From Candidatus Cloacimonadales bacterium (GTDB taxonomy: Bacteria; Cloacimonadota; Cloacimonadia; Cloacimonadales; DAONDQ01): a stretch of 64,000 nucleotides of DNA. The first letter of the stretch is position 1. Each line of letters begins with the position of its first letter. The stretch is from contig OY759316.1 in assembly GCA_963662275.1 (NCBI GenBank), positions 3,936,001 to 4,000,000 on the forward strand, read 5' to 3'. The translations under genes were made by a program, and so were the position numbers. Below are positions 1-64,000 of the stretch, piece by piece. The notes under the pieces are model-generated. The model had not been told where the DNA came from and did no database searches. It saw only the letters and a program-made list of their open reading frames with translations.

Positions 1-2
1 GA

Positions 3-1181
3 CATGCTCAGTTGCATGTTCCATATTATCGTAATCTCTTTGCGAAAACCGGATTTGATGCATTAAAATTTAGCGGTAGTAACGATATGCATAAAATTCC
101 ATTATTGGATAAAGAAACTTTACGAAAACAGAACGACGAATTTGTGGCATCGGATGCATCTAAATATGGGATTTTTTGGGAACAAACAAGCGGTTCTACA
201 GGCACACCTTTAAATTTGCTTCTGGATAGCGAAAGCAGAGCAAATAAATTTGCAGCAGTATTACGTGCATATAATTGGAGCGGATATAAATTTGGTGACT
301 ATATTTTTTCTATCAGAGACCTCTCCCCTGATGATGATACCATATATCGCATTGATAGATTAACAAGAAGAATCTATTTCTATTCCAATTTGATCACATC
401 GGTAAATTGCTTGAAGATCAATGCCATCTTGAATCAATATAAGCCCAGTATTTATCTTGGATTTGGAAACTCATTCCTGATATTGGGACGTGTTTTAAAG
501 CAGAATAAAATCAAAATCCACTCCCCAAAAGCGATTATTAATTTTGGAGAAAATCTGTCTCAATCGACGATAACTCAACTTGAGAGTGATTTCCAATCGA
601 AAGTCTTTGATTTTTATAGTCATACGGAAAATGCTGTCCTCATTCATCAGTGTGACCATGGTTCCAAACACTTTGCCCCGGATTACGCTTTTCATGAAGT
701 AGTCGATAAAGATGGGCATGTTATTGAAGAAGGTACTGGCGAATTAGTCGGAACTTCTTTTTATAATAATGGCATGCCTTTACTCCGGTACAAAACAAGA
801 GATAATGTCACAATTTCGAATGAACCATGCAAATGTGGAAGAAAATCTAAACTGGTTGATTGTATTGTGGGAAGAATGGATGACTATATCATAACACCAG
901 AGGGCAGATACTTATTTATACCTAATGGTGCAATATATTGTGCCACTGGACTGGTTACATCACAATATGTCCAAGATGCTATCGATCATGTAACGGTTAA
1001 TCTCGTCATTGATAATAGTTTTCAAATGAGTGTCATGCCTGAAATTGAAAGTGGATTACGAGCTAGGTTTGGTCATACGATGAAAATCGATATTAAGATC
1101 GTTGATTCGTTAGAGTTAACGAAAGCCGGAAAAGCACCTTTTATCATTTCGAAAATAGGAAATAGATTTGATACCCTATAG
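3..1181 (+). CDS. Phenylacetate-CoA ligase family (CapK-like) adenylate-forming enzyme, 5'-partial
   Basis: TSGSTGTP P-loop, YSHTE, MPLLRYKTRD and IVGRMDD motifs. The frame is open to the window edge. Confidence 0.85.
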   Translation, partial: HAQLHVPYYRNLFAKTGFDALKFSGSNDMHKIPLLDKETLRKQNDEFVASDASKYGIFWEQTSGSTGTPLNLLLDSESRANKFAAVLRAYNWSGYKFGDYIFSIRDLSPDDDTIYRIDRLTRRIYFYSNLITSVNCLKINAILNQYKPSIYLGFGNSFLILGRVLKQNKIKIHSPKAIINFGENLSQSTITQLESDFQSKVFDFYSHTENAVLIHQCDHGSKHFAPDYAFHEVVDKDGHVIEEGTGELVGTSFYNNGMPLLRYKTRDNVTISNEPCKCGRKSKLVDCIVGRMDDYIITPEGRYLFIPNGAIYCATGLVTSQYVQDAIDHVTVNLVIDNSFQMSVMPEIESGLRARFGHTMKIDIKIVDSLELTKAGKAPFIISKIGNRFDTL

Positions 1182-1299
1182 AATAGAAGTGATTTCATGA
1201 ATGTGTTGAATAGAATCACTTGGACTTAATTATGGCTGTAGACTTAATAGATAAGTGTCATAAATAATGAAAAATTACGTAATAGATAGGTTGTGATGA

Positions 1300-2337
1300 A
1301 TGAATACTAAAAAGATTTTTATCCTCATTAAGATCATTGTCCCAATTATCCTGCTTTACGTTGTTTTTTCCCGGATTAACTTCAACGACCTTGCCACAAT
1401 CATCAAAAAAGCTAATTATAGAATTCTTATCATCGCATTACTCAATTTACCTTTGTTGTATTTTCTATATTGTCTTCGATGGAAAATACTATTGCAGGGA
1501 TTTTGGAAAACAAAAGTATCCTTTCTTCATCTTCTTAAAGTATTTTATGAAGGTTTTTTTCTCGGTTATTATCTTCCTGGAGGGATTGGTTTAGATGCTT
1601 ATCGCGTAATAAATGCAACCAAAAGTGAAAAGAAATATATGCCCCATATCAGCATTATCGTAATGGAAAAAATCTGCAGTTTAGTTTCTGCGTGTTTTCT
1701 GGTTGTGGTAGTAAGTCTCTTAATTAAAATCGACAATCAGGTCGTACACAGAATAATTATCTTGGGATACATTATCATAATTGCATTTATCATCATTACT
1801 ACGCTAGCCTTTTTTTTTAAAACAAAGACCTTTGTTCATAAGCTAATTCAGAAAGTTGAAGATTTTATCATTCTTAAAATTCGTAATCTTATGCTTAAGA
1901 TGTATCCGGATAATATTCAATCAGCCAATTCGACATCGTATTTTAAAGAATTTATCAAACCTTTTTCATCCTTTCACTTCATTGGAATCACGCTTGCATT
2001 TAGCTTAGTCATGCAGATTTTGTGTGCAGTTTTTGGACAAATTATTTTACTTGGTATAGGTGTATCTGTGCCGATCATTGTTAATATATTCTGTTCTCCA
2101 TTGTTATCTATCATTACCATGTTACCTGTCACTTTCGGTGGAATTGGTTTAAGAGAAGGATCTTATATCGTGATATATGGCTTATTTGGAATTTCAAAAG
2201 AATCAGCACTCTTGTCTTCATTGATAACGTTTTTTGTAATTATCTTCAATATTTTACTTGGAGGCTTAATTACTCTGATCTCAAATATCAGAAATACAAT
2301 CAGCACCCCACAATCTGAGTCTCATAAATCATGTTGA
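1300..2337 (+). CDS. Lysylphosphatidylglycerol-synthase TM domain / flippase-like membrane protein (UPF0104)
   Basis: Multi-TM protein with LRWKILL, PGGIGLDAYR and PVTFGGIGLREG motifs, in a glycan locus. Confidence 0.8.
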   Translation: MNTKKIFILIKIIVPIILLYVVFSRINFNDLATIIKKANYRILIIALLNLPLLYFLYCLRWKILLQGFWKTKVSFLHLLKVFYEGFFLGYYLPGGIGLDAYRVINATKSEKKYMPHISIIVMEKICSLVSACFLVVVVSLLIKIDNQVVHRIIILGYIIIIAFIIITTLAFFFKTKTFVHKLIQKVEDFIILKIRNLMLKMYPDNIQSANSTSYFKEFIKPFSSFHFIGITLAFSLVMQILCAVFGQIILLGIGVSVPIIVNIFCSPLLSIITMLPVTFGGIGLREGSYIVIYGLFGISKESALLSSLITFFVIIFNILLGGLITLISNIRNTISTPQSESHKSC

Positions 2338-3401
2338 AAATTCTCTTTACTGGCGATGTTTCTCTTACCAACATTGATGTTAATAATTTTCGGATTCAAC
2401 CTGACTTGGAAGCGATTTACAATGATTGTGATTTGAGAGTATGCAATTTAGAAGCACCTTTTACAAATGGAGAATCACATTTCCCCAATCAGGCATGGTA
2501 TATGAAAGCGAGTCCAATCGATTCAAATATTATCCAATCTTTTGATGTCTTTTCATTGGCAAACAACCATATCCTTGATTATTGTGAATCTGGCTTGAAA
2601 GATACAACCGCATTTCTGGAATCATTACAAAAAAAATGGTTTGGAATTGGTAGTAACCTAAAGAAATCATTACAACCGTTATTGTTAGAAAGGAATCGCC
2701 ATAAGCTTGCTTTTTTTGGTGTTACAAGTTACTATAATGCCGGGGAAAATAGTGCAGGGACATCATCCTTGTATTCAAAGCAAATAATTAAACAGATTCG
2801 AAAATACAAAAAGCAAGGATATTTTATTATCCTCTACCCCCATTGGAATTACGAATTTACTGATTATCCTGCTCCCCTTATAAGAAGACTATCTTTTCGA
2901 TATATTGATGCAGGTGTTGATATCATTATAGGTTCTCATCCTCATGTAATTCAAGGCTATGAAATATACAAAAATAAGCATATTTTCCATAGCCTAGGAA
3001 ATTTGATCTTCCACTCGTCTCAGTTTGTTCATAAAAGTGATCAACGGCTCTATCAGACTTTCGGAGTCCAGATTATCATAGATGAGAACTCAAATTATCA
3101 GACCGAAATCATCCCAATCACCAATTCGGATGAAAGTATTCGATTAATGGTAAATAGTGAAAAAGATGATTTTATGCATAAATTAACTCAGATTTCAGAA
3201 ACAATCAGGACATCTGAATATCCGGATGCTTTTTATTCTCAAGCGAGTACGATTATATCCAGATCTTTAGCTGCAATAAAAAAAGCAGACAAACAGAATT
3301 CTCTGATTTTGGGAATTCTTAAAAGATTACACAAAATCTCATTACAGGATATACTAATAGAATTATATATGATTTCAAAGAAAATCATCCCGAGATCATG
3401 A
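2331..3401 (+). CDS. CapA family metallophosphatase (poly-gamma-glutamate synthesis CapA-like)
   Basis: FTGDV, NLEAP, SLANNHILD, HWNYE, GSHPHVIQ and SLGN motifs. Confidence 0.85.
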   Translation: MLKILFTGDVSLTNIDVNNFRIQPDLEAIYNDCDLRVCNLEAPFTNGESHFPNQAWYMKASPIDSNIIQSFDVFSLANNHILDYCESGLKDTTAFLESLQKKWFGIGSNLKKSLQPLLLERNRHKLAFFGVTSYYNAGENSAGTSSLYSKQIIKQIRKYKKQGYFIILYPHWNYEFTDYPAPLIRRLSFRYIDAGVDIIIGSHPHVIQGYEIYKNKHIFHSLGNLIFHSSQFVHKSDQRLYQTFGVQIIIDENSNYQTEIIPITNSDESIRLMVNSEKDDFMHKLTQISETIRTSEYPDAFYSQASTIISRSLAAIKKADKQNSLILGILKRLHKISLQDILIELYMISKKIIPRS

Positions 3402-3491
3402 TACACACAAAGTATTTTCTGACTGAAGTGACCCTAAATGAAATATAAAATGAATAAATTATCCACTTGTTCATTGTGAGAGGTGAATACT

Positions 3492-5432
3492 ATGATGAAA
3501 CTCCTTACTAAAGCCAATATAGGCAGAATGCAATTAAAGAACCGCATTTGCTTTGCACCCATGGGTGTAGGCGGATTAGCCGGTTATAATGGGGAATTAA
3601 GCCAAAGAGGCATAGATTACTATGTGGAACGTGCAAAAGGCGGTGTTGCTTTAGTCAGAATGGGTGTTGCAAAAACCAATCGTAAATATGAAGTTGCTGA
3701 TGAACCTGTGAATAAAAGCATCATTCTTGATAATCGCTCCATGGAAAATTGGTTAAGTGAAGTAGTAGAACGCTGTCATGATTATGATGCGAAGATCTCT
3801 ATCCAATTGATGCCCGGGGTTGGTAGAATTGCCGGACAAACCATTCAACTCCAGGGAAAAGCACTCAGTGCTTCAGAAAATCCTTGTCATTGGGCTCCTC
3901 ATATTAAGACAAAAGCTCTTGCCGAAAACGAAATTTGGGAAATTATTCAATCTTTTGAACAAACTGCTTCCCTGCTCAAACTGGCAGGATTCGATGCCGT
4001 AGAATTGAACGGTCATGAAGGATACTTATTAGATCAATTCATGACACCTCTCTGGAATAGGAGAACAGACCAATGGGGCGGAACACTAAATAATAGGATG
4101 CGCTTTGCCCAGGAAATTATCAAAACCATAAAGAAAGGTGCAGGTGCTGACTTTCCTGTGATTTTCCGTTTTGGACTTACTCATAATTTACCTGGAGGCA
4201 GAGTCATAGAAGAAGGGCTGGAGATTGCTCAATACCTTGAAGATATCGGTGTATCAGCCATTGAAGTCGATGCAGGTTGTTATGAAAACTGGTATTATCC
4301 TCATCCTCCCACTACCTTACCGCAGGGATGCTTTTTAGATCTTGCCAGGATAACAAAGCAAGTTGTCAAAATACCTGTAATTGCGGTGGGAAAACTGGGT
4401 GATCCTCATATCGCTGAGCAGGCTCTCATAGATGAAATGGCAGATTTTATTGCATTAGGCAGACCATTATTGGCTGACCCTGAGTGGGTGAATAAAGTCA
4501 AAAAAGGTACATTTCAAACGATTAAACCATGTATTGGCTGCCATGAAGGTTGCCTGCAGCGTATATTCCAACATAAAGGCATCAGTTGTGCTGTGAATCC
4601 CAGGACAGGAAATGAGCAACTTCTAAAGCTGCAAAAAACAGAGAAAGTAAAGACAGTTGTCGTAATTGGCGGTGGTTATGCGGGAATGGAAGCTTCGATA
4701 ACAGCTTCCCAAAAAGGATACCAGGTACATCTTTTTGAAAGTTCTGAACACCTTGGAGGTATCTTTCAACTTGATTATATCCCTGGTTTCAAAACAGAAT
4801 TTAGTAAATTAACCCAGTATTATACACAAGAAATCGCAAATTCTGACATTCATCTTCATATGAATCATAATATCAACAGTACTGATATCAAGAATATCAA
4901 TCCTGATCATATCATCATTGCTACAGGAGCAATTGCCGGAATTCCTGATATTCCAGGTCTGGAAAGAAATCAAATCGTATTTGCCCGCGATGCATTTCAT
5001 AAGGATTTTCAACCTGATGGTGATGTACTGATACTTGGTGGTGGATTGGTTGGTACAGAATTAGCGATCACCTTAAAAGAGAAAGCTGAACGTATATTAT
5101 TAGTGGAACAAACCGCCCAGCTTTGTTCAAATGCCTTCCTTGCCAATAAAATGCATCTAATCAAGCTGCTTGAAGAAAGTCATGTAGAAGTTCATTTAAA
5201 TACTAGTATTACCAGTATAGAGAATCATAAGGCAATTGTAAATAATGGTTCAGAGATAATTGAATTGCCCTTTGGTACCTTCATTATTGCCACAGGATAC
5301 TGTCCTAATAGAGGCTTATTAGATTCTCTCGAGGAATTTGCAGATAAATGCATCCTGGTTGGAGATTGCGATGGACCTGGTAAAGTAATCAATGCAGTCT
5401 GGGATGCCTATCGGAAAGTGAATGTCTTATAA
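3492..5432 (+). CDS. NADH:flavin oxidoreductase (old yellow enzyme family, enoate/dienoyl-CoA reductase type)
   Basis: LKNRICFAPM, NGHEGYLLDQF, NRRTDQWGG, Fe-S motif CIGCHEGC...CAVNP, GGGYAG and GGGLVG. Start moved to ATG 3492 behind GAGGTG. Confidence 0.9.
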   Translation: MMKLLTKANIGRMQLKNRICFAPMGVGGLAGYNGELSQRGIDYYVERAKGGVALVRMGVAKTNRKYEVADEPVNKSIILDNRSMENWLSEVVERCHDYDAKISIQLMPGVGRIAGQTIQLQGKALSASENPCHWAPHIKTKALAENEIWEIIQSFEQTASLLKLAGFDAVELNGHEGYLLDQFMTPLWNRRTDQWGGTLNNRMRFAQEIIKTIKKGAGADFPVIFRFGLTHNLPGGRVIEEGLEIAQYLEDIGVSAIEVDAGCYENWYYPHPPTTLPQGCFLDLARITKQVVKIPVIAVGKLGDPHIAEQALIDEMADFIALGRPLLADPEWVNKVKKGTFQTIKPCIGCHEGCLQRIFQHKGISCAVNPRTGNEQLLKLQKTEKVKTVVVIGGGYAGMEASITASQKGYQVHLFESSEHLGGIFQLDYIPGFKTEFSKLTQYYTQEIANSDIHLHMNHNINSTDIKNINPDHIIIATGAIAGIPDIPGLERNQIVFARDAFHKDFQPDGDVLILGGGLVGTELAITLKEKAERILLVEQTAQLCSNAFLANKMHLIKLLEESHVEVHLNTSITSIENHKAIVNNGSEIIELPFGTFIIATGYCPNRGLLDSLEEFADKCILVGDCDGPGKVINAVWDAYRKVNVL

Positions 5433-5440
5433 CTAATTCC

Positions 5441-5472
5441 TTTCCATAAATCACTTTCCATAAATCACTTTT
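5441..5472. repeat. 14-bp tandem duplication TTTCCATAAATCAC x2
   Basis: Read directly from the sequence. Confidence 0.8.
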
Positions 5473-5509
5473 TGTACAGTCTTCATGGATTCCGATAACT
5501 GAAATGAAT

Positions 5510-5597
5510 TACTATCTCATTACGATAGCATTACGGTACTAATACGGTTTTTTACCGTAATGATACCGTAGTGCTACCGTATTGGTACCGTAATGCC
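5510..5597. repeat. Inverted array of 11-bp-period TACGGT/ACCGTA units
   Basis: ACG at 5522/5533/5544 and ACCGTA at 5554/5565/5576/5587. 5528-5548 is a near-perfect inverted repeat of 5576-5596. Confidence 0.85.
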
Positions 5598-5761
5598 TTT
5601 TAGAATTTTTTATAGGAAATGAGTTCAACAAAAGGATCCATGACTGGATGAAAAACTCAAAAAAGGAATGGTATCGTGTTGCTGGAATAGGATATGCTAA
5701 AGGAATTTATCTTGACAGCAACGGCAAATAAGCCCATATAAGTTAAGAAAGGCAGGTTTTA

Positions 5762-6691
5762 ATGGGAAATATTGATTTTAGTGTTGTTGTACCCGTATAT
5801 AATAGTAATGATTCATTACCCATTCTCACAGAAAGATTAATCGCTATATTTAGTAAAATGAATAAATCCTATGAGATCATCTTTATCAATGATTGCAGTA
5901 AAGATAATAGCTACCAGGTTTTACAAAAAGTACATACCGAAAATGAGCATATTATTGTGGTAGACCTCTTCCGCAACTACGGTCAACAGAATGCCATTAT
6001 GTGCGGATTCAATCATAGTTCAGGTGATTATATTATCACGATGGATGATGACCTGCAAAATTCACCTGACGACATACCTGTACTCTTTAATAAAATACAG
6101 GAAGGTTTTGATGTCGTCATTGGCAAATATGCGGATAAGAAGCACGGTTTTGTAAAGAATTTGGGTAGTAGAACAATCTTAGCGCTCAATCGATACATCT
6201 TCAAAATCAAAGATATGAACTTACGTTTTACCAGCTTCCGGATGATAAGAAAGGAAATCATTGACCAGCTCAAATACGAGAGAACCAATTTCCCATACAT
6301 TTCCGGTATGTTAGTAATGACAACCAACAAAATTACTAATGTTGAGATTCATCATTATGAAAGACCCTACGGAAAATCATCATATAATATTAGCATGCTC
6401 TTCAACTTAGCATTTAATCTCGTCTTGAATTATTCATCTATTCCCATTAAAATTATTGGTTATTTGGGCTTATTCGCATCTTTGTTTTCGATGGTTTTCG
6501 GTCTTTTCATCCTAATCCGAAAGTATCTTGAAGGTGGAGCACCTCCAGGATGGACAACATTGATAGTCCTCTTTTCTTTTTACAATGCCTTGAATTATAT
6601 ATTTTTCTTTTTTCTTGGCGAATATGTATCCAGGATTTTACAGGAAGTATCAAACAAAAAGCAGTACGTCGTTAGAGAGGTTTTAAAATGA
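5762..6691 (+). CDS. GT2 glycosyltransferase, ArnC/GtrB-like (undecaprenyl-phosphate sugar transferase)
   Basis: SVVVPVYN, INDCSKD, RNYGQQNA and MDDDLQ motifs, with two C-terminal TM helices and PPGWT. Confidence 0.9.
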   Translation: MGNIDFSVVVPVYNSNDSLPILTERLIAIFSKMNKSYEIIFINDCSKDNSYQVLQKVHTENEHIIVVDLFRNYGQQNAIMCGFNHSSGDYIITMDDDLQNSPDDIPVLFNKIQEGFDVVIGKYADKKHGFVKNLGSRTILALNRYIFKIKDMNLRFTSFRMIRKEIIDQLKYERTNFPYISGMLVMTTNKITNVEIHHYERPYGKSSYNISMLFNLAFNLVLNYSSIPIKIIGYLGLFASLFSMVFGLFILIRKYLEGGAPPGWTTLIVLFSFYNALNYIFFFFLGEYVSRILQEVSNKKQYVVREVLK

Positions 6692-7353
6692 AAAAAAGAA
6701 TTGTAATTGTTGGTGGTATTGGACCAGGTCAGATAGCCGCTTCCATATTTGAAGATATGAATAAAGTTGTTGATGAATGGGTGGTTGAAGGCTTCCTGAA
6801 TGATGTTGTACCCATTGGAGATTACTTTGGTAAATTCAAAGTACTTGGTGGAAGCGAAGAAGTAGCTGATTTTGTAAATAAGGGATATTACATCCATTAT
6901 GCCATGCATATTAATGCAAAAGCAAAAGAAGATAGAGTAAAGAAGATACTTAGTTTCAACATCCCGAAAGAAGCTTTGGCAACAGCAATTCACCCCACAG
7001 CATACCTGATGGAAGGGACAACCATCGGAGCCGGTTCCTTAATGGCTCCTTATTCCATTACTTCCTTTGGTGCCACTGTTGGTGATTATTCCTTTGTCTT
7101 TAGTGGTGGATTTTTAGGACATGACTGCTGTGTGAAAGACTTCTGCACAATTGCCGGAAGTGCCGTCATCGGTGCCAGGGTGCAAGTCAATGAAGGGGCT
7201 CACGTAGGCTTGAACGCAAGTATTAGAGAAGATATTACGATTGGCAATTATTCGATCATAGGAATGGGCTCTGTTGTTGTTCGCAGTACAGAACCCTATT
7301 CCATTGTAGCTGGTAATCCTGCCAAACCAATAAGTAAGGTGAAAAATGACTGA
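6688..7353 (+). CDS. Sugar N/O-acyltransferase, NeuD/PglD left-handed beta-helix family
   Basis: IHPTA, hexapeptide repeats, GHDC and VAGNPAK. ATGA overlap with the upstream gene. Confidence 0.85.
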   Translation: MKKRIVIVGGIGPGQIAASIFEDMNKVVDEWVVEGFLNDVVPIGDYFGKFKVLGGSEEVADFVNKGYYIHYAMHINAKAKEDRVKKILSFNIPKEALATAIHPTAYLMEGTTIGAGSLMAPYSITSFGATVGDYSFVFSGGFLGHDCCVKDFCTIAGSAVIGARVQVNEGAHVGLNASIREDITIGNYSIIGMGSVVVRSTEPYSIVAGNPAKPISKVKND

Positions 7354-8473
7354 GTTCAAATTAATACCCGTCAATAGACCCTTTATCGGCGATGAAGAAT
7401 TATCCGAAATCAAGGAAGTATTCGAATCCAGGTGGCTTGGATTAGGTTCAAAAGTAAAAGAATTTGAAGATAAAGTTTGTGAATATCTTCATGCCCCACG
7501 TTTCCTGGCAACTAACACAGGAACGACAGCATTGCATCTTGCCTTGCGTACTTTGGGAGTCGGAAGAGGAGATGAAGTCATTGTCCCATCCTTCACCTTT
7601 GTAGCAACTATTCAAGCAATCACAGCAAGCGGTGCAGAACCTGTCTTTTGCGACATTAGTGAGAAGAACCTGAATATTGATGTTACGAAAATACAGGCTT
7701 TGATTACAAAAAATACCAAAATTATCATTCCTGTTCATTATCGGGGAGTGACCTGTGATATGGATGAGTTATTGAACATTGCGGAAAGCAATCATCTCTA
7801 TCTTATTGAAGATGCGGCACATGCTTTTGGTTCTTATTATCATCAGAAGAAGATAGGCAGCTTTGGGCATGTTACCTGTTTCAGTTTTGACCCGATCAAA
7901 AATATCACTTGTGGTGAAGGTGGAGGTATTGTCTTCCATGATCCAAAACATCATGAATTAGCAGAAAAAATGCGTATTCTTGGTATTGATAAAGACACCT
8001 GGTCAAGATATCATAACAAAAGAAGCTGGCAATATGATGTTGTCTGCGAAGGCTATCGTTACCATATGCCAAATTTCTGTGCTGCGATTGGTTTGAAACA
8101 ATTGGATAAATGTGAGATGATGAGAGCTCATAAGGCAGCAATCTGTAAAAAGTATGATGAAGCCTTTGCTAATGTGAAGAAAGTATCTATCCTGGAAACA
8201 GACTACGATGAGATCTTTCCCTTCATGTATATCGTGCTGGCAAAGAACAGGGATGAATTCATCGCATATCTTGCATCCAAAGGTGTTGGCACTGGTATTC
8301 ATTATCTTCCTGCGCATGAATTTTCATTATACCAGGATTGTAAGAAAGATGATCTTAGGGTTACAGATAAAATTTCCAAGATGAATACTACACTTCCCCT
8401 CTATTATGAAATGACAGATGAAATAGTAAATAAAATCATACAAGCAGTTTTGGATTACGAAAAAGAAAATTAG
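7346..8473 (+). CDS. DegT/DnrJ/EryC1/StrS PLP-dependent sugar aminotransferase
   Basis: NTGTTALHLAL, IEDAAHAFG and FSFDPIKNITCGEGG (PLP lysine). Confidence 0.93.
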   Translation: MTEFKLIPVNRPFIGDEELSEIKEVFESRWLGLGSKVKEFEDKVCEYLHAPRFLATNTGTTALHLALRTLGVGRGDEVIVPSFTFVATIQAITASGAEPVFCDISEKNLNIDVTKIQALITKNTKIIIPVHYRGVTCDMDELLNIAESNHLYLIEDAAHAFGSYYHQKKIGSFGHVTCFSFDPIKNITCGEGGGIVFHDPKHHELAEKMRILGIDKDTWSRYHNKRSWQYDVVCEGYRYHMPNFCAAIGLKQLDKCEMMRAHKAAICKKYDEAFANVKKVSILETDYDEIFPFMYIVLAKNRDEFIAYLASKGVGTGIHYLPAHEFSLYQDCKKDDLRVTDKISKMNTTLPLYYEMTDEIVNKIIQAVLDYEKEN

Positions 8474-8530
8474 GCTTTTGCCTGAAAGACAATAGCCTAA
8501 CTCATTATATATTAAATGATATACGGATAA

Positions 8531-9592
8531 CTATCTCTGCTGATAGTTCTTATCCAGCCAGTTCTTATATGCACCTGTCTTAATATTGTTAATCCATTCC
8601 TGGTTGGATACGTACCATTCAACCGTATTTTTCAGACCCTCTTCAAAAGAAACACTCTGTTTCCATTTGAGGTCTTTCTTGATTTTATCACAATTGATGG
8701 CATATCTCCTGTCATGTCCCGGTCTATCTTTCACAGGGGTAATAAAAGAAAGATAATAGTCGGATGGTTTGCCCATTTTATCTGCCATTATGGAACAGAG
8801 CTTATGCAGGAGATGCACATTTTCCCATTCATTTTCACCGCCAACATTATAAGTTGCTCCACGTATTCCGTTTTTAGCGATTTCCCATATGGCACTACAA
8901 TGGTCTTCCACATACAACCAATCCCGTATATTCTTCCCATCACCATACAAAGGCAATGGCTTCTCCTCAAGCATGTTGATGATCATAAGAGGAATGAGCT
9001 TTTCCGGGAACTGATAAGGACCATAGTTATTTGAACAATTAGACATGGTAACAGGCAAATGATAGGTATGAAAATAAGCCATTACCAAATGATCTGAAGA
9101 AGCTTTACTTGCAGAATAAGGACTACGGGGATCATAACGGGTATCTTCAAAGAAAAATCCGCTGTCACCTAAGCTTCCGAATACTTCATCGGTTGATATA
9201 TGATGGAAAACAACGTCTGTTCTACCAGCCCAGAATTCCTTGGCAGCTTCCAATAAATGAAATGTACCCAGAATGTTTGTATTGATAAAATCAGCAGGAC
9301 CGTAGATGGAACGATCCACATGAGATTCAGCAGCAAAATGAATCACTGTATCGATATCATACTTGTGAAAAACCGCTTTCACAGCTTCAAAATTACAGAT
9401 ATCTACATGCTCAAAGAAATATCGAGTACCTCCATACTTCTGTTCTGCTGCTGCTAAATTTTCTAAATTACCAGCATACGTGAGTTTATCAAGACAGATG
9501 ATCTTCCCTTGGAAGTTATTTTGGTTAAAAAGATAATGAATAAAATTGGAACCAATAAAGCCTGCACCACCAGTGACTAGTATATTTAACAT
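8531..9592 (-). CDS. rmlB: dTDP-glucose 4,6-dehydratase
   Basis: TGGAGFIGSN, DKLTYAGN, AAESHVDRS, HISTDEVFG, YSASK and DRPGHDRRYA. Start taken at MLNILV. Confidence 0.96.
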   Translation of the reverse strand: MLNILVTGGAGFIGSNFIHYLFNQNNFQGKIICLDKLTYAGNLENLAAAEQKYGGTRYFFEHVDICNFEAVKAVFHKYDIDTVIHFAAESHVDRSIYGPADFINTNILGTFHLLEAAKEFWAGRTDVVFHHISTDEVFGSLGDSGFFFEDTRYDPRSPYSASKASSDHLVMAYFHTYHLPVTMSNCSNNYGPYQFPEKLIPLMIINMLEEKPLPLYGDGKNIRDWLYVEDHCSAIWEIAKNGIRGATYNVGGENEWENVHLLHKLCSIMADKMGKPSDYYLSFITPVKDRPGHDRRYAINCDKIKKDLKWKQSVSFEEGLKNTVEWYVSNQEWINNIKTGAYKNWLDKNYQQR

Positions 9593-9692
9593 ATGTTTTC
9601 CCTTGTGAATCATCGTTATATGTGTTATTTTATTTTGACAAAGACCATTTCCTTATGTGCATAGTCAAGATAATTTTAGTTCTGCAATTTCA

Positions 9693-10586
9693 CTACTCCA
9701 TAGACTTCTTCTGGCGTGAAAGCTTGTATCTTGCTATGATCTTATTGGCTGCAATGACCATAGGCGGTCCAATAAACTTATTATTCTTCACAGCAACACC
9801 GGCATTATTTTCCTGTGCTTCCTTGTAGAGCCTCAGCATTTCCAAAGCTTCTTCATATTCGGCATCTGAAGGAGTAAAATACTGATGAACCAGTTCCAGT
9901 TCTTTTGGATGCAACACAAGCATACCTTCAAATCCAAGCATTTTTGCTAACTTCAAATTCTCTTCCAAGTCTGGTAGGTCATGTACCTGGATATGTACAG
10001 TATCAATCGGAATGACATTATTCGCTCTTGCAGCCATGGCAATCATGGCACGGGGAACATAAAGACTCTTACCTTCATGATCGTGAATGCCTTCCAGATC
10101 ACTGATAAAATCTTCACAGCCAAAGGCGATGGCAATCACTCGTTTGGAAGCCGAACAAATCTCTGTTGCATGTAACACTGCTGCGGACATTTCGATTAAT
10201 GGTATGATTTTATAGGTGCCAATCGGAATTTTCTTTTCATATTCAATGGTTTCCAGTAACTTATCAAAGAAATAGATATCTTCTCCGCGTTTTGACTTGG
10301 GATACATGAAACCATGGACACCTTCAATTGTAAGAGCTTGAATGTCTTTCAGCAGATGTCCGCTTTCCCTGTCATTTACTCTTGGAAAAACATAATAAGA
10401 TTTTAATGCCCCGGAATTGACCCATTTGGCAATACTTTCTCGAGCAACCTGTTTATTTGATTCCGGTTGAACAGAATCTTCAAGATCAAGCACTAACACA
10501 TCTGCTGTTGATTTAATAGCGCTTTGGAATAATCGCTCGTTATGACCGGGTACAAACATGAGACTTCTCATCAAATAGTCAGACAT
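9693..10586 (-). CDS. CitE/HpcH-family CoA-ester lyase (malyl-/citramalyl-CoA lyase-like)
   Basis: RSLMFVPG, LDLEDSV, PRVN, PLIE, FGCEDF and GFEGMLVLHP. Confidence 0.88.
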   Translation of the reverse strand: MSDYLMRSLMFVPGHNERLFQSAIKSTADVLVLDLEDSVQPESNKQVARESIAKWVNSGALKSYYVFPRVNDRESGHLLKDIQALTIEGVHGFMYPKSKRGEDIYFFDKLLETIEYEKKIPIGTYKIIPLIEMSAAVLHATEICSASKRVIAIAFGCEDFISDLEGIHDHEGKSLYVPRAMIAMAARANNVIPIDTVHIQVHDLPDLEENLKLAKMLGFEGMLVLHPKELELVHQYFTPSDAEYEEALEMLRLYKEAQENNAGVAVKNNKFIGPPMVIAANKIIARYKLSRQKKSME

Positions 10587-11052
10587 TTTTCACCTCTCTT
10601 CTTGCAATTAGGACTTTTCTTCTTAATCGTAATACAGGCACTGAATCCTGATTATAGGCAGTTGTCTCAACATACACAATACCTCGGTCGTTTTTACTCT
10701 TGGAAGGATATACATCCAGGACTTCAGTTTTAACATGAAGTGTATCATTGACAAAGACAGGAGCTAAATGTTCGACTTTTTCATATTCCAAATTAGCAAT
10801 GGCTTTTCCGCTGATATCCGGTACAGTAATTCCAACAGTAAGACTAAAAACAAGCGTTCCAACTACCAGAATTTGTTTATGCTGAGATTTTTCAGCAAAA
10901 TCTCTATTTGTATGTAAAGGATGATGATTCATTGTTAACAAACTGAATAGATTGTTGTCACTTTCAAAGATCGTCTTTGACAACTGATGTTCTATGATTT
11001 GACCCGGAACGAAATCTTCAAAGTAATGACCTAATACACTTGCTTCCATCAT
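10579..11052 (-). CDS. MaoC-family (hot-dog fold) enoyl-CoA hydratase/dehydratase
   Basis: [25 protein letters not shown] and APVFVNDTL. Overlaps both neighbours. Confidence 0.88.
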
Positions 11053-11921
11053 GATATCTCCGAAACTGCAAGTCGTAGCAGATATTCGCCATATCCGCTT
11101 TTACGGATCGATTCTGCGATTGCACATAATTGTTCCTGGGAGATAAATCCCTTGCGGTAGGCAATCTCTTCAATACAGCCAATTTTGAAACCTTGTCGTT
11201 GCTCAATGATCGATACATATTGTGAAGCCTGTAAAAGTGATTCAAATGTACCGGTATCCAGCCAAGCTGCTCCTCGTCCAAAAACCATGACCTTCAATTT
11301 ATCCTTTTCTAAATAGACTCGGTTCACGTCTGTTATTTCGTATTCTCCCCGAGCTGAAGGTTGAATTTCCCTGGCAACTTTGACTACTGAATTATCATAG
11401 AAATAGAGACCGGGGATTGCATAATTTGATTTCGGTAGTTTGGGCTTTTCTTCAACAGAAATCGCCTTTTGGTTCTTGTCAAATTCCACAACACCATAAC
11501 GCTCCGGATCTAAGACTGGATAAGCTGTAATAATTGCACCATCAGGCTCAGTGCATTTGATTAATTTGCTCGAAAGATCAGCACTGTAGAAGATGTTATC
11601 ACCCAAGATCAAACAAACATTGTCATCTCCAATAAAACTTGCTCCTATCACAAAAGCCTGCGCCAATCCATTCGGTATTTTTTGTACTGTATACTGAATA
11701 TTCATACCAAGTTGTGAACCATCGCCTAATAACTTGATAAAACTAGCTTGATCTTCAGGGGTAGTAATAATCAGTACTTCCCTGATGCCAGCAAGCATTA
11801 AGACTGAGAGAGGGTAATAAATCATAGGTTTGTCATAAACCGGCATTAATTGTTTACTTATTGATATTGTCAAAGGGTGTAAACGTGTACCTGAACCGCC
11901 AGCTAAAATTATGCCTTTCAT
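11049..11921 (-). CDS. rmlA: Glucose-1-phosphate thymidylyltransferase
   Basis: [47 protein letters not shown] and WLDTGT. Confidence 0.97.
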
Positions 11922-12391
11922 ATCAGTTACCTCATTATTTTAATACGATTACTTCATTCATGATAAATCCTGGATATTTATCAATCGCTAAGATGAAAAT
12001 AATTTGTCAATGAAAATGAAGATGATCCTAATTTACAAAACACTAGAAATTCTATATTTTTCAAATCCATTCTTCCTATTACTTTCAATAAAAAAATACA
12101 GCATTATACAAGATTATGTCAAGCTATTTTTCCACATCATGATTAGATAATTTGTGATTCATCAGTAAAGTAGAGTTGCTTAAGTACTTTACAGATGAAT
12201 CGCTCATAATAAGTATATCTGTATTCAAATATCTTCTCGATACAATCATCTTCGAAGGATATAGGAGATCTTCACTGGTTCAATTCTTTATTAAAATCCC
12301 TAACAAACTTCACTGGTAGAGTATGATACAAAATATATCTTTACAAGCAAAATATAATCAGGAAATTATTGCATCAGAAATTGGGGGTATT

Positions 12392-13357
12392 ATGAAACTT
12401 GTGGAACAACACTTAGAGAACTTATTAGATGAACTCTGCGAACATGAAAACATGGAAGACAGTTTACGAAAACTTGTTCATAATATGGATGATCTTTTTG
12501 AATTTCAGAGTTTGGGTATTTTCCTGAAAGATCCTCTTTCCAATCACTTCAAGTTTAAAACTGGTCGTCATTTGAGTCAACATTTTATGCAAACAGCAGA
12601 ATTCAGCTATGTAGATGAACTTATCCAAGCACTTTCCCATGGAGGAATGATAAGATGCTGTGAAAATAAACGCTTTAAATTTGAATTTGACTATATTGAC
12701 CTGGTGATCATACCCTTGATTTATCGGAGTGATTTCCAAGGGTTTATGTTCATTGATACAAATGAGTGTTTAATCACCGAAGAAGAGATCTCTGTGTATC
12801 GCATCCATGCACAATTATGCAGTCTTTTAACTCGCATCTTCTCGCAGGAACATACACTTGTACTCTCATCACTGGAAATCGATCCTGTCACCCATCTCTT
12901 TGAACCTCAAGCATTTGTGAAACATGGTTCCAGGTTATTTGAACAGATGCATCGATATCATCACGAACTTCATTATGTGGCAATGACAATTTTCGAATTC
13001 AGTGATTTGGTTCAGAAATTCGGAAAGGAGAAAGGAAAAGAATTGCGACATAAACTTGGAATAACACTTCTTTCACAACTTCGTAAATCGGATATTATGG
13101 GTTCTACAGGACCTGATTCAGGGGCTATCCTTTTCCCTGAAACAACAACTGAACATGTGCTGTTAGTAGTAAACCGTTTGAATGAATTGATCTCATCATT
13201 CCCTGAATTGAAACAACACAAGGTATGCTGGGGAATTGCCCAGATGAAAAATTCAATGACTTCCTTAGCGGATTTGCAGTTCAAGGCAGTTTCTGCCCTG
13301 GAGCACTCAATTCAATCATCCCAGCAAAATATTTTTGTTGATACAACAGGAAATTAA
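12392..13357 (+). CDS. GAF plus degenerate GGDEF-domain protein
   Basis: IDPVTHLF at the GGDEF start, RKSD-X5-GPDSG in place of GGDEF, then ILFPETT. Start taken at ATG 12392 behind GGGGG. Confidence 0.7.
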   Translation: MKLVEQHLENLLDELCEHENMEDSLRKLVHNMDDLFEFQSLGIFLKDPLSNHFKFKTGRHLSQHFMQTAEFSYVDELIQALSHGGMIRCCENKRFKFEFDYIDLVIIPLIYRSDFQGFMFIDTNECLITEEEISVYRIHAQLCSLLTRIFSQEHTLVLSSLEIDPVTHLFEPQAFVKHGSRLFEQMHRYHHELHYVAMTIFEFSDLVQKFGKEKGKELRHKLGITLLSQLRKSDIMGSTGPDSGAILFPETTTEHVLLVVNRLNELISSFPELKQHKVCWGIAQMKNSMTSLADLQFKAVSALEHSIQSSQQNIFVDTTGN

Positions 13358-14004
13358 TGTATCTTTGTTACATATTTTGACACATCGATCACATCTATGA
13401 CTTTCTCCTGATCGACATAAAGAATTGTTGATTCATCTCCGTATGGTATCCAAGTTCCATCTGCTAACTTGATGTTAAAAGTATAATAAAAAATATCATC
13501 AACATTCGCCGGTGGTAAGGGTGAAAAAAATTCTTCATCTTTTTGAATGGAATCCGGTAAAATTATTTCCCGTGTAAATTCACTAAAGGGTGGATGATGA
13601 ATAGTATAGCTCATGGCTGTTATTGCCAGGTCCTGATAATTTTTTACTTTCACGGCTGCAAGGATAGGATCACAATATATCTTATAGGTCTCACCTGAAT
13701 TAATTTTTATATTTGTATTCTTCAAATAGACGGCCTCGTCATATTCATAGATTCGTATCATCCAGGTTTCTCCGTAAATGACAAGGGGAACCTCTTTTGT
13801 CCGTGTCCCTGTTAAGACTGTTTCCTTACCAGTATCCACTTCTACCGATTTTGAAGTATTTCCCGGAATAATAATATCTTTCCCATCTATCGTTATATAT
13901 ATGTTATATGATGATCGGTTAATCACTTTTAAAGTACCTGATGAGTTGCATGCTGTTAACATCAGCAGTATAGCCAGGCAAAAAATAAGCAAAAGTGTAC
14001 GCAT
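13354..14004 (-). CDS. Hypothetical lipoprotein
   Basis: Signal peptide with lipobox LTAC and an AGGAGG RBS. Confidence 0.75.
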   Translation of the reverse strand: MRTLLLIFCLAILLMLTACNSSGTLKVINRSSYNIYITIDGKDIIIPGNTSKSVEVDTGKETVLTGTRTKEVPLVIYGETWMIRIYEYDEAVYLKNTNIKINSGETYKIYCDPILAAVKVKNYQDLAITAMSYTIHHPPFSEFTREIILPDSIQKDEEFFSPLPPANVDDIFYYTFNIKLADGTWIPYGDESTILYVDQEKVIDVIDVSKYVTKIH

Positions 14005-14122
14005 GTCTTCCTCCTTTCAAGGATGGTCATAATTCCTAAATACTAAGCAATTTACAGTCCTTTTTGGCAAACGATTATATGTTCTGATTTACCTTCTGCT
14101 CTTCTTCAATTCTTAATTCTGA

Positions 14123-14683
14123 TCAAGGTTCCATATTTAAATTGCTTTGCGGTTGATTTTTTTGCAACGCGAAAGATAAATTGGTATAGAGCTCTTTATA
14201 GGTAGTGCTCAGGAGAGGCGTTCGAAAGACAATACCTTTCGGTCTCATGAGTAATTTCGGATAGAAGAAGAACTTGCGCAGAAAACTGATATGTTCAAAC
14301 AATTGGGGATCATACTCAAAAATCAGGACTGGATACTTTTTATATTTCACCCTTCTTGTTCGTATCTCGGACACATAATTCCAGGGAATCTGAAAGCTGA
14401 CAAAAGCAGTTGGCTGATAATAAACTCCCAGGTTATTAATGATAATCGCCGGTTCTTTTTGAAACAAAAGACAGGTAAAGTCAATGATACTGAGTCCGCA
14501 ATAATAAGCAAGACCCCAGGCAAACACATGAATAAACAACCAATGTTTGTTATTCTGATAGACCAACTGCCGCATGAAAAAAAAGTGGATGATATAGGAA
14601 AGTAAAACGATAAAGATTACCAGGAATAAGAAGATTTTAACTTTACTGAAATTAACTTCAATGCCAGGTTCAACCACATTCAT
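14123..14683 (-). CDS. Hypothetical membrane protein (STM3941-like)
   Basis: Two N-terminal TM segments followed by PAIIINNLG...IPW. Confidence 0.65.
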   Translation of the reverse strand: MNVVEPGIEVNFSKVKIFLFLVIFIVLLSYIIHFFFMRQLVYQNNKHWLFIHVFAWGLAYYCGLSIIDFTCLLFQKEPAIIINNLGVYYQPTAFVSFQIPWNYVSEIRTRRVKYKKYPVLIFEYDPQLFEHISFLRKFFFYPKLLMRPKGIVFRTPLLSTTYKELYTNLSFALQKNQPQSNLNMEP

Positions 14684-15052
14684 AGGAATCTCCCTTTTGG
14701 AATTACTTTTAAATGAATATAGTTTATGCTATAGTTGTTGTTGTCAATAAAAAGAACCAAAGTAAATGCAGAAAAGATTACCAATCCATATTACGAATAA
14801 TGTACTTAAAGACTAAAACTTCAACCAAATCTTATAACCGAAATAGAAGTCACCAGCATTGAATTTAGCAGAGCTTTGGGGCGTTGTTAATTCCATAGGT
14901 ATATGAGGATCTATCAGATTTCCACCATTCAGATTGTATCATTGTGATGCATAAGTGTTAGATCGTTGAAGAAGGGATTAGGAGAGAGTGCCTTCGGACT
15001 TATCAGCGATATTAAACCGCATAGAAGCCTCGTTATAGATAATAAGGTAAAA

Positions 15053-15140
15053 GCAAGTTCATACCAATCTTAATCCTATTTCATTCCAATGTTGCGAAAC
15101 AGGAATGAAACTGGTATGAAATTGGATTGAAACTGGTAGT
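15053..15140. repeat. Inverted array of 11-bp-period units (CCAATNTNANT / GGNATGAAANT)
   Basis: CC at 15064/15075/15086 and GG at 15102/15113/15124/15135. Confidence 0.75.
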
Positions 15141-15221
15141 AATAATGGTGTTCGTTTTGAGTTCTCAAGAACACTAATATGCTCAAATATGCAGTTCGGA
15201 TTGAGATGCAGTTCGGAGAAC

Positions 15222-15605
15222 GGAATTCTGCTAGCCCAGGAAGTTCTTCCAGTGGAACGAGACCAGAATAAATCCTCTGAGTCCGTAGGACGAAACCACG
15301 AATGAAGTTCAAAATCGGAATAATGGGAGAATGTGTCTTCTTCCAGACTCTTTCATACAAATGTAAGGTAATATCTTTGTTATGTCGCAAACCCAGGAAG
15401 GACTTACTGGGCTAACGGAATGACATCCTACGGATTAATTCAGGCAAAGAAAGCGCCCATGGTAATACGGCCTCCTATTCATATTCCGGTTTTGAACTTC
15501 CCTGAAAACGGGTTTTCACTACCGTGGAATGAATGATCGGAATGAAGTCCAATTTCCCTGTTAGCTAAGTGGTAATAGATAGTTTAACATGGGAAATTGA
15601 ACTCC
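15222..15605. ncRNA. Candidate structured non-coding element with interleaved long inverted repeats
   Basis: Complementary pairs 15225-15250/15396-15421, 15280-15292/15424-15436 and 15304-15329/15472-15500, plus hairpins 15503-15518 and 15544-15605. No known family recognised. Confidence 0.4.
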
Positions 15606-15629
15606 AAATCCTCAATAATCACCGATGAA

Positions 15630-15831
15630 GAATCCGACAATACCATTGTCAGTTACAAACCTCCGTAACATAAAGTGGTACTTTGTTGTATGAGGGGATT
15701 GGCAATCCCCGATGCAAGATGAATTCGACAATACCATTGTCTCATACAACAGTTTACCAAACTATGCTACGCTCCAGAATCCGACAATACCATTGTCTCA
15801 TACAACAGTTTACCAAACTATGTTACGCTCC
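15630..15831. repeat. 56-bp tandem repeat x2 plus a partial third copy, and a GGGGATTGGCAATCCCC hairpin
   Basis: GAATYCGACAATACCATTGTCTCATACAACAGTTTACCAAACTATGYTACGCTCC at 15721 and 15777, partial copy at 15630, hairpin at 15694-15710. Confidence 0.88.
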
Positions 15832-15845
15832 CGCATTCTCAAAAA

Positions 15846-16943
15846 TCAAGGGGAAACCCTGACGCAGCGAAAGCCTATATGGCAGGTGCTGGTAGCCGCA
15901 TCGCCGTAGTTCCGAGCGGAAACGACGCAGTAGCTGGCACTGTCGCCCCAGCCACCGCCGCGGTGCACGCGGGCAGACCCGCTGACGACGCCATGAGGAT
16001 TGTTCTGCGCTCCACTCGGATAATCACCATAAATGTCCCAATTCCACTCCCAGACGTTACCGCTCATGTCAAATATGCCAAGTTCATTAGCTGTATTGGT
16101 GCCAACTGTATGAGTTGTGCTACCTGAGTTGGAATAGTACCAAGCAACAGCATTTATATCTTCACTACCACTGTAGGTATAACCGTGAGTTGAGTTACCA
16201 CCCCGGGCAGCAAATTCCCATTCCGCTTCGGTTGGGAGGCGATAACCGTTGGCTGTCCAAGAGCAGGTGACATTTGTGTGGTTGTTATAATCGGAATTCC
16301 AACCTGAAGGCCAGGTGGCCGGGTTAGTACCATAAGTAAGATAACTGTAACACGGTGTAAGACCTTCGCTGATGCTCCGCTTGTTACAATACTCGATGGC
16401 ATTGAACCAGGATACTTGCTCCACGGGTCCATTCGTTACACTAGAATAATAAGATGGATTTGTTCCCATCACAGCCTGATATGCAGCTTGCGTAAGCTCA
16501 TATTTATCTAAATAATAACTACTAACCGTCACATTAGAGGTGCCATTGTTGAATGTGCCACCTGCAACAAGTACGAAGTTAGCCGGAACAGATATGCTAT
16601 CCCAAGCCTGTACTTTGAAAGCAAACTGGTTGCCGTCCAATGGTGTTGCTTCATTTCCGGCATGCCAGACGATGTGCTTGCCGGTACCAATGTGTATCTT
16701 GCCAGTATCTCCACTGAGGTTGGCAGGTGTGACAGTGACCGTAAAAGTAATTCCGGCGTCATTAGACACGCTCATACTGACCCATACGCTGTCGGTGCTC
16801 GAGCAGGCTACATCATAATATATATCCAGTATTTTACTGCCATCGGTGCGCTGGGCAGCAGTGGCATTCGTTACAACAGGAGAGACAGCATAAATCGTAG
16901 CTGAAAGAATGATTACGAGAAATAGCAGAGATATTTTTCTCAT
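15846..16943 (-). CDS. Secreted formylglycine-generating-enzyme (SUMF1/CLec fold) domain protein, probable DGR target
   Basis: Signal peptide, N-terminal Ig-like domain, GGTF, KYELTQ, PVEQVSW, YRLPTEAEWEFAARGG, DMSGNVWEW, RGGGW and IGFRCVR. Confidence 0.9.
   Translation of the reverse strand: MRKISLLFLVIILSATIYAVSPVVTNATAAQRTDGSKILDIYYDVACSSTDSVWVSMSVSNDAGITFTVTVTPANLSGDTGKIHIGTGKHIVWHAGNEATPLDGNQFAFKVQAWDSISVPANFVLVAGGTFNNGTSNVTVSSYYLDKYELTQAAYQAVMGTNPSYYSSVTNGPVEQVSWFNAIEYCNKRSISEGLTPCYSYLTYGTNPATWPSGWNSDYNNHTNVTCSWTANGYRLPTEAEWEFAARGGNSTHGYTYSGSEDINAVAWYYSNSGSTTHTVGTNTANELGIFDMSGNVWEWNWDIYGDYPSGAQNNPHGVVSGSARVHRGGGWGDSASYCVVSARNYGDAATSTCHIGFRCVRVSP
15849..15980 (-). other. Putative DGR variable region (VR)
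   Basis: 36 of the last 42 codons end in C/T and only one ends in A. About 67% GC by hand count. Located at the CLec C-terminus. Confidence 0.7.
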
Positions 16944-16995
16944 TTTATTCTCCTTAGATATTTTAATTTAACTGAAAGCAAGGAAAAGCAGAAAA

Positions 16996-17129
16996 TCAAA
17001 CTCTCCCTTGGTCCCTCCCTTTATCCAAAGGGAGGGAAATCAGACAGGATGCGGATCGATGAATTGCCAGTCTGGATAATTCCTCCCTTTGGATAAAGGG
17101 AGGTGGCAATTTATTGTCGGAGAGTTTGA
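16996..17129. repeat. REPIN/MITE-like inverted doublet of CTCCCTTTATCCAAAGGGAG
   Basis: 17015-17040 is the reverse complement of 17079-17103. Outer arms are TCAAACTCTCC/GGAGAGTTTGA. Confidence 0.8.
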
Positions 17130-17231
17130 AAAACCGCGAATTAAACGACATCTTAGACACATCCTGTTAGCTTCGTTGCCAATTCGGGTTTGAATTCCAA
17201 AGATAGCCCGCAGTTGAAATTCGATAACCCA

Positions 17232-18437
17232 TTATTCAGCCAACCGACGTTTAATATCCAGCCAGCTAACCGGCACAGTTTTGACTTCGAAATCAGAACC
17301 AGCTTTTGTAGCTTTGCTTTTCAACCGGGCTACAAGATTAGCAGTTCTTTCATCATAATACTTCACTGCCACCACACGATAATACATATGTGTAGCATGT
17401 CTGACAACGTTATGATGCGTACAACCGCTTGCAGTTTCCACTTCTTCCAGGAAATAATAAGCTGCTTCATTCTCCGCATCCGGAGATTGATTATAGAGAA
17501 TGAGGTAAGCAGATGGAACTATTGGAGTACCAAGAACAGTTAGGGTTACCTCATCCCAGGTAATCACGGCATCCCGATTATTGACTATCTCTACATTGAC
17601 GTTTTGTGGTGCTGCCGGTGGCACATAACCGATACTGAATGGGTTCTGAGATATATCGCTGCCTGAATTGCCAAAGGCATCCTTTACGGTCAACCTGACT
17701 AATGTTTGTTCAGAAGTAATGCTGGGCATCAGCCAACTATAAGAGCCGTTATTGGCAAGCTCCGGCTGGATAGAAATCCAAGTGCCGGTGCTGACCTTTT
17801 TGTATTCCAGCTTGATGGGCAAAGCTGCGATGTGGCTGTCTGATGCACACCAAAGGACATCATGAGTTTCTCCAATATACCAGCTTTCACCGCCATTGGG
17901 AGACTGCAAGTCAACCGTGGGATTTACAGTATCGACCGTAGTAAGTGGTGTAAGCATAACGGATGCTCCTGCCAGCGTGAATGCTGCATCGCTTTCGTCA
18001 TTGCTAATGTTGCCAAAGCTATCGATGGCAATAATCCTGATTTTAGCCTGTAGCACAGAGGTGGTCGGCACCGTCCAGAGATAGCTGCCGCTGTTGGTCT
18101 GATCAGCAGCCAGATTGGTATAGTTGGTACCATTATCGGCACTAAACGCAATCGTTATAGGATTTGCTATAAAATGATTATCTGTTGCACTCCATAGGAT
18201 AGCTTTTTGCTGATTGGAATAGAGCGTTTCTCCGCCATTGGGAGAAATGACCGAGAGAAGAGGGTTGACCGTATCTACTGAAACCAGTGACGTTATTGCT
18301 TCTCCCATAGAAGCATAACGGTTCGGTGGCATAAAACCGCTGCTAGTTCCTGAGTCAATTGTAATCGACACGGCTGTCAGGCTGAAACTGCATCCTAATA
18401 TTAGGAAAATGAAAAAGAGACTCCTTATCCAGCGCAT
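17232..18437 (-). CDS. Secreted protein with two SPNGGE Ig-like repeats and a C-terminal FN3-like domain
   Basis: Signal peptide, VDTVNP...SPNGGE...W...GSY.W..P...D(S/A)FGN repeated twice, then PAAPQNV...ITWD...YYRVVA. Confidence 0.75.
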   Translation of the reverse strand: MRWIRSLFFIFLILGCSFSLTAVSITIDSGTSSGFMPPNRYASMGEAITSLVSVDTVNPLLSVISPNGGETLYSNQQKAILWSATDNHFIANPITIAFSADNGTNYTNLAADQTNSGSYLWTVPTTSVLQAKIRIIAIDSFGNISNDESDAAFTLAGASVMLTPLTTVDTVNPTVDLQSPNGGESWYIGETHDVLWCASDSHIAALPIKLEYKKVSTGTWISIQPELANNGSYSWLMPSITSEQTLVRLTVKDAFGNSGSDISQNPFSIGYVPPAAPQNVNVEIVNNRDAVITWDEVTLTVLGTPIVPSAYLILYNQSPDAENEAAYYFLEEVETASGCTHHNVVRHATHMYYRVVAVKYYDERTANLVARLKSKATKAGSDFEVKTVPVSWLDIKRRLAE

Positions 18438-18611
18438 GGATACCTCCTTGTTGGTTAGATTTGATTTCTATCATTCAGAAAACATTCAGATGTATATTCA
18501 CTCTTGTTGCCAGTTAAAGGAAATAACAATTTATCTGTCAATATCTTAAACTGCGACAAGAAAATACATAAAAGTCGGGTACTTACGATGGATTCTAGAA
18601 TGTGTCGGACT

Positions 18612-18739
18612 GATGGGACTGGACTTATTGCGATCGCTTGTCACCGGATTAAAATCCAGTGTTTATATGTTTCTTCCCTACGGGAATTTGTCTTGTTTGA
18701 GATATATCACCGGATTAAAATCCAGTGTTAATATCCATC
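18612..18739. repeat. 66-bp-period palindromic (BIME/REP-like) array, left part
   Basis: TCACCGGATTAAAATCCAGTGTT at 18641 and 18707, alternating with TCCC-N3-GGGA hairpins. Confidence 0.85.
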
Positions 18740-20632
18740 GGAGATGTCCCGAAACTAGCATGATTTTATTTTCTTCTGTTGTAAAATATGTGATTGTTTT
18801 TACAGGCAAACTAAATTACTCAATAGTTTCCGAAAAGCGATGCAAAGACAAGGAAAAACGGAGTAATATTTACCTAATTCATGTTTGAATTCTGGTAGGA
18901 AGAGTCTTCATCAGGCTTTTCCTTCAGTATTTTGTAAGTGCAGAAACATTTTCCCTATATTATGTCCTAAAAAGAGGAGGGATAACTGTTCCTTGCATTT
19001 TCTCAATGAACGGACAGTAAATCTCTCAAACTTCCTGTTCCACTTCATGAAAGCAAATACAGCCTCCGGTTCGATGCCTCTTTGCTTTCTCAGCTTGTCG
19101 CCTTTTTCAGAAAGCAGATTATTGACGGTCTGACGTTTTAGTGGAGCTATATGAGGATCGTAGGTCAGTGATTTATGTGTTTTATCCTTGTAGGGAATAC
19201 ACTTTTTATTGTGAGGACATTCTCTGCAGTCATTACATATATAGGTTTTCACGATTCGTTTCGGACCGTTCTTCTCTGTCTCTTCTTCCTTGATTTTGAC
19301 CAGTCTCCGATTAAATTGACAGACCCACTCATCATGCTCCTCATCATAGCTGAAGCCTGTCAGAAGAGAGTCCCGATAATCTCTCTTATAATCCTGGGTC
19401 TTGAGATAGCTTGTTATCTCTTTTTCAGCAGCATAATTCAAATTCAGCGCAGTGCCATAGGCAGCATCTCCAACAACGTCGGTAGGATATTGTCCCAATT
19501 CATCATGCATTTGCTCCATGAGATTGGGAAATTCAACGGTTTCTTTAGGGATATTGAATAAGTGAATGCCTGTGACAAATTGCTCTGAAGTTCCGATACT
19601 GGCAACATAACCCGGTGCCAGCTGTCCATTTTTCAATCGCATAAATGTGGCATCATTATCAGTCTTGGATGTGCTGCTGCGTCCTTCTCCAATTATCTCA
19701 AGCTGTTGCTCATATTTCTCCAGCTTAGTTATATCATTGCTCTTTGATTTGGAGATTTCGCGCAAAAGAGATTTGATTTTCTTGATAGCCCGAGTATCTG
19801 ACGGATGATTTTTCTGTAGTCGGGACATTGCTTCTTTCAGCTTGTTTTCTGCTGAGACCAGTCTATCTCTGATCTGTTCAGATGCGACTGTAGCAGTTTT
19901 CTCTGATTCAACCGCATGCAATTGCTCACCAAGCTCAAGAAGATCAGCGGTTCCATATTGCTGTTGCTCTTCCTGATTATATTCCTCGATCTTTTTAAAC
20001 AATCCCTCAACTCGTGTCTTGACCAGTTCCTGATAACGAAGCGCATTGCTTTTCCAGATGTAGGAATTCTTGCCGGCATTTGCGTGAATCGTCGTCCCGT
20101 CAACAAAACAGGTGTCGAGATCAAGATATCCTAATGATGATGCTTTCAGTACTACCTGATAAAATACATCAATAAGAATATCAGAACACTTAGTCCAGGC
20201 AAAGGTGTTGATCGTTCTGAAATCAGGTTCCTGTTCTCCTGCCAGCCAGATAAAATTGATGTTCTCCCGAACAGCCTTAGCTATCTTCCGACAGGTATAA
20301 ATACCATTGATATAGGCGTATACAATGATCTTCAACATCATCTTGGGATGATAAGCAGGTGTACCTTCATCAGAGTATCTTGTATATAGCTCAGATAAGT
20401 CCAGTTGCTCAACGACATCGTTAACATAACGAACCATGTGCTGGGGAGGTATTCTCTCTTCAATATTAAGTCCATAGAGTGTCCCCTGATTCGGATTGTG
20501 CTCTCTGAAATTCATAATTCTCTCTATGCTTAGTTTTTAAAGGCAACAATACACCCTATAACAATATGTCAAGTAATATGATTAATATTTAATAGTTGCT
20601 ATTTTTCTATCATTTAGTTTCGGGACATCTCC
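18740..20632 (-). mobile_element. IS1182-family insertion sequence
   Basis: Perfect 18-bp terminal inverted repeats GGAGATGTCCCGAAACTA (18740-18757 / 20615-20632) flank the transposase. Confidence 0.9.
18911..20515 (-). CDS. IS1182-family DDE transposase
   Basis: GTPAYHPKMMLK..YAY, WLAG..PDFRTI, VDGT.I.ANA, SKTDNDATFMR, GDAAYG and R...EPVF-like IEPEAVF..MK.NR.F.RF. Confidence 0.93.
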   Translation of the reverse strand: MNFREHNPNQGTLYGLNIEERIPPQHMVRYVNDVVEQLDLSELYTRYSDEGTPAYHPKMMLKIIVYAYINGIYTCRKIAKAVRENINFIWLAGEQEPDFRTINTFAWTKCSDILIDVFYQVVLKASSLGYLDLDTCFVDGTTIHANAGKNSYIWKSNALRYQELVKTRVEGLFKKIEEYNQEEQQQYGTADLLELGEQLHAVESEKTATVASEQIRDRLVSAENKLKEAMSRLQKNHPSDTRAIKKIKSLLREISKSKSNDITKLEKYEQQLEIIGEGRSSTSKTDNDATFMRLKNGQLAPGYVASIGTSEQFVTGIHLFNIPKETVEFPNLMEQMHDELGQYPTDVVGDAAYGTALNLNYAAEKEITSYLKTQDYKRDYRDSLLTGFSYDEEHDEWVCQFNRRLVKIKEEETEKNGPKRIVKTYICNDCRECPHNKKCIPYKDKTHKSLTYDPHIAPLKRQTVNNLLSEKGDKLRKQRGIEPEAVFAFMKWNRKFERFTVRSLRKCKEQLSLLFLGHNIGKMFLHLQNTEGKA

Positions 20633-20671
20633 TCAGAGAAGAAGGACAGTCAGACAGTCAGGTACTGACGA

Positions 20672-20910
20672 CAGATAGTAACGCTCGGATTTTAATCCGG
20701 CGATACGTGACACCAGTGGCAACCAAGATAAGTCCAATATGGACGGCAGATGATATGAGATCTTCCCGATGGGACTGGACTTGTTGCTATCGATTGTCAC
20801 CGGATTAAAATCCAGTGTTAATATCTATCATCCCGATGGGATTCAGTCTTTGTTGGCTCATGTCACCGGATTGAAATCCAGTGTTAATATCTTTCTTCCC
20901 TCGGAGAATT
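20672..20910. repeat. 66-bp-period palindromic array, right part (one inverted and two direct copies)
   Basis: Inverted copy CGGATTTTAATCCGG near 20686-20700, direct copies at 20797 and 20863. Confidence 0.85.
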
Positions 20911-20952
20911 ATGAAGTTCGAACTCCAAAAATAGCTACTTTCAAAAAAAAAC

Positions 20953-21000
20953 TTGCCAAGAATTGGTTGCTATTTATCTTGTAAGTGAGTATTTACTTAC
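20953..21000 (+). promoter_or_regulatory. Putative sigma70 promoter with an adjacent palindromic operator GTAAGT-N8-ACTTAC
   Basis: TTGCCA-N16-TATCTT followed directly by palindrome 20981-21000 and the AGGAG RBS of tetR. Confidence 0.55.
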
Positions 21001-21010
21001 AGGAGATAAG

Positions 21011-21598
21011 ATGAGTTTAACCGTGAGACAGAAAGAGATTGTACTGAACATCATTCGCATCATATCCACACAGGGTATCCAGGAATTGACGATCAAGAAT
21101 ATAGCGGCTGCGATCAATGTCACAGAAGCTGCCATTTATCGTCATTTCAAAAGTAAAAACGACATGCTAATGGAAGTCCTGAACTATTTTGAAGAATTAG
21201 CATCGGGGATGTCAGAAAAAGCAGAGCAGGAAGATACTACTCCGTTAGGAAAGATAGAGATTTTCCTGCTGCAGAGATATGAACTTTTTCAAAGCAATCC
21301 TGACCTGGCAAAAGTCATGTTTTCCGAAGTACTGTTTGAAAACGATACAGATCTCTCGAATAAAATGCACGAAATCATCCAGACCCATATGCACCAGATG
21401 ATAGAATTCGTACACCAGGCACAGGCAAGCGGACAAATACGTAAAGATATAGATGAAAAGCATTTATTCCGCATGATTGTCGGTTCTATGCGATTGCTGG
21501 TAACTCAGTGGTGCCTGAGTGGTTATTCCTTCCCTTTGGAAGAAGAAGGAAAGCGGCTGTGGAAGTCGGTGCAGAAGCTTATAGCTGGTAGCTTGTAG
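21011..21598 (+). CDS. TetR/AcrR family transcriptional regulator
   Basis: HTH LTIKNIAAAINVTEAAIYRHFKSK. Start at ATG 21011 behind AGGAG. Confidence 0.92.
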   Translation: MSLTVRQKEIVLNIIRIISTQGIQELTIKNIAAAINVTEAAIYRHFKSKNDMLMEVLNYFEELASGMSEKAEQEDTTPLGKIEIFLLQRYELFQSNPDLAKVMFSEVLFENDTDLSNKMHEIIQTHMHQMIEFVHQAQASGQIRKDIDEKHLFRMIVGSMRLLVTQWCLSGYSFPLEEEGKRLWKSVQKLIAGSL

Positions 21599-21668
21599 CT
21601 TGTAGGGGAAGAACGGTTCATTGAGCTGTCGTAACTCCGTCTATAGGTTGGGAATTAGTTGTTAAATT

Positions 21669-21744
21669 GACCCCCCTACCCCCCTTCTCGAGGGGGGATA
21701 AGGAAGGAGATAAATCCCCCCTTGAGAAGGGGGGTAGGGGGGTC
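21669..21744. repeat. Inverted doublet of the REP-like TCCCCCCTTGAGAAGGGGGGTAGGGGGGTC
   Basis: 21669-21698 is the near-perfect reverse complement of 21715-21744. Single copies at 32515 and 33147. Confidence 0.88.
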
Positions 21745-21796
21745 TTATGCGGTCAGTTAAAAAGAAATAAGTAAAATAAATGAAGCAGGAGAAAAC

Positions 21797-22636
21797 ATGA
21801 AGCGTAAGATTATCAACATTGATGCTGACAAGTGTAATGGTTGCGGTCTTTGCATCCCGAACTGCCCGGAAGGGGCAATTCAAATCATCGACCAGAAAGC
21901 ACGGCTTGTCAGTGACCTTGCCTGTGACGGACTGGGAGCCTGCCTGGGACATTGCCCGCAGGGAGCCATCACGATTGAAGAAAGAGAAGCAGAGCCATAC
22001 CAGGAAAAACTGGTCATGGAAACCATAGTCAAACAGGGTGAGAATACTCTTATTGCTCACTTAAAACATCTAAATGATCACAAACAACACGAATATCTGC
22101 AGGAAGCATTAGTTTTTTTAAAGGAGAATAACATGAACGTTCCCGATTTCAAAGAAGAAAAGCAACATACAGAAGAAACACCCTCAGTTTGTGGCTGCGC
22201 CGGTGGAGCTGCCAAGAAATTTGCACCAAAGACAAATGACGGAATTGCAGTACAAAGCGGTAAAATAGAATCAGAGCTTAGACAGTGGCCTGTTCAACTT
22301 CATTTGATAAATCCCAATGCGGATTATTTTGAAAATGCAGACTTGCTCATCTCGGCAGATTGTGTACCTTATTCATACGGAGATTATCATAGAAAGTTCC
22401 TGAAAGGCAAGATCGTCATCACCCTTTGTCCAAAACTGGATAGAGACATAGACAGCTACATTGATAAATTGGCGGAGATTTTTACACGTCATACAATTAA
22501 ATCTCTCAGTATCGTAAGAATGGAAGTTCCCTGTTGTGGAGGAACTGAACTGATCGTGCAGAAAGCTTTAGAAAAAGCAGGAAGACTACACTTCGTTAAA
22601 CTAACAATCGTTTCATTGCAGGGAGAGATACTGTGA
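21797..22636 (+). CDS. 4Fe-4S ferredoxin-type iron-sulfur protein (hcp-associated)
   Basis: CNGCGLCIPNCPEG, CDGLGACLGHCP, QWPVQL, ADC, CPKLD and MEVPCC. Confidence 0.88.
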   Translation: MKRKIINIDADKCNGCGLCIPNCPEGAIQIIDQKARLVSDLACDGLGACLGHCPQGAITIEEREAEPYQEKLVMETIVKQGENTLIAHLKHLNDHKQHEYLQEALVFLKENNMNVPDFKEEKQHTEETPSVCGCAGGAAKKFAPKTNDGIAVQSGKIESELRQWPVQLHLINPNADYFENADLLISADCVPYSYGDYHRKFLKGKIVITLCPKLDRDIDSYIDKLAEIFTRHTIKSLSIVRMEVPCCGGTELIVQKALEKAGRLHFVKLTIVSLQGEIL

Positions 22637-22697
22637 TCACACGCAATTGCATAAATGAAATTACCAAAACCATAAAAGAAAAACAAGGAGTCTAATT

Positions 22698-24365
22698 ATG
22701 AGTATGTTCTGTTATCAATGCCAGGAAACTGTGCGTAACGAAGGCTGCACCAAGCGTGGTGTATGCGGAAAGACAGAAGATGTCGCCAATATCCAAGACC
22801 TGATGATTTGGCTATTAAAAGGAACCGGTTGGGTCGTAGAACAGGCAAGGGAATTTGGTAATCCCGATCTGAAGTATGTCGAATATGTCAAGGAATGCCT
22901 CTTTGCCACAATTACCAATGCTAACTTCGATTACAGTCGCTTTGAGAAGTTTATTCCCAAAGTAATACAATATCGCGATGAAATCAAAGCCAAGTTCCTC
23001 CAGGATTATCAGAATAAATATGGTAAAGAATATGCCGGCATCATGCCTGAAGCAGCAACCTGGTCTTCCAATGATGTCACTATGATGAATGCTAAAGCAC
23101 TTGAGGTTGGCATTCTTTCTGTTAAGGAAGATGATATTCGTTCCTTACAACACTTGATGCTTTTTGGTTTAAAAGGTCTTTGTGCCTATTCCCACCATGC
23201 TTCAGTTCTTGGGTACCAGGATGATGAAGTGAATCAGTTCATATTCACTGTACTCGCTGCAACACAGGATAATGCCCTGACTGTAAACGATTGGGTTGGA
23301 TTAGTATTAAAGACCGGTCACATGACTGCCCAGACTATGGCTTTATTGGATAAGGCAAATACTGAAACGTACGGAAATCCAGAACCAACACATGTGAATA
23401 TTGGAGTAGGAAAGAACCCGGGAATCCTCATTAGCGGACATGACCTGAAAGATTTGGATGAATTGCTTCAGCAGACGGAAGGCAAAGGCATCGATATTTA
23501 TACCCATAGCGAGATGCTTCCTGCCAATTATTATCCCTATTTCAAGAAATACAAACACCTCGTCGGCAATTATGGCGGTTCCTGGTGGCATCAGCAATCT
23601 GATTTTGAAACATTCAATGGTCCGATACTTCTGACGACCAATTGTCTTGTTCAGCCAAAAGACAGTTATAAAGATCGTTTGTTCATGACCAGTGTTGTCG
23701 GTTTTGCAGGCATGAAATATGTTGAGGACAGAAAGCCTGGAATGCAGAAGGATTTCTCTCCAATCATTGAAATTGCAATGAAATCAGCCCCGCCGAAAGA
23801 ACTGGAAACAGGTGAGATCATCGGTGGATTTGGTCATGCAACAGTTATGGGTGTTGCAGATAAGATCATTGAAGCTGTGAAATCAGGAAAGATAAAACGC
23901 TTTGTCGTGATGGCAGGCTGTGATGGCAGACATAAAGAACGCGACTATTTTACTCAAGTTGCTGAAGAGCTTCCCAAAGATACGATCATATTAACTGCAG
24001 GTTGCGCTAAATATCGTTACATTAAACTTCCACTTGGTGATATTGATGGCATTCCGCGTGTTCTTGATGCGGGTCAATGTAATGATTCCTATTCTTTAGC
24101 TGTCATCGCTTTGAAGTTGAAAGATGCATTTGGGTTAGAAGATGTAAACGATTTGCCACTTTCATTCGATATTGCCTGGTATGAACAAAAGGCAGTTGCC
24201 GTTTTGCTTGCTTTACTAGCACTCGGTTTCAAGAATCTTCGATTAGGACCAACACTTCCGGCATTCCTGTCTCCTAATGTGGCTAAAGTGCTTGTGGAAA
24301 ACTTCAATATCAAAGGGATCACTACTGCTGGAGAAGATATCAAAGCTATGATGCTGGGACAATAA
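22698..24365 (+). CDS. hcp: Hybrid cluster protein (hydroxylamine reductase / prismane)
   Basis: MFCYQCQET...C...[41 protein letters not shown] and WYEQKA. Confidence 0.97.
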
Positions 24366-24386
24366 CTATATATTAGAAAAAATTAA

Positions 24387-24420
24387 ATCCGGGTTATATG
24401 TAAAAATAGCCCGGATATTT
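24387..24420 (+). terminator. Putative terminator hairpin after hcp
   Basis: ATCCGGGTTAT...ATAGCCCGGAT stem with a weak U tail. Confidence 0.55.
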
Positions 24421-24624
24421 GAATACTAAATTCATCTTCAAATAATCATCTGGTTGTCTTAGGAATAAGAATTGCGTATTAATTACATTGAATATTTCTC
24501 ATTTTGAGAATTCTGGATTTCATCTTCAAAATCATTAAAAACTGATGATTGCAAAAAATGTTTTGACAGAAAACGATAGAATTGTGAAATCACAGTTTAA
24601 TAAGAAATTAATCAAGGAGGATTC

Positions 24625-27432
24625 ATGAAGAAGATACTGTTAATAGTTTTCACCTTAATGTTCATTGCCACTTTCTTAATGGCAGCTACTGCAAAGGTGT
24701 CTCACGCGAGGTCTGTGACTACACACAATCAAGGCACAAGACTCGATTTAATTACATTTCAAGAAACATTTGAAAATGGGGATGCTGGCTGGACATATGT
24801 TGATGCCTCCGCTCCGCCAACCTATCAATGGCGTAATTATGAATCTGCTACAGATGGCTGGGTCTGGTGGATGGGAGATCCGACTTTGTCTTCAGGTACT
24901 AATATTGGTGGATATACAGACCGCCAGTATCTTGTATTTGATACACCTGCTGTAACTGTCCCAACGGCAAATCCGCTTTTGACATTTCGCTATAAGTACA
25001 AAATAGAAACTCCCGGTACATCTACAGATGCTCCAGAGTATAATGGGTGGGATAGTTTTAATATTCGAATTTCAATAGACAATGGTTTAAACTGGATAGT
25101 GCTCACAGGTACACCTGCCTATTCTTTCACTTCATCTTTTGCTTTTGGTGACCAACATGGTGAAGGTGTTAATATTCCTGCTTGGGGTGGAAACTCTAAT
25201 GGTTGGCACGATGCATCCTTTGACCTGAGCGTATATGCTGAACAAAGTGTCATGATCCGTTTTGCCTTTGCTTCTGATCCAGAAGAATGTACTGAAGATG
25301 ATGCTACCTTATTTGGTGTGATGGTTGATGATATTTCTCTCGGAACTTTAACAAACGATGGTTCAACAAACACTGATTTCGTTTCACACAGCCTTGTCCC
25401 ACTCGGTGGGCAATTGTGGCATGTCGATACTGTTGGTGATGCTCCATCTCCTTCACACGCAATGGTTTGCGTGAATGAAACAGGTGGTTACGATCCCAAT
25501 ATGAATGATTTTGTATATTCACCTTCGATTACCCTTCCGGCAAGCGGACAGATTAAAGTTGATTTTCAATTACAAGGTAGTTTTGCCGATCCTGATAATA
25601 ACGACTTTTTTGAATGGGACATTTCCCCTGACGATGGTATTACCTGGTATGGAATGCGTAATCCCTATAATTTACCGGATATTCAACCGGTCATATATGT
25701 TAGTGCTCCAGATACATGGGCTTCTTTTGTTGATTCTTATGCAGATATTGATGGAATGATTTCTGATTATGCTGGACAAACTGTCAAATTCAGATGGTCA
25801 TTTACATCCAATGCAACCATGGAAGGATCAGGGATAATGATTGATGATTTAACGATTTATAATGTGATCTTCCTTGCTCCACCAACAAATCTAGTTAGCA
25901 CAGTAAATAATAACCAGGTTGATTTAACTTGGACGGCACCCGTTACTGGAATGACGACTGGTATCATTACCTCAGGGTCTGAGGATTGGAATGGTCATAT
26001 TAATGATGTAGATGCATATGCAATGAAAATTACCAATCCAAATGATACACCTACTCAGTTGCATGGTGTTAATTTTATCTTATACCGTGTAAACATGTTG
26101 CCTATCGTTGGTACACCCGCTATTCATGTCTGGGCTGATGATGCTGAAGGAGTTCCTGGTACTGAATTGTGTTCTGTACCTGGCATCACCGGAATCGAAA
26201 GCTATGCCTGGAAATCAGTTGATATCACAAATTCCAATATTATGATTCCTGCCAATGGATCGATCTTTATTGGGGTCAGTCAAATTGAGAATGGTGATCC
26301 TGACTCACAGGGCTTACTATGTGATTCTACAAGCGCTGTATCCAATTCGTATGTCTCTTCTGGAGGCGCATGGGAAAATTTGAGTACAGCATATATGGGT
26401 GCTCTTACGAATTGCGGTCTGTCAGGAACGATATGGGTACCGGATCCAGAGGCTCCTGTATTAACTGGACTTAAAGTATATCGTACTTCTGATCTGACAT
26501 TGGAATTCACAGAAATTGCCAATCTCACAGATCCTACTACTGTTACTTATACAGATACTACTCCTATATCAGGTCAGTCCAGTTTCTATAAGGTTACTGG
26601 TGTGTATACAAATTATGAATCAGATCCAACCAATATTGTCTCTGCATTTGTGCTTGGTGCGGACTATTCAGAATTTGCATTGGATGATAATAATGTGAAT
26701 CAGGGGTTCACCGTTGGTGCAACTCATTCCATGGCAGTAAAATTCAATACTAATCCTGGTCCAGGTCATGGCAGCCAGATTAGATTCGTAAAGATCTATA
26801 TCAATCAGGTTGGGACATCTAATCTGATTGTGAGATTGTATAATACTGATGGACCAAATGGTACGCCAGGAACTCAATTAGTTACATTCACAAATTTGGT
26901 GACGGGATTAATTCAGGGCTGGAATACGTTTACTTTCCCTACAGGTAACCTGGTCACTGATACAGATGGTATTTTCTATATTGGAATACTTGAATCTACC
27001 GGTGGTTCACAAATAGGTTTGGATTCAGATTCTCACGATAGTAGTTGGAAAAAAATGGCAGCAGCAAATCCATGGATTCCTGTTACTGAAGGAAACATCA
27101 TGATTCGTGCCATTGTGCGCAATGTTGTTGGTAACGATGATTTGGTTGAAGTTTCTCCATCTATGGATCTCAACAATTATCCGAACCCATTCAATCCGAC
27201 AACTACAGTTAGCTTCAATGTTCCCAAAGCAGGAACTGGAAGCGTAAAAATTTATAATGTCAGAGGTCAGTTAGTTCGAACCCTTATCTCAGGAAAATTG
27301 ACAGCAGGTCTAAATAAAATCACTTGGGAAGGAACGAACGATAATGATCAAAGTGTCAGCAGCGGAATTTACTTTATGAAATTCGAAACTGCAGGCAAGA
27401 CTCTTACTCAAAAAATGATACTGATGAAATAA
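24625..27432 (+). CDS. Large secreted protein with jelly-roll/MAM-like and FN3 domains and a FlgD/T9SS-like C-terminal domain
   Basis: Signal peptide, two RF.F.S....G..(V/I)DD jelly-roll motifs, APPTNL...LTWTAP, and NYPNPFNPTT...IYNVRGQLVRTL...W.G.N...VSSGIYF...KMILMK. Confidence 0.85.
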   Translation: MKKILLIVFTLMFIATFLMAATAKVSHARSVTTHNQGTRLDLITFQETFENGDAGWTYVDASAPPTYQWRNYESATDGWVWWMGDPTLSSGTNIGGYTDRQYLVFDTPAVTVPTANPLLTFRYKYKIETPGTSTDAPEYNGWDSFNIRISIDNGLNWIVLTGTPAYSFTSSFAFGDQHGEGVNIPAWGGNSNGWHDASFDLSVYAEQSVMIRFAFASDPEECTEDDATLFGVMVDDISLGTLTNDGSTNTDFVSHSLVPLGGQLWHVDTVGDAPSPSHAMVCVNETGGYDPNMNDFVYSPSITLPASGQIKVDFQLQGSFADPDNNDFFEWDISPDDGITWYGMRNPYNLPDIQPVIYVSAPDTWASFVDSYADIDGMISDYAGQTVKFRWSFTSNATMEGSGIMIDDLTIYNVIFLAPPTNLVSTVNNNQVDLTWTAPVTGMTTGIITSGSEDWNGHINDVDAYAMKITNPNDTPTQLHGVNFILYRVNMLPIVGTPAIHVWADDAEGVPGTELCSVPGITGIESYAWKSVDITNSNIMIPANGSIFIGVSQIENGDPDSQGLLCDSTSAVSNSYVSSGGAWENLSTAYMGALTNCGLSGTIWVPDPEAPVLTGLKVYRTSDLTLEFTEIANLTDPTTVTYTDTTPISGQSSFYKVTGVYTNYESDPTNIVSAFVLGADYSEFALDDNNVNQGFTVGATHSMAVKFNTNPGPGHGSQIRFVKIYINQVGTSNLIVRLYNTDGPNGTPGTQLVTFTNLVTGLIQGWNTFTFPTGNLVTDTDGIFYIGILESTGGSQIGLDSDSHDSSWKKMAAANPWIPVTEGNIMIRAIVRNVVGNDDLVEVSPSMDLNNYPNPFNPTTTVSFNVPKAGTGSVKIYNVRGQLVRTLISGKLTAGLNKITWEGTNDNDQSVSSGIYFMKFETAGKTLTQKMILMK

Positions 27433-27447
27433 TCAGCATAAATAATG

Positions 27448-27477
27448 AAAAGGCATCCTTCGGGATGCCTTTTTTTT
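27448..27477. terminator. Rho-independent terminator (probably bidirectional)
   Basis: AAAAGGCATCC-TTCG-GGATGCCTTTTTTTT. Confidence 0.9.
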
Positions 27478-27566
27478 ATACTTCATAACGGGAAGGTTAC
27501 TAGATCGGAGCTTGGAAATATCCAGGTTGTTCCTTGAAGAATATAAAGGCAATAAAAGTGAATATT

Positions 27567-27698
27567 CAGTAGTTCTCTTTCAGCTTCGGCAAACCTATTT
27601 CAATAAAAGCAATTTCCTGCTCGCATTTTCCCCTTCACTGTTTATTCTGGCAAAATATACAGCCGATCCAAGTGATAATGTTCTTCAGAAATTGTAAT
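27567..27698 (-). pseudogene. Degraded GNAT acetyltransferase fragment
   Basis: Minus strand reads HYHLDRLYILPE*TVKGKCEQEIAFIE, resembling GNAT motif A with an internal stop. Confidence 0.4.
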
Positions 27699-27705
27699 GT
27701 ATTCC

Positions 27706-28437
27706 TTAATACTTTAATACTTTCTCAAAAAAATGTTGAAGTTCAGAATGCCTTGGATTGTTGAAAAGCTCTATTGTGTCACCAACTTCCAAAACTTTAC
27801 CTTCCGCGATGAATAACACATGGTCTGCTACCTTTCGGGCAAAACCCATTTCATGAGTAACAAGGATCAAATCTTTTTTCTCTTCACGTAACTCCGCAAT
27901 CATATCGAGCACTTCAGATGTAAATTCAGGGTCTAGCGCAGAAGTAGGTTCATCCAGGAGAAGAAACTTTGGTTTTATAGCCATCGCTCTGGCAATTGCA
28001 ACCCTTTGTTTTTGACCTCCGGATAGTTGAGAAGGCTTTTTCAGAGCATGTTCCTGCAATTGGAATCGATTGAGCAATTCCAAAGCTCTTGCTTCAGACT
28101 CTTCCAGGGAATAACCATGTACTTTCTCCAAGGGTAATGCTATGTTTCGAAGTGCAGTTAAATGTGGGAACAGATTATATGCTTGAAAAACCATACCAAT
28201 GCTTTTACGATATTCACGTAAGTGTTGTTCTTCAAAAATAAGTGGTTCATCATTGATTAGAATACTTCCTGTGTTTGGAAACTCTAATCCTGCCAGGATA
28301 CGCAGCAAAGTGGTTTTTCCACCACCTGAAGGACCGATAATGACTAAAGCATGTATTTCCTCAAAGTGAAGAGAAATATCGTCTAATACGACTTGTTGTT
28401 CGTAGGATTTGGAGATGGATTTTAACTCAAGCTTCAT
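27706..28437 (-). CDS. Polar amino-acid ABC transporter ATP-binding protein (GlnQ family)
   Basis: GPSGGGKTT, MVFQ.YNLFPH, LSGGQKQR, LLDEPTSALDPE and VTHEMGFAR. Confidence 0.95.
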   Translation of the reverse strand: MKLELKSISKSYEQQVVLDDISLHFEEIHALVIIGPSGGGKTTLLRILAGLEFPNTGSILINDEPLIFEEQHLREYRKSIGMVFQAYNLFPHLTALRNIALPLEKVHGYSLEESEARALELLNRFQLQEHALKKPSQLSGGQKQRVAIARAMAIKPKFLLLDEPTSALDPEFTSEVLDMIAELREEKKDLILVTHEMGFARKVADHVLFIAEGKVLEVGDTIELFNNPRHSELQHFFEKVLKY

Positions 28438-28493
28438 ACATGCTGCCTGGAATAATTGTTACCAAGTTATAGCCTTCTGAAATGGGAGCTATA

Positions 28494-29330
28494 TTAAGTT
28501 TCATAATGGAACTTCTTCTCTAAATGTCTTGTTAATAGAGAGATGGGGAATGTCAGGATGAAATAGCCAACAGCTAAAGGAATATAGCTCTCGAGAGTTG
28601 AATAAGTATAGGAATTTACTTCCTGGGCGTTCAAGGTAAATTCACTGACCGAAATGATAGATAATAACGAAGAGTCCTTTACTAACGAAACAAATTGTCC
28701 AGCCAGGGGTGGTAGAATTCTTTTCATGACCTGTGGAAAGATGATAAACCGATAGGTATCCGTTTTATTGAAACCCAAGGCTTTAGCGGTTTCCCATTGT
28801 GATTTGCCAATACTTTCAATACCTGCTCTAATCACTTCTGATACATAAGCTCCTGAGAAAAATGCTAAGATCAGAATTCCAGCTACATATCGATCATTAA
28901 TATGAAATGCATTTCCAATCACATAGAAGAAGATTAGGATTTGCACTAGCAGCGTTGTTCCACGTATCAATTCGATATATGTTTTACTGATGATTTTAAA
29001 AGGTAGGAATCGAGATTGCTGTCCCATAGCGAAAAAGAGACCAATGAAAAGACTGAGTATGAGTGCAAAACATGAGATGAGAATGGTCATGAACCAGCCA
29101 TGAATGAATTTCGCTTTATACTTATAGAGCGCTGTCCAATTGAAATGATACTGCAATTGACTGAATGCGAAAATGAAGAGTCCGCTTAAAATGACGATAA
29201 CCAGAATAGTACTCAATATCCACGCAAGAGTACTCCATTTGGGAAGATCATGATACTCAGGGGAAAGGAAGAGATTTGAATACCATGATCTTTTCTCTTT
29301 TGTTATTGGATTCGTTGAATTGTTAATCAA
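28494..29330 (-). CDS. Polar amino-acid ABC transporter permease
   Basis: YIELIRGT.LLVQ, AYVSEVIRAGI.SI...QWE.A.ALG and KDSSL. Confidence 0.93.
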   Translation of the reverse strand: MINNSTNPITKEKRSWYSNLFLSPEYHDLPKWSTLAWILSTILVIVILSGLFIFAFSQLQYHFNWTALYKYKAKFIHGWFMTILISCFALILSLFIGLFFAMGQQSRFLPFKIISKTYIELIRGTTLLVQILIFFYVIGNAFHINDRYVAGILILAFFSGAYVSEVIRAGIESIGKSQWETAKALGFNKTDTYRFIIFPQVMKRILPPLAGQFVSLVKDSSLLSIISVSEFTLNAQEVNSYTYSTLESYIPLAVGYFILTFPISLLTRHLEKKFHYET

Positions 29331-29341
29331 AAACCTCGATG

Positions 29342-30136
29342 TTAAAAGTAGAAAGGATAACCCATCTTTTGAAACTCATCTTTCTGGTCTTTCAAGTATT
29401 TATCACCTAATCTATCGAAACCGCCCTGGGATTTAAATTTCTTCAGAAACTGATTAATCTTATTCTTCAATTCAGGATCACCTTTTCTCATGGCAATTCC
29501 CCACTTCTCTTTGACAAAGGGTGTCAGGATTGCATGTGTCGTTTCCCTATTTTTGCTCCAGTTTGTATATGTGGACATCTGGTCATAAATAAAAGCATCT
29601 GCTTTACCCTGAACAACTTCCAGTACACAGGCACTTTCTTTATCAAAGACCAGGACATGTGCTTTTTTGAGGCTATCCGCTGCATAAATTGCTCCAGTTG
29701 TACCTTTCTTAACGGCAACAGTGCGTTGAGAATTATCTAAATCCTGGATAGCCTGGACAGATGACTTTTTAGAGACTAAAAGACATAGACCTGTCTCCAG
29801 GTATGGATCAGAGAATTCAACAGTTTTACTGCGTTCTGTGGTAATTGTCATGGAAGAGATGATAATATCGATCTTATGAGACATCAGGGAAGGAATCAAG
29901 CCATCAAAACTGATATTTTCAATAATGACCTGCTTATCTAAAGCTTGTCCCATCTCTTTTGCCAAATCTACACTAATACCGGAAGGAGTACCAAGAGAGT
30001 CGGTCATTTCAAAGGGTGGATATGCGAGTTCCATACCTACTATTAGCTTTTCTTTGTCAGGGAGCTTAGCTTTACATCCAAAAGTCACGAATAAAAAGCA
30101 ACCTAGAAACAGGATAAAAAAAGATTGAACGCGCAT
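29342..30136 (-). CDS. Polar amino-acid ABC transporter substrate-binding lipoprotein
   Basis: Lipobox FGC, YPPFEM, FDGLIPSL, MTIT.ER and FSDPY. Confidence 0.93.
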   Translation of the reverse strand: MRVQSFFILFLGCFLFVTFGCKAKLPDKEKLIVGMELAYPPFEMTDSLGTPSGISVDLAKEMGQALDKQVIIENISFDGLIPSLMSHKIDIIISSMTITTERSKTVEFSDPYLETGLCLLVSKKSSVQAIQDLDNSQRTVAVKKGTTGAIYAADSLKKAHVLVFDKESACVLEVVQGKADAFIYDQMSTYTNWSKNRETTHAILTPFVKEKWGIAMRKGDPELKNKINQFLKKFKSQGGFDRLGDKYLKDQKDEFQKMGYPFYF

Positions 30137-30492
30137 CGTTTCTCCTTTTTATGGTAAATGGTTTATGATTCTAAAATACATGTTCTTGAAAACATGTCAT
30201 TATTGCATTTGCATATTTCTCTAATTTCCCTGAATCTTATGAATGAGACTCTGCATGGCTGTCAATTTCTTTCATTTTCTACCATTGTCCATACCAGGCA
30301 AAAGTCATGAAGATATTGGAGATTATTAATAAGAATATTGTGACCATCTAATTATTCCTTTATCATTTAATTTGTGAGTTTATCAGTTGAAATACAGTTT
30401 GTATGTCAACATCTTTGCTTGAAAACCAAAATCATTGACACGATGAAGGTTCTATGAAACAAATGTCATAAATATGAAGCGGAGAAGAAATC

Positions 30493-31623
30493 ATGACATT
30501 AGAAGAAACCTTCAGAAGTATAGACATCTTTACCGGATTGAATGAAGAAGAATTATCACACATTTCAAATCGCTTTGAGCAATTGAATGTTACAGCGAAT
30601 GAATCAGTTTTTTCAGAAGGTACAATCGGAGACTTCTTCTATATTATTTTAGGAGGGGAAGTTGTTATCAGGAAGATAATACCTGACCCAAAATCAACGC
30701 AAACTCCTCTCACTGTCATGGGACCAAATGAATTCTTTGGAGAGATGGCTCTGATTGATGAATTTCCCCGGTCTGCAAGTGCTATTGCGACAAAGGATTC
30801 TGTTTTAATTCGCATTAATAAAGAAAGTTTCAACGATTTATGCACGAGTTATCCCAAATTATTGTACAACATGATTAGAAGGTTGTCTTTCCGAATGCGT
30901 GAATCAAATACCCGGTTTATTGATGCCTTGGAAAATATCATGATAAAAAATAAATTGGCTGCTATTGGTATGGCTACCAGTAAAATTATTCATGATATTC
31001 GAACACCGCTTACGATAATTGTCCTTGCAGCACAAATTATTGAACAATTGTATCCACAGGCAGCGGAATTCAGCCATGACATTATCAAGCAAACGGATTT
31101 TCTAGACCAACTTCTAAAAGAAATGCTTGATTATGCCCATGGTAAGGAAAGTTCCATTTTCATTGCTCCATTTGACTTGGATGAAACACTGAAAGAATTA
31201 GTGCAATATGGGAAACAGATGAGCAAAGATAAAACCATTAGTTTTGAAATTTCAGTGCAGGTAAATCAGAATCTCTTTCTCGATGGGATGAAAATTAAAC
31301 GTGTTCTTTTCAATCTTCTAAAAAACAGCATTGAAGCGATTGCAGAAAACGGGACAATATACGTCAATGCCGATATCCAGGGAAAGTATCTTCATCTTAT
31401 GATAGCAGATACAGGTACCGGTGTTCCTGAATCGATGCAGAAAAACTTATTCGATCCCTTCTTCACTTCTGGAAAGAGAATGGGAACAGGTTTGGGTTTA
31501 GCAATATGTGAGAAAATCATACATGATCACCAGGGAACTATCACTTATAGTAATCGGGAAGGTGGTGGTTCACAATTTGATATCCTTCTCCCATTGGTTT
31601 TTGAAAGACCGGAATTGGATTAA
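30493..31623 (+). CDS. Cyclic-nucleotide-binding domain sensor histidine kinase
   Basis: FFGEMALIDEFPRSASA (cNMP cassette), HDIRTPL, NLLKNS, DTGTG, FDPFFT and GTGLGL. Confidence 0.9.
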   Translation: MTLEETFRSIDIFTGLNEEELSHISNRFEQLNVTANESVFSEGTIGDFFYIILGGEVVIRKIIPDPKSTQTPLTVMGPNEFFGEMALIDEFPRSASAIATKDSVLIRINKESFNDLCTSYPKLLYNMIRRLSFRMRESNTRFIDALENIMIKNKLAAIGMATSKIIHDIRTPLTIIVLAAQIIEQLYPQAAEFSHDIIKQTDFLDQLLKEMLDYAHGKESSIFIAPFDLDETLKELVQYGKQMSKDKTISFEISVQVNQNLFLDGMKIKRVLFNLLKNSIEAIAENGTIYVNADIQGKYLHLMIADTGTGVPESMQKNLFDPFFTSGKRMGTGLGLAICEKIIHDHQGTITYSNREGGGSQFDILLPLVFERPELD

Positions 31624-31709
31624 AATGCACTCATTTCAATAAATTACTTGCCAGTATTCAAGCTCCCCTTTTCGTTGACTCATTATATGAAATTCCAGGA
31701 TGGTGAATC

Positions 31710-31901
31710 ATGTCAAGAATATGTGATGTATGTGGAAAAGGTGCACAAAACGGTAATCACCGCAGTCATGCTTTAAATGCTACCAAGCGTAAATTTTATC
31801 CGAATTTGCAGGAAATCAGAGCTGAATTCCAAGGTAAGATTGCCAAGATTAAGATTTGTATGTCTTGTCTGAAAGCAAATAAGGTAAGAAAAGTCGTTTA
31901 A
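31710..31901 (+). CDS. rpmB: 50S ribosomal protein L28
   Basis: [10 protein letters not shown]...GNHRSHA.NATKR.F.PNLQ...C..CLK (Zn-ribbon form). Confidence 0.97.
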
Positions 31902-31927
31902 GATAGTAAACAATTTGTTAGATACTT

Positions 31928-31955
31928 AAAAGACCGGTTTATCCGGTCTTTTTTT
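31928..31955 (+). terminator. Rho-independent terminator after rpmB
   Basis: AAAAGACCGG-TTTAT-CCGGTCTTTTTTT. Confidence 0.9.
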
Positions 31956-32051
31956 ACTGCTGTTAATAACTTATCTCTTTTTCCGTTCGTCCTCTGTGTA
32001 TGTGCTGCTGATGGCAAATGAACACAAAATACTGGCTCGTATATGGCAGAA

Positions 32052-32590
32052 GGTAATAGGTATTAGGTAATAGGTAATAGACCAGAACAGTGTAGGGATT
32101 CATGGCAATAAATCCGTTCTTCTCTGCCAATCTTCCATTTTCAATATTCCATTCAGCTAACTCTGCATCTGCATTTCAAGCATTCGCACTTCGTACTTCG
32201 AACTTCCAAATAAGTCTCATGGAAGATAAAAAATACATAAAAGAAACAAAAACTAAAGAAAATCTAAGGAAAATCTAAAAAAGTCTAGATGATCCCTAGA
32301 TGATGCCTAGATAATCCCTAGATGAAACCCAGCTCAAAAAGAAAGTGCGAAGTGCGAGGTTCGAAGTCCGAAATTCCGGAGTTGTGGAGTAAGACGCCGA
32401 TCTTACTGAATCTGCTCTTCTCTTGTTCGCACTTCGCACTTCGAACTTCGAACTTCGAGATGAGGGAGCTAGTTCTGTTCTTCTCTTCATCCCCTTGGGA
32501 AGGAGTAGGTGAAATCCCCCCTTGGGAAGGGGGGTAGGGGGGTCTCTTCTCTGGATCTGGCACCTAATACCTAGCACCTAAAACCTATAA
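32052..32590. repeat. Cluster of short tandem repeats: heptamers (TAGGTAA, TTCGNAC), an 11-bp-period CTAGATGATNC array and a REP copy
   Basis: Heptamers at 32052-32080, 32182-32205, 32345-32373, 32426-32458 and 32561-32587. CTA every 10-11 bp from 32253 to 32320. REP at 32515-32544. Confidence 0.8.
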
Positions 32591-32608
32591 CGACGAAGGA
32601 GTTATATC

Positions 32609-33067
32609 ATGAAACCTTTATTTAGACATTCCGTCCGCGGTTTTAAAGGCATTAACCGAAAAGAAGATCTTGTCTATTGCGAATATAACAATGGCGAATT
32701 GATCTTAGCCAGGACATTGCCGAAAAGAAAACCTACAACCCAAAACGTGGAAATGGGTAAGATCACCAGAAACCTGCATAAGCTGTATGAATCTGTTTCC
32801 GCAGAATACAAACGAGACCTTGCCACTTATGCCCTGCTGCTTCAAAGTAAACACCCAACAAAAGGTAAAATTGCGATCAGGGCTTATGGTCTGTTTTCGA
32901 AAATGCTGTGGACTTTGAAGAAACAACAACCGGAAATTGATTTACTGACGATAACAAGACAGGAAATCATAACTTATCAGTATCCTGTTCGATCTGTAAT
33001 GGAGGCAATGCAAGAAGAATTGTTGTTGGAAATCGAAGAGGCGAATATGCTTACGCATGAAATCTGA
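32609..33067 (+). CDS. Hypothetical basic protein
   Basis: 152-aa ORF with an AAGGAG RBS. A paralogous C-terminal fragment lies downstream. Confidence 0.75.
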   Translation: MKPLFRHSVRGFKGINRKEDLVYCEYNNGELILARTLPKRKPTTQNVEMGKITRNLHKLYESVSAEYKRDLATYALLLQSKHPTKGKIAIRAYGLFSKMLWTLKKQQPEIDLLTITRQEIITYQYPVRSVMEAMQEELLLEIEEANMLTHEI

Positions 33068-33224
33068 ATTGCACTGCTTCGTACATCGAACTTCGAACTT
33101 CGGACTTCGAAATGGGGCAATGATGCTGACAAACGAGATATGAAAATCCCCCCTTGAGAAGGGGGGTAGGGGGGTCTATTTTGTGAACTGTTACCTGTGA
33201 GCTGTACGCTGTAAGCTTCTGTCA

Positions 33225-33314
33225 GAATATCCGATAATTACTGTTGTAGAAGCGATGCAATCCGGATTACTGGTAGAAATTGAAGAAGCGAATATGCTAA
33301 ATCATCAGATGTAA
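33225..33314 (+). pseudogene. 3' remnant of a paralog of 32609-33067
   Basis: EYPIITVVEAMQSGLLVEIEEANMLNHQM* aligns with QYPVRSVMEAMQEELLLEIEEANMLTHEI*. Confidence 0.8.
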
Positions 33315-33483
33315 GCAATGCAAAGTAGGGATAGACCCGTGTGTCTATCCCTCTTTTCTTATCTATTTCTCCCTTTAGATAAAGGGAGATGTCACGGCAT
33401 GACAGAGAGTTTGATGCTCTGCTCTTCTCTGGCAATTTTAACTATCTATTTTCCCTTCTGAAAACTCATGAATATAAATTTTC

Positions 33484-33511
33484 TTGACTATCATTATTAT
33501 ATAAATATTAT
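33484..33511 (+). promoter_or_regulatory. Putative sigma70 promoter
   Basis: TTGACT-N16-TATTAT upstream of the Ntn-hydrolase gene, but in an AT-rich context. Confidence 0.4.
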
Positions 33512-33576
33512 TTGATATTTTGATTCGTTGGAATTGAGGCTTTATAATTATTTAGTATATTTTGGAGGGAAGTTTT

Positions 33577-34869
33577 ATGACTGCTATTATTGGAATCATG
33601 AACAAACGGGCAATTGCTATTGCAGCAGATAGTGCTGTTTATGTTAATTCTGCTGAAGGTCACAAAATATATAATACTGCCAATAAAATATTTACATTAT
33701 CCAAGCATCATCCAATTGCAGTTATGATTTATAACTCTTCTGATTTGATGACGATTCCCTGGGAAACAATCATTAAAATGTATCGAGATAAGATTGACTC
33801 TAACTCATATCCTAAGTTAAGTGATTACAAAGATGATTTCATAAATTATGTAAAAGAAAACTATGTTACCAACAACTTGTTGATATCTAATGAAAAACAA
33901 AAAAATATGCAGTTACAGAATCTTCAGAGTTTTTCACCAAGAATTCTGACTCAAATGGCAGGACATAGTTTAGAAGATTTTACAGAAGAAGAACTCACTA
34001 AATTTCTTAATGAGTTAGATCCTGGTATTCTTGAAAGTTATGTTAATGACCAAAAAGAACAAATTATCAATGATAATCTTATAATTCATGAGTTAGATGA
34101 TTATTCATTTGAACACTTTACAAACTACTTGTACAGTGATTTCAAAGCTTTTCTCTCACAATTCATGAGCGGAAATCCGAACATTGATAGAATTTCCTCT
34201 TTGTTATTAGAATTGTATTTTCTTTGTTATATCAAGATAGGAAATATCGAAAATCTTTGGACAGGTCTGGTATTTATCGGTTTTGGAAATGACGAAATAT
34301 ATCCTAGAATGTATGAATTGCTTATTGGTGAAGTTTTTGACTATAAATTAAGGTATTATGAAGGAAGAAGTGTAATCATTGATGATCAGTTTAATGGCGC
34401 TATCATGCCATTTGCCCAAAGAGACGTTATTGATAATATCATAACAGGAATTAATTCTGAGATTACTTCAGCTTATGCCAATACAATGTTCAGTGTTCTA
34501 AAAAGCTATAATCAAAAATTAATTGACGTTTTTAGTGAAGATCCAGAAATTACAAAAGAGATTTCAAGTCTGAATATCAGTGAGTGGGTAGATGTCTTTA
34601 ACAAAACAATGGGGGAATATATCGGGAACAAGTTCATTCTTCCTATTGTCAATGCGGTATCTACTTTATCAAAAGAAGATTTGGCAGAAATGGCAGAGAG
34701 TTTAATTAAATTAACTTATCTGCAGAGAAGAATGAGTTTTCATGAAGAAAGTGTGGGCGGACCAATAGATGTCGCTATAATATCTAAGGGTGATGGATTT
34801 GTTTGGATAAAAAGGAAACAGTATTTTGATCCCAAAATCAATCAGCACTTTATTAAGAATTATTTATAA
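33577..34869 (+). CDS. Ntn-hydrolase / proteasome-beta-like protein with a large insertion
   Basis: ATG 33577 behind GGAGGG gives M-TAIIG...IAADS...NKIF, the Thr1/Asp17/Lys pattern of proteasome beta and HslV. C-terminal SVGGPIDVAIISK. Confidence 0.7.
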   Translation: MTAIIGIMNKRAIAIAADSAVYVNSAEGHKIYNTANKIFTLSKHHPIAVMIYNSSDLMTIPWETIIKMYRDKIDSNSYPKLSDYKDDFINYVKENYVTNNLLISNEKQKNMQLQNLQSFSPRILTQMAGHSLEDFTEEELTKFLNELDPGILESYVNDQKEQIINDNLIIHELDDYSFEHFTNYLYSDFKAFLSQFMSGNPNIDRISSLLLELYFLCYIKIGNIENLWTGLVFIGFGNDEIYPRMYELLIGEVFDYKLRYYEGRSVIIDDQFNGAIMPFAQRDVIDNIITGINSEITSAYANTMFSVLKSYNQKLIDVFSEDPEITKEISSLNISEWVDVFNKTMGEYIGNKFILPIVNAVSTLSKEDLAEMAESLIKLTYLQRRMSFHEESVGGPIDVAIISKGDGFVWIKRKQYFDPKINQHFIKNYL

Positions 34870-34881
34870 AAGGAGTATATC

Positions 34882-35061
34882 ATGTGGCCTCAAAGCAAAC
34901 CTACTGTTGATGATGAGAAACAGATTTGGCTAACAAAACTGATTTCTAAAAACAACAAAGACGAAATCACAGAAGAGACTACTCCCGAAGAGTTAGCCCA
35001 AATAATAAGCAAAAGGATTATGGCGATTATTGATCGTCAATTAGCAAACGCAAAAAACTAA
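34882..35061 (+). CDS. Small hypothetical protein (59 aa), not in the ORF track
   Basis: AGGAG RBS, 12 bp after the upstream stop, followed directly by a terminator. Sequence MWPQSKPTVDDEKQIWLTKLISKNNKDEITEETTPEELAQIISKRIMAIIDRQLANAKN. Confidence 0.7.
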   Translation: MWPQSKPTVDDEKQIWLTKLISKNNKDEITEETTPEELAQIISKRIMAIIDRQLANAKN

Positions 35062-35068
35062 TAACCTT

Positions 35069-35116
35069 ACATAAAAAATCCTTCACGAAAAGTGAAGGAT
35101 TTTTTTATGTTTTTTT
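35069..35116 (+). terminator. Rho-independent terminator
   Basis: ACATAAAAAATCCTTCAC-GAAAA-GTGAAGGATTTTTTTATGT followed by a T run. Confidence 0.9.
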
Positions 35117-35254
35117 CTCTGCTAATTCGGAAGCCTACAAGCTTCTGCCATAAATGTTCTCTTTATTCATTCCAGTTTGAGAGGGTAGATGGCAAGAAAT
35201 GATGGATAAGTTACTTTTAACTTTTTCGAATAGAGCTTTTTCCATCTACAATCC

Positions 35255-35303
35255 TGTCATTCCCGACCATGTCATTCCCGACCTGATCGAGAATCGGGAA
35301 TCC
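35255..35303. repeat. REP-like GTCATTCCCGACC...TCGGGAATCC with a duplicated left arm
   Basis: TGTCATTCCCGACC occurs twice, followed by the ATTCCCGA/TCGGGAAT palindrome. Confidence 0.65.
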
Positions 35304-35519
35304 ATATCAATTAAACAGTGATAGGAACATGCTGCTTGGGATTTTATTAAATCTGATTCCTAAAGGTAGCCTCATGTTTTATCATTGACAGATAATGTTT
35401 GCTCAAATAGATGAATTATTGAAAGAGTTTCCATCCCGATACAGCTAACGAAAGAATACAAAGACATCTTATAATACCTGATTGAAGCGTTTGAATCTAC
35501 TTTTGAAAGGAAGTCATAA

Positions 35520-37079
35520 ATGACAAAAGAACAAGAAAGAGATGAGTTACACCGCGCTATATGGCAGATTGCCACGGATTTACGGGGCAGCGTTGACGGA
35601 TGGGATTTCAAATCCTATGTGCTGGGTATGTTATTTTACAGATTTATTTCAGAGAACCTGACTCTATTTTTAAACAAGGAAGAACAGCGTACAGGAAACA
35701 AAGACTTTAATTATGCTGAATTATCTGACAAGGAAGCCGAGTTTGGCAGGGCTGATACGGTAAAAGAAAAAGGCTTTTATGTCCTCCCCTCCGAGCTGTT
35801 TTTTAATGTTCGCAAAAACGCAAAGAACGATGCTGATCTGAATGAAACACTGAGTAGGATTTTTACCAACATTGAAAACTCCGCTAAAGGGACCGAGAGC
35901 GAAAATGATTTGAAGGGTTTGTTTGATGATATAGACCTTAACAGCAACAAATTGGGAGCCACTGTACAAAAAAGAAATGAAAAGCTGGTAAAGATATTGG
36001 ATGCCATTGGTGGACTAAATCTGGGTGATTATCAGGATAATACGAATGATACTTTCGGTGATGCCTACGAATTTCTGATGACCATGTATGCCAGTAATGC
36101 CGGTAAATCAGGGGGAGAATTCTTTACGCCCCAGGAAGTTTCCGAATTACTCGCTGAAATGGCAGTAGTCGGCAAAAAAGAAGTCAATAAGGTCTATGAC
36201 CCTGCCTGCGGTTCCGGTTCACTACTGCTCAAATTTGCTAAAGTACTGGGCAAAGAAAATGTCCGTCAGGGATTTTATGGACAAGAGATAAATCTTTCCA
36301 CCTACAATCTGTGCCGCATCAATATGTTTCTGCACGATGTCAACTTTGAGAAGTTCGATATCGCTCATGGTGATACTTTAATGGATCCTAAACACTGGGA
36401 TGATGAGCCGTTTGATGCCATTGTTTCCAATCCTCCCTACTCCATCCACTGGGATGGAGATGCCAACCCCTTATTGATAAATGATCCCCGTTTTTCACCT
36501 GCAGGAGTGCTTGCTCCCAAAAGCAAAGCCGACCTTGCTTTTACCATGCACATGCTTTCCTGGCTTTCGACATCCGGCACTGCGGCTATTGTTGAATTCC
36601 CTGGAGTTTTGTATCGTGGTGGGGCTGAACAGAAGATTCGCAAATACCTAATCGACAACAATTACATTGATACGGTTATTCAACTCCCGCCTGATTTGTT
36701 CTTTGGAACTACCATTGCCACCTGTATTATCGTGATTAAAAAGAGCAAAAAAGACAATGCCACCCTGTTTATTGATGCCTCTGCCGAGTTTGTACGGGGA
36801 GGCAACAAAAACAAGCTTTCTGAAGCCAACCGCAAACGTATCCTGAATGCCTTTATTCAGCGTCAAGACGAAGACTACTTTACCAGGCTGGTTCCCAATA
36901 GCGAGATTGCAGAGAATGAGTACAATATCGCAGTAAGCTCTTTTGTAATTCGGGAAGATACAAGTGAGGATGTCGATATAGAACAGCTCAATGCCCATAT
37001 TGCAGAGATTGTGATTAGACAGAACCATCTGCGCACTGCTATTGATGAGATAGTAGCTGATTTGGAAGGTACTGTATGA
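35520..37079 (+). CDS. hsdM: Type I restriction-modification methyltransferase subunit (type IC-like)
   Basis: IW.IA.DLRGSVDGWDFK, GKSGGEFFTPQEVS, YDPACGSGSLL and NPPY. Confidence 0.96.
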   Translation: MTKEQERDELHRAIWQIATDLRGSVDGWDFKSYVLGMLFYRFISENLTLFLNKEEQRTGNKDFNYAELSDKEAEFGRADTVKEKGFYVLPSELFFNVRKNAKNDADLNETLSRIFTNIENSAKGTESENDLKGLFDDIDLNSNKLGATVQKRNEKLVKILDAIGGLNLGDYQDNTNDTFGDAYEFLMTMYASNAGKSGGEFFTPQEVSELLAEMAVVGKKEVNKVYDPACGSGSLLLKFAKVLGKENVRQGFYGQEINLSTYNLCRINMFLHDVNFEKFDIAHGDTLMDPKHWDDEPFDAIVSNPPYSIHWDGDANPLLINDPRFSPAGVLAPKSKADLAFTMHMLSWLSTSGTAAIVEFPGVLYRGGAEQKIRKYLIDNNYIDTVIQLPPDLFFGTTIATCIIVIKKSKKDNATLFIDASAEFVRGGNKNKLSEANRKRILNAFIQRQDEDYFTRLVPNSEIAENEYNIAVSSFVIREDTSEDVDIEQLNAHIAEIVIRQNHLRTAIDEIVADLEGTV

Positions 37080-37101
37080 TTACTTTCAAAGAGATAGCGT
37101 T

Positions 37102-38331
37102 ATGAACACGATAGATGGATTGATACAAGAACTATGTCCAGATGGAGTGGAGTGGAATACTCTGGGGGAGGCATGTCAATATATTTCAGCTGGAGGAGAT
37201 TTACCCAATAATTATAAAAAAGGTCAGACAATTCCTTCAGCAGACTTTCCATATCCAATTTTTTCGAATGGCACAGAAAAAAATGCTCTTTATGGTTATA
37301 CGGATAGCTTTAAGATTGATGCTGAAGCTGTAACTATTTCTGCACGTGGTACGATAGGATATCATACTGTACGTAATCCAAAATTTACACCAATCGTTCG
37401 ACTGATAACCTTGATCCCTAAGCAAGAGTATATTATTGCTAAGTACCTAAATTATGTTTTAGATATTACAATCATAGGCTCTTCTGGAGGAAGTATTCCT
37501 CAATTGACTGTGCCAAATGTTAAGAAAATCTCTATCCCCATCCCCCCTCTGCCTATTCAGCAGGAGATTGTCAGCATACTCGACAAGTTTACTAAGCTGG
37601 AGGCGGAGCTGGAGGCGGAGCTGGAGGCGGAGCTGGAGGCCCGCAAAAAACAGTATGAATTTTACCGTAATCAATTACTGACACCCGCTGATGTTGATGG
37701 CAAATGGTATTTGAATGGTAAAGACGTAATATGGGTTGAAATTGAAGAAGTTTTCCATCTACGAAATGGATATACTCCATCAAAAACAAGAAGTGATTTT
37801 TGGACAAACGGAAAGATCCCTTGGTTTCGATTAGAAGACATAAGAGAAAACGGAAGAATTTTGTCAGATTCTATACAGCATATTACTTCGGATGCTATTA
37901 AGGGAAAAGGACTATTCCCAGCTAATTCAATCATACTAACTACATCGGCAACAATAGGAGAGCATGCGCTAATTACAATGGCTTTTTTAGCGAATCAGAG
38001 ATTTACATGTATGTCAGTAAAACAAGCTTATTATTCAAAACTTAACGTGTTCTATATGCAATACTACATGTATGTTGTTGATGAGTGGTGTAAAAATAAT
38101 ATTAACGTATCAGGTTTTGCAAGCGTAGATATGGACAAATTTCGGAAACTAAAAATCCCTATCCCACCTCTTGACGAACAGGAGCGTATTGTAACCATAT
38201 TGGATAAATTCGATGCTTTGGTCAATGACATATCATTCGGTCTTCCTGCCGAAATAGAAGCCAGAAGAAAGCAATATGAGTACTATCGGAAAAAGCTGCT
38301 GACCTTCAAAAACATCTCAGATGTTTCATGA
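37102..38331 (+). CDS. hsdS: Type I restriction-modification specificity subunit
   Basis: Two TRDs, each followed by IPIPPL..Q..IV.ILDKF. Central AELEAELEAELEARKKQY. Confidence 0.95.
   Translation: MNTIDGLIQELCPDGVEWNTLGEACQYISAGGDLPNNYKKGQTIPSADFPYPIFSNGTEKNALYGYTDSFKIDAEAVTISARGTIGYHTVRNPKFTPIVRLITLIPKQEYIIAKYLNYVLDITIIGSSGGSIPQLTVPNVKKISIPIPPLPIQQEIVSILDKFTKLEAELEAELEAELEARKKQYEFYRNQLLTPADVDGKWYLNGKDVIWVEIEEVFHLRNGYTPSKTRSDFWTNGKIPWFRLEDIRENGRILSDSIQHITSDAIKGKGLFPANSIILTTSATIGEHALITMAFLANQRFTCMSVKQAYYSKLNVFYMQYYMYVVDEWCKNNINVSGFASVDMDKFRKLKIPIPPLDEQERIVTILDKFDALVNDISFGLPAEIEARRKQYEYYRKKLLTFKNISDVS
37597..37640 (+). repeat. 12-bp tandem repeat CTGGAGGCGGAG x3 plus a partial copy in hsdS
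   Basis: Perfect units at 37597, 37609 and 37621, partial at 37633. Encodes LEAE repeats. Confidence 0.95.
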
Positions 38332-38338
38332 GGTAAAG

Positions 38339-41300
38339 ATGAAATATGATATCATAGCTCAAAACCCGGAAAGTACTGTTGTCGCAGAATACAATTCACC
38401 TTCTATACGAGAGACAGCTTACCAATCTGAAGCTGACTTGGAAAAGGATTTTGTTCAATTGTTAAAGGCACAGGCTTATGAATATCTGCCAATCACTTCT
38501 GAAAGTGGGCTGATTGCCAATCTGCGAAAACAACTGGAAATCCTAAACAACTACTCTTTTTCTGATAAAGAATGGAAACAATTGTTCGAAACCAAAATTG
38601 CCAACCTTAACAATGGCATTGAAGAAAAAACCACGATCCTTCAAGAGGACTTTATCCAGTTATTAACCTGTGACAATGGGGTAACGAAAAACATCTATTT
38701 ACTGGATAAAGCTAATATTCATAATAACCGTTTGCAGGTGATTAATCAATATTCTGTTGATGGCGGTCAGCGTGCCAACCGCTATGATGCTACGATATTG
38801 GTAAACGGTATTCCTATGGTTCACCTGGAGCTTAAAAAACGAGGTGTGGATATAAAAGAGGCGTTTAACCAGATCAACCGTTATAATCGCGAATCCTTCT
38901 GGGCAGGGAGTGGACTCTTTGAGTATATCCAGATATTTGTTATTTCTAACGGCACTCATACCAAATATTACAGTAATACAACCCGATTCACTCATATAAA
39001 AGAACAAAGTGACGGAAAAGTAAAAAAGGGGAAGCGCACAAGCAACAGCTTTGAGTTTACTTCCTGGTGGGCTGATGGCAATAATAAACCTATCACAGAT
39101 TTGATGGATTTTGGAAGAACTTTTTTTGCCAAACATACCTTGTTAAACCTGCTGACGAAATATTGTGTTTTTACTTCTGATAAACTACTGCTTGCCATGC
39201 GTCCCTACCAAATTGTGGCAACTGAGCGTATCTTGAGAAGAATTGAAATTGCACATAATTATAAACAATACGGTAATGTTGATGGTGGCGGATATATCTG
39301 GCATACAACAGGCAGCGGAAAGACACTGACTTCCTTTAAAACTGCTCAGATTGCATGCAAACTGCCATATATAGATAAGGTGCTGTTTGTAGTTGATAGA
39401 AAAGACCTTGATTATCAGACAATGTTAGAATATGATAAATTTGAGAAAGGAGCTGCGAATAGTAATACAAGTACTGCAATATTAAAAAAACAGCTTGAAG
39501 ATATCAACGCCAAGATCATCATTACCACGATACAGAAGCTATCTGTCCTGATAAAAAAAGAAAAATATCATCCTGTCTATAATCAGCATGTAGTGATTAT
39601 CTTTGATGAGTGCCATCGTTCCCAGTTTGGTGATATGCACAATGCAATTACAAAGAGCTTTAAGAAATATCATCTGTTTGGATTTACAGGCACTCCCATA
39701 TTTGCAGTTAATGCAAGTAGAAACTTGAATTCTCAATTATGTACAACAGAACAAGCATTTGGTGAAAAGCTTCATACTTATACCATCGTAGATGCCATTA
39801 TGGATAAGAACGTTCTTCCCTTCCGTATAGATTATATCAGCACAATGAAGGAGCAGGAAGATATTGCCGACACTAAAGTATGGGACATTGATAGAGAAAG
39901 AGCACTGGCAGCCCCTGCACGTGTAACTAACATCGTGAAGTATATTCTTGAACATTTTGATCAGAAGACCAAACGGAATAGCTATTATCAGCTCAAGGAA
40001 AGACGTTTGGCGGGCTTCAATGCTATCTTTGCCACAGCATCGATTGACATTGCGAAGAAATACTATTCCGAATTTCAAAAACAGATGACTGGATTACCAA
40101 GCGATAAACAATTAAAAATTGCCACAATTTACAGCTTTGGAGTCAATGAAGACGAGGTAGAGATAGAGGGTATAATCGAGGATGAAAACCTGGAGGATAC
40201 AAGCAGATTGGATAAAAGCTCAAGGGATTTCCTGGAATCTGCAATAGAGGACTATAATAAACTCTTCAGAACAAACTTCGATACTTCCAGCGATAAGTTT
40301 CAAAACTATTATAAAGATGTCTCCCAAAGAGTAAAAGACCGTGAAATTGACTTGCTTCTAGTCGTAAATATGTTCCTTACAGGTTTTGATGCTACAACAC
40401 TCAATACACTCTGGGTGGATAAGAATCTACGTTTACATGGTCTTTTACAGGCATATTCACGTACAAACCGTATTCTCAATACGATCAAAACCTTCGGGAA
40501 TATCGTATGTTTCCGAAATTTAGAGAAAGCAACCAATGAGAGTATAGCCCTATTTGGAGATAAGGAAGCAAGTGGGATAGTCCTGCTTAAGACCTTTGAT
40601 GAATACTACCATGGATATCATTCTGGAGAGAAAACAATACCCGGCTATGTGGAATTAGTGGGTGAACTGCTGGAAAAATATCCCGTTGGAGCAAGAATCA
40701 TCGGTGAACAGAATCAAAAGGATTTTATCAAACTGTATGGTACTATCTTGAAATTACGCAATATCCTTTCATCTTTTGATGAGTTTATCGGACTTGAAAT
40801 CCTGACGGAAAGAGATGTCCAGGACTATCATAGCATGTATATCGATCTCTACAATGAATTCCGAGGAAAGAACAAAGGCGATGCAGAAAACGTAAATGAC
40901 GACATTGTGTTTGAAATGGAATTGATCAAGCAAGTAGAGATAAACATTGATTACATTTTAATGCTGATCAAGAAATATCATGAAGGACACCAAAAGAATA
41001 AAGAGATAGTAATCAGTATAAACAAAGCAATTGATTCCAGCGTAGAATTACGTAACAAAAAAGACCTAATAGACCTATTCATAGCCAGCTTAAATCCCTC
41101 AACAGATGTGGATAAAGATTGGCATGAATTTGTAGAAGCAAAAAAAATAGAGGAATTGAATAAAATAATAGAAGATGAGAACCTAGACAAAGAAGAAACA
41201 TATAAATTCATCGCAAATGCATTCAGAGATGGATTCGTACAAGAATCAGGCACTGCAATCACAAAGGTCTTACCTCCTATTTCTAAATTCACACCAACTG

Positions 41301-41392
41301 GTGAACGCAGTATAAAGAAAGCATCTGTTCTGGAGAGATTTAAAGCCTTCTTTAATAGGTTTTGGGATATTTCGGGAAGTAACACGCTATGA
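38339..41392 (+). CDS. hsdR: Type I restriction endonuclease subunit R
   Basis: RYD..ILVNGIP.VHLELKK, WHTTGSGKT, DECHRSQFG, GFTGTP, MFLTGFD and QAYSRTNR. Start taken at ATG 38339. Confidence 0.96.
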   Translation: MKYDIIAQNPESTVVAEYNSPSIRETAYQSEADLEKDFVQLLKAQAYEYLPITSESGLIANLRKQLEILNNYSFSDKEWKQLFETKIANLNNGIEEKTTILQEDFIQLLTCDNGVTKNIYLLDKANIHNNRLQVINQYSVDGGQRANRYDATILVNGIPMVHLELKKRGVDIKEAFNQINRYNRESFWAGSGLFEYIQIFVISNGTHTKYYSNTTRFTHIKEQSDGKVKKGKRTSNSFEFTSWWADGNNKPITDLMDFGRTFFAKHTLLNLLTKYCVFTSDKLLLAMRPYQIVATERILRRIEIAHNYKQYGNVDGGGYIWHTTGSGKTLTSFKTAQIACKLPYIDKVLFVVDRKDLDYQTMLEYDKFEKGAANSNTSTAILKKQLEDINAKIIITTIQKLSVLIKKEKYHPVYNQHVVIIFDECHRSQFGDMHNAITKSFKKYHLFGFTGTPIFAVNASRNLNSQLCTTEQAFGEKLHTYTIVDAIMDKNVLPFRIDYISTMKEQEDIADTKVWDIDRERALAAPARVTNIVKYILEHFDQKTKRNSYYQLKERRLAGFNAIFATASIDIAKKYYSEFQKQMTGLPSDKQLKIATIYSFGVNEDEVEIEGIIEDENLEDTSRLDKSSRDFLESAIEDYNKLFRTNFDTSSDKFQNYYKDVSQRVKDREIDLLLVVNMFLTGFDATTLNTLWVDKNLRLHGLLQAYSRTNRILNTIKTFGNIVCFRNLEKATNESIALFGDKEASGIVLLKTFDEYYHGYHSGEKTIPGYVELVGELLEKYPVGARIIGEQNQKDFIKLYGTILKLRNILSSFDEFIGLEILTERDVQDYHSMYIDLYNEFRGKNKGDAENVNDDIVFEMELIKQVEINIDYILMLIKKYHEGHQKNKEIVISINKAIDSSVELRNKKDLIDLFIASLNPSTDVDKDWHEFVEAKKIEELNKIIEDENLDKEETYKFIANAFRDGFVQESGTAITKVLPPISKFTPTGERSIKKASVLERFKAFFNRFWDISGSNTL

Positions 41393-41514
41393 ATATGCGG
41401 CTTATAATCATTACCTGGAGAAGATTAGGGAAATGGGATTTTATTGTCGCACATGACATGTCAAAACTAAGCATTATAAGAACTCAATGACTGATACTAT
41501 GAAAGGAGGATATC

Positions 41515-42465
41515 GTGAAAAATCTCTTTATTGTTGATGGAGCCTCGGGAGCAGGTAAATTTGAGATGGTAAAATATGTATCCGAGTTTAAAAATGATTG
41601 CTCATATGTCCAGAAGTATACAACCAGAAAAACTCGCAATTACGAGAAGAATGCTCGGTTGATTCTTGATCTTATTTTTGTAGATGACGATACGAAATTT
41701 CAGGAGATGAAATTTGATTACAAATATAGGTATGCAGGAAATATGTATGGCGTGTATAAAAAAGATATTTTAGCAGCAATGTCTATGAGTAATAACGTGT
41801 TTATTATAATCAGAAATTATGAAGTAATCAATTCATTAGCCCATGATTTTTCGTATGTTAATGTCATCCCATTATTTGTACATACTTGTGATAATGTAAT
41901 TGAAAAATGGATGAAGGAAAAAAAAGATATTACTCCAGAACAGATTAACGAAGCACTTGATAGAAATCTGTTAGCTTATGCTGATTATCATAAAAAACCC
42001 AATATTTACAAAGAAATTATTATTAATAATTCTGACAAAAAAGACCTTTTTACTACATGTGATAAGTTACTTGAAAAATACTACTACTCTTCTTGTATTG
42101 ATGATAAACTGATCTTTATTTTTATGTCATTCAGATCGGAGAACAAACATATGCTAGATTATCTGGAGAGTATGAAAAGAGCTGTGAAAAAAATCGATTC
42201 TTCATACAGATGTATTAATCTCGAAGATATACATGGTTCAAGTTATAAAATCTCTGAAGAAGCAATTTCGAACATGATTCGTTGTAGATTAGCGATTGTG
42301 GATTTATCAGATGCAAGACCAGATGTTTATTATGAATTAGGGTATCTTCATGCGATAAAGAAAAAAACTATTATCACAGCTATTGACGGAACGAATCTAC
42401 CTTTTTACCCAAAAGAATTCAAGGTCGTTTTTACGAAAATGCAACTGATCTGCAGAAGAAGTTAG
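41515..42465 (+). CDS. Guanylate-kinase-like plus nucleoside 2-deoxyribosyltransferase-like fusion, probably frameshifted near the 3' end (intact end 42503)
   Basis: GASGAGK, KYTTR..R.YE and Y.Y.GN.YG in the kinase half. IFIFMSF...AIVDLS..RPDVYYELGY.HA in the second half. Confidence 0.72.
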   Translation: MKNLFIVDGASGAGKFEMVKYVSEFKNDCSYVQKYTTRKTRNYEKNARLILDLIFVDDDTKFQEMKFDYKYRYAGNMYGVYKKDILAAMSMSNNVFIIIRNYEVINSLAHDFSYVNVIPLFVHTCDNVIEKWMKEKKDITPEQINEALDRNLLAYADYHKKPNIYKEIIINNSDKKDLFTTCDKLLEKYYYSSCIDDKLIFIFMSFRSENKHMLDYLESMKRAVKKIDSSYRCINLEDIHGSSYKISEEAISNMIRCRLAIVDLSDARPDVYYELGYLHAIKKKTIITAIDGTNLPFYPKEFKVVFTKMQLICRRS

Positions 42466-42622
42466 TAATTGAACTTTCAGCATTCCTAACAGAGAATATG
42501 TAATTGAAGTGAGATTCAACATATTTGAAAGGAGAAGGCATTACTACGGATTAACATTACCTTTATCCAGAATTGATAAAAAAGAAGAATCTCACCAATT
42601 GCTACACAGCAAAGGAGTATCT

Positions 42623-43066
42623 ATGAAAAAGGATGAACTCTCAATATACGAAAGCCCAGCCGTAATCAAGCACTTGGAGATTTTGCAGGATATAATTACG
42701 AGAATGGCTGGGAATGGTGCAGCCTGTAAAACCTGGGCAATACCAGTTATCACCGGCATCATAGCATTCTCGGTGGAAAAACAGTGTATTCCAATCTGGG
42801 TTAGTCTTATTCCCGCGATTATGTTTTTTGTCTTAGATTCATTCTATCATGGGTTAGAAAGGCATTTCATTGACACCCAAAAAGAATTTGTAGCAAAATT
42901 GTCGGATAATACCTTACAATTAAATGATATCTATGTTATAAAATCAATACGATACTTAATTATCCATTTGAAATTCCTGTTTAGAGGGATGTTATCTTTC
43001 GCTACAGGACTTGTCTATATTCCCATTATTGCACTAATATTATGGCTGTGGAAGACAGGCTACTAA
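42623..43066 (+). CDS. Small membrane protein of a family I recall next to TIR defence genes
   Basis: AAGGAG RBS before ATG 42623. HLEILQDIITRMAGN...KTWA, F..LDSFY..LER.F and three hydrophobic segments. Confidence 0.7.
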   Translation: MKKDELSIYESPAVIKHLEILQDIITRMAGNGAACKTWAIPVITGIIAFSVEKQCIPIWVSLIPAIMFFVLDSFYHGLERHFIDTQKEFVAKLSDNTLQLNDIYVIKSIRYLIIHLKFLFRGMLSFATGLVYIPIIALILWLWKTGY

Positions 43067-43085
43067 ACACACAAAAGAGACGATC

Positions 43086-43193
43086 ATGCCTAAAAGACAA
43101 GTTTTCTATCGGAGGTAATTGTGTATAGAGGATTTAATATCAAAGACATCAAACTCGAAGACAAGTACATCGAAGCTGGTAAAAACCAACAAT
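43086..43193 (+). pseudogene. Fused 5' remnants of probable TIR-domain genes (MPKRQVFY... and MYRGFNI...)
   Basis: A 10-codon ORF at 43086-43118, then GGAGGT plus GTG 43121, whose frame runs into an IS-like end. Confidence 0.45.
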
Positions 43194-43285
43194 TGAATAA
43201 TATTCTTAATGAGAGCCACTTGTACGGAGTTTTAGAGCCACGTCTTCGCTAAAATAGAGCCACCTAATTCGAAAGTGAGAGCCAC
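43194..43285. mobile_element. Isolated IS21-family-like terminal sequence
   Basis: Starts with 5'-TG and carries AGAGCCAC four times at exact 22-bp spacing (43212, 43234, 43256, 43278). No istA/istB present. Confidence 0.6.
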
Positions 43286-43499
43286 AATTCAATTTAAGAC
43301 TGAAGATTAAATATTAAGAATTGGCATTGAAGAAGCTTATAGCTTGTAGGGATAGCGGAAGGTGGCAGAGACCAGGGAACAGTTCAGAGCAGAGCAGACT
43401 TAGAGTTCAAAATTCTTCTTGACTCTTTCATTTGAGGAATAAACTATACGAATTATGTAAATGCATGGGTAAATACGAAACATATCTAGGGGTAGAGAA

Positions 43500-43820
43500 A
43501 TGGCAAAGAATCAAATAAAAGAGCCCTCCATTCAATACAAGCATAGTTGTACACTAGAATACGGACTCGAAAAGCTTATCAATTATGATTTAAAATCCCC
43601 AATCAATTACACTTTGGAATGGGATGATCAGTATTATATTGCTGAGTCAACGGATTTTCCTATCTATGCCATTGGAGATACAGAGCTTGAAGCGATTGAA
43701 GCTTTGAAATTGGAAATTGAGAACCTCTATTCTGAATTACAAGAAAATGAGAAGTTATCTGATGAATGGGCAAAATACAAATTTATGTTACAAAGTATAA
43801 TAATAAAGCACTGTGAATAA
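43500..43820 (+). CDS. HicB-like antitoxin
   Basis: Acidic 106-aa protein with LEWDDQYYIAES.DFPIYAIGDTELEAIE.LK.EI (partial RNase H fold). Confidence 0.6.
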   Translation: MAKNQIKEPSIQYKHSCTLEYGLEKLINYDLKSPINYTLEWDDQYYIAESTDFPIYAIGDTELEAIEALKLEIENLYSELQENEKLSDEWAKYKFMLQSIIIKHCE

Positions 43821-44085
43821 CGCTCAATTTAGCACGAATCAGATACTGAAAGTATGCCAGGATAAGCTTGAAATTGAATTCAAGAGTACCAAAGAGTATA
43901 ATGGTTGGTATATGTTAGATGGGAAATGTGTTTGTCGTATTACAATCCCGAAGGGAAGAAAAGAAGTGCCTCTCAAAACTTATACATGTATGGCTAAACA
44001 ACTGAAACTCACTACATGGCAATTCGATATTTTACTTCAATGTACATTAACAAGAAAGGATATGAGTCGATTATTCGTAGTCTGA
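43813..44085 (+). CDS. HicA-like toxin (divergent, possible 3' frameshift)
   Basis: Basic 90-aa protein overlapping the antitoxin stop, with DGK...RITIP.G.KEV......MAKQLKL...F..L..C.L. Confidence 0.55.
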   Translation: MNNAQFSTNQILKVCQDKLEIEFKSTKEYNGWYMLDGKCVCRITIPKGRKEVPLKTYTCMAKQLKLTTWQFDILLQCTLTRKDMSRLFVV

Positions 44086-44140
44086 AATTAGTCTGATTTT
44101 ATCAGAACAAATTCAGGAATACATACAATTTTACCGTATG

Positions 44141-44546
44141 ATGTCACTCCTTGCGGGGTTCTAATGGTATTGTGGGTTTCTCCCTGTAGTTCCATTTCAT
44201 TCCACTACAGGTTATGATCTACCATCTCTTCGAGATTAAGAGAAGACGCAAAGAATTTAAGATTGAAAATTGAACACTTCGACGGGCTCAGTGCAAGGAT
44301 TGTGATTTGGCAGAAAAGCAGATCAGAACTAGCTCTCCCTTAATCCCTCCCTTTACAAATGGGAGGGAAATTCCAGAATTATTTTTCATTTTTTAAAAAT
44401 AAATCGAAATGCTCCCTCCTATATATATATATGAGGGCTCTGTTTTAAACGAGTTTAAAACTTCGCTAATTAAAAATTAAAAGTTAAAAATTAGCAGAGC
44501 AGAACTAACGCCCCCTTTATCCCCCTCTTTGCAAAATTGGGGGAGG
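44141..44546. repeat. Cluster of several REP-like palindromes
   Basis: CCTGTAG..CTACAGG, CTTCGACGGGCTCAG, CCCTCCCTTTACAAATGGGAGGG (44345) and CCCCCTCTTTGCAAAATTGGGGG. Confidence 0.55.
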
Positions 44547-44821
44547 CTGATCGAGGAAGACAATCATTGTAGAAGGTACTATAAGAGTTTTTCGGGTGGA
44601 TGAAATCCAAATGTTCTATTCAGTGAAGAAAGCATTGCAGTATGTCATGAAAAAGATAAAAGCCAAAGATCAGCATCTAGTGAATTATTTAACTACCATC
44701 ATTCATTTGCATAAAGACGAGGAGCCAACACCTGAAGTTGTTGCTACGATCTTTTCATAGATAAAGCTTGACTGATGACATAATGGGATTAGTATTAATA
44801 GTAAATTATTGAGAGGTGGGT

Positions 44822-46444
44822 ATGACGTTTAACTCACGAGTTTTGATTGTAGATGATGATGACATAATCATAGGCATAATCACCAGCATTTTGAAATACA
44901 ATAATTATCTTACAGAGCACTGTCACAGTGGCGAGGAGGCTTTGGAGAAAATAATCGAGGATGATTATGATCTAATCCTCCTCGATGTACAGATGGGTAA
45001 AGGTCTGGACGGATACGAAACATGTAAACTGATGCGGGAACTAAAGCCTGATTTACCGATCATACTAGTCACAGCCAACCAGGATGATGAATCAGTCAAT
45101 CGAGGCTTTGAATCCGGGTCGAGTGATTACATCAAGAAACCAGTTTCTCGATTAGAGCTGCTCGCCAGGGTAAAAAATACGATTACTCTCAAGCATTCAG
45201 AGAAAAAGAACCTCCAACTCATAGAAACTCTGCGTAAGGATTTAACCACTGCAGCCAATATCCAAAAAGCTATGCTGCCAAAGTGGATCAGTATTGATGG
45301 CGATTTGCTGTTTTCCTCCTATTATGAAGCATCTGAAGCTGTTGGAGGAGATTTATTTGATTGGATAAAACTGGATGATAATAAATATGCGGTTTACATA
45401 GGAGATGTTTCCGGTCATGGGGTTCAGGCGGCACTATTAATGTCCGCTATTAAATCAAATATCAAACACATGATTGAAAATTATAAAGATGATAAAAGCC
45501 TGGCTGAATTATTCACAAAATTGAATGAGCGTCTGTGTAATGATCAATTAATGACTAACAATTATCTTACTATCATGATGGGTGTTATCGATTTGAAGGA
45601 GGGGGAATTCCGCTTTCTCAATGCAGGTCATCCGCCATTGATCGTAATCGATACAATTTCATTTGAGATAAGAGTCCATGATGAGAAGGGGTCTCTACCA
45701 TTAGGTTGGATGCAAAATCTGCAATACGATGATGACGATATTGTTCATATCCCTCTAAGTTCAAGAGAAATCTTTCTGTTATTTACAGATGGCATCTATG
45801 AGTGTACCAATTCTGATGACATACAATTCGGTATTGAAGGCTTAAAAGAACTGATTCAGGAAAGAATTGAATTCGTTAATTGCGTAACGATTCCTCACAA
45901 AATTAAACAGTATTTAACTACTAATCACTACGAAACTTCTTCCGATGATTTTACACTTTTTTCATTCCAAATTCATAATGGAGAAAAGCCAGACCTGCAG
46001 CATCCAGATTCCACTAATTATTATGCAAGACATTATACGTTTGTGTTGGTGCCTGCGTTGAAAGAAGTGGAAAAAGTAGCCCGCGATTGCGAAGAGCTGG
46101 TATTGGATTGGACAGGTGATAAATATCTGGCAGCCCGGGCTGAACTTATCGTAGATGAATTTCTGAATAACATCATCATGTATGGATATAACTATGTTGA
46201 AGATGCAGAAATTGTCGTAGAATTTCGTTTGGAGACTTCAAAGTTATCCATACGTTTTTGGGATAAAGGAATTGCCTGGGTTCCGGAAGAACAGGAATAC
46301 AGTATCGATAATCCCTATGATTTTGAAAAGGATGGCTTGGATACACACGGCAGGGGTATGAAGATCATCATGTCTATCAGTAATCGTTTCATTCGTACTC
46401 GGTATGACAGCATCAATGAAACAAAGGTGGAGTTTGATCTATGA
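44822..46444 (+). CDS. REC - PP2C/SpoIIE phosphatase - RsbW-like HATPase fusion
   Basis: LIVDDD...LLDVQM...KKP, VGGDLFD, GDVSGHG, NAGHPP, FTDG, DDFT, DEFLNNII.YGY and GRGMKI. Confidence 0.88.
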   Translation: MTFNSRVLIVDDDDIIIGIITSILKYNNYLTEHCHSGEEALEKIIEDDYDLILLDVQMGKGLDGYETCKLMRELKPDLPIILVTANQDDESVNRGFESGSSDYIKKPVSRLELLARVKNTITLKHSEKKNLQLIETLRKDLTTAANIQKAMLPKWISIDGDLLFSSYYEASEAVGGDLFDWIKLDDNKYAVYIGDVSGHGVQAALLMSAIKSNIKHMIENYKDDKSLAELFTKLNERLCNDQLMTNNYLTIMMGVIDLKEGEFRFLNAGHPPLIVIDTISFEIRVHDEKGSLPLGWMQNLQYDDDDIVHIPLSSREIFLLFTDGIYECTNSDDIQFGIEGLKELIQERIEFVNCVTIPHKIKQYLTTNHYETSSDDFTLFSFQIHNGEKPDLQHPDSTNYYARHYTFVLVPALKEVEKVARDCEELVLDWTGDKYLAARAELIVDEFLNNIIMYGYNYVEDAEIVVEFRLETSKLSIRFWDKGIAWVPEEQEYSIDNPYDFEKDGLDTHGRGMKIIMSISNRFIRTRYDSINETKVEFDL

Positions 46445-47289
46445 TTAGTATCATTATCCGTGCCAAGAATGAATTACCTTGGCTGAAATACTGTCTATTG
46501 ATGCTGAAACTTCAAACGAGAAAGGATTATGAATTGATTTGTGTGGATTCAGGCTCTACGGATGGGAGTTGGGAATTACTTCAGGCAGCCTCACCAGATA
46601 CAATTTATCAAATAGCTCCAGAAGCCTATATCCCGGGTAAAGTTCTCAACCAGGCGATTACTCATGCCAGGGGGGAGTATGTCGTTTTCAATAATGCTGA
46701 TTGTATCCCCAAAGATAAGTATTGGCTGGAAAACCTGATCCGTCCACTTGAAACTGATCCAGAATTAGTCGCTGTCTATGCTCAACAGATACCCCGAGCT
46801 AATGCGATACCGCTCGTGGAAAAGGATTATAAGAGAGCTTTTGGTGATGGCAGAGTATCAGCGCGGTGGCGTCATTTCTTTTCATTGGCAAGCAGTGCCG
46901 TTAAGCGTGATATCATAACCCAATATCCATTTAAGGAAGATATTCAATATTCTGAGGATATCGAATGGTCTTGGCGAATGAAGCAGCTTGGTTTTAAAAT
47001 TCTATATGTTCCTGAATCCAAAGTGGAACATTCACATAATTACAATCTTGCACAGATCAAGAAACGCTATCTTGGAGAAGGAAAAGCAGAAGCCTATATC
47101 TATCAGGATTACTATCGTGAGAATCCTCAAGAGCAATCCTTTTGGAAAAGTGTTATCCTGGCATTTGGTATTGAAAGCCTTAGAGATTGGAACTACCTGC
47201 TGCATCATATGCAGTTGAATTGGATGCTGCTTGCTCCTGTTTACCGCTTTGCTCAACGCTATTATGCTTTCAAAGGACGTAATCAATGA
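46441..47289 (+). CDS. GT2 glycosyltransferase (rhamnosyltransferase-like)
   Basis: SIIIRAKNE, VDSGSTDG, NADC, SED.EW and V.HSHNY. Confidence 0.9.
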   Translation: MISIIIRAKNELPWLKYCLLMLKLQTRKDYELICVDSGSTDGSWELLQAASPDTIYQIAPEAYIPGKVLNQAITHARGEYVVFNNADCIPKDKYWLENLIRPLETDPELVAVYAQQIPRANAIPLVEKDYKRAFGDGRVSARWRHFFSLASSAVKRDIITQYPFKEDIQYSEDIEWSWRMKQLGFKILYVPESKVEHSHNYNLAQIKKRYLGEGKAEAYIYQDYYRENPQEQSFWKSVILAFGIESLRDWNYLLHHMQLNWMLLAPVYRFAQRYYAFKGRNQ

Positions 47290-48401
47290 AGATATTAGTA
47301 AGTTGTTTAGCGTTTGATGAAGGTAAATCAGGAATTTCGGATTACATAGTTTCAACGGTAAAAGAGATGATCATAGAGCATGAGGTGTTCCTTCTGATCC
47401 ATCCCTCTGATGCCAGCATATTTCCTTTGAGTAGTGATAAACTCCACTTTCGCTATGTTGCAGAATGGATTAAACGCCCATTGATTTCCATGTTTTGGCA
47501 TCTCTTTATATTGCCTTTTTCTATGAATTTCAATTTCTATGATCTCTTTTTTCTACCGGCGGGCAATAGACGATTAATGGCTCATTATCCCAAAAGAACA
47601 GTTGTTACTTTTCATGATTTGTCACAATTCCATATTCCTTCAAAGTATGATGGCTTCAGAATGTTTTACATTAAAAAGATCATCCCTTATTTCCTGCGAA
47701 AGGCACCTTGTATCTATGCCATCAGTGAAAATACAAAAAAAGATCTCATCCGCTTTTATGCAATACCAGCCAATAAGATTGAAGTAAATTATAATGGCTA
47801 TAACCCTCAGAAGCTGGAGAATCCGATTAGCCTGGAAGAATTACATAATAAGTTCAACTTGCACAAAAAGTACATGCTTTACATTGCAAGAGTTGAACAC
47901 CCGGGGAAGAATCATATGGGGCTTTTAAAAGCATATGATCTACTTCCGAATGATCTGATGGCCGAATATGACCTAGTCTGCGCAGGAGGTCTGTGGAATG
48001 GCGGCGAGATTGTGATGCAGCAAGTAACTAAATTGCAGCATCCCGAAAATATACACTTTGTAGGTTTTGTGTCTAACCAGGAGATGGCTTCATTATATAA
48101 GAATGCAAGTCTATACGTTTTTCCTTCCCTGTATGAAGGGTTTGGAATTCCCGTTTTGGAGGCATTTGCGGCAGGTATTCCTGTAATATGTTCTGATCGT
48201 TCATCCCTGCCTGAGATTGGTGGGACTGCAGTCTTGACTTTTAACCCGGATAAACCTCAATCAATCGTCGAAAGTATGAAGGCAGTTTTAACTAATCCAA
48301 ACCTTCAAAACGATATGATCCAACGTGGAAAAGACAGGCTTCAGAATTTTAGTTGGTATTTGCATACACAGCGCATTATTAACAGTTTTAAACTGAATTA
48401 A
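47286..48401 (+). CDS. GT4 (GT-B) glycosyltransferase
   Basis: VTFHDL, ISENTK.D, KNH and FPSLYEGFGIPVLEAFA.G.PVI.S. Confidence 0.92.
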   Translation: MKILVSCLAFDEGKSGISDYIVSTVKEMIIEHEVFLLIHPSDASIFPLSSDKLHFRYVAEWIKRPLISMFWHLFILPFSMNFNFYDLFFLPAGNRRLMAHYPKRTVVTFHDLSQFHIPSKYDGFRMFYIKKIIPYFLRKAPCIYAISENTKKDLIRFYAIPANKIEVNYNGYNPQKLENPISLEELHNKFNLHKKYMLYIARVEHPGKNHMGLLKAYDLLPNDLMAEYDLVCAGGLWNGGEIVMQQVTKLQHPENIHFVGFVSNQEMASLYKNASLYVFPSLYEGFGIPVLEAFAAGIPVICSDRSSLPEIGGTAVLTFNPDKPQSIVESMKAVLTNPNLQNDMIQRGKDRLQNFSWYLHTQRIINSFKLN

Positions 48402-48521
48402 CTTATTTTTTTGACTCCATTCAGTTTTCGAGGAATAGAGACTTGAAGTCAATAAGTTGCGTAACGATGAGGAAAAAGCAGTACAAATCAAATATGAAGA
48501 TGAATCAGAGGAAAGAACAGT

Positions 48522-49301
48522 ATGTATAACGACAAACCGATAATCCTAATCGCTGAAGATAATGAACTAAACCTTACTTTAGTGAAGGAAATGATCTTGA
48601 AAGATATTCCCAATGCACTGATTCATATCGCACAGGATGGAATTTCTGCGATACAGGCTGTTCGTGAACTTAATCCCGATATTGTTCTGATGGATGTTCA
48701 AATGCCACATCTCGATGGTTTGAATGCTACAAGGCAAATAAGAACTTTTTCAAGCGTTCCGATTATTGCCCTTACCGCTGGAGCACTGAATGCAGAAAAA
48801 GAGGAGTGCTATGAGACAGGGATGAATGATTTCCTCACCAAGCCTGTTGTCGCAAAGGAATTACTGGATGCATTAAGTAAGCATCTTGGCATCGTAGTTT
48901 CAAATCTAAATCCGGATATTCCAACAGAAGAAATCATTCAGGTTGATTTGCATATAAACCAAAAATCATTACTCAATAATTTGAGCCAAGATAAAAAAAC
49001 CATGTTTCATTTGTTCCAAATCGCCAAGAATAGTTTCCCCAAAACAATCACATCACTGAAGCAGGCATTTGCAGATGAGAATCAAGCGGATATTAAGTCA
49101 AGCCTACACTCAATTCGTGGTTCTGCACAGAATATGTATTTTGTCAAACTAGCAGATCTAACAAGATTTCTGGAAAATAATTTTCAAAATCTCGAGCCTC
49201 TTGAAACTGAGAAATATTTATTTCATATTGCAGAAGAATGGGACACACTTGTAGAAATTATTGATCATCTGATTCTAGTTGAGAGTAATCAATCCGAATA
49301 A
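48522..49301 (+). CDS. REC + Hpt domain response regulator
   Basis: AEDN...LMDVQMP...ALTA...TKP, followed by LHSIRGSA. Confidence 0.88.
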   Translation: MYNDKPIILIAEDNELNLTLVKEMILKDIPNALIHIAQDGISAIQAVRELNPDIVLMDVQMPHLDGLNATRQIRTFSSVPIIALTAGALNAEKEECYETGMNDFLTKPVVAKELLDALSKHLGIVVSNLNPDIPTEEIIQVDLHINQKSLLNNLSQDKKTMFHLFQIAKNSFPKTITSLKQAFADENQADIKSSLHSIRGSAQNMYFVKLADLTRFLENNFQNLEPLETEKYLFHIAEEWDTLVEIIDHLILVESNQSE

Positions 49302-49399
49302 TTGAAAAGAAATCGTTTCAGCATTGTTCAATAGTAAGTATTGCTTGACATCCACATGTAGATAAATTTGAAATTAATGTTACACTAAGGGGGTAGATT

Positions 49400-50350
49400 A
49401 TGTTAAAAAAGTATCATATTCTGATGTTAGCTCTCCTGATCACCATGACTGTAGTTTCTTGCAAAAACAAAGAAAAGTCCAATGTAAGTAACCAGGCACC
49501 CACAGGTAAACCTCGCATCGCACTTGTGATGAAAACCCTTACTAACCCATTCTTTGTCACAATGGAGCAAGGAGCAAGAAGAGCAGAACAGGAGCTTGGT
49601 ATAGAATTGATTGTAAAAACAGGAGCCCAGGAAACATCAATTGAACAACAGATTGCCATCGTAGAACAGCTCATTAAAAGTAAAGTAAACGCCATCGTGA
49701 TTGCTCCAGCAGGTTCAATCGAACTGATACCTGTTCTCAAACGTGCCCAGGATAGCGGAATTGTGATAGTTAATATCGATAATAAACTAGATGACGCTGC
49801 CATGAAGAGAGAAGGATTGACCAATGTTCCCTTTATTAGCGTGGATAATTTTCAGGGAGCATATCTCTCTGCGCAATACATAGCAAATCAGGTAAACAAA
49901 CCAACTCAAGCTATTATCCTGGAGGGAATCAAGACAGCAAAAAATGCACAGGATAGAAAAAATGGGGCAATGAAAGCATTTTCGGAGAATCCGCAAATCA
50001 AAGTCGCTGCAACGAAAACAGCCAATTGGAAAATAGACGAAGCTTATGATGTGACTGCATCAATGTTCAAAGTTAATCCTAAAATCAAATTGATCTTTTG
50101 CTCCAATGATATGATGGCAATGGGAGTCATCCAGTTTCTGAAAGACAAATCCATCAAAGAAGTATTGGTTGCAGGTTTTGATAACTTAAATGAGGTAAAG
50201 CCATTAATAGCTGATGGGTCTTTGGCAGTGACTATCGACCAGCAAGCTGATGTTCAAGGTTACACAGGCATCATTCTAGCCAATAAAATGCTGCATAAAG
50301 AACATATTGAGATGATAACCATTATCCCTGTTAAAGTCATCACCAAATAA
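49400..50350 (+). CDS. Sugar-binding periplasmic-type lipoprotein (RbsB/AlsB family)
   Basis: Lipobox VSC, KTLTNPFF, VDN..GA, NDMMA.G and GFD. Confidence 0.9.
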   Translation: MLKKYHILMLALLITMTVVSCKNKEKSNVSNQAPTGKPRIALVMKTLTNPFFVTMEQGARRAEQELGIELIVKTGAQETSIEQQIAIVEQLIKSKVNAIVIAPAGSIELIPVLKRAQDSGIVIVNIDNKLDDAAMKREGLTNVPFISVDNFQGAYLSAQYIANQVNKPTQAIILEGIKTAKNAQDRKNGAMKAFSENPQIKVAATKTANWKIDEAYDVTASMFKVNPKIKLIFCSNDMMAMGVIQFLKDKSIKEVLVAGFDNLNEVKPLIADGSLAVTIDQQADVQGYTGIILANKMLHKEHIEMITIIPVKVITK

Positions 50351-52698
50351 TGAATTTATTGAATAGGATCAGGGAACGCATCAGAAATTCTCTGATCAAT
50401 AAGTTTATTCTCGTATTTTTATTCGGTGGTATGGTGCCTGTACTCATACTCAGCGGTTGGACTGCCTGGGTTTCACATCGGGCTGTGAATATGTATATTA
50501 GTGGGTCCGTGTATCAGATATTGAAGGAGAAGATCAACTTCTCGGTATTGAGACTGCAGGAGATTGAGAGTTTAATTGCAAATATCTCAGGTGTTGAAGA
50601 TATATCCACGACTCTCAACCAGGAAAGCAGCCAACAAAGTGATTATGATAAACTTCGATTACAGGCAAAAATCGGTTATATCCTCAATGGATATATCAAT
50701 ATTGAGGGTTTGGAGTCGATTGACATTATCTCGACTGGTGGAAATCGTTATCACGTGGGAGAATCTTTAGTTACTGATAATCAAAGCTATAAACCTGTTC
50801 TGGAAAGGATTCTAAAAGAAAACCATACAGCTAACAGCTCTATCGTTTGGCATGGTATTTTACCTCGACTGGACAAGAGTAATCAGTACTCACTACTAGC
50901 ATCCAAAGAATTGGTCTTGATTGACCCTGTGACTATGACAGAAAAGCCTGTTGGCATCCTGATTGTACAATTTTCAGTTAATACTTTCAATTCTGAGTTT
51001 ATCTCAAATAAACAAGATGGGTTCTCATACGTCATCCTGGATAACAAGAATAATTGTATCTTATCAACTCTTCCCAGGGAGATAGGGAAACCGTTTTTCT
51101 CACATCACAAGATTATAAAGAGCAATCCAAAAGATAATTTTGTCAGTGTTCGACTAGATAATAAGGAAGTATATCAGCTAAAATTTCTGAGTGAATTCAA
51201 TCATTGGACGTATTATGTATTTCTCAGTACAGCTTATATGAATAATATGACCTCTGAATTCACGCGTGGAATAATTTTAATCGTTGTTATTTTCCTCTCG
51301 CTCACGCTATTGATTAACTGGACATTCCTACGCTATCTATTGGTACCGGTAAAAAACATCACGAAGATTTTTGCTGAGATTTCAGAAAATCGCTATGACC
51401 TGACTAAACAACTTCCCAATCCTCACTCAGATGAAATCGGTGACCTGATCAAATGGTTCAATGCCTTCACTACCAATCTGGTGGATAAAGAGCGTTATCG
51501 GGCAGAATTGGAAGTACAAAAGGAATTAGCAGAAAAAGCCAATCATGCCAAAGATATCTTTTTAGCAAATGTCAGTCACGAACTACGTACTCCTTTAAAC
51601 GGAGTAATTTCAGTAGCTGAACTCTTGAATAGCACGAACTTGGATGTAGAGCAGCACAAATATACAAAAATGATCCTGCAATCAGGAGAAATCCTCTATT
51701 CTCTGATCAACCAAGTATTGGATTTTTCTAAAATATCTTCTGATAAAACAGTCCTTTTACCTCACGATTTCGATTTCATCGATCTGTGTGATAAACTGGC
51801 TAATCTCTATTTAGTGCAGTCGAATATAAAAAAAATCGCTTTCAACTACCAGAAACCAGAACAAAACAGTCTTTTCATCCATGCAGATGAGATGGCTTTA
51901 CAAAAAATTATGATCAACCTTTTAGGGAATAGCCTTAAGTTCACAACAGAAGGAGTAATTTCTTTTAAAGTAAACCTATCTTATCCATCTGTGGGCAAAG
52001 TCCTGATTTCAATTGCAATATCAGATACAGGTATCGGTATTCCATTAGAAAAGCAACAGGTTATCTTCAAAGCCTTTGAGCAAGTGGACAATTCACTGAC
52101 TAAAAAGCAAGGTGGAACAGGTTTAGGTTTGGCTATTGCTCAAAAGTTAGCGTTCCTGATGGATAGTAGGATTAATATTCAAAGTCCTAATCCTGACTTT
52201 ATCAATGCTGTTCATCCGGGTTCGATATTTAGCTTGATTCTAGAATTACCTTTAGCGGAATCCAATGTTAACTTGGATACGACTTATACAGATGTGATTC
52301 ATCCATTACTATCCGGCAAATATTCACATCCTTTAACAGCCTTGATTGTTGAAGACAATCTGATCAATCAGGCAGTATTAAGTGCTATCCTTGAAAAATA
52401 TAATATTACCTGTGATATAGCATCTGAATGGGAAGAGTGCCTCAGTTATCTGGCTAAAAATACATATAACTACATTTTCATGGATATCCAAATGCCCGGG
52501 ATGACCGGCTTTGATTTAACCGTCAGAATTCGTGATCTGAAGATTGTTACTCCAATCATAGCATTAACCGGTAATGCACTCAAAGAAGTGGAAGAACAGG
52601 CATATCAAAGCGGTATGAATGCCTTCATGTTCAAACCCATAAGGATCAGTGAACTGGAAAGAATCCTGCTGCAATTTTTACCAAAGGACCAAGTATAG
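50350..52698 (+). CDS. Membrane hybrid sensor kinase (Cache-like periplasmic domain, HAMP, HisKA, HATPase, REC)
   Basis: Two TM segments, DEIGDL..WFN, SHELRTPL, NSLKFT, GTGLGL and FMDIQMP. Confidence 0.9.
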   Translation: MNLLNRIRERIRNSLINKFILVFLFGGMVPVLILSGWTAWVSHRAVNMYISGSVYQILKEKINFSVLRLQEIESLIANISGVEDISTTLNQESSQQSDYDKLRLQAKIGYILNGYINIEGLESIDIISTGGNRYHVGESLVTDNQSYKPVLERILKENHTANSSIVWHGILPRLDKSNQYSLLASKELVLIDPVTMTEKPVGILIVQFSVNTFNSEFISNKQDGFSYVILDNKNNCILSTLPREIGKPFFSHHKIIKSNPKDNFVSVRLDNKEVYQLKFLSEFNHWTYYVFLSTAYMNNMTSEFTRGIILIVVIFLSLTLLINWTFLRYLLVPVKNITKIFAEISENRYDLTKQLPNPHSDEIGDLIKWFNAFTTNLVDKERYRAELEVQKELAEKANHAKDIFLANVSHELRTPLNGVISVAELLNSTNLDVEQHKYTKMILQSGEILYSLINQVLDFSKISSDKTVLLPHDFDFIDLCDKLANLYLVQSNIKKIAFNYQKPEQNSLFIHADEMALQKIMINLLGNSLKFTTEGVISFKVNLSYPSVGKVLISIAISDTGIGIPLEKQQVIFKAFEQVDNSLTKKQGGTGLGLAIAQKLAFLMDSRINIQSPNPDFINAVHPGSIFSLILELPLAESNVNLDTTYTDVIHPLLSGKYSHPLTALIVEDNLINQAVLSAILEKYNITCDIASEWEECLSYLAKNTYNYIFMDIQMPGMTGFDLTVRIRDLKIVTPIIALTGNALKEVEEQAYQSGMNAFMFKPIRISELERILLQFLPKDQV

Positions 52699-52747
52699 AT
52701 ACTTACTTGGTTGGCGGATGTCTAATCATATTTTGAAGAGGTTTATC

Positions 52748-55700
52748 GTGCAGGAAGAATTAATTAAGACTATTCTATTAGTCGATGATGATACAGTCAT
52801 AACAATTCAAGTAGCAAAGATTCTCAAGAACTTCGGTTATGATGTTATTAACGCAAAAACCGGAGAAGAAGCTATTGGAATTGGTATAAACAATACACAG
52901 ATTAGTCTTATTTTGCTTGATATAAATCTAGGTGAGGGAATAGATGGAGCGGAAGTAGCCCGTCAGATTCTTGCGAAATCAGATATTCCTATTGTCTTCC
53001 ATATATCCAATACTGAGCAGGAATATGTTGGTCGAATAAGAGGAATTCACCATTACGGGATTATTATGAAGCATTCTGGAGATTATATCCTTAGAGCTTC
53101 AATTGAAACAGCTCTCAATCTATTTGAATCAACTAAAAATTATCATACTTTTTTTAATACAGTAGACGACTTGCTCTTTGTTCTTAATGAACAGGGAAAT
53201 ATACTTCATGTTAATACTACATTTATTGATCGGCTTGGATATACTAGAGACGAAATTGTGGGAAAACCGATACTCATGATTTATCCGATTGAACTTCGGG
53301 AAAAGGCTGCCAGTTGTTTCGCTACAATGTTGAATGGTGATACTGAGGTTTGTCAGATTCCGGTGTTATCAAAAGCAGGTGATCAAATACCAGTGGAAAC
53401 TAAAATTAAAAAAGGAATATGGGATAAAAAGTCAGTTATGTTTGGTGTAATGGAGGATATGTCACGCATCCAGTTATCTGAAGAGAAATTCAATAAATTA
53501 TTCCAGATCAATCCATCTGCTTGTGGGTTAAGCGATTTATGTGATCACAAATACATTGAAGTTAATGAAGCATTTTACAAGTTGTTTGGCTTAGAAAAAG
53601 ATGAAGTTATCGGTAAGACAGTATTTGAATTAGGAATATTAGCCGTTGAACAAAAGGATAATGTACTCCAAAAAGCAGACATAAATGGCAAAATCAAAAA
53701 CGCAGAAATTACACTTCGCGCAAAAAACGGCGATATCAAGCATGTGCTTTTTTCTTCAGAGAATATCATTCTTCAAAATAAGAAATACCGTTTTACGGTA
53801 GTTGATGACATCACTGAACGGATATCAACTGAACAAGCGTTAAGGAAGAGTGAAGGTAAATATAGAGTGCTTACCGAGAGTATGCAAGATGTTGTCTGGA
53901 TTCTTGATACAACGACGATGTATTATACTTATGTCAGTCCATCTATTCAGAAACTTCGTGGGTACACACCAGAAGAAGTAATCTCAGAGCCTGTTTATGC
54001 ATCCCTTTCTCCTGAAGCTGCAGAGAGTCTTAAGAAGACTGTTAATCGTCGCAAAGCGGATTTCTTATCCGGGAAAGTACCACCTGACAGATATTATTCA
54101 GATGAAAATAAACTACTTTGCAAGGATGGTTCAACCATCTGGGCTGAAGTGTCTGCAAATTATTATCTGAATGAAGAAACCGGACATGTTGAAACACGTG
54201 GATTAACTCGGGATATAACACAGCAAAAGCTTGCAGAACAAGAAGTCAAACACCAGGCGAATCTCATTACTTTGCTCCTGGATTCAATTCCTGATATTAT
54301 CTTTTATAAGGATGTGGACGGTGTATATCTTGGTTGTAATCCTCCTTTTGCTGAATTCGTCGGCAAACCAAGAGAAGAAATTATCGGGAAAACCGATTAT
54401 GATCTTTTTGATAAGGCAAAAGCAGACTCTTTCAGAGAATATGATAAACAATTGTTGAAGGTCTGTGAATCGCGCCATAAAGAAGAGTGGACGACTTATC
54501 CTGATGGACGTACGGTGATGATTGATACACTGAAAACACCCTATTGGGGAGTCAATCATGAACTACTTGGAATACTGGGTATTAGTCGAGATATCACAGA
54601 ACAGAAGAAGGCGGAAGATACTTTACAGCAGAGCATTCAGAAATGGGAAGCCATCATCACAGCATCTCCAGATGGCATTGGAATTGTATCATTAGACGGT
54701 AAAATACAATTGATGTCTAATAGATTGGCGACAATGTATGGATATACAGTTGAAGAAATTAGGAATTATATCGGGAAAGATATCTTCATTTTTATTGATC
54801 CTTCCAATCATCAAAAGCTAGTTGATAATATACACAAACTGCTTAGCAGTGATAAAGATCAAAAAATCACAGAGTATCTGGCTGTAAAAAAAGATAATAG
54901 CAGGTTTTATGTCGATGTGAATTCAACCATTTTATATGATTCTAAAGGCAATCCGACGAGTATTTTGTTTGTGGAACGCGACATTACCACCCGAAAGCAG
55001 ACAGAGGAGGACTTGAAACAAATATCCACTCGTCTTGCGCTGGCAGCTAGTGCTGGAGGAGTGGGTGTATGGGATTACGATGTGGTCAACAATATACTTG
55101 TATGGGATGATCAAATGTTTGCTCTTTATGGAATAAAGAAAGAGCATTTCAAGGGTGTCTATGAAACATGGCTAGCTGGACTTTATCCAGAAGACAAAGA
55201 GAGAACAGATAATGAAATTAAGCGAGTATTAAGAGGGGAAATTGACTACAATACCGAATTTCGTGTCCTATGGGCTAATGGTGAAATTCATAATATCCGA
55301 GCTATGGGACTGTTAAATCGGGACAGTAATGGCAGCCCTTCACATTTAATCGGTACGAATTGGGATATCACAGCACAGAAGAACGCAGAGATGGAATTAT
55401 TGAAAACGAACCTACAGCTACAAAGTTCCATTTCTTTAGCAAATGAAATGGCTACAAGAGCAGAAACTGCTAATAAAGCTAAATCTGAATTTTTAGCAAA
55501 TATGAGCCATGAAATCCGAACACCACTTAACGGAGTTATCGGTTTTACTGACTTATTGATGAATCTATCATTAGAACCATTACAAAAACAATATGTGGAA
55601 AATGCCAATATTTCAGCTCACTCATTACTAGGTATCATAAATGATGTTTTGGATTTCTCGAAAATTGAAGCAGGGAAACTGGAACTGGATGAAGTGAAAA

Positions 55701-57421
55701 CGGACTTAATCGAATTATTAGAGCAAACATCAGACATTGTTAAATATGCAGCAGATAAGAAAGGGCTTGAATTATTACTGAATATTCCATTCAATATTCC
55801 TCGTTTTGTAACTCTAGATCCAGTGAGAACCAGACAAATTCTAATTAATCTGATCAGTAACAGCATTAAATTTACCGATAAAGGAGAAATCGAGATTGCG
55901 ATTCAGTTCGAAGAAATAGAAGTCTCTCCCGAGAAATCTGAATTCGGTAATCCAGGCAAATTTACATTTACTGTTAGAGACACTGGAATTGGCATTTCCA
56001 AAGAGAATCAAAGTAAATTATTCAAAGCATTTAGCCAGGCAGATACTACAACTACGAGGAAGTTTGGCGGCACTGGTTTGGGACTGGTTATTTCCAATCT
56101 CCTTGCTGAAAAAATGGGATCTGCCATTTTGATGGAAAGTGAATTTGGAAAGGGAAGCCAATTTAGCTTTTCAATTACTACATTGTTTGAATCTGGTATT
56201 AACTTTCTCCCCAAGAGAGAACTCGAGATCAAGAAAGCGCTCATTATTGATGACAATGCTAATAATCGGACAATTTTAAAAGATACACTTCATAATTGGG
56301 ATGTTGAAACAGAAGAATGTTCAAATGGTTGGGAAGCGTTAGAGATATTTAAAAATAATAGTGACTTCGATGTTGTTCTCATAGATTATAATATGCCTTA
56401 TCTGAATGGGCTGGAAACAATAGCAAAAATGAGAGCTATGAAGAAAGATACAATAGAAAAGATCCCTATCATCTTACTGCATAGTTCAGGCGAGGATGCT
56501 CTTATCCATGAAGGGTGCCGGGTGAATGAAGTAAGGGCTCAATTAGTAAAACCTGTTAAGTTAAGTGAATTTTACCAAGTGCTATTTCTGAGAAATCCAA
56601 TTATAAATAGAAACAGTGTAAAGAATTCATTAAGTGTGATTGAGAATGAAAACAACCAAATTCCGACAAAGAAGCAAGGACTTGTGAAAATCCTTATCGT
56701 TGATGATGTTCCTATGAATATGGCTTTAGTAAAGGCTGTTATTCGATATATCATTTCTGATGTCATTATCATCGAAGCAAATGATGGATATGAATCACTC
56801 GTCAAATTCAGAGAGACAATTCCGGATCTGGTTCTAATGGATGTGCAAATGCCTGGAATGGATGGTTATACGGCTTCCCTAAAGATTAGAGAGATAGAGA
56901 GGGAATTGAATGTTCATGTCCCTATCATCGCTTTGACTGCTGGTGCTACAATAGGTGAAAAAGAAAGATGCCTGGAAAGCGAAATGGATGATTATTTAAC
57001 CAAACCCCTTGATCCGTTTGTCCTTAAAATGCTGCTCCAAAAGTATCTGTGCACACATGATATCACAGAGGAAATTGATTTGAAAGTTCAGCCTACCAAT
57101 ACGATCCATTTTGACTGTGAACTATTGTTAAGCAAAATTGGAAAAGACGAGAGACAATTAAAATCCCTGCTGCAAACGGTATTAAAGACATATCCCGATT
57201 ATCTAAATGAACTGAGTCAAGCGATCAATGAGAGAGATGACATACAAATCAGAAAGCTGACACATAAAATAAAAGGGTCAGCTTCCAGCATGCATTTTCC
57301 GATTTTGGCTGAATTGATGCGATTAATGGAAACAACTGAGGATATGATACTTCTGCAAGACCATTTTACCAAGACGTTAGAAGAATGGAATGAATTGCGT
57401 TTGATTATTGAAATCCCATAA
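52748..57421 (+). CDS. Soluble hybrid kinase REC - 6xPAS - HisKA - HATPase - 2xREC - Hpt
   Basis: Repeated DIT PAS ends, SHEIRTPL, GGTGLGL, two REC domains and HKIKGSA. Start uncertain (52649, 52718 or 52748). Confidence 0.9.
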   Translation: MQEELIKTILLVDDDTVITIQVAKILKNFGYDVINAKTGEEAIGIGINNTQISLILLDINLGEGIDGAEVARQILAKSDIPIVFHISNTEQEYVGRIRGIHHYGIIMKHSGDYILRASIETALNLFESTKNYHTFFNTVDDLLFVLNEQGNILHVNTTFIDRLGYTRDEIVGKPILMIYPIELREKAASCFATMLNGDTEVCQIPVLSKAGDQIPVETKIKKGIWDKKSVMFGVMEDMSRIQLSEEKFNKLFQINPSACGLSDLCDHKYIEVNEAFYKLFGLEKDEVIGKTVFELGILAVEQKDNVLQKADINGKIKNAEITLRAKNGDIKHVLFSSENIILQNKKYRFTVVDDITERISTEQALRKSEGKYRVLTESMQDVVWILDTTTMYYTYVSPSIQKLRGYTPEEVISEPVYASLSPEAAESLKKTVNRRKADFLSGKVPPDRYYSDENKLLCKDGSTIWAEVSANYYLNEETGHVETRGLTRDITQQKLAEQEVKHQANLITLLLDSIPDIIFYKDVDGVYLGCNPPFAEFVGKPREEIIGKTDYDLFDKAKADSFREYDKQLLKVCESRHKEEWTTYPDGRTVMIDTLKTPYWGVNHELLGILGISRDITEQKKAEDTLQQSIQKWEAIITASPDGIGIVSLDGKIQLMSNRLATMYGYTVEEIRNYIGKDIFIFIDPSNHQKLVDNIHKLLSSDKDQKITEYLAVKKDNSRFYVDVNSTILYDSKGNPTSILFVERDITTRKQTEEDLKQISTRLALAASAGGVGVWDYDVVNNILVWDDQMFALYGIKKEHFKGVYETWLAGLYPEDKERTDNEIKRVLRGEIDYNTEFRVLWANGEIHNIRAMGLLNRDSNGSPSHLIGTNWDITAQKNAEMELLKTNLQLQSSISLANEMATRAETANKAKSEFLANMSHEIRTPLNGVIGFTDLLMNLSLEPLQKQYVENANISAHSLLGIINDVLDFSKIEAGKLELDEVKTDLIELLEQTSDIVKYAADKKGLELLLNIPFNIPRFVTLDPVRTRQILINLISNSIKFTDKGEIEIAIQFEEIEVSPEKSEFGNPGKFTFTVRDTGIGISKENQSKLFKAFSQADTTTTRKFGGTGLGLVISNLLAEKMGSAILMESEFGKGSQFSFSITTLFESGINFLPKRELEIKKALIIDDNANNRTILKDTLHNWDVETEECSNGWEALEIFKNNSDFDVVLIDYNMPYLNGLETIAKMRAMKKDTIEKIPIILLHSSGEDALIHEGCRVNEVRAQLVKPVKLSEFYQVLFLRNPIINRNSVKNSLSVIENENNQIPTKKQGLVKILIVDDVPMNMALVKAVIRYIISDVIIIEANDGYESLVKFRETIPDLVLMDVQMPGMDGYTASLKIREIERELNVHVPIIALTAGATIGEKERCLESEMDDYLTKPLDPFVLKMLLQKYLCTHDITEEIDLKVQPTNTIHFDCELLLSKIGKDERQLKSLLQTVLKTYPDYLNELSQAINERDDIQIRKLTHKIKGSASSMHFPILAELMRLMETTEDMILLQDHFTKTLEEWNELRLIIEIP

Positions 57422-57513
57422 ATATTGACGATGTATCCCCATCATCATTTCTTTATTTTGAGCCAAACTCATGGTTTTGACTTGGCTGATGAGAGCAAAT
57501 TTAGGAATTATTG

Positions 57514-59307
57514 TTAACGCAACGTTAGAAAAGTAACCAGTTTTTCCCTGAGTACATCCAATCGGAAGGGTTTGGTCAGACAATCGTTAAATCCAGCAGA
57601 AATGTACTTTGCTTCTTCTCCTTCCATGGCGTTAGCAGTAAGAGCGATCACATAGATTTCACTGGTATTGGGATTTGTTCTCAGTCGGGCTATCGTTTCC
57701 AATCCATCCATTACTGGCATCTGGATATCGAGAAAGATCAGATCACAAGGGTTTGATTCCAAGTACTCTAAAGCTAATTGTCCATCGGACACAATGTTCG
57801 AATTCAGATTCAGATTGAGAAGTACTGATTGCATCAACACTTGGTTAATATTATTATCATCTACAACCAGGATATGCAATTTCTCCATTTGACTGGTAAA
57901 ATCATGAGGGGAAAGGGTTGGAGTTGCCGGTTTGTGTTTTTTTGTATTTCCTTCGAGAAAGCCGATTTCACTAATTTTCATCGGAAGGTGGACGACAAAT
58001 GTAGTTCCTTTGCCTAAAGAACTGCATACTGTAATAGTACCTTCCATTAATTGAACAAGTTTCCTGGTGATTGCCAATCCGAGACCCGTACCTTCCTTTT
58101 CAACTTTGGCTGGATCATAGACTTGTTCGAACGCTTCGAATATGCTATCCAATTTATCTTCTGGAATGCCGATTCCTGTATCTTCAATATCAATATGAAG
58201 GATTTCATTCTCGTACAAGGTGCTTATTTTAACCCTTCCAGTATCTGTAAATTTGATCGCATTGGAAATCAGATTGATCAATATCTGGCTGAGTTTTTGT
58301 TCATCAGTCAGCACGATGATGTTCTTCAGTTTCGTGCAATTCACTTCAAACTCAATTTGCTTTTCATCTGCCTTAACCTTCATAATATTATAGATATTAT
58401 TGAGCAGCTTATGGATATTCAGAGGTATCGGATGCATTTCTACTTTTCCGGCTTCTATTTTGGAAAGATCCAGGATATCATTGATGAGACCGAGTAAGTG
58501 GTTACCGGAGTAATGGATGATTTCCAGCTTTTCTTTCTTTGACTCGTCCGTTTCTGCCGTCAGCATCAGTTCGGTGAAGCCAAGTATGGAATTCATCGGA
58601 GTTCGAATCTCATGGCTCATGCTGGCGAGGAAGAGACTCTTTGTCTGATTAACCTTCTTTACTTCATCAATCGCTTCCTTTAATGAAAGATTTACTATCG
58701 TAAGCTCGGTTTGAGATGCTTTAAGTTGAGTCTCTATCTTCTTTCTTTCCTCAATTTCAGCTTTGAGGTTAATGGTACGTTCACTGACTCGTGTCTCAAG
58801 TTCTTCATTCAGTTTTCGAATCACTTGTTCAGCTTTGATCCTTTCCTGGATTTCTCGGCTGAGGTTTATATTCATTGCTTCAATTTCACGATGGATTTCT
58901 CTTTCTCTTTTTATAAAGCGCTGATACAGAAGCAGAAGGCGTATGAGTTCATTATCATTAATGGGTTTTGTCAGATAATCAATACCGCCTACTTCAATGC
59001 CCATCTTCATTTTCTGATGGTCTGGATCAAAAGCTGTGATAAAGATAATGGGGATTTGAGATGTCTTCTTACGCCCATGGATCAGCTTGGCTGTTTCAAA
59101 ACCATCCATCTCGGGCATTTGTACGTCCATCAGGATAATATCGATCTCCTGTGAATTAACATAAGAGAGAGCCTCGTAACCGGATTTTGCCTCAACTAGC
59201 TCCACATCTGGAAAGTGTTGACTGATAATCTGATTCAGGACGAAAAGATTATTTTCATTATCATCCACCAAGAGGATTCTATGATATGAGAAATCATTAG
59301 AAGCCAT
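57514..59307 (-). CDS. Hybrid kinase REC - HisKA - HATPase - REC
   Basis: LMDVQMP, SHEIRTPM, NAIKFT, GTGLGL and FLDIQMP. Confidence 0.92.
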   Translation of the reverse strand: MASNDFSYHRILLVDDNENNLFVLNQIISQHFPDVELVEAKSGYEALSYVNSQEIDIILMDVQMPEMDGFETAKLIHGRKKTSQIPIIFITAFDPDHQKMKMGIEVGGIDYLTKPINDNELIRLLLLYQRFIKREREIHREIEAMNINLSREIQERIKAEQVIRKLNEELETRVSERTINLKAEIEERKKIETQLKASQTELTIVNLSLKEAIDEVKKVNQTKSLFLASMSHEIRTPMNSILGFTELMLTAETDESKKEKLEIIHYSGNHLLGLINDILDLSKIEAGKVEMHPIPLNIHKLLNNIYNIMKVKADEKQIEFEVNCTKLKNIIVLTDEQKLSQILINLISNAIKFTDTGRVKISTLYENEILHIDIEDTGIGIPEDKLDSIFEAFEQVYDPAKVEKEGTGLGLAITRKLVQLMEGTITVCSSLGKGTTFVVHLPMKISEIGFLEGNTKKHKPATPTLSPHDFTSQMEKLHILVVDDNNINQVLMQSVLLNLNLNSNIVSDGQLALEYLESNPCDLIFLDIQMPVMDGLETIARLRTNPNTSEIYVIALTANAMEGEEAKYISAGFNDCLTKPFRLDVLREKLVTFLTLR

Positions 59308-59356
59308 AAATTACCTTCTTTAAGGATAGTAATAGAAGACTTGTATGGTTTGCATT

Positions 59357-61042
59357 TTACATCACTTTTTGGTAGATATTGTGGATTTTATTTATTAAAA
59401 CAAATCCTGGTATTGTATTTGAGATGGTTTCAGATTTTCCAAGCACTAGAAATCCATTCAGATCAAGTGATTGTGCAAAAAGCTGAAAGACCTGTTCCTG
59501 TAATTTCCGATCAAAATAGATCAGCACATTACGACATAAAATCAGTTGAAACTCATGAAAACTCCCCGGGTTTAGCAAACTGTGCTGGAAATACAATATC
59601 TTATTGAGAATTGTATCTTTAACCTTCATTATTCCTTGGTTAATATCAAAATAATCTGCCAGATTTGTATTACCGTCAGCTTTGAGATAAGTATCAGAAG
59701 TCTTACTGAGCAGACTATCAGCATACAAACCATTTCTTGCTTCCTCAATAACGAAGGGATTAATATCAGAAGCATATATCTGAGTTTTTGCTATAAGATT
59801 GGTTTCGGCTAAACTAATAGCTAAGGAAATTGGTTCCATACCTGTGGAGCAACCTGCACTCCAGATCTTGATATGGGGGAATGATGCCAGATAGGGTAGA
59901 ATTTCATGCTTGATATATTTATAAGTTTCAGGTTCACGGAAGAACTCAGTGACATTAATTGAAAATTCTAAAAACAGATACTCAAACATCTCCTCATCTG
60001 CAAGAACCATTTCTCTAAAACGGGTGAAATTGTACACACACAAGTCATTCATAGCTCTGTTGATTCTACGCTTAATGCTTGCTTTTTCATAATTCAAGTA
60101 ATTGTACCCGTATTTGTCATTGACTTCTGTAAGAAAAATCTGGAGTTCTGTGGCTGTAATCTCATTCGCTTTGGGATTGAGCACTCTCTGCAAGTAATGC
60201 ACCATTTCAGGAAGGGGGAATTTGTAAGTGATCTTTCCGGTTTGAATGGCATTTGTAAGCATATCCTTTGCTTCACAATCAGCCGGATCTTCTGCAATGA
60301 CCGTGCATTTATTGTCTTTCAGCATTTGCATGGCAGAGGAACCATCAGCTCCGTAGCCACATAATAGGATGGCGAGTAATTGCTGTTTATACTCTTCAGC
60401 AAGAGATTCAAACAGAAGTGAGATAGAAGGCCGGGAATAGTTCACCTTATCAGCAGAGCTGAGAACAATATGATTTCCTTTGACCAGCATATGAAAACCA
60501 GGAGGTGCAATATAGATATAACCTGGCTCAACAATCATGCCGTCTTCCACTTGTGCGACGTTATAGGTTGTCCGATCTTTAATAAGATTTGGTAGATAAT
60601 TCACTGAGTTTTCCACAATATGTTGAACGATAAAGATCACAATCGGTGCTTTCGGTACGGTCATCATGATATTCAATATTTTATCAAGACTGCCTGCAGA
60701 ACCTCCAATTGCCAGTGCTTTAAAGGTACTTGTTTCGCATAGACTGGTTACACTTTGGGAGATGTATCTATGCCGAATATCCAATTTTGCTAAATATGAA
60801 GCCAAGTATCGATAGAAGACTGTGACTGTGACTTTTTTGTAAATTCCTGATTGTTGACTTTGCTTCAAAGCAGTAATAACTTCAGCAGGGAGCATCCGTG
60901 CATCTAGAAAAGAAATCTCTACATATTCCGTAAGTTTCTTGTTCATTTGACTGATAAACTGCTGTATTTCCTTATCGGATTGAAAAATACCTTGGACACT
61001 CAATTCCAGGATATTATCCTTGATCACCGAATGCAGTTTCAT
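59357..61042 (-). CDS. CheB methylesterase - CheR methyltransferase fusion with a small N-terminal domain
   Basis: CheB triad motifs GGSAG, VQH and GADG. CheR motifs INVTEFFREP, IWSAGCSTG.E, ASDIN and CRNVLIYF. Start taken at ATG 61042. Confidence 0.88.
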   Translation of the reverse strand: MKLHSVIKDNILELSVQGIFQSDKEIQQFISQMNKKLTEYVEISFLDARMLPAEVITALKQSQQSGIYKKVTVTVFYRYLASYLAKLDIRHRYISQSVTSLCETSTFKALAIGGSAGSLDKILNIMMTVPKAPIVIFIVQHIVENSVNYLPNLIKDRTTYNVAQVEDGMIVEPGYIYIAPPGFHMLVKGNHIVLSSADKVNYSRPSISLLFESLAEEYKQQLLAILLCGYGADGSSAMQMLKDNKCTVIAEDPADCEAKDMLTNAIQTGKITYKFPLPEMVHYLQRVLNPKANEITATELQIFLTEVNDKYGYNYLNYEKASIKRRINRAMNDLCVYNFTRFREMVLADEEMFEYLFLEFSINVTEFFREPETYKYIKHEILPYLASFPHIKIWSAGCSTGMEPISLAISLAETNLIAKTQIYASDINPFVIEEARNGLYADSLLSKTSDTYLKADGNTNLADYFDINQGIMKVKDTILNKILYFQHSLLNPGSFHEFQLILCRNVLIYFDRKLQEQVFQLFAQSLDLNGFLVLGKSETISNTIPGFVLINKIHNIYQKVM

Positions 61043-61043
61043 A

Positions 61044-64000
61044 TCATACCCTACGTCCAATCCAAGCAGTAATCATATTCAGTAATCCATCATAATTGAT
61101 GGGTTTGGCGATATAATCATTTGCCCCGGCATCAATACATTTTGCCCGATCCTCTTTCAGTGCCTTGGCTGTCAATGCTATTACAGGGATATGCTTGAGG
61201 TCATCATCCTCGCGTATTTTCTTGAGTGCTGTGTATCCATCCATGATAGGCATCATTATATCCATTAAGACCAAATCATAGTGTTCCTGCTTCATCATTT
61301 CCAAGCCTACTTTTCCATTTTGAGCATCATGAACTATTAAGCCTTTTGGTTCGAGCGCTGAACTGAGTACAAACACATTCTTGATATCATCATCAACGAT
61401 AAGGACACGCTTCCCCTCTAAATTGGTACTGGTAATATCCATAACACCGGGTTTGGCATATTGAAGTGGTTCGTTATCTGTTTTAACTTGATTTAGAAAT
61501 ATGGAAAGTTCATCGACCAGACGTTTTACAGAATTTACTGTTTTGATGATAATTCTGTCAGCATATTGCTTGATCTTCTTTTCTTCAGCTTCACTTAAAT
61601 CTTTACCTGTATAAACGATCAGGGGAATATTGAATTTGGCTTTTCGGATATTAATGCATACATTCAACCCATTACCTTGTCCAAGTCCAAGATCAACAAT
61701 GACAGCATCATAATGTCCTTTAGCAATTTCATTCATCGCTTCATTTTCTGTAGCTACTCCCGTCACTTCTATCTTATCCGTACGTATGAACTCAACAAGT
61801 ACGTTCCTTTGTATATCATTATCTTCAACAATCAAAAGCTGCTTCCGCGAATTATCACTGATATTGAGCAAACTGGAGATCGCATCCTTGATGATATCTT
61901 CCTGGACAGGTTTTTGAATGAAGTCGAGTGCACCGATTTCCATGGTATTTGTATCTTTATCCTGCGAAGAAATAATTTGAACAGGTATATGCCTCAACTC
62001 TTTTGAGCTTTTCAACTTGCGGAGAAGCTCGCTACCGCTCATATCCGGTAAATTGAGATCGAGAATAATGCCTGCCAACCTGTAAGAGCTTGCCAGGTTC
62101 AGAGCTTCACTGGCAGTTTTCGCTTTCAAACACTGCATATTCATGCTGTGGATAATGCTCTCCACGATCCCGGCAAAGATTTCATCATCCTCCACTACCA
62201 GAAACACCTTGCTGCTGTTATCTAAAGTTAAACGATCATCAGTAGCATCTTCCACTTGTGGTTGTACAACTGGTTTTTCGGTTCTTTTCGGAAGTTCGTA
62301 TTCTATATTCTGTCGATAGCCAACTTCCTGTTCCTGGTTTAAAGTCAAAGGTAACCATAATGTAAATGTGCTTCCCTTTCCAATCTCACTTTCCAGTGTG
62401 ATTTCACCTTTCAGAGACTGGGTCAGCCTTTTGGCTATAGTCAAGCCAAGACCAGTTCCGCCAAATTCACGGGAGATTGAGCTATCCACCTGGTGAAAAG
62501 CTTCGAATATCAATTTCAAATTGTCTTTAGGGATACCAACACCTGTGTCTTTAACTTCCAATTTTACCGGATTATTGGGACGCTTTGTCAAAGTCATGAG
62601 CACTTTTACTGAACCCGTATTAGTAAATTTGATCGCATTGGATATGAAGTTCCTCATGATTTGAGAGACTTTATCCTGATCGGTCATTACTTTTTGAGTG
62701 ATCTCATTCGTGATGATAAATTCTATATTTTTATTTTGCGCAAGTTGGATAAAATAATCATTCAGCTCTTTTCCCATTTTACTACTGTCGAGTTGAGAGA
62801 TGGTCAAGCTGGTCTTGCCCGCTTCAATCTTAGACAAATCAAGAATATCATTGATCAGGCGCAGTAATTCTTCACCCGAGGAATGGATGATTGTTGCTTT
62901 CTTGATATCATCTTCTCCTTGGTTTCCCTTATCGTTTCTGGCAATCATTTTGGACAGCATAAGGATGGAATTTAGAGGTGTTCTCAACTCATGGCTCATA
63001 TTGGCTAGAAACTCGGATTTGTATTGATTGCTTGATTCTAATTCCTGAGCTCTCTGATCTAATGCCACTTTGGTGAGCATCAGGCTTTCATTTGTCTGTC
63101 TGAGTTCTTCCGATTGCTGTTGAGTCTGCTGCTGCTGTTCTTCCAATTGAGCATTGGTTTGCTGTAGTTCTTCTGATTGCTGCTGTAATTGCTGTTGCTG
63201 TTCTTCCATAAGGGCATTCGATTGCTGCAATTCCTCGGTTTGCTGCTGCAACTGCTGCTGCTGCTCTTCCATTTGAGTATTGAGTTCCTGCAATGCCCTT
63301 GCCTTTTCTTCAGCATTTGCCTGTGAGTCCTGTGCTTTGCTTAGTAAAATTTTGATTTGCTCCTTTTGCTGTGCTGTAAAAAGATAAGAAGCAATGATAC
63401 TGCTTGATTGATTGAGCAGATCTATTTGAATTGGTGAAAGTGCACTTAAACTGGCAATTTCAATGATCCCGAAAAGTTCGTTTTCATAGAGAAGAGGATA
63501 TGTAAATGTGTATGCTGCTTTGGCAGATGTGCCAGTGATTATTTCTGTTTCCTCGGGACTGCTGTTATGAAGTGCTATCGCCTTTTTTTCTAGAGCAACC
63601 TGACCTATGACTCCTTCACCATATTGGAATGTATTATTAATTCTATCCCGTTCTGTGAATGCATAAGATCCTAATAATTGGAGTGATTTGCCTTCCTTCT
63701 CAGAGACATACAATACACCTTTGCCTGCGTTGATATATCTGCCCATGAAACTGATGGCTTTATCGGCAAGTTTTTGAATAGTCAAGTCACCTGATATTTC
63801 TTGGGCAAGTAGATTTAAGCCGTCTTTTAGCCAGTTTTGCTCTTCGTTATTTGTGGCATTCTTCGAAAGGTTTTCATTCATCTGTTTCAAAGCCATACCT
63901 AATCTGTCATTCTTGCTGCGAAGGTGAATCTCTGTTTGATAATTACCCGAAGCAACAGAGTTCGCCTGTTCCACAACACTGTTCAGGTTAATCACGATAT
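61044..64000 (-). CDS. Hybrid kinase HAMP - GAF - Gln-rich coiled coil - HisKA - HATPase - 3xREC, 5'-partial
   Basis: GEGVIGQVA (GAF), SHELRTPLNS and three REC domains. The frame is open at the window edge. Confidence 0.92.
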   Translation of the reverse strand, partial: IVINLNSVVEQANSVASGNYQTEIHLRSKNDRLGMALKQMNENLSKNATNNEEQNWLKDGLNLLAQEISGDLTIQKLADKAISFMGRYINAGKGVLYVSEKEGKSLQLLGSYAFTERDRINNTFQYGEGVIGQVALEKKAIALHNSSPEETEIITGTSAKAAYTFTYPLLYENELFGIIEIASLSALSPIQIDLLNQSSSIIASYLFTAQQKEQIKILLSKAQDSQANAEEKARALQELNTQMEEQQQQLQQQTEELQQSNALMEEQQQQLQQQSEELQQTNAQLEEQQQQTQQQSEELRQTNESLMLTKVALDQRAQELESSNQYKSEFLANMSHELRTPLNSILMLSKMIARNDKGNQGEDDIKKATIIHSSGEELLRLINDILDLSKIEAGKTSLTISQLDSSKMGKELNDYFIQLAQNKNIEFIITNEITQKVMTDQDKVSQIMRNFISNAIKFTNTGSVKVLMTLTKRPNNPVKLEVKDTGVGIPKDNLKLIFEAFHQVDSSISREFGGTGLGLTIAKRLTQSLKGEITLESEIGKGSTFTLWLPLTLNQEQEVGYRQNIEYELPKRTEKPVVQPQVEDATDDRLTLDNSSKVFLVVEDDEIFAGIVESIIHSMNMQCLKAKTASEALNLASSYRLAGIILDLNLPDMSGSELLRKLKSSKELRHIPVQIISSQDKDTNTMEIGALDFIQKPVQEDIIKDAISSLLNISDNSRKQLLIVEDNDIQRNVLVEFIRTDKIEVTGVATENEAMNEIAKGHYDAVIVDLGLGQGNGLNVCINIRKAKFNIPLIVYTGKDLSEAEEKKIKQYADRIIIKTVNSVKRLVDELSIFLNQVKTDNEPLQYAKPGVMDITSTNLEGKRVLIVDDDIKNVFVLSSALEPKGLIVHDAQNGKVGLEMMKQEHYDLVLMDIMMPIMDGYTALKKIREDDDLKHIPVIALTAKALKEDRAKCIDAGANDYIAKPINYDGLLNMITAWIGRRV
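63092..63282 (-). repeat. 63-bp (21-aa) imperfect tandem repeat x3
   Basis: NTQMEEQQQQLQQQTEELQQS / NALMEEQQQQLQQQSEELQQT / NAQLEEQQQQTQQQSEELRQT. Confidence 0.85.

Follow-up and report, generated by a model that had tools for sequence, protein, structure and literature searches.

An orphan variable region, probably left behind by a lost diversity-generating retroelement, at the 3' end of a secreted FGE-type protein gene in a Cloacimonadales bacterium

The locus described here raises the question whether the 3' end of a gene for a secreted protein was written by a diversity-generating retroelement (DGR), and whether such an element still acts on it. The window, i.e., the whole stretch of DNA that was analysed, comprises 64,000 nucleotides (G000:C1:3936001-4000000) of the host genome, which is a single contig of 4,378,784 bases, 99.97% complete and free of N. 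The gene in question, in the following called the target gene, spans 365 codons at 15846..16943 on the minus strand (coordinates from the list of open reading frames, stop codon included). Its 3' tail had been described, from the letters alone, as strongly GC-rich and dominated by codons ending in C or T, and a recount agrees on both points. GC content is 0.662 in 15846-15990 against 0.375 in 16441-16560, and 36 of the last 42 codons end in C or T (C 26, T 10, G 5, A 1). The rest of the target gene has a GC content of 0.46 and the genome as a whole 0.39. Scanning the genome in 4,378,640 sliding windows of 145 nt (mean GC 0.391, sd 0.053) returned a sole region with a GC content of at least 0.662, G000:C1:3951846-3952025, which corresponds to 15846-16025 of the window, a signal well outside what chance would give. 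Compared with the 200 codons upstream, the tail is poor in coding-strand adenine (0.13 vs 0.27), rich in third-position C (62% vs 27%) and nearly devoid of third-position A (2% vs 17%).

The encoded protein starts with a plain signal peptide, which lacks a lipobox cysteine as judged by sequence inspection, continues with an N-terminal stretch of about 100 residues for which no family match was found, and then enters an FGE-sulfatase/C-type-lectin-fold (CLec) domain. The domain was assigned by PF03781 at residues 123-362 (E 1.9e-40), ends three residues before the stop codon and, after conversion of the Pfam residues, occupies 15858..16577 on the minus strand. This assignment is a fold-level family match. 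TvpA of T. denticola (2y3c_A) is the closest solved structure by sequence (phmmer E 7.1e-42, query residues 133-360 vs chain residues 50-290), which is in good agreement with the earlier placement of this protein among TvpA-type DGR targets. FGE enzymes match the target protein at about 1e-11 only, against 7e-42 for the non-enzymatic TvpA.

Upstream of the target gene, at 17232..18437 on the minus strand, lies a partner gene for a secreted protein with repeated Ig-like domains, which are indicated by weak Big_7 and Kre9_KNH matches below the Pfam cut-offs. Its product is 44% identical to that of the gene preceding the DGR target in the relative G155, and the pair of Ig-protein gene and FGE gene recurs at four other paralog loci of the host genome. 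Between both genes, at 17014-17103, we observe two hairpin-forming palindromes of 22 nt, which are perfect inverted copies of each other and 46 nt apart. About 0.5 kb past the Ig-protein gene, an intact DDE transposase of 534 aa (DDE_Tnp_1_6 / DUF772) is encoded at 18911-20515.

As the host genome has no template repeat (TR) of its own, the tail was tested against the TRs of relatives, which come from another taxonomic family. The core of the presumed variable region (VR) that is homologous to TRs of related DGRs comprises 122 nt (15859..15980, minus strand, delimited by TR alignment). Compared with the best TR, found at locus L138 of genome G081, it differs at 27 of 44 TR adenines and at 8 of 91 non-A positions (Fisher p 2e-10), and about half of these eight differences fall at the two ends, outside the homology. 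For the TR of a viral contig, discussed below, the numbers are 26 of 44 for A and 10 of 97 for non-A positions. When the VR is held against 27 unique TRs, five of its non-A differences are found in no TR, three of them at the edges. Broken down by codon, the 15 AAY codons of the TR show 10, 9 and 0 changes at their first, second and third position, respectively, whereas non-A changes in the 26 remaining codons number 0, 1 and 4 at these positions. Read from the alignment, this is the reverse of the pattern expected from ordinary divergence. In its framework, the VR shares about 95% identity with the TR family, whereas for the 600 nt upstream the identity to target genes of relatives in family f3 is only 72-73%; the tail was thus overwritten from a TR long after the gene bodies had diverged.

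As positive controls, the same TR/VR scripts were run on six distant loci, where they place 15/15, 15/15, 17/17, 18/19, 16/17 and 9/10 of the mismatches at A, and they also recover TR/VR pairs beside RTs in Cloacimonadales. Judged by its alignment with the relatives' TRs, the 3' tail of the target gene is a genuine DGR-written variable region. The core claim of the sequence-only reading, namely that a secreted FGE/CLec protein carries a DGR variable region, is thereby supported by the A-specific differences together with the PF03781 and TvpA matches. Moreover, the template worked out by hand in that reading agrees, but for a few letters, with the TR family adjoining DGR RTs in related Cloacimonadales.

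The relatives show what a complete system of this type looks like. At locus L134 of G155, the genes are arranged in the order Ig-domain protein gene, FGE target, 146-aa accessory gene, Avd, RT and TR, where the Avd matches phrog_3206 (E 2.3e-23). DNA of the TR family was matched in 68 of 203 genomes of the order, including 54 of the 98 genomes of family f3, which is not the host's own family.

In the host genome, blastn (word size 7) and an nhmmer profile found no TR; they returned VR-like segments only, 40 in number. All of these reside in open frames, either at gene ends or in internal FGE domains, and none is Asn- or A-rich, so that they were ruled out as TR candidates. The whole-genome BLASTn search that had been proposed for a non-coding template copy near RT and avd genes thus yields coding segments throughout. 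In 255 comparisons of a segment with the genome, the highest share of mismatches at an A of the subject is 0.50, while true pairs reach 0.9-1.0.

The search for a DGR-type RT in the host genome was equally negative. PF00078 identifies 18 RTs, none of them of this type: 17 carry a GIIM maturase domain and are of the group II intron type, and one is a Cas6-RT-Cas1 protein of 893 aa. A six-frame hmmsearch with a DGR-RT profile, which was built from three RTs adjoining verified TR/VR pairs, returned the same 18 RTs with at most 167 bits, compared with 224-391 bits for the DGR RTs of relatives. A DGR RT motif, written as a regular expression, has 0 matches in the host genome and 3 in control loci. 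Two of the RTs were considered individually as DGR candidates and rejected. The unique 397-aa RT at G000:C1:2211xxx combines YADD and maturase motifs with a GIIM domain and is a group II intron RT; the 893-aa RT is the Cas6-RT-Cas1 fusion, which adjoins Cas2-like and type III genes.

With respect to these RTs as such, three length classes can be distinguished among the 17 group II intron RT/maturase genes: a single 397-aa ORF in a 412-aa open frame, and open frames of 444 and of 459/465 aa. The Cas6-RT-Cas1 fusion is encoded at G000:C1:3092718-3095399, beside a Cas2-like gene and type III-like genes.

Homologs of the Avd and the accessory protein of G155 are likewise missing from the host genome (tblastn, E <= 1e-3). 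Four PF05635 four-helix-bundle genes were considered as Avd and dismissed, since by comparison of coordinates none lies near any VR, TR or RT. Near one of them, in locus L020, an A-biased repeat pair had the appearance of a TR/VR pair and proved to be a 7-bp tandem array. This array, at 1872-2196 of L020 (G000:C1:~1306115-1306439), consists of 46 copies and adjoins the PF05635 gene, on the other side of which a 9-copy array of the complementary 7-bp unit is found.

Within the window, the statement that 64 kb contain neither TR nor RT holds: tblastn with the relative's Avd, accessory protein and RT gave nothing at E <= 1, and a degraded Avd or RT downstream of the target gene was not detectable by tblastn either. 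Where the cassette lies in G155, the window shows non-coding DNA of about 850 nt that contains short repeats. The one genome of the same genus that was searched (G001; 99% complete, 240 contigs) contains no DGR RT at E <= 1e-10 and no TR-like DNA even at E 0.001; it gives no sign of a simple vertical inheritance of a DGR within the genus, a point against the loss scenario proposed below. The sequence-only reading had made its case dependent on a template or a DGR RT in this genome or in close relatives. Host and nearest relative have neither, whereas the profile scores 224-391 bits in 50 of 200 other, more distant genomes of the order (hand count, E <= 1e-60).

We consider it likely, with a probability of roughly two thirds, that the tail is an orphan VR left after loss of its retroelement. 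In this scenario, cDNA from a TR of the family now present in many Cloacimonadales would have replaced the 3' end of the target gene, and its last 122-135 nt would represent the VR written by the DGR. Template adenines would have been copied as random bases during this process, which would explain the NNC/NNT codons, the loss of A and the GC content of 66%, the latter because the non-A framework of the TR has about 70% GC and most of the substituted adenines became G or C. Subsequently, RT, Avd and TR would have been lost from the lineage, leaving a VR that is orphaned, fixed and evolving like ordinary DNA. We infer that a DGR once resided in the lineage and that the VR no longer changes. Most probably, the hypervariable tail is a frozen leftover such as has been described before in other bacteria, and the target protein is a secreted or surface protein with a presumed role in ligand binding, its binding face frozen in the last state.

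Loss of a DGR can be observed elsewhere in the order. Locus L138 of G081 (G081:C7:82538-85672) comprises the target, an intact TR and two fragments in between, namely 88 aa from the start of the accessory gene and 55 aa from the end of the RT; Avd and most of the RT are deleted. This is a DGR caught mid-deletion, and DGR decay hence occurs in Cloacimonadales. By hand cross-tabulation, a DGR-type RT at E <= 1e-50 is missing from 27 of the 67 further genomes that contain TR-family DNA, a count that is an upper bound because several of them are fragmented MAGs; within this bound, DGR loss that leaves frozen but intact binding proteins appears to be frequent in the order. The closest non-paralogous homolog of the target, G022:C2:10539-11600 (loci L027 and L167; 61% identity), has a VR-like end that is 78% identical to the TR and resides in a genome that is 99% complete and gives no DGR RT match. 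It is likely another orphan VR.

The target gene is a member of a large family in its own genome, which contains 46 matches to the target protein at E <= 1e-20, one of them a 3333-aa frame in which many FGE domains stand in tandem. When 24 VR-like segments were compared with their best TR, all of them showed an excess of change at A sites, and non-A divergence rose from 0.088 in the target gene over 0.110 up to 0.37. We read the approximately 20 paralogs with a TR footprint as relics of different ages, of which the target gene is the least decayed. Only about two core non-A differences of its VR are absent from the sampled TRs, and therefore either the loss is recent or the template was supplied from outside the chromosome. 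As to the 3333-aa open frame, located outside the window at G000:C1:2907987-2917573, it comprises about a dozen tandem FGE/CLec domains, and several of the internal domains retain a VR-like, GC-rich footprint of NNC codons.

Around the 3' end of the TR homology and the stop codon, 37 of 39 nt are the same as in the verified VR of G155, as counted from the printed sequences. By analogy with the IMH of other systems, the last codons and the stop codon (15846..15858, minus strand), together with the flank just downstream, likely represent the target-recognition side. The 161 nt downstream fold better than shuffled sequences (z -3.2); this value refers to folding as such at this one locus.

A repeat search revealed two tandem copies of a 56-nt repeat at 15721..15832 on the minus strand, beginning 14 nt past the stop codon, and a related inverted partial copy at 15664-15694. 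The repeat occurs in 22 copies in the genome. Fourteen of these follow 8 FGE/VR genes in the same orientation, at a distance of up to 400 nt downstream, against an expectation of 0.07; for 8 copies, the 1.5 kb upstream contain no FGE gene. With 82-98% identity, the copies are more alike than the genes they follow. An Rfam search assigned the repeat to no family, and in other Cloacimonadales it is absent except for partial matches of at most 31 nt.

Among the competing explanations, the one that fares best regards the VR as a still live target, which is rewritten in trans by a mobile DGR (RT, Avd and TR) on a phage or another extrachromosomal element, with the approximately 20 paralogs with conserved 3' ends as alternative landing sites. 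We judge it unlikely. It would be in line with a VR that is almost undecayed relative to the TR family and with the near identity of the VR 3' end and flank to a verified VR. TRs that are 84-100% identical to those of G155 occur in several genera of one family, which suggests mobility. Moreover, one IMG/VR contig (L166/L252) carries a TR of the family and an RT that is 84% identical to that of G155, so that a mobile source exists. In the last ~7 kb of this contig, portal, head-maturation protease and virion structural genes are directly followed by TR and RT; the contig ends inside or at the RT, and its own target is outside the visible sequence. However, it is the sole viral contig of this kind in two scans, and there is no sign that its phage infects the host. 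A genome with 99.97% completeness also contains no RT, TR or cognate Avd, where it has to be considered that a one-contig assembly would omit extrachromosomal elements of the same cells.

The behaviour of the VR among sequencing runs bears on the same point. Five public runs from two studies contain the target stretch, all stored as contigs, and four were compared. In 4 of 4 runs from both studies, the VR lies on a contig that spans 15799-16062 or more with zero differing letters; from 15791 to 16056 the comparison shows no other letters. Rare variants are lost in contigs, and the assembly may have been built from some of these runs; read accordingly, the invariance lends weak support to a static VR and speaks against a live target. 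In three runs, the depth over VR and gene body is 48/48.6, 11.5/11.1 and 15.7/15.7. In run X4, the depth of the VR contig is roughly half that of the gene body (30.3 vs 56.9; 15782-16067), and the contig has one copy fewer of the 56-nt repeat. This gap would suit a live target and may indicate a second 3'-end variant in the sample. Joints across the VR, e.g., 15777->16027 with 193 other letters in between, were rejected as VR variants, as they carry 10-13 other letters on each side; we interpret them as paralogs caught at 85% likeness. A comparison of the VR between populations was sought among metagenome contigs, where no contig of the same species was found and the best relative is 69% identical. 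The sequence-only reading had proposed that a DGR at another site of the genome diversifies the VR in trans. With no TR copy and no DGR RT in that genome, and a VR that is invariant in the contigs of four runs, this part could not be upheld.

A more far-reaching version, which we regard as rather unlikely, takes the approximately 20 genes as a chromosomal bank of landing pads for a mobile, phage-borne DGR. In the presence of a phage with RT, Avd and TR of the family, they would be rewritten in trans wherever the 3' recognition end is intact, the decay series would reflect successive visits with the target gene as the latest, and the 56-nt repeat could be part of landing-pad recognition or turnover. 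If a trans-acting mobile element were indeed at work, the view of host range and target repertoire of phage DGRs would change.

It is quite improbable, in our assessment, that no DGR ever acted in this lineage and that the 3' end or the gene family was imported ready-made from DGR-bearing Cloacimonadales by horizontal transfer or recombination. An import could be seen in the distribution of the 3' 215 nt, which match 33 of 98 genomes in f3, 1 of 62 in f11, 0 of 1 in the same genus and none in the other families searched, and in the GC content of the target locus, which is above that of its surroundings. Yet a donor is not seen, since among the 202 other genomes of the order the same VR stretch reaches at best 79% identity, with no near-identical copy. 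The gene body, measured over the 600 nt upstream of the VR, is closer to the host's own paralogs (76-77%) than to the f3 targets (72-73%), and about 20 paralogs at graded stages of decay are more readily explained by repeated writing in place than by many separate imports. Finally, an ordinary expanded paralog family without any retroelement history, in which loops vary by point mutation and selection and the composition is set by the amino acids, is hardly credible: conserved Arg, Gly, Trp, Cys and Ala do need GC-rich codons and the whole family is GC-raised in this region (0.48-0.59), but no other window of the genome is as GC-rich as the VR, the differences affect 61% of A sites as opposed to 9% of non-A sites, the 15 AAY-template codons show 0 third-position against 19 first- or second-position changes, and a real TR with the VR framework adjoins RTs in relatives.

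The orphan VR can be placed among known systems as follows. Canonical DGRs, such as that of Bordetella phage BPP-1 with its target Mtd or the multi-target systems of Treponema and Legionella, act on targets in cis or at remote sites, and their genomes contain RT, TR and Avd as well. Our case shares with them the adenine-specific mutagenesis of AAY codons, the position of the VR at the 3' end of the target and a conserved stretch after the VR, and differs in that RT, TR and Avd were searched for in the host genome and are absent. TvpA is a lipoprotein with a resident DGR. In both TvpA (2y3c) and the host protein, the VR forms the C-terminus of an FGE-type CLec fold; the host protein, in contrast, lacks a lipobox cysteine, has an extra N-terminal domain and resides in a genome without a DGR. 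Locus L134 of G155 resembles the host locus in gene order, as the Ig-protein/FGE pair is syntenic. Its target shares 62% identity over 373 aa with the host protein, both genes agree almost completely in the last residues, IGFRCVRVSP, and in the 3' flank, and the TR framework matches the host VR. Here, the non-coding DNA of about 850 nt replaces accessory gene, Avd, RT and TR.

PMC11661182 mentions DGRs in Cloacimonadota. As stated in PMC8144416, the usual DGR surveys start from the RT or need a TR/VR pair on one contig, and the survey presented there was unable to detect remote targets; orphan targets such as the host VR therefore escape such surveys. The present case shows that the sequence alone suffices to recognise a VR, and that the relatives' TRs allow it to be dated.

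A 2016 study (PMC4891356) describes, for T. denticola isolates, DGR targets left over in genomes that lack RT and TR. Its authors identified them through A-specific differences from TRs of DGR-bearing relatives and interpreted them as what remains of lost DGRs. The orphan VR of the host therefore belongs to a known kind. Both cases share VRs of the FGE/CLec type, differences that fall mostly at TR adenines, the absence of RT and TR, and several genes per genome. Compared with the leftovers covered there, ours occur in a different phylum, the Cloacimonadota, and the TRs for comparison come from another family instead of strains of the same species. The host family is also much larger, with its 46 FGE matches, about 20 of which show the TR footprint in graded form, and has the 56-nt repeat enriched downstream of its genes. 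Three features thus stand out in this host: a large relic family whose members are decayed to graded extents, a target copy that is still fresh, and the repeat enriched downstream.

Follow-up and report, generated by a model that had tools for sequence, protein, structure and literature searches.

The described systems closest to the present locus are PDC-M50 of PADLOC, in which PDC presumably stands for phage defence candidate, and the Thoeris systems. For the former, a full-text literature search found no paper that names it. An NDT-like domain serves as a defence effector in retron-Eco1 (Ec86). About 30 different effectors have been described in Thoeris-type systems, where several signals and activation mechanisms remain open, and types VII (TIR and SLATT) and VIII (TIR and a "CMP hydrolase"-TPR protein) respond to cADPR and sometimes share an operon (Yirmiya et al., bioRxiv 10.64898/2025.12.03.692087). 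The available part of this preprint never mentions kinase, guanylate or deoxyribosyltransferase. A second preprint (bioRxiv 10.64898/2026.09.04.749371), in its available part, describes NIR (DUF4062) as an NADase domain that serves as the effector in Avs2, Vulcan and Vesta; given this precedent, TIR/MilB-like folds found in defence can be NADases.

The locus lies in the window, by which is meant the whole stretch of 64,000 nucleotides of contig OY759316.1 that was analysed. The segment 41515-43295, placed behind a type I R-M operon, is probably what is left of an anti-phage system of the Thoeris type, based on TIR signalling. Its domain identities, gene linkages and decay were directly observed, and its features are the following:

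35520..37079, plus strand: gene for an hsdM-like methyltransferase of type I, 519 aa, which opens the R-M operon, with an NPPY-type motif recognised by eye
37102..38331, plus strand: hsdS-like specificity gene, 409 aa, with a central LEAE-type repeat recognised by eye
38321..41392, plus strand: hsdR, type I restriction enzyme R subunit, 1023 aa, recognised by Pfam
41515-42465, plus strand: kinase-glycosidase fusion ORF, GTG start, 316 aa
41515..42090, plus strand: guanylate-kinase-like P-loop domain, fusion residues 1-192, with GASGAGKF at the Walker A position
42103..42465, plus strand: NDT/DNPH1/MilB-like domain, fusion residues 197-316, with the motif DLSDARPDVYYELGY; its last 13 residues are out of frame
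42428..42432, plus strand: run of five T, frame break of the fusion, where the homologues stay in one frame
42429..42503, plus strand: 3' terminus of the fusion, shifted into the neighbouring frame, 24 codons and a stop, FYENATDLQKKLVIELSAFLTENM
42623..43066, plus strand: 147-aa three-TM membrane protein, PADLOC family PDC-M50A; it is intact and carries every residue that is invariant in the family
43086..43118, plus strand: ThsB-type TIR stub of 10 codons (MPKRQVFY, then RR and a stop), with about 150 codons gone
43121..43189, plus strand: second ThsB-type TIR stub, the first 23 codons (tblastn E 3.6e-5 to a 251-aa gene of locus L084)
43190..43295, no strand assigned: IS21-family remnant, right end joined to left end without an interior, located where the second TIR gene breaks off

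The hsdR product matches HSDR_N (5.7e-47), SWI2_SNF2 (1.9e-54), T1R_D3-like (1.7e-59) and EcoR124_C (7.1e-66) of Pfam. Given that blastn of window positions 35-46 kb against all compared loci returned short patches only, the locus has no close DNA relative among them.

The membrane protein was matched best by the PDC-M50A model PDLC04686 (E 4.8e-20), with three further models at 1e-15 to 2e-6. Hydropathy indicates three TM stretches, and the structural model has a pLDDT of 89.2, in agreement with the original prediction of an effector-like membrane protein of 147 aa. Of its 23 homologues, 22 are 54-74% identical to it and one is at 29%. An alignment of 55 sequences identifies Q22, R27, N31, K36, W38, D72 and E79 as invariant, the basic residues R27 and K36 being located immediately before or at the start of the first helix. 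No Pfam family is assigned to the protein, Foldseek of its model against the PDB gave no match at E<=0.001, and the 30 nearest clusters of the ESM Atlas share no common Pfam family. The Pfam SLATT families are absent from the 55 members at E<=1, and the weak scattered Pfam matches among these relatives (Ac76 in 7/55, DUF3278 in 4/55 and DUF2270, PF10028, in 2/55 with E about 0.02) were discounted as evidence. DUF2270 genes were found in none of 232 genomes of the same phylum, the 3 genomes behind compared loci and 401 genomes of another order.

The usual partners of the membrane gene were established from 90 loci fetched by profile, in 83 of which the gene was called. A ThsB-like TIR gene directly adjoins it in 56 of the 83 loci and lies within two genes in 57; the 26 with no TIR within two genes include many on short contigs. 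These TIR neighbours match PF08937 at 1e-21 to 1e-28, PDC-M50B at 1e-60 to 1e-65 and ThsB1 at 1e-74 to 1e-77. The nucleotide-centred defence module proposed for this DNA in the original prediction holds as a module, but its organising principle had been missed, which is Thoeris-type TIR signalling (the 56 of 83 membrane loci). Directly upstream of the membrane gene, 20 of the 83 loci carry a gene for a Zn-ribbon protein with an NDT-like domain, separated from it by 9-30 nt, and these proteins match positions 190-320 of the fusion profile at about 1e-20. Operons of the L088 type combine such a Zn-ribbon-NDT gene with the membrane gene and two TIR genes. In the one of 31 related genomes that contains a related membrane gene (G023, 69% DNA identity), the Zn-ribbon-NDT gene is upstream and the TIR gene downstream.

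The fusion itself, hereafter GMK-NDT, was found at none of the 83 membrane loci, and the 12 further full-length loci of GMK-NDT that were compared (11 genomic, one viral) all lack the PDC-M50A-type membrane gene. A conserved linkage to the membrane gene, the lack of which had been named in the original prediction as a refuting result, is therefore absent for GMK-NDT and present for the NDT-like domain, by way of the Zn-ribbon-NDT gene. Since the pairing of membrane gene and fusion is absent from the other loci examined, it could be a chance adjacency in a defence island. According to this explanation, a self-contained single-gene GMK-NDT sits between hsdR and an unrelated decaying PDC-M50 system with which it never cooperated. 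It is in keeping with both null counts and with locus L081, where a PDC-M50-type cluster comes immediately after a type I hsdR and an NDT gene is missing from the junction. Nonetheless, the fusion occupies the same-strand upstream slot that is filled by an NDT-domain gene in those 20 membrane loci, and we consider chance adjacency unlikely, though with a chance that is not small.

The locus is decayed downstream of the membrane gene, where the TIR-like remnants that had been noted correspond to the two ThsB-type stubs, of 10 and 23 codons. Their types and order match those of the intact relatives. The first corresponds to the N-terminal start of TIR genes of 161-177 aa in L084 and L088; this match of eight residues is weak (E 0.10), and the stub is read as a TIR gene because of its position and the gene order. 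Its intact counterparts match ThsB_TIR (PF08937) at 1e-26 to 1e-28 and PDC-M50B at 1e-64, while those of the second stub match the PADLOC model ThsB1 (PDLC00430) at 1e-74 to 1e-77. The ORF of the second stub continues into IS-derived sequence up to 43252. For about 75 bp of the IS remnant, the genome contains at least 9 copies at 87-99%, the word depth exceeds that of the flanking sequence about 9-fold, and a full copy of the element (L192) has ORFs of 528 aa and 248 aa, IstA/IstB-like by eye, between 32-nt inverted ends. Across the complete 4.38-Mb genome PF08937 has no match; TIR domains as such are nevertheless present in it, at two distant loci of the TIR_2 type.

The fusion gene is also damaged. 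Frame 1 terminates in KEFKVVFTKMQLICRRS, and the neighbouring frame reads FYENATDLQKKLVIELSAFLTENM, which matches the C-termini of the fusion homologues (consensus FYxxxxxLxxxLxxEL). Three public runs, which belong to two studies, yielded contigs that span 41400-43237 and show neither differences nor gaps; run X4, which has no coverage of 42296-42487, is excluded from this check. Given that contigs from two studies agree, the frameshift in the run of five T is no slip of one assembly and is real. The window copy has in addition F16, A147 and D270 at conserved sites of the fusion. Relaxed selection argued from substitutions alone was unconvincing, given that the window copy deviates at 7 of 46 conserved columns and the 20 close homologues at 0-6; in the wider set it deviates at 4 of 22, the others at 0-7. 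With its TIR genes reduced to stubs, its fusion frameshifted and altered at three sites, and the membrane gene alone intact, the system in the window is dead. Repair of the frameshift alone, which had been suggested for phage assays, would not restore it because both TIR genes are stubs as well.

The original prediction described the product of the damaged gene as an NMP-kinase fused to a Rossmann-like domain, and profile and structure searches of both halves agree with the ORF as it was described. For the N-terminal half, the NCBIfam guanylate kinase model TIGR03263 gives E 3.3e-11 and 43.1 bits, a PHROG annotated as guanylate kinase matches at 1e-13, and guanylate kinases of the PDB match residues 6-174 at E 3e-6. 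In the AF2 model of the fusion (pLDDT 86.8), residues 1-192 are predicted to adopt the guanylate kinase fold, with Foldseek matches to 2anb/2an9 at E 2e-11 and TM(target) 0.71-0.78 and a VIA match to 2qor_A with Z 19.6, rmsd 2.9 and 183 aligned residues. At E<=1 the window protein has no listed match to Pfam PF00625, which is precomputed for 12 of 22 homologues.

The likeness to guanylate kinase extends to the P-loop Lys, the TTRxxRxxE motif and the YG motif, whereas the score of the fusion is 43 bits against a cut-off of 160.45 bits and the Ser/Thr of the P-loop is Phe in the window copy. With NF011325, the score is 28.9 bits against a cut-off of 263. K15, K34 and Y71 are invariant across 77 family members. 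A canonical Walker A motif GxxGxGK[S/T] is ruled out for the window protein, given its GKF. This had been taken as a possible sign of a kinase that only binds, a suggestion that it does not support for the family: GKF is particular to the decayed copy, and position 16 is Ser or Thr in 59 of the 77 wider family members and in all 20 close homologues, which read GKS or GKT. Likewise, position 147 is Arg in 66 of 77 and Ala in the window copy. The residues that we take to bind GMP/guanine in the yeast enzyme are S34, R38, R41, Y50, E69 and Y78. In alignments, the fusion family keeps R38, R41 and Y78, together with E44, and replaces S34 by an invariant Lys, Y50 by Leu and E69 by Tyr or Phe.

These features bear on a housekeeping role, in which the protein would combine guanylate kinase with a DNPH1-like nucleotide hydrolase and serve ordinary nucleotide turnover. 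Both halves resemble metabolic enzymes, and at an archaeal locus (L049) GMK-NDT is flanked by polyprenyl synthase and pyruvate phosphate dikinase genes. Against this, the fusion scores far under the equivalog cut-off of guanylate kinase, the positions taken to bind guanine in yeast guanylate kinase carry other residues, the family is rare and occurs patchily in different phyla, the neighbours are mostly defence genes, and the gene is broken in an otherwise complete genome. Housekeeping salvage is therefore very improbable.

The C-terminal half matches Pfam PF05014 at E 1.8e-4 and 22.1 bits, below the gathering cut-off of 28.8. Modelling predicts that residues 197-316 adopt the NDT/DNPH1/MilB fold: VIA aligns them with the CMP N-glycosidase MilB (4ohr_A; Z 12.7, rmsd 2.6, 117 aligned) and with NDT structures (6evs_B, Z 10.9; 7m5h_B, Z 10.6), and the TIR domain 7un8_A scores in the same range (Z 11.5). 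A search of the PDB with the single domain sequence gave no meaningful match, but a profile of 66 sequences found DNPH1/Rcl (2klh; E 3.7e-6) and placed YELG opposite the GYELG of that protein. The Glu of this motif, E274, is invariant in the 66 sequences and kept in 74 of the 77 family members, and the residue aligned with it is presumably the nucleophile in DNPH1. The proposal of an NDT-like domain with the catalytic-type Glu retained is thus borne out by fold, profile and conservation. D263 is kept in 71 of 77 members and G276 in 72, and position 270 is Asn in 69 and Asp in the window copy. In contrast, the Asp position that differs between the PDB variants of DNPH1, which we take to be an active-site residue of that enzyme, aligns to a non-conserved column.

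Elsewhere, this domain is joined to other partners. Of 51 proteins that contain an NDT domain and are 200 aa or longer, seven have TPR-S, three STALD-SLOG, three LDcluster4-SLOG, two CARF, one Cap17-like_N and one Mrr. Genes combining NDT and TPR-S adjoin TIR and patatin genes in loci L016 and L023, and the NDT-like domain of the fusion is homologous to the TPR-S-fused domains (tblastn E 1e-7 to 1e-16). Given that it is joined elsewhere to the nucleotide sensors SLOG, CARF and TPR-S, also in TIR operons, the NDT-like domain most likely acts as an effector. This recurrent partnership with sensor domains in TIR operons also speaks against the fusion and the membrane gene being chance neighbours.

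Both domains are spanned by 77 of the best 150 cluster representatives, and 232 representatives were found at E<=1e-30 among 1.84 billion. Fusion loci make up 11 of the 80 loci kept from a scan of 185,579 species genomes. Most GMK-NDT loci have defence-island settings (R-M, Gabija, Mrr, HEC-02, FRG). A TIR gene is near two of the 12 other loci: L032 combines ThsB, SLATT and the fusion, and L004 a 4-TM protein, the fusion and TIR-TM, followed by NUDIX and GMK-like genes. At four of the 12, NUDIX and extra GMK-like genes are present instead. The fusion also stands alone, adjoining Gabija (L001) or close to FRG/HEC-02 genes (L008), and an intact copy comes from a viral contig of IMG/VR, where it is found among phage tail genes, flanked by tail-fibre-sized genes (L179).

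The solitary settings and the copy among phage tail genes again agree with a self-contained gene that met the PDC-M50 system by chance, while the genes within TIR and SLATT (L032) and TIR-TM (L004) operons point the other way. A quick tree of NDT domains places the window domain within the GMK-fused clade (SH-aLRT 98), with the membrane-linked Zn-ribbon-NDT clade (99) far off. This too suits chance adjacency, and it rules out that the window fusion was derived from the usual Zn-ribbon-NDT partner.

The viral copy could also mean that the fusion originated in phages, and that its role is either to remove or modify the ADP-ribose signals made by TIR proteins, or to alter nucleotide pools in favour of the phage, rather than to defend the cell. 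PHROGs families match the fusion (guanylate kinase phrog_1815 and unknown phrog_3634), and the NUDIX-rich neighbourhoods (L002, L004, L006 and L007) would suit the processing of ADP-ribose derivatives. Nonetheless, most GMK-NDT loci are chromosomal defence islands, related NDT-domain proteins carry the sensor domains typical of effectors, and defence genes carried by prophages are common, so that the viral contig leaves the direction undecided. Sporadic SLOG-guanylate kinase fusions do occur in phages, according to the available part of Iyer et al. 2022 (PMC9503650). We regard such a counter-defence or phage metabolic role as improbable.

The literature searched on anti-phage defence, on TIR, SLOG and NUDIX and on P-loop kinase conflict systems contains no GMK-NDT fusion as a defence component. 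It is conceivable, and is put forward tentatively, that the GMK-like/NDT-like fusion constitutes an undescribed effector family, in which a remodelled NMP-kinase reads or couples to a TIR signal and a Glu-dependent N-glycosidase drains a nucleotide or NAD+ pool, and which has been reused in at least three types of system. The settings that this reading would distinguish are TIR with a membrane protein, NUDIX with extra GMK-like kinases, and the gene standing alone.

For the Thoeris-type system of which the locus is probably the wreck, we infer the signal, the substrates and the gating, and likewise a joint function of the fusion with the membrane gene and the TIR genes, beyond simple adjacency. 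By analogy with the published Thoeris types, the ThsB-like TIR proteins of intact relatives would sense infection and produce an ADP-ribose-derived signal, which would activate two effectors encoded alongside. The first, the PDC-M50A protein, would breach or depolarise the membrane. The second would be a soluble protein whose NDT/DNPH1/MilB-like domain cleaves the N-glycosidic bond of a nucleotide or of NAD+, presumably by means of the Glu that is invariant in the YELG motif. In most membrane-gene relatives this second effector would have a Zn-ribbon N-terminus, and in the window its slot would be filled by the rare GMK-fused lineage. The GMK-like domain lies N-terminal of the glycosidase, where related proteins carry SLOG and CARF sensors. 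From this sensor-slot position and the apparently remodelled GMP pocket, its most likely role is to bind a nucleotide, be it the signal or another one, and thereby to gate the glycosidase. As a second possibility, it may be a working kinase that supplies or removes the substrate of the glycosidase.

If this is true, a MilB-like glycosidase whose sensor slot is taken by a domain of the kinase fold would represent a new way to read or act on nucleotide signals. The neighbourhoods with NUDIX and multiple kinases hint at a small nucleotide-processing pathway that is undescribed in the literature searched. The locus also illustrates how such a system may die, with the presumably toxic membrane effector left intact and the signal makers deleted, one of them at the end of an IS. 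For this genome the practical meaning is small given that the system is non-functional in it.

Among the known systems, retron-Eco1 differs from the locus in that no ORF of reverse-transcriptase size is found at 36-48 kb of the window. The NIR domain, in the available description, shares the former "CMP hydrolase" annotation, a TIR/MilB-like fold and an essential Glu, but its family PF13271 is absent from the window protein (E<=1) and from 51 relatives (E<=1e-4). ThsF (DUF2270) of type V Thoeris, as far as its available description goes, is alike in being a small three-helix membrane protein encoded beside a ThsB TIR, the basic residues R27 and K36 at the first helix of the window protein being a further point of comparison, whereas PF10028 is touched weakly (E 0.022) by 2 of the 55 members of the membrane family. 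Thoeris VII and VIII, according to the part of the source available, likewise unite TIR genes, a small membrane effector and a MilB/CMP-hydrolase-like effector in one operon. By described architecture, to which this comparison refers, the fusion differs from ThsI of type VIII in having a guanylate-kinase-like domain and no TPR, and the membrane protein differs from ThsH of type VII in having no detectable SLATT domain. PDC-M50 is alike in that the membrane protein matches all four PDC-M50A models and the neighbours of its relatives match PDC-M50B, and unlike in that the B component of the window consists of stubs and that neither the Zn-ribbon-NDT nor the GMK-NDT genes match any PDC-M50 model. 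On present sequence comparisons, the pairing of the membrane protein with TIR appears to be already contained in PADLOC PDC-M50, while the kinase-glycosidase fusion as a Thoeris-like component would be a new variant architecture.

The gene studied here encodes a guanylate-kinase-like domain joined to an NDT/DNPH1/MilB-like domain, and is followed by a small membrane protein gene and gene remains.

Features of the fusion gene and the stretch behind it (window positions)
41515-42465, plus strand: fusion ORF, GTG start five bases past AAAGGAGG, 316 aa
Residues 1-192 of the fusion: N-terminal half, P-loop domain of guanylate-kinase fold
Residues 197-316 of the fusion: C-terminal half, domain of NDT/DNPH1/MilB fold
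42623-43066: 147-aa membrane protein, PADLOC PDC-M50A (E 4.8e-20)
43086-43118: first TIR stub, ATG CCT AAA AGA CAA GTT TTC TAT (MPKRQVFY), stop two codons on
43121-43189: second TIR stub, first 23 codons of a 251-aa TIR gene (tblastn E 3.6e-5)
43190-43295: IS21-family remnant, right end of the element joined to its left end

The N-terminal half matches NCBIfam TIGR03263 (E 3.3e-11; 43 bits, below the 160-bit cut-off), PDB guanylate kinases in a sequence search (E 3e-6) and the PHROG 'guanylate kinase' (1e-13). In the AF2 model of the fusion (pLDDT 86.8), this domain resembles guanylate kinases (Foldseek E 2e-11, TM 0.71-0.78), with a VIA Z of 19.6 for 2qor_A. The C-terminal half matches Pfam PF05014 under the family cut-off (E 1.8e-4), and the best structural match of its model in VIA is MilB (4ohr_A, Z 12.7), ahead of a STING-associated TIR domain (Z 11.5) and NDT 6evs_B (Z 10.9). 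A profile of 66 NDT-like domains matches DNPH1 (E 3.7e-6), with the family YELG aligned on the DNPH1 GYELG. Given that both halves are matched in sequence and in structure, the motifs and both domain assignments of the original prediction are correct.

Frame 1 of the fusion reaches a stop after ...KEFKVVFTKMQLICRRS; the neighbouring frame reads FYENATDLQKKLVIELSAFLTENM up to a stop at 42501-42503 and agrees with the C-termini of homologues, the two frames joining within a run of five T (42428-42432). Three public sequencing runs, X1 and X2 from a single sample and X3 from a different study, each gave one 5627-nt Logan contig spanning 41400-43237 with 0 differences and 0 gaps; the genome itself may derive from one of these runs. 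Because these contigs are identical over this stretch, the frame break and the GKF codon are present in the DNA and are not artefacts of a single assembly, so that the 3' frameshift and the unusual P-loop, both predicted originally, hold.

Relatives of the fusion numbered 22 in a word-indexed search, nearly all of them fused and about 320-375 aa long; when 1.84 billion representatives were searched exhaustively with a profile, 232 scored E<=1e-30. By hand count, 77 of the best 150 of these 232 span both domains (window included), the remainder being fragments or proteins of about 190-200 aa with the kinase-like domain only. Across the 77 two-domain members K15, K34 and Y71 are invariant, followed by Y78 (76), E274 (74), G276 (72), D263 (71), N270 (69) and R147 (66). 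Ser or Thr follows the P-loop lysine in every one of the 20 close homologues and in 59 of the 77 two-domain members; the window protein has F16, and also A147 and D270. It departs at 7 of the 46 columns conserved among the 20 close homologues, the highest count of all members (others 0-6), and is no outlier in the number of such deviations when a wider family set is compared. In yeast guanylate kinase, the guanine-binding positions include S34, Y50 and E69, where the fusion family has the invariant K34, L53 and Y/F69, respectively. Since these positions are replaced, the base pocket of the kinase-like domain is predicted to be remodelled and not a GMP pocket.

The 147-aa protein has three hydrophobic stretches (33-51, 53-78 and 118-145), and no Pfam family matched it; its model is entirely helical and of high confidence (pLDDT 89.2). 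Its profile was used to fetch 90 loci (80 metagenome and 10 viral contigs), with the membrane gene called in 83. A ThsB-like TIR gene lies directly beside it in 56 of the 83 and within two genes in 57; the other 26, many of which are short contigs, show no TIR gene within that distance. The neighbours match ThsB_TIR PF08937 (1e-21 to 1e-28), PDC-M50B (1e-60 to 1e-65) and ThsB1 (1e-74 to 1e-77). In 20 of the 83 loci, the adjacent upstream gene combines a Zn-ribbon N-terminus with the same NDT-like domain. The order in the clade nearest to the window (56-74% identity) is (222-aa gene), Zn-ribbon-NDT, membrane protein and one to three TIR genes, and these clusters often lie on viral contigs with terminase and head genes beside them. 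The gene of about 222 aa (MSYDRRK... start) is conserved and stands ahead of the Zn-ribbon-NDT gene or the membrane gene in L083, L085, L092, L093, L096, L101 and L165. It matches nothing in Pfam or PADLOC and may be a further component of the clusters; the window lacks it. In L081 (1856-7297), a PDC-M50-type cluster with three TIR genes and a membrane protein 74% identical to that of the window lies directly behind a type I hsdR, only a 62-aa ORF intervening; the position behind hsdR recurs.

The remains after the window membrane gene are exactly the TIR gene types of its nearest clade, which bears out the TIR-like remnants proposed there: MPKRQVFY is the conserved start of 161-177-aa TIR genes in relatives, and the second stub stops where the repeat starts (43190). 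PF08937 had no match in the complete 4.38-Mb genome, and the two TIR_2 loci of the genome are >2 Mb from the module. As a TIR pathway, the system is non-functional in this genome, the membrane gene alone being intact. A full IS21-family element elsewhere in the genome carries two ORFs, 528 and 248 aa long (IstA/IstB-like by eye), and 32-nt inverted ends. Several complete copies of this element of ~2.6 kb are present in the genome (one is L192, G000:C1:2148200-2151300), with end pairs ~2.57 kb apart near 2.15, 2.22 and 2.62 Mb. For the short end sequence, at least nine genomic copies were found, and its word depth in the runs is about nine-fold.

Just past the decayed module are two small overlapping plus-strand ORFs, 43500-43820 (106 aa) and 43813-44085 (90 aa), which look like a toxin-antitoxin pair in layout; neither has a significant family match, the best being a weak PHD_like antitoxin (E 0.08). 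At about 44300-44560, two similar GC-rich motifs (of the type ...CCCTCCCTTTACAAATGGGAGGG... and ...CCCCCTCTTTGCAAAATTGGGGGAGG...), each able to form a hairpin, lie ~170 bp apart within an AT-rich spacer and could be two copies of a small repeat. The hsdS-like gene (37102-38331) carries a central tandem repeat of LEAE in about four copies, around 37600-37650; in some type I enzymes, such repeats set the length of the recognition-site spacer and can vary by slippage.

Gene neighbourhoods of the full fusion in 12 loci apart from the window
L032: QueC, ThsB TIR, SLATT_1/3 protein, fusion
L004: 4-TM protein, fusion, TIR-TM, 415-aa NUDIX protein, GMK-like protein, Mrr
L002: GT4-conflict glycosyltransferase, 414-aa NUDIX protein, two GMK-like genes, fusion
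L006 and L007: NUDIX, fusion, 445-aa NUDIX protein, 455-aa P-loop protein
L001: fusion beside GajA/GajB
L008: fusion beside FRG and HEC-02 genes
L005: fusion near an integrase
L179: fusion alone between tail-fibre-sized genes, viral contig
L049: fusion flanked by archaeal housekeeping genes
L003 and L037: context uninformative

In L002, L004, L006, L007 and L045, the fusion recurs with one to three extra GMK-like P-loop genes and a 414-446-aa central-NUDIX protein, joined by the glycosyltransferase in L002 and the TIR-TM gene in L004; this cluster may be a distinct conflict system that processes nucleotides. A PDC-M50A protein was found in none of the 12 loci listed above.

The membrane protein and TIR stubs represent a PDC-M50/Thoeris-like system. 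The fusion occupies the slot filled by an NDT-domain effector gene in a quarter of PDC-M50 loci, yet is of another lineage: in a quick tree, the window NDT domain falls within a clade of five GMK-fused domains (SH-aLRT 98), next to L001, and the Zn-ribbon-NDT domains group in a clade of their own (SH-aLRT 99). The explanation that we favour, and hold to be moderately probable as a whole, is that the fusion replaced the usual Zn-ribbon-NDT partner as a second, signal-driven effector. That it is instead an independent defence gene, placed beside the membrane/TIR system by chance, appears rather unlikely to us.

Of the 80 loci retained in a scan that took a single genome for each species, 11 have the full fusion and 69 the NDT-like domain alone or in other architectures. 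Among 51 NDT-domain proteins of at least 200 aa, the partner is TPR-S in seven (NDT domain N-terminal), STALD-SLOG in three, LDcluster4-SLOG in three, Card1-type CARF in two, and Cap17-like_N, Mrr, CAP12-type TIR, an AAA lid and a weak NAD-kinase match in one each; in L016 and L023, NDT+TPR-S genes have TIR and patatin genes as neighbours. Given that the NDT-like domain is repeatedly joined to nucleotide-sensor domains and found in TIR operons, it sits where the effector is expected. For the kinase-like domain of the fusion, a ligand-sensing role is favoured, because it stands where relatives carry SLOG or CARF and its base pocket appears remodelled; catalysis in the family is possible, given the invariant P-loop lysine and the frequently retained Ser/Thr. 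About 21 kb before the window, L191 (G000:C1:3913325-3916600) holds a second NDT-like gene (324 aa, minus strand) with NANVYMEYG near its N-terminus, a weak profile relation (E 1.6e-5) and a C-terminal half without an assigned family.

MilB is a CMP N-glycosidase, and since it is the best structural match, the NDT+TPR-S proteins may be read as ThsI-like, in a comparison by description with the 'CMP hydrolase'-TPR protein of type VIII Thoeris. The preprint by Yirmiya et al. (bioRxiv 10.64898/2025.12.03.692087) describes type V as TIR with a three-TM DUF2270 protein, type VII as TIR with SLATT and type VIII as TIR with 'CMP hydrolase'-TPR, the last two triggered by canonical cADPR and their effectors both present in rare operons. 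According to another preprint, a DUF4062 defence domain annotated 'CMP hydrolase' is in fact an NADase (bioRxiv 10.64898/2026.09.04.749371), and for this reason NMPs, dNMPs and NAD+ are all candidate substrates of the fusion's NDT-like domain. In the literature searched, no guanylate-kinase-like/NDT-like fusion was found described as a component of defence, and the Thoeris preprint may list it in its supplementary tables; the nearest remark, in Iyer et al. (2022, PMC9503650), is on phage fusions of SLOG with guanylate kinase. Both the parts and the logic of the locus are of known kinds.
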